A stretch of DNA of 9,616 bases from positions 1 through 9,616 of the forward strand of contig CAYWGS010000056.1 in assembly GCA_964457525.1 (NCBI GenBank). The letters are read 5' to 3'. This DNA is from an uncultured Erysipelotrichaceae bacterium (lineage in GTDB: Bacteria > Bacillota_I > Bacilli_A > Erysipelotrichales > Erysipelotrichaceae). Shown here piece after piece: positions 1 to 9,616 of this stretch. Positions within the stretch are counted from its first letter, which is position 1, and each line of letters begins with the position of its first letter. The position numbers and the translations under genes were made by a program. The notes under the pieces are model-generated. The model made no database searches and was not told where the DNA came from. It saw nothing but the letters and a program-made list of their open reading frames with translations.

Positions 1-1
1 T

Positions 2-52
2 GCGAATGATTCCAATTTAATTGGGGCACTCTATCATCACCTATATGAATAA
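2..52 (+). CDS. 3' end of an upstream gene entering from the left window edge (partial, product unknown)
   Basis: Frame 2 is open from the window edge (ANDSNLIGALYHHLYE*) to TAA at 50-52. A perfect 9-bp stem-loop follows immediately. Only 16 codons are visible, so identity cannot be judged. Confidence 0.3.
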   Translation, partial: ANDSNLIGALYHHLYE

Positions 53-80
53 AGACAAGCAATGATTCGCTTGTCTTTTT
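52..80. terminator. Bidirectional rho-independent terminator between convergent ORFs
   Basis: Perfect 9-bp stem AAGACAAGC (52-60) / GCTTGTCTT (69-77) with an 8-nt loop. An A-run lies on the left and a T-run on the right. It sits between the + strand gene tail and the minus-strand 42-aa ORF. Confidence 0.6.
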
Positions 81-207
81 ACTCGTCTCCATACTCATCG
101 TGATGGTGTGTTTTCTTTTCATTAGGTACATCTTCTTTAGAAAAGATGCTTATCATGATATAGAACAATAATGGTATTAATATGATCCAGAATATAAATT
201 CCCCCAT
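79..207 (-). CDS. Small ORF not in the supplied track: 42-aa single-pass hydrophobic peptide (MGEFIFWIILIPLLFYIMISIFSKEDVPNEKKTHHHDEYGDE)
   Basis: ATG at 207 is preceded by a strong SD (minus strand ACAGGGGGAAGTTCT-ATG). A TM-like hydrophobic stretch of about 20 residues is followed by a charged His/Asp/Glu tail. Stop TAA is at 79-81, directly followed by the 52-77 hairpin. The upstream gene has its own terminator at 335-350, so this is an independent transcription unit. Confidence 0.5.
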   Translation of the reverse strand: MGEFIFWIILIPLLFYIMISIFSKEDVPNEKKTHHHDEYGDE

Positions 208-320
208 AGAACTTCCCCCTGTTTAAACTATAATACACTTTTTATTTGCGAATAGCTTAACAAGTTTTTTATAAAAAACAGTGTTTACAGATGGAGTGTT
301 AATTTGTTCACTATGCGTGT

Positions 321-350
321 AGTTTAATAAAAAAGCCAGAGGGTTCTGGC
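321..350 (-). terminator. Rho-independent terminator of the zinc-ribbon/small-membrane-protein operon
   Basis: Stem GCCAGA (335-340) / TCTGGC (345-350) with loop GGGT. On the minus strand it is followed by TTTTTTATTAAA. The stem abuts the stop codon of the 350..589 ORF. Confidence 0.7.
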
Positions 351-589
351 TAGTTTTCGTCTCTTTCAGTGAATTCGACATCAATCACATTATCTCGATT
401 TTGAGGTTTTGGATTGGTATAGTTTGTGTTTGTTCTAAAGCTGCGTGTTTTAAAGCGAAAGCCAGAGAACCAGTAGGCAATCAGTCCAAAGTAGATGACA
501 TAGCCTAGGATTGGATTGATTCTAAAGATACTATTGAGTACAACATTTAGTACGATGAATCCAAGGATGTATTTGATCAGTGAGAACAT
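350..589 (-). CDS. Hypothetical small membrane protein (79 aa, two predicted TM helices, polar/acidic C-terminal tail)
   Basis: ORF with SD (GAAAGGAAACC-ATG) 11 nt after the stop of the upstream zinc-ribbon gene. It has two hydrophobic segments (LIKYILGFIVLNVVLNSIF and ILGYVIYFGLIAYWFSGF). I recognise no family. Confidence 0.6.
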   Translation of the reverse strand: MFSLIKYILGFIVLNVVLNSIFRINPILGYVIYFGLIAYWFSGFRFKTRSFRTNTNYTNPKPQNRDNVIDVEFTERDEN

Positions 590-600
590 GGTTTCCTTTC

Positions 601-1011
601 TTATGAACGTTTGTCAAATGCGACATGACAATGTGGACAAGTAATTTCAATCTTACCTCTTCCACGTGGTACACGAAGTGTACGATGACAACGTGGGCAT
701 TGTACATGTTTAAATTGTTTTTGGGTTAAGTTGAGTTTGATAATCTTATAGTGTGATTTTATCGGTTGTATTAAACGTTTGAATTTTAAGTTTTCTTGTT
801 GGCGCTTGTAAATCTTCTTGGAGAATCCTCGATAGATAATAATGATACTAAGTGCATACACGATAAGACTAACAACAATACTACGATTGAAGAAGATTCC
901 TCCAATCAATGAAACAAGGATGGATAGAATGAGTAAGGCCATGTTGAGTTGATCTGAGCCATAGCGCCCATTCATGAAGCGGTAAAGTGAATATTTGAGT
1001 TTGTTTAGCAT
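601..1011 (-). CDS. Membrane protein with C-terminal zinc ribbon (two TM helices; CPRC...CPHC)
   Basis: The track ORF 601..1032 begins at a TTG. The first ATG is at 1011 (MLNKLKYSLYRFMNGRYGSDQL...). It has two hydrophobic helices, a basic linker, then CPRCHRTLRVPRGRGKIEITCPHCH, a classic four-Cys ribbon. The N-terminal RFMNGRYGxDQL resembles uncharacterised proteins I recall from other Firmicutes. The function is unknown. Confidence 0.65.
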   Translation of the reverse strand: MLNKLKYSLYRFMNGRYGSDQLNMALLILSILVSLIGGIFFNRSIVVSLIVYALSIIIIYRGFSKKIYKRQQENLKFKRLIQPIKSHYKIIKLNLTQKQFKHVQCPRCHRTLRVPRGRGKIEITCPHCHVAFDKRS

Positions 1012-1123
1012 AATCTTCTTTCTGTTTAACAATGCTCATCATAGAACGATTGTCAATATTATTCAATAGTTGAATGATGAAAAAAATGTCACAACTTAGG
1101 TTAAGGTTTCATCTTTGATTGGA

Positions 1124-1152
1124 TTGTGGAGAATTACTTCAAGTGTTAAAAT
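1124..1152 (+). promoter_or_regulatory. Putative sigma-A promoter of the riboswitch-nrdDG transcript
   Basis: -35 TTGTGG (1124-1129), a 17-nt spacer, then an extended -10 TGtTAAAAT (1144-1152). The predicted TSS lies just upstream of the riboswitch P1 stem. Confidence 0.4.
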
Positions 1153-1164
1153 GGTTATACCAAA

Positions 1165-1320
1165 GAAGTTTAAGGTCACGAAAGTGTGAATAGGGAAGTA
1201 GGTGAAATGCCTACACGGTCCTCGCCGCCGTATAAGGGAGTTCTATTTCATATGCCACTGGTTTAACGGGAAGGCGAAGTAGAATATTGATCTTGAGTCG
1301 GAAGACCTGCCTTAAATGAA
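1165..1320 (+). promoter_or_regulatory. Cobalamin (B12) riboswitch aptamer
   Basis: The conserved cobalamin-riboswitch blocks appear in the correct order: GGGAAG (1193-1198), GGTGAAATGCC (1201-1211), GCCACTG (1254-1260), GGGAAGGC (1268-1275), and the B12-box AGTCGGAAGACCTGCC (1296-1311). The closing P1 helix is TTTAAGG (1169-1175) / CCTTAAA (1310-1316). Confidence 0.85.
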
Positions 1321-1398
1321 TGTGTGTTGGAGGCTTACGAAGGATAAGCATCGGCTTTTTATTATGCACATTTTGTCCTTTGGAAAGAAAGGGACACT

Positions 1399-3645
1399 AT
1401 GATTAGAACAGTGATTAAACGGGATGGAAGAAAAGTAGGGTATGATCGTCAACGGATTGTTTCAGCGATTATAAAAGCTGAAAGACAACTAGAGGGAAGC
1501 GTATCCATTGCGGAGAAGGTAGCCAAAGAGGTGGAGTTGAAGTTAAATCAATATAAGCAAGACGCTGTTTCGATAGAAGAGATTCAAGATCTTGTATTGA
1601 TTTGTTTAAAAGAGAATCATGCCATTGAGTGTGCATCTGTGTATGAGAAGTATCGTAAAGAGCGTACTCAACAGAGAGAAGTGCGTGGTGCTTTGATGAA
1701 GTCACTTGAGAAAATGACGTTCTCAGAATCGAGTGATGAGAAGAAAGAGAATGCCAATATAGATGGGAATACATCCATGGGGATGATGTTGCAATATGGT
1801 TCAACGGTATCAAAGAATTTTACGAAACATTTCCTATTAAAGGAAGAACACAGTGATTTACATGATGCAGGTTGGATCCATATTCATGATTTAGATTTCT
1901 ATGCGATGGGGACATTGACGTGTTGTCAGATCGATTTAACACAGTTATTCGAGAATGGATTCTCTACAGGTCATGGTTCACTAAGGGAGCCTAATGATAT
2001 TAGTTCTTATACAGCACTTGCGGCAATCGCAATTCAATCCAATCAGAATGATCAACACGGTGGACAGAGTATTCCTGCTTTTGATGTGGATATGGCAGAA
2101 GGTGTACGTAAGACATTTAGGAAATTATTGGCGTATGAGATCGATATTTTATTAGAAGATCATCCGGATATTTCTTATGATCATATAAAGGATTTGAGTA
2201 TTGAATCGGTGGATTTAACTAATATCGATCCATCAGATAGGATTGGACGCTTATTAAATCGTGTCTATAAACAAACCATTAAGAAAACATATCAAGCGAT
2301 GGAAGCGCTAATTCATAATTTGAATACCATGCATTCAAGAGCGGGTGCACAAGTTCCATTTTCAAGTTTGAACTTTGGTACAGATACATCGGTTGCGGGA
2401 AGAGTTGTGACGGAACAACTTCTTTTAGCGCATGAATCTGGGTTGGGAAATCATGAGACTCCAATCTTTCCTATTTTAATTTTTAAGGTTAAAGAAGGTA
2501 TTAATTTTAATCCTACCGATCCAAACTATGATTTGTTCAGACTCGCATTGCGTGTTAGTGCCAAACGACTATTCCCTAATTTTAGTTTCTTAGATGTGCC
2601 GTTTAATGCGAAGTATTACAAACAAGGACACGTTGAAACTGAAGTCACCTATATGGGCTGTAGGACACGTGTGATAGGCAATCAATGTGGTGAGAGTCAA
2701 GTATCGGGTAGAGGGAATTTATCGTTTACAAGTATCAATCTTGTGCGTTTAGGGATTGAATATGGTCTTCTTTTTAATCAAGAAGCGGATTGGAAGGGTT
2801 TCTATAAAGCATTAGATGGATTGTTAAATCAAGTTTTGGATCAACTTTTAACTCGTTTAGCGTATCAAGCGAATAAGAAGGTTAAGAATTTTCCGTTCTT
2901 GATGGGTCAGGGTATTTGGCAGGGCTCTAATCAACTATCGTACAATGACTCCGTAGAGTCTGTTCTTAATCAAGGGACTTTGAGTATTGGTTTTATTGGT
3001 TTAGCAGAATGTTTAAAGGCAATGACGGGTTCTCATCATGGAGAGAGTAAAACATCTCAACAGATTGGATTAACATTAATCAATTATATGAATCTCTTTT
3101 GTGAGAAAGAATCTAAACAAAGGAATCTAAATATTACGTTACTTGCGACACCTGCAGAAGGTTTATCGGGTCGTTTTACCCGTTTAGATCGTGAAAAATA
3201 TGGGGTTATTGAAGGGGTCACGGATCGAGAGTATTATACGAATTCATTCCATGTACCTGTGTATTATACCTGTTCGATGGATCATAAATTGATGGTCGAA
3301 GGGCCTTATCATGCCATTACACCAGCGGGTCATATTAGTTATGTTGAGATGGATGGGGATCCAAGTCGTAACATCGATGCGATGGAGGATATTGTACGTT
3401 TGATGCGTAAAGCGAATATTGGTTATGGTTCAATCAATCATCCTTTAGATTATGATCCAGTGTGTGGATATCGTGGTGTGATTAAGGGTTCTGTTTGTCC
3501 TAAATGTCATAGAGATGAGCATGAAGGGCAGTCTTTTCAACGTATTCGTAGAATAACAGGTTATTTGGTGGGGACGTTAGAACGGTTCAATCAGGCTAAA
3601 TTATCGGAGGTTCATGAGCGTGTCCAACATGATTCGATTAGCTAG
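1399..3645 (+). CDS. nrdD: Anaerobic ribonucleoside-triphosphate reductase, class III (NrdD)
   Basis: 748 aa. It has an N-terminal ATP-cone (MIRTVIKRDGRKVGYDRQRIVSAI), a catalytic-region motif YMGCRTRV, a C-terminal Zn site (CGY...CPKCH) and the glycyl-radical motif RRITGYLVG. SD AGAAAGGG lies 5 nt upstream of the ATG. An nrdG partner follows. Confidence 0.95.
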   Translation: MIRTVIKRDGRKVGYDRQRIVSAIIKAERQLEGSVSIAEKVAKEVELKLNQYKQDAVSIEEIQDLVLICLKENHAIECASVYEKYRKERTQQREVRGALMKSLEKMTFSESSDEKKENANIDGNTSMGMMLQYGSTVSKNFTKHFLLKEEHSDLHDAGWIHIHDLDFYAMGTLTCCQIDLTQLFENGFSTGHGSLREPNDISSYTALAAIAIQSNQNDQHGGQSIPAFDVDMAEGVRKTFRKLLAYEIDILLEDHPDISYDHIKDLSIESVDLTNIDPSDRIGRLLNRVYKQTIKKTYQAMEALIHNLNTMHSRAGAQVPFSSLNFGTDTSVAGRVVTEQLLLAHESGLGNHETPIFPILIFKVKEGINFNPTDPNYDLFRLALRVSAKRLFPNFSFLDVPFNAKYYKQGHVETEVTYMGCRTRVIGNQCGESQVSGRGNLSFTSINLVRLGIEYGLLFNQEADWKGFYKALDGLLNQVLDQLLTRLAYQANKKVKNFPFLMGQGIWQGSNQLSYNDSVESVLNQGTLSIGFIGLAECLKAMTGSHHGESKTSQQIGLTLINYMNLFCEKESKQRNLNITLLATPAEGLSGRFTRLDREKYGVIEGVTDREYYTNSFHVPVYYTCSMDHKLMVEGPYHAITPAGHISYVEMDGDPSRNIDAMEDIVRLMRKANIGYGSINHPLDYDPVCGYRGVIKGSVCPKCHRDEHEGQSFQRIRRITGYLVGTLERFNQAKLSEVHERVQHDSIS

Positions 3646-4129
3646 ACTCAGTTCATATAGTTCAGTGGATGGACCTGGATTAAGAACTGTGGTTTGGTTT
3701 CAAGGTTGTCCTCATCATTGTGTGGGGTGTCATAATCCAATGACCCAAAGTTTGGATCAAGGTTATTGTGTTTCTGTGGATGATTTGATGGTTCAGATTG
3801 AATCTCTAAACAATAAGAAAATCACCCTTTCTGGGGGTGATCCATTCTTACAGCCTTTAGCATTACTTGATTTGGTTGAACGATTAAAAGGGTTAGATTA
3901 TGATATTTGGTGTTATACCGGATATACGTTTGAGGATTGTTTAAATCATCCAATACTTACAGCGTGTTTAAGACATATGGATATGTTGGTTGATGGTAAG
4001 TTTGAACAATCTATGATGGATCATTCTCTTATGTTTAGGGGTTCAAAGAATCAAAGGATTATTGATTTGAAGTACTATTTTGATACATTAATGGTTAATA
4101 AACAAGATGAATGGACATATATTGAATAA
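3614..4129 (+). CDS. nrdG: Anaerobic ribonucleotide reductase activating protein (radical SAM, NrdG)
   Basis: It carries SVDGPGLRTVVWFQGCPHHCVGCHNP, which contains the CxxxCxxC radical-SAM cluster motif typical of NrdG. It overlaps the nrdD 3' end. The start is ambiguous: ATG 3614, in-frame GTG 3620 (best spacing to GGAGG at 3606-3610) or ATG 3629. Confidence 0.9.
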   Translation: MSVSNMIRLARLSSYSSVDGPGLRTVVWFQGCPHHCVGCHNPMTQSLDQGYCVSVDDLMVQIESLNNKKITLSGGDPFLQPLALLDLVERLKGLDYDIWCYTGYTFEDCLNHPILTACLRHMDMLVDGKFEQSMMDHSLMFRGSKNQRIIDLKYYFDTLMVNKQDEWTYIE

Positions 4130-4149
4130 AAAGGCATTAAGCCTTTTTT
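4128..4149. terminator. Bidirectional rho-independent terminator (T-left) serving nrdG (+) and the ATPase gene (-)
   Basis: AAAAAGGC (4128-4135), loop ATTAA, GCCTTTTTT (4141-4149). The A-run and T-run flank the stem, so it can act on both strands. It is 19/21 identical to the hairpin at 5657-5677. Confidence 0.75.
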
Positions 4150-4182
4150 ACAAGAATATGTTCTTGTATATTGCGTTCTTGT
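4150..4182. repeat. 33-bp direct repeat, left copy (R-left): imperfect 18-bp palindrome plus a third half-site
   Basis: ACAAGAATATGTTCTTGTATATTGCGTTCTTGT is 30/33 identical, in the same orientation, to 5619-5651. It ends 3 nt beyond the ATPase stop codon. Confidence 0.85.
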
Positions 4183-4185
4183 TTG

Positions 4186-5565
4186 TTATGGGAGGAAGGA
4201 TATTAGTTGTATGTTTTTTTCAGCTTTAGCAAGATTAATCACAGCATCCGTAAATCCAATCTTACTAAAGAAGATATAATAGGATTCTTTAGGATTAAGA
4301 ACCATACTTTTTTGGATTAACCCATTGACGATTTGCATATCGAGTGGTTCTTTTGTCCACTTAACTTCCGCAAAAACGGTTATTGAATTGCTTATACCGA
4401 TTAAATCTATTTCTTCTTCACGTTTTAATTTAGGATTGTTTCCCCACCATCGTCCTCGTTTAGTAATAAGAGTGGGTAGTTTACCTTCTTGGTTCAATTT
4501 GTCAAAATGGTCTAGGAATATTTTTTCAAATCCTTCTCCCATAAAGGAAGAGATATTATTCTCAATGAATTCTTGATATACTTTGTCGCCTAATCCTAGT
4601 TCGATTGCGCTCATATTTGGGAACACAAATTGATACCAAAATCTAAATGAACCATCTGAAATTCGATAAATCGATTTTCGAGTGTTATCTTCATTAATAG
4701 GATTTTCTTTTATGAGGATTCCTAATTCAATTAGGTTGTCTAAGTATCGATTTAGAGCCCCAGTTTGCATGTTAATTTTAGTCGCAATCGTATTGTTTTT
4801 TGATGATCCATTCGCAATTGCGTTTAGAATCATATTATAGACTTTTGGTTCACGTAATTCTTGTTTTAGGAAGTTTAGTGGTTCTTCATAGAGTCTTCCA
4901 GTATCTGTTAAGAAAAGTGAGACGATATTCGATTTTAAACTTTTATTTTTGTTTATATACGTAAGATATTCGGCAATTCCACCAGTCGCATAGTGGAGAA
5001 TGGCAATATCTTCCTTTTGCATTGGGCTTAGATATTTTTCAGTCTCAAAGTATGTAAAAGGTTTTAGTTTGATTTGTGATGTTCGGCGGCCATACAGTGG
5101 ACTTTTTATACCTAAAACTTGAGTTTCCATAAAACTCATAGAAGATCCACAAAGAACTAAATGTAATTTTGTATCTTTCCATTCATGGTCACAGAATTTT
5201 TGAATGATGGATGATATTTCTGGCATCGATTGTGCTAGATAAGGATATTCATCGATAATAAAAATTATTCTTTCATTTCTTGATAATTCGGTTAAGTAAT
5301 GAAACATTTGATTGAAATCACTAAAAGAGGGAAGATAAGAAGATTGTTTGGTATGTTCATAGATTGACTTGGATAATAAATCAAGGTTTGTTGAATAGCC
5401 TGCTTCGATTGCCATGTAGTAGATTGCGTTTTTGTCTTGAATAAATTGTTTAAGTAATTGAGTTTTACCAATACGTCTTTTTCCATACAAAACTGTAAAT
5501 TCAAATTGATTTGATTGATATTGTCTTGTTAGATTTTCGAGTTCTTTTTCTCTTCCTATGAACAT
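4186..5565 (-). CDS. ATP-binding protein of the archaeal-ATPase (PF01637-like) family with a central winged-helix and a C-terminal DUF234 (PD-(D/E)xK-like) domain
   Basis: 459 aa. It has the N-terminal FIGREKELENL signature, Walker A GKRRIGKT (res 28-35) and Walker B IIFIIDE (res 100-106). The wHTH-like segment YNMILNAIANG...GALNRYLDNLIELGILIKE (about res 243-287) is followed by FRFWYQFV. The C-terminus has E347 ... EIDLIG (D387) ... FAEVKW (E400, K402), consistent with a restriction-endonuclease fold. SD AGGAGA lies 7 nt upstream of the ATG. Confidence 0.85.
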   Translation of the reverse strand: MFIGREKELENLTRQYQSNQFEFTVLYGKRRIGKTQLLKQFIQDKNAIYYMAIEAGYSTNLDLLSKSIYEHTKQSSYLPSFSDFNQMFHYLTELSRNERIIFIIDEYPYLAQSMPEISSIIQKFCDHEWKDTKLHLVLCGSSMSFMETQVLGIKSPLYGRRTSQIKLKPFTYFETEKYLSPMQKEDIAILHYATGGIAEYLTYINKNKSLKSNIVSLFLTDTGRLYEEPLNFLKQELREPKVYNMILNAIANGSSKNNTIATKINMQTGALNRYLDNLIELGILIKENPINEDNTRKSIYRISDGSFRFWYQFVFPNMSAIELGLGDKVYQEFIENNISSFMGEGFEKIFLDHFDKLNQEGKLPTLITKRGRWWGNNPKLKREEEIDLIGISNSITVFAEVKWTKEPLDMQIVNGLIQKSMVLNPKESYYIFFSKIGFTDAVINLAKAEKNIQLISFLP

Positions 5566-5587
5566 ATTTATGTCTCCTATTTTCTAT

Positions 5588-5622
5588 ATTTTAAAAATAA
5601 CACATTAATCATTAATATACAA
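5588..5622 (-). promoter_or_regulatory. Putative promoter of the ATPase gene, with -35 overlapping the R-right palindrome
   Basis: The minus strand reads TTGTAT (plus 5617-5622), a 17-nt spacer, then TGtTATTTT (-10 at plus 5594-5599, TG at 5601-5602). An alternative -10, TAAAAT, lies at plus 5588-5593. The spacer contains ATTAATCATTAAT. Confidence 0.4.
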
Positions 5623-5651
5623 GAACATGTTCTTGTATATCGTGTTCTTGT
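5619..5651. repeat. 33-bp direct repeat, right copy (R-right): perfect 18-bp palindrome plus a third half-site
   Basis: The repeat is ACAAGAACATGTTCTTGTATATCGTGTTCTTGT. Positions 5619-5636 form a perfect palindrome. Half-sites are ACAAGAA (5619-5625), TTCTTGT (5630-5636) and TTCTTGT (5645-5651). It is 30/33 identical to 4150-4182. Confidence 0.85.
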
Positions 5652-5656
5652 AAATT

Positions 5657-5677
5657 AAAAAGGCGCTAAGCCTTTTT
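5657..5677 (-). terminator. Rho-independent terminator (T-right) of the DUF805-rmuC-DUF898 operon
   Basis: AAAAAGGC (5657-5664), loop GCTAA, GCCTTTTT (5670-5677). It lies 4 nt downstream of the DUF898-like stop codon on the minus strand. It is 19/21 identical to 4128-4148. Confidence 0.75.
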
Positions 5678-5681
5678 GTGT

Positions 5682-5984
5682 TTATGCAAAGTGTGTATGT
5701 TTTGTTTTCCATTTCTGTAGGTCAATTCCGACCCAGAAACTATAGATTCCAAAGGTAATAATAATCAGTAACAACCATTTGATCCATGTACCAAACAAGC
5801 CCATGGCAGTTCCTTCAAAGCGAAGTCGTTTTCCATCGATAATGGTGTGACTGGTCATCCATTTCTGATATAAGACAATGGCCCAAGGATAACAGATACC
5901 AAAGGTTAGAACGGTGATTAGAAACCTAAGGATTTGGATACCAATCAGGCCTAATAAACCTCCATCAAACTTCGAATTATTCAT
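5682..5984 (-). CDS. Small membrane protein, DUF898 (YjgN)-like
   Basis: 100 aa with about three hydrophobic helices. The pattern TFGICYPWA ... RLRFEGT ... TFGIYSFW resembles the repeated TLGIYxPW / F-x-G motifs of the DUF898 family. Its ATG overlaps the rmuC stop (ATGAATAA, 5977-5984). Family assignment is by eye only. Confidence 0.65.
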   Translation of the reverse strand: MNNSKFDGGLLGLIGIQILRFLITVLTFGICYPWAIVLYQKWMTSHTIIDGKRLRFEGTAMGLFGTWIKWLLLIIITFGIYSFWVGIDLQKWKTKHTHFA

Positions 5985-7263
5985 CGTTCGTGTCCTCTTC
6001 TAGTAATATTTCTGGTTTAACTTCAAGGGTTGATACATTCTTGAGTTTGGATTGAATCATACGGGTACGAACACCAACAAGTTTATCCAATTCTTCACTG
6101 GTCTTTGTTAGTTTATCTTGTGCACTTTGTAGTACATTACCAAATTTCTCGAACTCTGCTTTAACCGATGATAAGGTACTCCATACTTCTCCACTTCGTT
6201 TTTGAATCGCAAGTGTCTTAAAGCCCATTTGTAGGCTGTTTAAGAGGGCTGCCATCGTAGTAGGTCCTGCAATGTTAATTTGGTAATCACGTTGTAGGAC
6301 TTCAACTAAACCGCGTTGTACGACTTCTGCGTATAAACCTTCGGTTGGTAAGAATAGGATAGCGAATTCTGTGGTATATGGGATACGTACATATTTTTCT
6401 TTGATGTCTTTTGCGAATGTTTTAATCTTCGTTTCGAGTGATTTCCAGGATTGATCAATGAGTGCTTTATCCCCAATCTCACTCGCATTCATCAGTCTTA
6501 CATAATCTTCAGTCGGAAATTTGGAGTCTATTGGAAGATAGACGGGTCCACTTTCATCACCGGGTAATTTGACCGCAAATTCAACTGGGTTCTTAGTGCC
6601 TGGAATGGTCACATAGTTTTCAACGTATTGTTCTGGGGAGAGGATTTGTTCAAGGATGGATCCGAGTTGAATTTCACCTAACATACCACGTGTTTTAACA
6701 TTGGATAGAATCTTCGTTAAATCCCCAACTTCTACCCCAATCTTACGCATTTCACCTAATCCTTTATATACTGCTTCAAGTTGTTCAGAAACTTGTTTGA
6801 AGGATTGTGAGATACGATCTTCTAAGGTCTTTTGTAGTTTCTCATCTACGGTCATACGCATTTCATCTAACTTCTTACTGTTTTCTTCTTGAAGTGAGGA
6901 TAATCGTTTTTCTACCGTCTCACGAATCTGGTTTAACTTCTGTTCATTGGATAAACCGGTATTCGTCAATGTCGTATTCATTTGACTGAGTGTTGTATAG
7001 ACGGTGTTTTGCAAAGCTTCTTGGTTGAGCTTAAGGAGTGTGGTTAAGTCGGATAAGCGTTTATCTAAGACTTGATTAGTTTCCTTGTTGGTATTGCTTA
7101 ATACCGTACTAAAGGTTGTGAGGGATCGTTGATTGTCATCTTTGAGATCATTCTCCATGTCTCTTAAATCACTCTTAAGCGCATCGTTATTTGGTTTCTT
7201 GAGTAATAAAACAATGAGTAATACAATAATTATTCCAATGCCTATAAGTATGTAAATTTCCAT
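5977..7263 (-). CDS. rmuC: DNA recombination protein RmuC (N-terminal TM anchor, long coiled coil, C-terminal RmuC nuclease-fold domain)
   Basis: RmuC-family motifs are present: VEFAVKLPGDESGPVYLPIDSKFPTEDY and FAILFLPTEGLYAEV. The N-terminus is hydrophobic (MEIYILIGIGIIIVLLIVLLL). The track ORF starts at 7293. The ATG at 7263 is preferred because it is preceded by SD AAGGGGG and avoids overlap with the upstream gene. Confidence 0.9.
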   Translation of the reverse strand: MEIYILIGIGIIIVLLIVLLLKKPNNDALKSDLRDMENDLKDDNQRSLTTFSTVLSNTNKETNQVLDKRLSDLTTLLKLNQEALQNTVYTTLSQMNTTLTNTGLSNEQKLNQIRETVEKRLSSLQEENSKKLDEMRMTVDEKLQKTLEDRISQSFKQVSEQLEAVYKGLGEMRKIGVEVGDLTKILSNVKTRGMLGEIQLGSILEQILSPEQYVENYVTIPGTKNPVEFAVKLPGDESGPVYLPIDSKFPTEDYVRLMNASEIGDKALIDQSWKSLETKIKTFAKDIKEKYVRIPYTTEFAILFLPTEGLYAEVVQRGLVEVLQRDYQINIAGPTTMAALLNSLQMGFKTLAIQKRSGEVWSTLSSVKAEFEKFGNVLQSAQDKLTKTSEELDKLVGVRTRMIQSKLKNVSTLEVKPEILLEEDTNDE

Positions 7264-7273
7264 AATACCCCCT

Positions 7274-7768
7274 TTATGATTGATATGGACCATATCGATT
7301 ATCGTATGGTGTTCCTGGTAGTGCGAGTAAGATAATAACAGCTATGTTTCCAATCCATGGAATAAAGTTAAAGAGCAAGAAGTATCCGGATCGATCTTGA
7401 TCATGAAGTCTTCTGACTGACATGGCTAGGATTGGGATAAGCATGAAGGTTGAATAGATAAAACTGCTAAAGATCAGTACGCATACGAGTAAGTAAGACA
7501 AGACACTTTCGATTAATACAGTTAGGAGTGATAATCCAATAAATAATCCAACAAACACGATAATTGAATTCGCTAACATGAACATCCAGAAGTCTCTTCT
7601 GGAACAACGTCCATTGAAATTAGCGTATTGTTTGAGTGCATTAATATAGTATTGAAATAAGCGAGTACTCGCATTCGACTTTGTTATTTCAAGTGGTTTT
7701 CCACAGTGCTCGCAGTTTAATTCCTTTGAGGTGGTTTCGAGTCCACAGTACGTACAGATTCTTGCCAT
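7274..7768 (-). CDS. DUF805-family membrane protein with N-terminal zinc ribbon
   Basis: The zinc ribbon is CTYCG...CEHCG. DUF805 hallmarks are [35 protein letters not shown] and [10 protein letters not shown], with several TM helices. The track start is GTG 7780. ATG 7768 is preferred because GGAGG (7774-7778) lies 5 nt upstream. Confidence 0.8.
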
Positions 7769-7791
7769 AAGATCCTCCACATTTAGTATAT

Positions 7792-7820
7792 ACTATAGGG
7801 TAAAAACATGTCATAATCAA
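7792..7820 (-). promoter_or_regulatory. Putative sigma-A promoter of the DUF805-rmuC-DUF898 operon
   Basis: The minus strand reads TTGATT (plus 7815-7820), a 17-nt spacer, then TATAGT (plus 7792-7797). It lies about 15 nt upstream of the SD. Confidence 0.5.
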
Positions 7821-7847
7821 AGACATTTTTATTTTGGGTGGTATAAT
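7820..7847 (+). promoter_or_regulatory. Putative sigma-A promoter of udp
   Basis: -35-like AAGACA (7820-7825), a 16-nt spacer, then an extended -10 TGgTATAAT (7839-7847). It is back to back with the minus-strand promoter. Confidence 0.5.
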
Positions 7848-7883
7848 ACTTGTACAGAACTTTTAAAGGCTAGGAGGATTAAT

Positions 7884-8654
7884 ATGGCTACAGTTTATTC
7901 AGAAAAAGAATATCATGTTCAATTAGAAAAAGGTGATGTAGGGGAATACGTCATTCTTCCAGGAGACCCAGGTCGTTGTGAGAAGATTGCTCAGTATTTT
8001 GATGAACCTGCTCATGTTATGACCAATCGTGAATATGTTACTTATACAGGTAAATTAAATGGTGTTAAAGTCAGTGTTACTTCAACCGGTATTGGAGGTC
8101 CATCTGCAGCGATTGCGTTAGAAGAACTCATTCATTGTGGCGCTCATACCTTCATTCGTGTTGGTACATCCGGTGGTATGCAACCAGAAGTATTAGGTGG
8201 GGATGTTGTGATTGCGACAGGCGCAATTCGTTTGGATGGTACAAGTAAAGAGTATGCTCCAGTTGAATTCCCAGCGGTTGCGAACTTTGATGTTGTTCAA
8301 GCATTAAGAGAAAGTGCTAAGGACTTAAATATTCCGAGTCATACGGGTGTTGTTCAATGTAAGGATAACTTCTATGGTCAACATTCTCCTGAATCGATGC
8401 CAATTGCTTCTGAGTTAAATGCTAAGTGGGAAGCTTGGATTCGTGCTGGTGCATTAACATCCGAAATGGAGTCTGCTACATTATTTGTTGTTGGTTCGAC
8501 TCGTCGTGTACGTGTTGGAGCTGTTCTATTGGTTGTGGCTAATCAAACACGTCGTGCATTAGGTTTAGAAGATATTCAAGTTCATGATACAGAGGCCGCA
8601 ATACGTGTTGCGGTTGAAGCGATTAGAAAGTTAATCGAACAAGATAAGAAGTAA
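7884..8654 (+). CDS. udp: Uridine phosphorylase (nucleoside phosphorylase family NP-I)
   Basis: 256 aa counted from the ATG at 7884, with SD AGGAGG at 7872-7877. It shows extended similarity to E. coli Udp blocks: [58 protein letters not shown] and SEMESATLF. The longer track ORF from 7731 is an upstream read-through artefact. Confidence 0.85.
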
Positions 8655-8655
8655 T

Positions 8656-8685
8656 AACCTTAACTCATATTAAGGTTTTTTATTT
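8656..8685 (+). terminator. Rho-independent terminator of udp
   Basis: Stem AACCTTAA (8656-8663) / TTAAGGTT (8670-8677) with a 6-nt loop, followed by TTTTTATTTT. Confidence 0.8.
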
Positions 8686-8713
8686 TGGGCTTTGTTGTTT
8701 ATAAAGGAGAATT

Positions 8714-9370
8714 ATGAAGCGATTATATATATTTGATATGGATGGATTACTTCTTGATACTGAGACACTCTATCAACAATTCTGGTTTAAAGTATTACAA
8801 GAGAAGAATATTGATATTACGCGAGAAGAACTTAGAAAGATTATTGGTATGAGTTATGATCAAGCTAAGAATTATTTCTTGAATTATGTTGATACGGAAG
8901 AAGAATTTATTGAACTTAGACAAAGACGAGAAGTCTACTTCTGGGAACATGTAGAAAACATAGGTATGCCGCTTAGAGAAGGGGCAGATCAAATACTGAG
9001 TTACTTGATAGAAAATAAAATCAAGACAGCACTTATCACTTCTACTGAGGAACAACGTGCTAAGAAACTAATGAATATTGCAGGGCTCAATCATACCTTT
9101 GATTACATGGTCTTTAGTAATATGGTAACTAAGACAAAACCTGATCCTGAAATGTATCATTATTTAGAGAAACTTACGGATATTGATATGAGTGAATGGA
9201 TTGTATTTGAAGACTCTTACAGTGGATTAAAGGCTGCGAACAATGCAGGGGTTGATGTGGTGTGGATCAAAGATTTAGCCATTCTCATGGATGATAATGT
9301 GAGTTATAAGCAGATGCATAGTTCATTACTCGATGTCTTAGCAAACATGGAGATGATTGAAAACATGTAA
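8714..9370 (+). CDS. HAD-superfamily hydrolase, subfamily IA (phosphatase / beta-phosphoglucomutase-like)
   Basis: HAD motif I is FDMDGLLLDTE, motif II LITSTE, motif III K..KPDPE, and motif IV FEDSYSGLKAANNAG. SD AAAGGAG lies upstream of the ATG. Substrate cannot be inferred. Confidence 0.85.
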   Translation: MKRLYIFDMDGLLLDTETLYQQFWFKVLQEKNIDITREELRKIIGMSYDQAKNYFLNYVDTEEEFIELRQRREVYFWEHVENIGMPLREGADQILSYLIENKIKTALITSTEEQRAKKLMNIAGLNHTFDYMVFSNMVTKTKPDPEMYHYLEKLTDIDMSEWIVFEDSYSGLKAANNAGVDVVWIKDLAILMDDNVSYKQMHSSLLDVLANMEMIENM

Positions 9371-9380
9371 TTATACAAAA

Positions 9381-9416
9381 ACAGACCTATCTCAGGAATG
9401 ATGGGTCTGTTTTTGT
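9381..9416 (+). terminator. Rho-independent terminator of the HAD gene
   Basis: Stem ACAGACC (9381-9387) / GGTCTGT (9404-9410), extendable by two further pairs, followed by TTTTTGTTT. Confidence 0.75.
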
Positions 9417-9616
9417 TTGGGGAAGTAAAATTGAGGGGATACTTCCTATTTATATATCGTATATTTATGGAGAAACTTAAGGAATGTTGATATAAAGTCA
9501 ATATTGCATAGATAGTGAGTAAATAAGAGAATGCAAGAAAAGTGGACATTTTATTAAATAGAGTCGTTCTCTATCGAAATAGCATACAATGTTCAGAACC
9601 ATAATATTAAGTAATG

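What the first reader, a model, noticed from the sequence alone, without database searches (positions are those of the whole stretch)
4128..5677. Single-gene cassette bracketed by 33-bp direct repeats and twin terminator hairpins, wedged between convergent nrdDG and rmuC operons
Seen directly:
- 4150-4182 (ACAAGAATATGTTCTTGTATATTGCGTTCTTGT) and 5619-5651 (ACAAGAACATGTTCTTGTATATCGTGTTCTTGT) are same-orientation repeats, 30/33 identical.
- One lies 3 nt past the stop codon of the single gene between them. The other lies 53 nt upstream of its start codon.
- Just outside each repeat sits a near-identical terminator hairpin: 4128-4148 AAAAAGGCATTAAGCCTTTTT and 5657-5677 AAAAAGGCGCTAAGCCTTTTT, 19/21 identical.
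- The layout is therefore T-R-[gene]-R-T, at the spot where the convergent nrdG and rmuC-operon ends would otherwise share one bidirectional terminator.
- Hand counts of a few 60-nt lines give roughly 28-33% GC inside the gene and roughly 40-50% in nrdD and rmuC lines. This is a rough sample. The HAD gene is also about 30-35% GC, so composition alone is not decisive.

Inference: the segment may have arrived as a discrete cassette in one of two ways.
- Recombination at R, with R as an att-like core duplicated on integration.
- Insertion at the terminator hairpin, with T duplicated and R as the cassette's own terminal repeats.

No recombinase is encoded inside. Mobility would therefore need a trans-acting enzyme, or the repeats are regulatory rather than mobile.
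Basis: partly seen in the sequence, partly recalled or inferred. Interest (0 to 1): 0.75.

Follow-up and report, generated by a model that had tools for sequence, protein, structure and literature searches.

The report
Repeat-flanked ATPase-nuclease gene cassette at terminator
A single candidate anti-phage gene sits exactly where a sister species has only one shared terminator hairpin; it is flanked by a duplicated terminator and by two copies of what looks like its own operator, so it is a real insertion/deletion cassette and it supplies a testable DNA target for a widespread, uncharacterised protein family.

Summary
R1 4150-4182 and R2 5619-5651 match 30/33. T1 4128-4148 and T2 5657-5677 match 19/21. 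Neither match is expected by chance.

The bracketed gene (4186-5565, minus strand) encodes an Orc1/Cdc6-like AAA+ ATPase, a winged helix and a DUF234 PD-(D/E)xK nuclease. It matches the PADLOC candidate defence family PDC-S27.

In a related species (RmuC 91% identical; contigs L247 and L248), DUF898 and nrdG are 24 nt apart, separated by one T hairpin, with no R and no ATPase gene.

R is therefore not the target site. It travels with the ATPase gene:
- It lies upstream of homologues down to 61% identity, in unrelated contexts.
- Its 18-bp palindrome ends 46-53 nt before the ATG and overlaps a -35-like hexamer.
- It is accompanied by extra half-sites in 15-nt register.

I read R as the gene's operator/iteron module, probably bound by the protein itself. 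This is inferred, not shown. A 3' copy of R is also kept in three other lineages, and one species shows an R-mediated tandem duplication.

T is the host terminator, duplicated at the cassette borders.

Gain versus loss is unresolved. No recombinase is encoded, and all 24 conspecific contigs that span the site are occupied. Direct repeats flanking these genes are enriched across the family but are not universal.

The parts
3614..4129 (+). nrdG (anaerobic RNR activase). This is the left conserved flank. Its stop codon (4127-4129) overlaps the A-run of T1.
   Evidence: Pfam Fer4_12 at 2.5e-37 and NCBIfam TIGR02491 NrdG at 6.9e-40. The gene directly abuts the single T in the empty-site contigs L247/L248.
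4128..4148 (.). T1: terminator hairpin AAAAAGGC-ATTAA-GCCTTTTT. This is the nrdG-side copy of the duplicated host terminator. It would terminate nrdG on the + strand and the ATPase gene on the - strand.
   Evidence: Direct repeat of T2, 19/21 in the window and 21/21 in several strains. It folds as an 8-bp hairpin followed by a U-run on both strands. The equivalent hairpin is the only element in the empty site.
4150..4182 (-). R1: 3' copy of the R module. In ATPase sense it reads half-site ACAAGAAC (4182-4175), 7-nt spacer, then an 18-bp palindrome (4167-4150) with one mismatch.
   Evidence: 30/33 identical to R2. Nearly invariant in 18 conspecific haplotypes. A 3' copy is also present in L173/L174, L175 and L240, and has decayed in L149/L053.
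4186..5565 (-). 459-aa ATPase-nuclease gene. The domain order is an Orc1/Cdc6-like AAA+ (residues 1 to about 235), a winged helix (about 240-302), a helical linker, and a DUF234 PD-(D/E)xK domain (about 369-456).
   Evidence: Pfam ATPase_2 at 1.7e-24, DUF234 at 2.2e-22 and HTH_45. PADLOC PDC-S27 at 6.5e-62. AF2 model with pLDDT 93.7. Foldseek top hits are 2qen, 2fna and Orc1/Cdc6. Walker A, Walker B, D387, E400 and K402 are invariant in 35 homologues.
5566..5622 (-). Putative promoter and 5' leader of the ATPase gene. The -35-like hexamer TTGTAT (5622-5617) takes its first 4 nt from the end of the palindrome. A 17-nt spacer follows, then TGt-TATTTT (about 5602-5594) and the RBS AGGAG (5578-5574).
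   Evidence: The same geometry, TTGTNN-17-(TGn)TAnnnT, is seen in 5 of 6 R-type lineages. The distance from palindrome end to ATG is 46-53 nt in all six. The best case is L236, with TTGTTA-17-TATAAT. The generic promoter scan did not call this site in the window, so the assignment is an inference.
5619..5651 (-). R2: promoter-proximal R module. It contains a perfect 18-bp palindrome (5619-5636, extending to 26 bp at 5615-5640), a 7-nt spacer and a half-site (5644-5651).
   Evidence: The palindrome is 18/18 conserved upstream of ATPase homologues at 61-84% identity, in different genomes and contexts. Within the species only 1 of 18 haplotypes differs, by a single base.
5657..5677 (.). T2: terminator hairpin AAAAAGGC-GCTAA-GCCTTTTT. 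This is the DUF898-side copy. It would terminate the rmuC-DUF898 operon ahead of the ATPase promoter.
   Evidence: It is the only site the terminator scan called. Fold shown. The same position is occupied in L149, L035 and L175.
5682..5984 (-). DUF898-family small ORF (100 aa), the last gene of the DUF805-rmuC-DUF898 operon. This is the right conserved flank.
   Evidence: Pfam DUF898 at 8e-15. Conserved at 100 aa in window, L149, L175, L245 and L247.

Best explanation
The 1.5-kb segment is a single-gene accessory cassette lodged in the terminator shared by nrdG and the rmuC-DUF898 operon.

Shown:
- A related species has only one T hairpin at this spot, so the occupied allele equals the empty allele plus 'R-promoter-ATPase-R-T'.
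- T is duplicated in direct orientation at the two borders.
- R belongs to the gene, not to the site. It is absent from the empty site and it accompanies ATPase homologues in other genomes.

Inferred:
- R is the gene's operator/iteron module: a palindrome overlapping the -35, plus half-sites at 15-nt spacing.
- It is most probably bound by the encoded Orc1/Cdc6-like AAA+/winged-helix protein, which would repress its own promoter.
- The 3' R copy is a second binding site. It could serve looping or act as a roadblock next to T1.

Whatever its regulatory role, the 3' copy gives the gene flanking homology. R x R exchange produced a tandem duplication in one species (shown in L175). It could also excise a gene+R circle. 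T x T exchange would leave exactly the observed empty site.

The nested order T-R...R-T is what one expects in either of two cases:
- An R-gene-R unit was inserted with a 21-nt duplication of the hairpin target.
- A circle opened by a staggered cut across R was joined to a target opened by a staggered cut across T, and the gaps were filled in.

Today the cassette looks fixed and vertically inherited in this species.
For: Empty site:
- In L247 and L248, DUF898 stop, ACT, AAAAAGGCTCACGCCTTTTTTTT and the nrdG stop follow one another. There is no R or half-site anywhere in the 20 kb of L247.

Occupied in four related species:
- window, L149/L053/L035, L173/L174 and L175.
- T-type hairpins occur only at the borders of this region in about 130 kb of related loci.
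- The outgroup L245 has a different operon at the site and neither T nor R.

R travels with the gene:
- R lies upstream of homologues at 61% identity in a Clostridiaceae MAG, amid GC-rich flanks (L041/L236).
- R also lies in an acetyltransferase/nadA context (L240).
- 26 of 28 genome-wide and 117 of 120 metagenome palindrome hits lack an ATPase homologue nearby. Genome-collection hits are scattered across phyla at about chance density.

Operator geometry:
- The palindrome end lies 46-53 nt from the ATG in six lineages.
- The palindrome ends in a -35-like TTGTNN hexamer, 17 nt from a -10, in 5 of 6 lineages.
- L236 carries five half-sites at 15-nt period.
- R is 33/33 identical between window R2 and L175, while the adjacent spacers are unalignable.
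- R is nearly invariant within the species, whereas the T loops and spacer vary.

Protein:
- AAA+ plus winged helix, with Foldseek matches to DNA-bound Orc1/Cdc6 (2qby, 2.6e-9).

Recombination and copy similarity:
- L175 keeps 5' and 3' fragments of a second ATPase copy, each next to an R. This shows an R-A-R-A-R tandem duplication.
- The two R copies within one genome share lineage-specific variants: GCAAGAAC...GTTCTTGC in L240, and 52/52 identity in L175.
Against: - No binding or expression data exist.
- The winged-helix recognition region differs little between homologues with R and homologues with other upstream motifs. A conserved host factor therefore cannot be excluded.
- The generic promoter scan does not call the window's promoter.
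- R1 has decayed in one sister species and is absent in L236. A 3' copy is therefore dispensable.
- Polarity is unresolved. NrdD and RmuC identities place the empty-site species among the occupied ones. A secondary T x T deletion and independent gains are equally parsimonious.
- ATPase divergence (74-84%) matches that of NrdD (77-83%), which indicates old, vertical residence.
- All 24 conspecific contigs that span the site are occupied.
- No recombinase or transposase is encoded within 27 kb.
- Most distant homologues have no flanking repeats: 0 of 10 on plasmids.
Confidence: 0.55

Rival explanations
1. The arrangement is purely regulatory and structural, with no cassette history. R2 is the operator and R1 an auxiliary operator of a resident gene. 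T1 and T2 are ordinary terminators that look alike through shared constraint or gene conversion. The T-only allele in one species is just a deletion.
For: - The ATPase gene is as diverged between species as NrdD.
- It is fixed in all conspecific contigs.
- R overlaps the promoter.
- A compensatory GGC/GCC to GGT/ACC change in the L175 nrdG-side hairpin suggests T is selected as a hairpin.
- No mobility gene is present.
Against: - T1 and T2 are identical including their loops in some strains. T-type hairpins occur nowhere else in about 130 kb of related sequence.
- The deletion boundary falls exactly on T.
- The outgroup has neither T nor R.
- R-flanked units occur in unrelated loci with sharp repeat boundaries.
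- Flanking repeats made of local target sequence occur in other family members: L204, 48 nt including a terminator; L179, 25 nt including the neighbour's RBS and start codon.
Confidence: 0.25
2. The gene is a self-mobilising, recombinase-free element. The encoded protein binds the R ends through its winged helix and assembles as an AAA+ oligomer. It then uses its PD-(D/E)xK nuclease to cut at R and at hairpin or cruciform targets such as T. This would generate the long duplications of both T and R.
For: - Nuclease and ATPase motifs are invariant.
- A profile of the family weakly matches TnsC, the AAA+ regulator of Tn7-like transposition (5.5e-6).
- The nested T-R...R-T order is what joining two staggered cuts would give (my reasoning).
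- Flanking direct repeats scoring >=17 occur in 8 of 36 family members against 0 of 260 control ORFs.
- Some of these repeats are derived from the target.
- Both T and R are palindromic.
Against: - No near-identical copies are seen at different sites. The closest homologues outside the species are 83% identical and lie at the same locus.
- There is no strand-transfer enzyme.
- Most homologues lack repeats.
- The TnsC match is generic to the initiator clade of AAA+ proteins.
- The protein is classed as a candidate defence gene, not a transposase (PMC12988326).
Confidence: 0.12
3. R is a recombination site for a trans-acting site-specific recombinase (integron-like attC, or Xer/dif-like), and cassettes enter and leave at R.
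For: - R is an imperfect-palindrome direct repeat bracketing one gene, or two genes in L240.
- Three R copies occur in L175.
Against: - The empty site has no R.
- R carries the gene's own promoter-proximal operator.
- No attC R''/L''/L'/R' organisation or GTTRRRY core, and no 11-6-11 dif architecture, can be read in R (sequence inspection against consensus recalled from memory).
- No integrase lies within 27 kb.
- The third R in L175 belongs to a disrupted second ATPase copy, not to the hyd genes.
Confidence: 0.03

Closest known systems
PADLOC phage-defence candidate PDC-S27 (ATPase_2 + DUF234 proteins, COG1672)
   Same: The protein matches the PDC-S27 model over nearly its full length (6.5e-62). 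It has the defining architecture of an ATPase fused to a PD-(D/E)xK domain (PMC12988326, PMC3424549). It sits in a variable spot between conserved genes, as defence genes often do.
   Different: PDC-S27 is an unvalidated candidate with no known DNA target or regulation. In the papers I could search, nothing describes a cognate palindrome/iteron module or flanking direct repeats for it.
Operator-plus-iteron control of plasmid Rep initiators (RepA of pPS10, RepE of F) and ORB elements of archaeal Orc1/Cdc6 (from general knowledge)
   Same: A winged-helix DNA-binding protein whose gene is preceded by an inverted repeat overlapping its own -35. Directly repeated half-sites share the sequence of one arm. 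The protein fold matches DNA-bound Orc1/Cdc6.
   Different: There is no sign of an origin of replication. The protein carries a C-terminal nuclease. A copy of the site also lies at the 3' end of the gene. Binding is untested.
Integron gene cassettes (gene + attC)
   Same: A single-gene unit bracketed by imperfect palindromic direct repeats, with presence/absence between relatives.
   Different: The gene has its own promoter. The repeat is absent from the empty site. There is no attC architecture and no integrase nearby.
Insertions that duplicate their target, and elements that target terminator or REP hairpins (IS and Tn7-like elements; integrative elements with att repeats)
   Same: The host terminator T is present once in the empty allele and twice, in direct orientation, around the insert. 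In the sister species an IS3-family element has also landed in the loop of the same hairpin.
   Different: A 21-nt duplication of a whole hairpin is much longer than typical IS duplications. There are no inverted terminal repeats and no transposase or integrase. A second, element-derived direct repeat (R) is nested inside the first.
Repeat-mediated tandem amplification and deletion of genes
   Same: L175 shows R-A-R-A-R. The two repeat copies within a genome evolve in concert.
   Different: The repeats here are only 21-52 nt, and they coincide with a functional-looking binding module rather than with IS or rRNA copies.

Membership tests
PDC-S27 (PADLOC candidate defence system) | Full-length match to the PDC-S27 profile HMM | tested here: met
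   PDLC04984 at E 6.5e-62, covering residues 2-410 of the protein against positions 4-419 of the 474-position model.
PDC-S27 (PADLOC candidate defence system) | Protects against phage | not testable with these tools
ATPase_2/DUF234 proteins (COG1672) | N-terminal ATPase_2 domain with Walker A/B plus C-terminal DUF234 | tested here: met
   Pfam PF01637 at 1.7e-24 and PF03008 at 2.2e-22. G28-T35 and D105-E106 are invariant.
PD-(D/E)xK nuclease superfamily | Catalytic D...(D/E)xK motif on an alpha/beta core | tested here: met
   D387, E400 and K402 are invariant in 35 homologues. The AF2 model shows a beta-rich alpha/beta domain at 369-456. DUF234 is classified in this superfamily (PMC3424549). 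A fold search on the isolated domain was not possible because its model had pLDDT 52.8. Activity is untested.
Orc1/Cdc6-like AAA+ with winged helix | AAA+ module followed by a winged helix, structurally similar to initiators | tested here: met
   Foldseek hits: 2qen 2.5e-13, 2fna 2.1e-11, 2qby (DNA-bound Cdc6/Orc1) 2.6e-9. This shows fold similarity only, not initiator function.
Autoregulatory operator/iteron module | Inverted repeat overlapping the gene's own promoter, with repeated half-sites | tested here: met
   Geometry is conserved in six lineages. L236 has five half-sites at 15-nt period.
Autoregulatory operator/iteron module | Bound by the encoded protein; represses transcription | not testable with these tools
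   The only indirect test, co-variation of the winged helix with the motif type, was inconclusive.
Insertion/deletion cassette (genomic islet) | Occupied and empty alleles between the same conserved flanks, with defined junctions | tested here: met
   L247/L248 are empty; window, L149, L173 and L175 are occupied.
Integron gene cassette | attC site (R''-L''...L'-R', GTTRRRY core) and a promoterless ORF | tested here: not met
   R has none of these features by inspection, using consensus recalled from memory. The gene has its own promoter-like region.
Integron gene cassette | Integron integrase and attI nearby | tested here: not met
   No integrase appears among the genes of the 27-kb contigs L001/L011.
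Xer/dif (pdif-type) module | 28-nt site with 11-nt arms around a 6-nt spacer, usually in alternating orientation | tested here: not met
   R is 8-2-8 (12-2-12 in R2) plus a direct half-site. The copies are in direct orientation.
IS/transposon | Encoded transposase or recombinase and terminal inverted repeats | tested here: not met
   The only Pfam hits are ATPase_2, AAA, HTH and DUF234. The ends are direct repeats, not inverted ones.
IS/transposon | Target-site duplication | tested here: inconclusive
   T is single in the empty allele and double in the occupied one. The same pattern would follow from a T x T deletion in an occupied ancestor.
Intrinsic (bidirectional) terminator | GC-containing hairpin flanked by an A-run and a T-run | tested here: met
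   8-bp stems with U-runs form on both strands. The scan calls T2 only. A compensatory stem change is seen in L175. Termination itself is untested.

The most novel reading that the evidence does not exclude
ATPase_2-wHTH-DUF234 (PDC-S27) genes are single-gene, recombinase-free mobile units. Under this reading the protein recognises its own R ends, and its ATP-driven PD-(D/E)xK nuclease opens palindromic targets such as terminator hairpins. That would produce unusually long duplications of both the target (T) and the element end (R). The 'defence candidate' label would then partly reflect selfish spread into variable regions.
Probability: 0.12. Interest if true: 0.9.

Novelty: new variant of a known kind. 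Interest (0 to 1): 0.62.

Why it matters
PDC-S27 proteins are among the most common candidate defence genes in archaea and bacteria (PMC12988326), yet they have no known target, regulation or mechanism. This locus contributes three things:
- A specific, strongly conserved DNA site (R) that the protein can be tested against.
- A clean occupied/empty allele pair with base-level junctions.
- A family-wide, statistically supported tendency to be flanked by direct repeats, some of them made of target sequence.

Together these turn 'what do these ATPase-nucleases recognise, and how do they get into genomes?' into bench-testable questions. The locus also shows how a shared bidirectional terminator can be duplicated so that an inserted gene is insulated on both sides.

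Tried and rejected
- **R as a generic dispersed repeat.** The exact palindrome gave 28 hits in 185,579 species genomes, scattered across phyla at about chance density. It gave more than 120 metagenome hits and 4 viral hits. Only 5 of these hits, all from the genome and metagenome scans (L035, L041, L053, L144, L149), lie next to an ATPase homologue, and each sits upstream of the gene.
- **R as an NrdR or LexA box.** The spacing and consensus, recalled from memory, do not fit. R also follows the ATPase gene, not nrd.
- **Integron attC or dif-like site.** Rejected; see the membership table.
- **Three R copies in L175 bracketing a hydrogenase-maturation cassette.** Rejected. The outer R is followed by a 5' fragment, and the middle R is preceded by a 3' fragment, of a second ATPase copy.
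- **Base composition as evidence of foreign origin.** Not decisive.
- **The 20/23 similarity between nrdG's 3' end (4085-4107) and the ATPase promoter spacer (5602-5624).** The nrdG end is homologous coding sequence in every species, including the empty-site one. I treat the match as chance in AT-rich sequence.
- **Co-variation between winged-helix residues and motif type.** Too few cases; inconclusive.
- **Universality of flanking repeats.** Not supported. Most viral-contig homologues and 0 of 10 plasmid homologues have none.
- **Technical dead ends:**
  - The exact ATPase protein is not in the contig index.
  - The single-protein scan of viral contigs found no relatives.
  - The single-sequence AF2 model of the nuclease domain was too poor for a fold search.
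  - Literature searches for DUF234, COG1672 and PF01637 found no functional study.


Full report
**1.

The two R copies (4150-4182 and 5619-5651) match 30/33, or 31/34 as scored by the repeat finder. The two T hairpins (4128-4148 and 5657-5677) match 19/21. With up to three mismatches, each motif occurs only at its two sites in the 9.6-kb window. None of 200 dinucleotide-preserving shuffles gave a match.

- It contains an 18-bp palindrome, ACAAGAAC-AT-GTTCTTGT. This is perfect in R2, where it extends to 26 bp (5615-5640).
- A third GTTCTTGT half-site lies 7 nt further on, so successive half-sites start 15 nt apart.

T folds as an 8-bp hairpin flanked by an A-run and a T-run on both strands.

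**2. The gene**

The ORF 4186-5565 (minus strand, 459 aa) is co-directional with DUF805-rmuC-DUF898 and convergent with nrdD-nrdG. Evidence on the protein:
- Pfam finds ATPase_2, a winged helix and DUF234.
- PADLOC assigns it to the phage-defence candidate PDC-S27 (E 6.5e-62).
- An AlphaFold model built on 35 homologues is confident (pLDDT 93.7). It shows an AAA+ module, a winged helix, two long helices and a C-terminal alpha/beta domain.
- The best structural matches are two archaeal ATPases of unknown function (2qen, 2fna), then Orc1/Cdc6 and ORC subunits, including DNA-bound Cdc6/Orc1.
- Walker A, Walker B and a D387...E400-x-K402 motif are invariant.
- DUF234 is classified in the PD-(D/E)xK superfamily (PMC3424549).
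- PDC-S27 is common but not experimentally characterised (PMC12988326).

**3. Same species**

The exact NrdG and RmuC proteins occur on 20 metagenome contigs, mostly from sewage and digester samples. A further same-species contig, L144 (ATPase 98.7% identical), came from the metagenome scan for the palindrome. Every contig that reaches the site carries the ATPase gene with both R and both T.

Across 18 haplotypes, R1 and R2 are almost invariant. Polymorphism is concentrated in the T loops, the promoter spacer and the -10 region. In several strains T1 and T2 are identical, loops included.

**4. Related species**

Scanning public collections for the palindrome, and looking up homologues, recovered five more species of the same clade and one outgroup.

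| Loci | Similarity to window | Arrangement at the site |
|---|---|---|
| L149/L053/L035 | ATPase 76-78% | DUF898-T-R-ATPase-T-nrdG. The 3' R is reduced to a remnant, (T)CAAGAACATATTTATGCAC. In L053 an IS3-family element sits in the loop of the nrdG-side T. |
| L173/L174 | ATPase 83% | R on both sides of the gene and T on the nrdG side. The rmuC side is rearranged. |
| L175 | ATPase 77% | DUF898-T-R, then a 5' ATPase fragment, then a hydE/G/F cluster, then a 3' ATPase fragment, then R-ATPase-R. Further genes follow before nrdG. This is a former R-A-R-A-R tandem duplication in which one copy was later disrupted. |
| L247/L248 | RmuC 91% | DUF898 and nrdG separated by 24 nt: TAA-ACT-AAAAAGGCTCACGCCTTTTTTTT-AA. 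One T, no R, no ATPase. Seen in two independent samples. |
| L245 (outgroup) | RmuC 78% | A flavodoxin/aldo-keto-reductase operon at the same place, with unrelated terminators and no T or R. |

T-type hairpins occur only at the borders of this region in about 130 kb of related sequence. The occupied and empty alleles therefore differ by exactly one T plus R-promoter-ATPase-R. In the window this is 1,529 nt.

Polarity is unresolved. NrdD, NrdG and RmuC identities place the empty-site species among the occupied ones. ATPase divergence (74-84%) is similar to that of NrdD (77-83%). One gain plus one T x T loss is as parsimonious as two gains.

**5. What R is**

R is not a target sequence, because it is absent from the empty site. 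It follows the gene.
- The same palindrome lies upstream of homologues only 61% identical in a Clostridiaceae MAG with GC-rich flanks (L041/L236).
- It also lies upstream of a homologue in an acetyltransferase/nadA context (L240).
- Elsewhere in 185,579 species genomes, the exact palindrome occurs only at about chance density and away from ATPase genes.

In six lineages the palindrome ends 46-53 nt before the ATG. In five of the six, its last four bases start a TTGTNN hexamer 17 nt upstream of a -10 element, usually with a TG extension. The clearest case is L236, with TTGTTA-17-TATAAT. L236 has five half-sites at 15-nt spacing ahead of the palindrome.

R2 of the window and the R copies of L175 are 33/33 identical, although the adjoining spacers cannot be aligned.

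Homologues without R carry other palindrome-plus-repeat motifs at the same position (L239, L176, the L198 group, L179, L218/L222).

I therefore read R as the gene's operator/iteron module. I infer that the encoded winged-helix AAA+ protein binds it. That step is not shown. The one indirect test, co-variation between the recognition helix and the motif type, was inconclusive.

**6. Why a copy at the 3' end**

A 3' R is present in the window, L173, L175 and L240. In L240 it lies after a second gene, so R brackets two genes. It is decayed in L149/L053 and absent in L236.

Within each genome the two copies share lineage-specific variants and have sharp boundaries that coincide with the module itself. 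This points to either selection on both copies or repeated homogenisation by R x R exchange. L175 proves that such exchange happens.

Across the family, flanking direct repeats are enriched. I scored the best ungapped direct repeat between the 300 nt upstream and the 300 nt downstream of each gene.

| Set | n | Score >=14 | Score >=17 |
|---|---|---|---|
| Unrelated ORFs from the same loci | 260 | 2 | 0 |
| Deduplicated ATPase homologues | 36 | 10 | 8 |

Some of these repeats are element-derived (R; L176, 31 nt; L218, 41-nt hairpin). Others are target-derived:
- L204: 48 nt including the upstream gene's end and terminator.
- L179: 25 nt including the downstream gene's RBS and first codons.

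The feature is sporadic, however. Most viral-contig homologues and 0 of 10 plasmid homologues show nothing. The control ORFs are also mostly embedded in operons, so the contrast is somewhat flattering.

**7. What T is**

T is the host's bidirectional terminator, duplicated.
- In the occupied allele, T2 ends the rmuC operon ahead of the ATPase promoter. T1 ends both the ATPase gene and nrdG.
- A compensatory GGC/GCC to GGT/ACC change in L175 suggests T is maintained as a hairpin.
- T1 and T2 are direct repeats including their loops. Within a species they tend to carry the same loop: GTTAA in the window species, and the equivalent of GTAAT in L053. This suggests concerted evolution, though the evidence is thin.

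**8. Mechanism**

The best-supported account (confidence 0.55) is an old single-gene cassette that carries its own operator at both ends and sits in a duplicated terminator.

Shown:
- The indel and its junctions.
- The linkage of R to the gene.
- The R-mediated tandem duplication.

Inferred:
- Autoregulation through R.
- T x T recombination as the route to the empty allele.
- An original insertion that duplicated T.

The nested order T-R...R-T follows naturally from either of two routes. An R-gene-R unit could have entered with a 21-nt target duplication. Alternatively, a circle opened by a staggered cut across R could have been ligated to a target opened by a cut of opposite polarity across T, with gap filling. 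In the second route the fill-in duplicates both sequences in exactly this order.

Rivals:
- **Purely regulatory and structural reading with a chance deletion (0.25).** This is weakened by the exact T boundary, the uniqueness of T-type hairpins, and the target-derived repeats elsewhere in the family.
- **Self-mobilisation by the encoded ATPase-nuclease (0.12).** This is attractive because both T and R are palindromic and a family profile weakly matches TnsC. There are, however, no near-identical copies at new sites and no strand-transfer enzyme.
- **A trans-acting site-specific recombinase acting at R (0.03).** This is contradicted by the R-less empty site.

**9. Comparison with known systems**

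By profile and architecture the protein is a member of PDC-S27 / COG1672.

The R arrangement works like the operator-plus-iteron control of plasmid Rep initiators, or like ORB elements of Orc1/Cdc6. Membership in those systems is not claimed.

The cassette resembles an integron cassette or a pdif module only superficially, and their defining features were tested and not met.

The T duplication resembles a target-site duplication or an att repeat. It is unusually long for the former, and the integrase required by the latter is absent.

**10. Verdict**

The cassette interpretation is supported, specifically the 'T duplicated, R belongs to the cassette' version, with R also acting as a regulatory site.

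Novelty: a new variant of a known kind. It is an accessory-gene indel with nested direct repeats, in a family for which neither a DNA target nor flanking repeats have been described in the literature I could search.

Interest is moderate to high, because the locus gives an uncharacterised, very widespread protein family a concrete DNA site and a concrete mobility hypothesis to test.

Noticed in passing
window 1156-1328 (+): A cobalamin riboswitch (Rfam RF00174, 100 bits, full length) lies immediately upstream of nrdD (start 1399). The anaerobic ribonucleotide reductase operon therefore appears to be B12-regulated.
   Followed up: no
L053 2850-4345 (sister species; equivalent to window T1 at 4128-4148): An IS3-family insertion sequence sits in the loop of the nrdG-side T hairpin, with a 3-bp duplication (TTA). 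It has orfA at 2888-3364, orfB at 3409-4296, and terminal inverted repeats TAAACTRTACCCC. The same hairpin has therefore been hit by a second, unrelated element.
   Followed up: partly
L175 4029-4190 and 9600-9952: 5' and 3' fragments of a second ATPase copy flank a hydE/hydG/hydF plus lyase cluster (4370-9518). This is a tandem duplication of the cassette in which one copy was later split by about 5 kb of metabolic genes.
   Followed up: yes
L001 4264-5529 (about 5.5 kb left of nrdD; also present in L173, L149, L245, L247): A second ATPase-nuclease gene of a different family (AAA_14 + DUF4143, 421 aa) lies between a prolyl isomerase gene and a ROK kinase gene. It is conserved in all species, including the one with the empty site. 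No flanking direct repeats were noticed.
   Followed up: partly
window 4085-4107 versus 5602-5624: A 20/23 direct match links the last codons of nrdG to the ATPase promoter spacer plus the first 6 nt of R2. The nrdG end is homologous coding sequence in all species, so this is probably chance in ATTAAT-rich sequence. If real, it would extend the repeat to about 50 nt interrupted by T1.
   Followed up: partly
L236 270-351: Five ACAAGA(A/T)C half-sites at an exact 15-nt period lead into the palindrome upstream of a 61%-identical ATPase gene. This iteron-like array is much longer than the one in the window.
   Followed up: partly
L240 2915-2952 and 5380-5446: In an unrelated genus the R repeat (38 nt, 36/38) brackets two genes, the ATPase and a 297-aa TPR protein. 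The downstream copy has an extra inverted half-site and lies just upstream of nadA.
   Followed up: partly
window 5682-5984 (-): The DUF898-family ORF is only 100 aa, against a 336-position Pfam model, yet it is conserved at that length in five species. It overlaps the end of rmuC by 8 nt. It is likely a distinct short membrane protein rather than a gene fragment.
   Followed up: no
L218 1372-1411 and 2916-2955; L222 1262-1301: A different 40-nt hairpin element, GTGAGCTATAAGTCC-A8-TCGAGTTATAGCTCAC, flanks a distant ATPase homologue on both sides. It recurs upstream of another homologue on a separate contig, giving a second clade with its own gene-associated repeat.
   Followed up: partly
window versus L149/L053/L035: RmuC is 93-97% identical between the window species and its sister, while NrdD is 82-84%, NrdG 73% and the ATPase 76-78%. 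Divergence is uneven on the two sides of the cassette, which hints at recombination in this region.
   Followed up: no

Follow-up and report, generated by a model that had tools for sequence, protein, structure and literature searches.

A candidate ATPase, winged-helix and nuclease gene of the PDC-S27 family with a gene-linked palindrome at its putative promoter

Introduction

An uncultured Erysipelotrichaceae bacterium carries, on a stretch of DNA of 9,616 nucleotides (hereafter the window), a gene whose product combines an AAA+ ATPase, a winged helix and a nuclease-like domain in a single polypeptide. We read this protein, with roughly even confidence, as a self-contained, probably autoregulated and horizontally acquired conflict or defence nuclease, that is, a putative ATP-dependent, DNA-binding PD-(D/E)xK enzyme of the ATPase_2-wHTH-DUF234 family (COG1672, PDC-S27). 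A palindromic element, R, overlaps the putative promoter of the gene, and this gene-linked operator most likely reflects at least a regulatory DNA-binding activity of the protein itself. In the small literature that our searches yielded, no published account of a gene-linked operator or of flanking repeats was found.

The protein itself is not a discovery, since it is a member of the known candidate family PDC-S27. This family is one of 145 untested candidates of a "guilt-by-embedding" screen (bioRxiv 10.1101/2024.01.29.577857), and in published work it was recovered among genes lying inside BREX, DISARM, and type I RM loci. It has been described as a fusion of an ATPase with a PD-(D/E)xK domain, with 3503 archaeal and 4562 bacterial matches (PMC12988326), and occurs in 71% of Halobacteria genomes (PMC12988326; bioRxiv 10.1101/2025.11.08.687337), which places it among the most abundant candidate defence genes. 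In assays against T7, T5, and T4 in E. coli B, four candidates were protective, and the one PDC-S27 protein included gave no protection (bioRxiv 10.1101/2024.09.26.614923). A preliminary description of the window, made from its letters, was right about the architecture when it proposed a one-gene defence module, but the idea is already that of PDC-S27 and an anti-phage role is unproven. Its caveat that a regulatory or a selfish role was equally possible is fair.

Organization of the locus

The gene lies among nrdD, nrdG, DUF898, rmuC, DUF805, uridine phosphorylase, and HAD hydrolase genes, a housekeeping neighbourhood as previously stated, and sits outside any defence island (Table 1). Terminators insulate it on both flanks. 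Downstream, the hairpin AAAAAGGCUUAAUGCCUUUUU forms on either strand, and the folding energy of a 71-nt region containing this hairpin together with that of the downstream R copy is -16 kcal/mol (z = -5.8). Upstream, a second hairpin insulates the gene from the rmuC-DUF898 operon. The two hairpins are repeats of each other (91% identical) and both fold as A-tract/U-tract terminators, which bears out the earlier view of a monocistronic gene. No RNA family of Rfam was found at R or at the hairpins.

R is a 33-34-nt direct repeat (4149-4182 and 5618-5651, 91% identical) that brackets the gene, with the hairpins beside it, as the preliminary description had it. The 18-nt core occurs twice in the window, vs. 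0.03 times expected. The upstream R comprises a direct half-site, ACAAGAAC (5644-5651), a 7-nt spacer, and the palindrome ACAAGAACATGTTCTTGT (5619-5636), itself part of a longer, perfect 26-nt palindrome that spans 5615-5640. A putative -35 box, TTGTAT (5617-5622), overlaps the right arm of the palindrome and is separated by a 17-nt spacer from a putative extended -10 box, TGT-TATTTT (5594-5602). This TTG-17 nt-TAnnnT geometry, with -35 TTGTAT and -10 TGn-TATTTT, is kept across seven homologues (alignment A5). However, a simple consensus promoter scan flagged no site upstream of the gene. The earlier claim that the gene has its own promoter is therefore favored by positional conservation and not by the scan, and the promoter stays a putative one. 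We take the upstream R to be the putative operator of the ATPase gene.

Table 1. Features of the PDC-S27 gene and its flanks, in positions of the window
Feature	Position	Strand	Basis or remark
Bidirectional terminator hairpin, common to nrdG (+) and ATPase gene (-)	4127..4148	.	Folding
Downstream R copy, ACAAGAACGCAATATACAAGAACATATTCTTGTA	4149..4182	-	3 nt past stop codon
ATPase_2 / winged-helix / DUF234 gene (PADLOC PDC-S27 family)	4186..5565	-	ORF list, Pfam, PADLOC, AlphaFold
DUF234 domain, PD-(D/E)xK nuclease fold, residues 305-459	4189..4653	-	PF03008 E=2.2e-22, Foldseek
Putative catalytic K402	4360-4362	-	Conservation
Putative catalytic E400	4366-4368	-	Conservation
Putative catalytic D387	4405-4407	-	Conservation
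Putative catalytic E347	4525-4527	-	Conservation
Winged helix-turn-helix, residues ~240-302	4660..4848	-	AlphaFold model; sub-threshold HTH_45, HTH_24
AAA+ ATPase domain, residues 2-203	4957..5562	-	PF01637 E=1.7e-24
Walker B IIFIIDE, residues 100-106	5248-5268	-	Translated coordinates
Walker A GKRRIGKT, residues 28-35	5461-5484	-	Translated coordinates
Ribosome-binding site AGGAG	5574..5578	-	8 nt to ATG
Inferred promoter	5594..5622	-	Geometry conserved in alignment A5
Upstream R element	5615..5651	-	Repeat analysis
Terminator hairpin after DUF898	5656..5677	-	Terminator scan (+ strand), also folds on - strand

Several other identities of R were considered and set aside. A phage or att sequence was rejected, as a search of 2.9 million viral contigs gave no match to R. 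The view of R as a repeat dispersed through genomes, or as a site for a global regulator, was likewise rejected: a scan of JGI metagenomes gave 43 matches, 42 of which are unrelated chance matches and one the locus of this very lineage. By inspection, R shows no resemblance to a dif/Xer site or to an NrdR box. A LexA/Cheo box has a spacer of 4 nt, against 2 nt in R, and was discarded on that ground. R was not found in the same chromosomal slot of a related species, which lacks the ATPase gene and has other cargo there, and no empty site carrying R only was found among the contigs examined or in that species.

Architecture of the protein

The 459-aa product begins with MFIGREKEL. All motifs previously read from the letters are present in the translation: this N-terminus, the two Walker motifs, E347, D387 within EIDLIG, and E400/K402 within AEVK. 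Both Pfam domains expected for COG1672 are found above their gathering thresholds and in the expected N-to-C order, ATPase_2 (PF01637; residues 2-203, 87.3 bits vs. a cut-off of 33.2) preceding DUF234 (PF03008; residues 310-405, 79.8 bits vs. 22.5). With the winged helix seen in the AlphaFold model, the three-part architecture of the preliminary description thus stands. Since the exact protein has no database record, a relative of 99% identity (P0001) stood in for it. The full-length model is of high confidence (pLDDT 93.8, pTM 0.90).

In the ATPase module, G33, K34, T35, D105, and E106 are invariant (alignment A1), and these residues together with G28 are conserved in distant representatives as well. 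The AAA+ fold, followed by a winged helix, is of the Orc1/Cdc6-like clade, with matches to 2qen, 2fna, 1w5t, 2qby, and 1fnn; the best structural matches are 2qen (E=1.7e-13) and 2fna (E=5.9e-12; TM-scores of 0.66-0.68 normalised to the target), followed by Orc1/Cdc6 and NB-ARC proteins. The viral libraries PHROGs and BFVD gave generic AAA+ matches only.

The winged-helix region comprises helices 240-251, 257-263, and 268-280 and wing strands 284-287 and 299-302. Pfam models HTH_45 and HTH_24 match residues 242-287 below their cut-offs, and there are weak matches to Sso10a- and Sta1-type winged-helix regulators. The putative recognition helix corresponds to residues 268-280, ALNRYLDNLIELG.

Because the full-length fold search was dominated by the AAA+ part and silent on the C-terminus, residues 303-459 were folded again alone (pLDDT 90.7). 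The elements of this model (H41-57, E67-75, E80-89, E94-100, H108-121, E126-132) make up the restriction-endonuclease-like alpha-beta-beta-beta-alpha-beta core. Nearly all its Foldseek matches are PD-(D/E)xK nucleases (AF1548, MspJI, NucS/EndoMS, McrC, Can2, Hjc, and Cas4), with modest E-values, the best being 8.5e-4 for 1y88; a profile match to 1y88 (AF1548) aligns on EID..ExK. DUF234 had earlier been assigned to the PD-(D/E)xK superfamily (PMC3424549). Among 55 homologue sequences, E385, I386, D387, E400, and K402 are invariant and E347 is kept in at least 90%. In 75 distant representatives, E347 is retained in 70, D387 in 73, E400 in 65, and K402 in 66. The PD-(D/E)xK signature proposed previously, with an intact predicted nuclease site, is thus found both in the fold and in the conserved residues.

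At the level of defence models, the protein matches PDC-S27 model PDLC04984 (E=6.5e-62; residues 2-410 on profile positions 4-419 of 474) and a second PDC-S27 model, PDLC04985 (E=4.3e-28), and its gene is solitary as in this single-gene candidate system. The only other PADLOC matches at E<=1 are PDC-S01, CARF3-type winged-helix models, and mad8 (E=0.016, no stretch passing alone). The PADLOC models of Gabija GajA, OLD/PARIS, Septu, Lamassu, and McrBC gave no match to the protein.

Palindromes at the promoters of homologues

R travels with the gene across genomes. Homologues of 61-83% identity have the palindrome CAAGAACATGTTCTTG over their -35 box, and four of these homologues lie in unrelated neighbourhoods. 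The block TACAAGAACATGTTCTTG over this box is invariant in seven homologues of 61-100% identity, and an 18-nt block of the upstream R is kept unchanged over the same range. The operator thus both overlaps the putative promoter and is co-inherited with the gene across unrelated contexts. Distant homologues have other, lineage-specific palindromes at the same position. Indeed, a palindrome score of at least 8 at -130..-20 was obtained for 61% of 57 family genes, vs. 10% of 307 control genes taken from the same loci (Mann-Whitney p=4e-15).

The class of palindrome changes in step with the recognition helix of the winged helix. All carriers of the CAAGAAC motif have xGxLN(R/K)Y in this helix. The protein of locus L005, at 67% identity closer overall to the window protein than the carriers at 61%, has TGSISKY instead, and its gene has another dyad on either side. 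The matching upstream palindromes suggest that the protein regulates itself. Binding of R by its own protein is proposed from linkage and co-variation, both of which also follow phylogeny.

Alternatively, host regulators, for example a repressor of the stress or SOS type, might bind R and the other upstream palindromes, and the winged helix would then serve for target recognition only. Host stress regulators often control defence and mobile genes, and the GAAC..GTTC of R resembles half of a Gram-positive LexA box; the spacer, however, does not fit such a box. Moreover, the same motif accompanies the gene in Erysipelotrichaceae, to which the window belongs, and in one carrier annotated as Oscillospiraceae, thus in hosts annotated to different classes, whereas loci annotated as Lachnospiraceae differ in motif (L024 vs. 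L019 and L028). Therefore, the motif follows the gene and not the host. As it also changes together with the recognition helix, we consider control by a host regulator unlikely.

The protein could also be a factor dedicated to transcription or chromatin, or one with a housekeeping function in repair or recombination; it would bind specific palindromes, and its nuclease-like domain would be used for DNA binding or repair and not in conflict. The conserved operator does imply sequence-specific DNA binding, the Sso10a- and Sta1-type matches are those of regulators, the position by rmuC and nrdDG is stable in the lineage, and the family is very abundant, for instance in Halobacteria. However, within the 9-21 kb available per locus the operator is found only beside its own gene, so that no regulon is visible, and the conserved catalytic tetrad argues for catalysis. 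The gene is also missing from a related species with the same locus, has a patchy distribution that includes plasmids, and lacks a conserved partner among the neighbours of its homologues. For these reasons, such a factor appears to us improbable, and autoregulation by a nuclease is the reading retained below.

Flanking repeats and mobility

A downstream R copy is present in the window and at L001, L002, and L004. At L004, remnants of a second gene copy, a 5' fragment of 65 nt and a 3' fragment of ~100 nt, each adjoin an R, and therefore point to a past R-gene-R-gene-R tandem array. The L005 homologue is flanked by a different, 42-nt repeat. These observations would suit a selfish or mobile cassette, in which the flanking R elements would be recognition, recombination, or cleavage sites and the ATPase-nuclease, instead of protecting the host, would bring about its own duplication, excision, or homing. 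The different cargo that related species carry in the DUF898|nrdG slot and the different neighbourhood of the gene in each lineage are in line with this.

Nevertheless, four CAAGAAC carriers (L139, L141, L143, and L006) have the same operator with no downstream copy. Flanking direct repeats were in fact rejected as a family-wide trait: of 70 loci, 57 lack a significant one, and several of the 13 that have one are Collinsella intergenic repeats or duplications of neighbouring genes. The recognition site is intact on both sides of the gene, unlike in classical homing, no recombinase or transposase travels with the gene, and unequal crossing-over between repeats is an ordinary route to tandem duplication. 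The locus is also stable: the gene keeps its position through divergence to 77% protein identity, in three species-level lineages, and of the 10 listed contigs with an identical RmuC, the 8 that extend beyond DUF898 all carry it. Hence, a selfish cassette seems a rather remote explanation compared with a conflict nuclease, even if such a locus is unusually stable for a defence gene.

Distribution and genomic context

A family search returned 8364 clusters at 50% identity, and 157 plasmid records carry a homologue. A scan of GTDB species turned up no close relative (61% at best). The gene has a GC content of 0.31-0.33, vs. 0.37-0.40 in its flanks; like the plasmid records and the change of neighbourhood between lineages, this speaks for a horizontally acquired, accessory gene. 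The preliminary description had proposed a survey of the neighbourhoods of homologues for enrichment near defence islands or mobile elements. Of 146 genes that adjoin 38 homologues, only a minority match defence models (among the best 25 families listed).

A model for the PDC-S27 protein of this lineage

We propose that the gene is a self-contained single-gene module that would have been acquired horizontally by an Erysipelotrichaceae lineage. Its own winged helix, as a dimer or oligomer, would bind R and thereby set the expression of its own gene, either by repression through occlusion of the -35 box or by class-II-type activation; both are possible because the dyad centre is at about -40. 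In this lineage, the second R past the stop codon may permit looping, which could buffer the amount of a potentially toxic nuclease and keep it low. Binding or hydrolysis of ATP by the AAA+ domain, which is Orc1/Cdc6- and STAND-like, would control the formation of oligomers on DNA and license the nuclease to cut target DNA. We infer that the most likely role is in conflict with, or defence against, invading DNA, because the family is patchily distributed, lies in differing neighbourhoods, is carried by plasmids, and was recovered from BREX, DISARM, and type I RM loci.

A wider, and in our opinion unlikely, generalization is that PDC-S27 proteins are sequence-specific ATPase-nucleases, each lineage reading its own long palindrome through the winged helix, with a copy kept at its own promoter and, in some lineages, on either side of the gene. 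Beyond autoregulation, such flanking sites could then be loading or "self" sites for the AAA+ oligomer, used for looping out its own gene, for discrimination of self from foreign DNA, or for duplication and spread of the cassette. If true, such proteins would work in the manner of restriction or homing but lack a modification partner. More directly, the lineage-specific promoter palindrome predicts the DNA sequence that each PDC-S27 protein recognises, and makes simple assays of binding and with a reporter possible. If binding proves real, the specificity of thousands of homologues could be deduced directly from genome sequences. Heterologous tests may fail if expression is tightly self-limited or if the target is sequence-specific.

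Relationships with known systems

Compared with PDC-S27 as defined in PADLOC, the window gene is the same single gene of ~460 aa with the same domain order, and no difference in protein architecture was seen. It differs in its setting, being located among housekeeping genes and not embedded in a BREX, DISARM, or RM locus.

The best structural matches to the ATPase and winged-helix part, PABY2304 of P. abyssi (2qen) and SSO1545 of S. solfataricus (2fna), have the SPLYGR motif in common with the window protein. However, these proteins are of 350-357 aa, the sequence match ends at query residue 212 or before, and a DUF234 counterpart is absent.

In Orc1/Cdc6 and STAND/NB-ARC proteins (Avs, plant NLRs), as in the window protein, a winged helix comes after the AAA+ core. 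Orc1/Cdc6 binds dyad-containing DNA boxes beside its own gene. Orc1/Cdc6 proteins are initiators, whereas nothing points to an origin function of the window protein. NB-ARC proteins match the ATPase-wHTH part only. Avs and NLR proteins carry a C-terminal repeat sensor (TPR, LRR, WD), where the window protein has a nuclease domain; no repeat domain was detected by Pfam or in the AlphaFold model, and no Avs match by PADLOC, so that the protein is not placed within STAND/Avs.

By analogy, the proposed buffering of a potentially toxic nuclease gene by a palindromic promoter operator would resemble that in RM systems with Controller (C) proteins and in autoregulated toxin-antitoxin operons. Those systems use a separate small HTH regulator, whereas here the putative DNA-binding domain is within the nuclease protein.

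Finally, AAA_14 + DUF4143 proteins (COG1373; PADLOC PDC-S01) are a parallel case of a single gene for an ATPase, a winged helix, and a PD-(D/E)xK domain, with a weak cross-match of PDC-S01 to the window protein (E=6e-12). They belong to a different Pfam family and ATPase subfamily and are likewise unvalidated. A copy of an AAA_14 + DUF4143 gene is located ~5 kb beyond nrdD in the same genome.

The predicted ATPase-nuclease protein

The gene is real and, as the preliminary description had it, encodes a protein of 459 residues carrying all the quoted motifs at their residue numbers (see table). ATPase_2 and DUF234 are both well over the Pfam gathering cut-offs, and winged-helix models match residues 242-287 under theirs. 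A full-length AlphaFold2 model, built from 55 homologues, is confident (pLDDT 93.8, pTM 0.90) and comprises an alpha/beta ATPase core, a helical lid, a winged helix (residues 240-302, three helices and two strands) and a C-terminal alpha/beta domain. Its fold matches are, in order, 2qen and 2fna, which are two solved archaeal ATPase_2 proteins, Orc1/Cdc6 and ORC subunits, and plant NLR NB-ARC modules. Because the ATPase dominated this search, residues 303-459 were folded separately (pLDDT 90.7). The PDB matches of this second model are almost exclusively PD-(D/E)xK nucleases, with modest E-values (best 8.5e-4): AF1548, MspJI, NucS/EndoMS, VC1899, Cdn1, McrC, Can2, Hjc, Cas4 and the Avs4 nuclease. 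In the sequence profile of the C-terminal domain, the EID...ExK segment aligned to AF1548 and to a YraN-family protein. Pfam and the model together bear out the proposed ATPase, winged helix and PD-(D/E)xK-type C-terminus; the architecture is complete, with intact motifs.

Conservation was assessed in 55 homologues at 47-83% identity and in 75 cluster representatives at 31-51% identity. K34 and D105 of the Walker motifs are invariant in the first set and present in 74/75 and 75/75 representatives. D387, E400 and K402 are also invariant in the 55 homologues and are found in 73, 65 and 66 of the representatives, respectively, and E347 in at least 90% of the former and 70/75 of the latter; E385 and I386 are likewise invariant in the 55-sequence alignment. 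Since these residues are conserved, the refuting condition named earlier, a C-terminal domain lacking an intact nuclease site, fails, and the site of the DUF234 domain looks intact.

Coordinates of features in the window, in the protein and in loci compared from other genomes (L-numbers)
Feature	Location	Remark
ATPase gene	4186-5565 (-)	459 aa
MFIGREKEL	N-terminus	
Walker A GKRRIGKT	residues 28-35	
Walker B IIFIIDE	residues 100-106	
ATPase_2 (PF01637)	residues 2-203	
DUF234 (PF03008)	residues 310-405	
Putative nuclease residues	E347; D387; E400, K402	D387 in EIDLIG; E400 and K402 in AEVK
Terminator hairpin	5656-5677	between DUF898 stop and R-up
R-up	5615-5651	upstream of ATPase gene
Predicted -35 TTGTAT	5617-5622	
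Predicted extended -10 TGT-TATTTT	5594-5602	
RBS AGGAG	5574-5578	
R-down	4149-4182	begins 3 nt past stop codon
Terminator hairpin	4127-4148	common to ATPase gene and convergent nrdG
DUF898 protein	5682-5984 (-)	100 aa
nrdD	1399-3645	
Cobalamin riboswitch	1156-1328 (+)	RF00174
Two small membrane proteins	350-1032 (-)	79 aa and 143 aa
L004, third R	4029-4173	with promoter and first 65 nt of ATPase gene, adjoining DUF898
L004, gene end with R	9799-9957	last ~100 nt, just 5' of intact copy
L146, slot	6082-9455	
L141, half-site array	274-350	5' of a 61%-identity homologue
L005, 42-nt direct repeats	9921-9962; 11492-11533	flank the 67%-identity homologue
L007, equal-length ORFs	6788-9741; 11462-14411	Enterocloster citroniae
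AAA_14 + DUF4143 gene	L086 9282-10547; L002 16257-17522; L146 14349-14787	outside the window

Membership of a catalogued candidate family

The protein matches the PADLOC model PDC-S27 (E=6.5e-62, residues 2-410) and is a new member of this already catalogued candidate family, so the earlier idea of a one-gene defence module, being published, is not novel. PDCs are 145 untested candidates, drawn from genes found inside BREX, DISARM and type I RM loci (bioRxiv 10.1101/2024.01.29.577857). A published description gives PDC-S27 an ATPase joined to a PD-(D/E)xK domain and counts it 3503 times in archaea and 4562 times in bacteria (PMC12988326), and 71% of Halobacteria genomes have it (bioRxiv 10.1101/2025.11.08.687337); DUF234 had been put in the PD-(D/E)xK superfamily in 2012 (PMC3424549). 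In the sole experimental test found in the literature, a cold-seep PDC-S27 in E. coli B was outside the four candidates protecting against T7, T5 or T4 (bioRxiv 10.1101/2024.09.26.614923), and our literature search found no publication defining a PDC-S27 function. A word-indexed search gave 7931 hits at E<=1e-5; at 50% identity there are 8364 clusters with E<=1e-3, 1460 of them with E<=1e-30. Plasmid records with a homologue number 157, for the most part from haloarchaeal megaplasmids and Rhizobium, and homologues are almost nil in phage records (8/50,697).

A palindrome over the predicted promoter travels with the gene

Along the gene strand, the DUF898 stop codon is followed by a terminator hairpin, R-up, the promoter, the RBS, the gene, R-down and a second terminator hairpin. 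The gene is thereby insulated by terminators, and the proposed bracketing by repeats is confirmed. The repeat R is composed of a direct half-site ACAAGAAC, 7 nt and a palindrome ACAAGAACATGTTCTTGT, which in R-up lengthens to a perfect 26-mer; an 18-mer of R has two copies in the window vs 0.03 expected. The GC content of the gene is 0.31-0.33 vs 0.37-0.40 in its flanks. The two hairpins, lying outside the R copies in a T-R-gene-R-T arrangement, are 91% identical; one ancestral bidirectional terminator was possibly duplicated upon gene insertion.

Homologues at 61-63% identity lie in wholly different neighbourhoods (NAGLU/CBM genes; dnaE-pfk-pyk; GNAT/TPR/nadABC; an Oscillospiraceae MAG), and all have [A/G]CAAGAnC, 7 nt and ACAAGAACATGTTCTTG[T/C], starting at -54 to -84 from the start codon. 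That R travels with the ATPase gene is the new finding of this analysis. When seven upstream regions are aligned, only three items are conserved: an 18-nt block TACAAGAACATGTTCTTG, the upstream half-site, and a TAnnnT hexamer 17-18 nt past the TTG closing the palindrome. From this spacing, the right arm of the palindrome is the predicted -35 region, and the dyad of R-up is centred at about -40 relative to the likely start of transcription. A palindrome over the predicted promoter is linked to the gene. L141 has five copies of the half-site ACAAGA(A/T)C at a strict 15-nt period ahead of the inverted half-site, an array that looks like iterons.

Homologues at 36-49% identity have different long palindromes, specific to their lineage and placed at -50 to -110, such as AATTAGTCAAGTA...TACTTGACTAATT, TACTAATCATACAATTACTAATT..., TCATATCATGTTATGTCATAACATGATATGA and, in Collinsella, TTATAGCTAGCTATATTATAGG.... 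The best palindrome in -130..-20 was scored for ATPase genes and for other genes of the same loci having at least 130 nt of upstream spacer. Scores of at least 8 were reached by 61% of the 57 ATPase genes (median 8) vs 10% of the 307 controls (median 5; Mann-Whitney p=4e-15). The motif class follows the putative recognition helix (residues 268-280): homologues with the CAAGAAC palindrome all have xGxLN(R/K)Y, and the L005 protein, closer overall (67% identity), has TGSISKY together with a different dyad, TTAACAACCTTA-N15-TAAGGTTGCTAA, likewise copied either side of the gene. Bracketing by repeats thus recurs in L005 with changed sequence; the 42-nt direct repeat there contains the dyad. The genome context of L005 differs from that of the window, with HipA and Abi_2 genes nearby.

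One motif is found in hosts annotated Erysipelotrichaceae and Oscillospiraceae, and loci annotated Lachnospiraceae have differing motifs, so the motif follows the gene, not the host. This speaks against the rival reading that R is controlled by a host factor. No other gene was found co-travelling with the ATPase gene and motif. The simplest reading would be autoregulation, the protein's own winged helix binding the upstream palindrome; helix and motif co-vary in a manner consistent with this and confounded with phylogeny. By binding its putative operator, the protein would buffer the level of a nuclease that could be toxic; in the window lineage, bridging of R-up and R-down may strengthen this control, and ATP-dependent oligomerisation on DNA might license cleavage. 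The family-wide co-varying palindrome is a modest added value of the analysis, and the putative operator offers a direct, cheap experimental entry to a very abundant family without known function.

The gene as accessory cargo

Family assignments of all named neighbours agree with the housekeeping surroundings claimed earlier: nrdD and nrdG on the left; a short DUF898 protein, rmuC, DUF805, uridine phosphorylase and a HAD hydrolase on the right. Near-identical RmuC and Udp proteins bear names that assign the window to an uncultured Erysipelotrichaceae bacterium. The ATPase gene lies between DUF898/rmuC and nrdG in L001 (99% identity in the ATPase) and in L002 and L003 (83%). Among the 10 contigs listed with an identical RmuC (same species), it is present in 8/8 reaching past DUF898. 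In L004 (77%), the slot holds the ATPase gene, hydEFG, aspartase and a GGDEF gene; in L146, from a related species (78% identity in RmuC), it is occupied by genes for a flavodoxin and three aldo-keto reductases, and neither the ATPase gene nor R was found there. These differing contents mark the DUF898|nrdG junction as a variable slot for cargo. Horizontally distributed and accessory at genus or family level, the ATPase gene has nonetheless been kept at this slot through substantial divergence, and R was not in the slot before it.

L004 also retains both ends of a second ATPase copy, 65 nt of the 5' end and ~100 nt of the 3' end; each piece adjoins an R, and the two flank the hyd cluster (hydEFG-aspartase). 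This arrangement shows the remnant of a tandem R-gene-R-gene-R array, disrupted later. Here a rival explanation is a selfish cassette using R for duplication or homing. In L007, the ORFs on one side of the ATPase gene match those on the other in length (1131 and 1707 nt on each side), suggesting that a duplicated segment may flank it.

The two nearest ORFs per side of 38 species-level homologues gave 146 proteins in 165 Pfam families, mostly housekeeping (MurJ, urease, enolase, ABC transporters). Defence-related neighbours are a minority: type I methyltransferase (2), GmrSD_C (2), type I REase (1), DpdF (1), PsyrT (1), AriA-like (2), PbeA (2) and PDC-S50 (1); four are ATPase_2 paralogues. This survey tells neither for nor against defence. 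The biological role would most likely be conflict or defence; in a rival reading, the protein would be a dedicated regulator or repair factor.

In all syntenic contigs, a second ATPase-nuclease-type gene (AAA_14 + DUF4143, the architecture of the parallel candidate PDC-S01) lies ~5 kb past nrdD, so that two solitary candidates are at most ~7 kb apart.

Within the window, the DUF898 protein is short against a 336-position Pfam profile, and 8 nt of its ORF are shared with rmuC; L002 and L003 instead have an unrelated ORF of 94 aa there, on the opposite strand. The cobalamin riboswitch (Rfam match of 100.4 bits, full length) lies just 5' of nrdD, which makes repression of the anaerobic ribonucleotide reductase operon by B12 probable. 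The two small predicted membrane proteins have no family assignment over threshold; the 143-aa one has a C-terminal CxxC...CxxC zinc ribbon, and similar-sized ORFs occupy their position in relatives.
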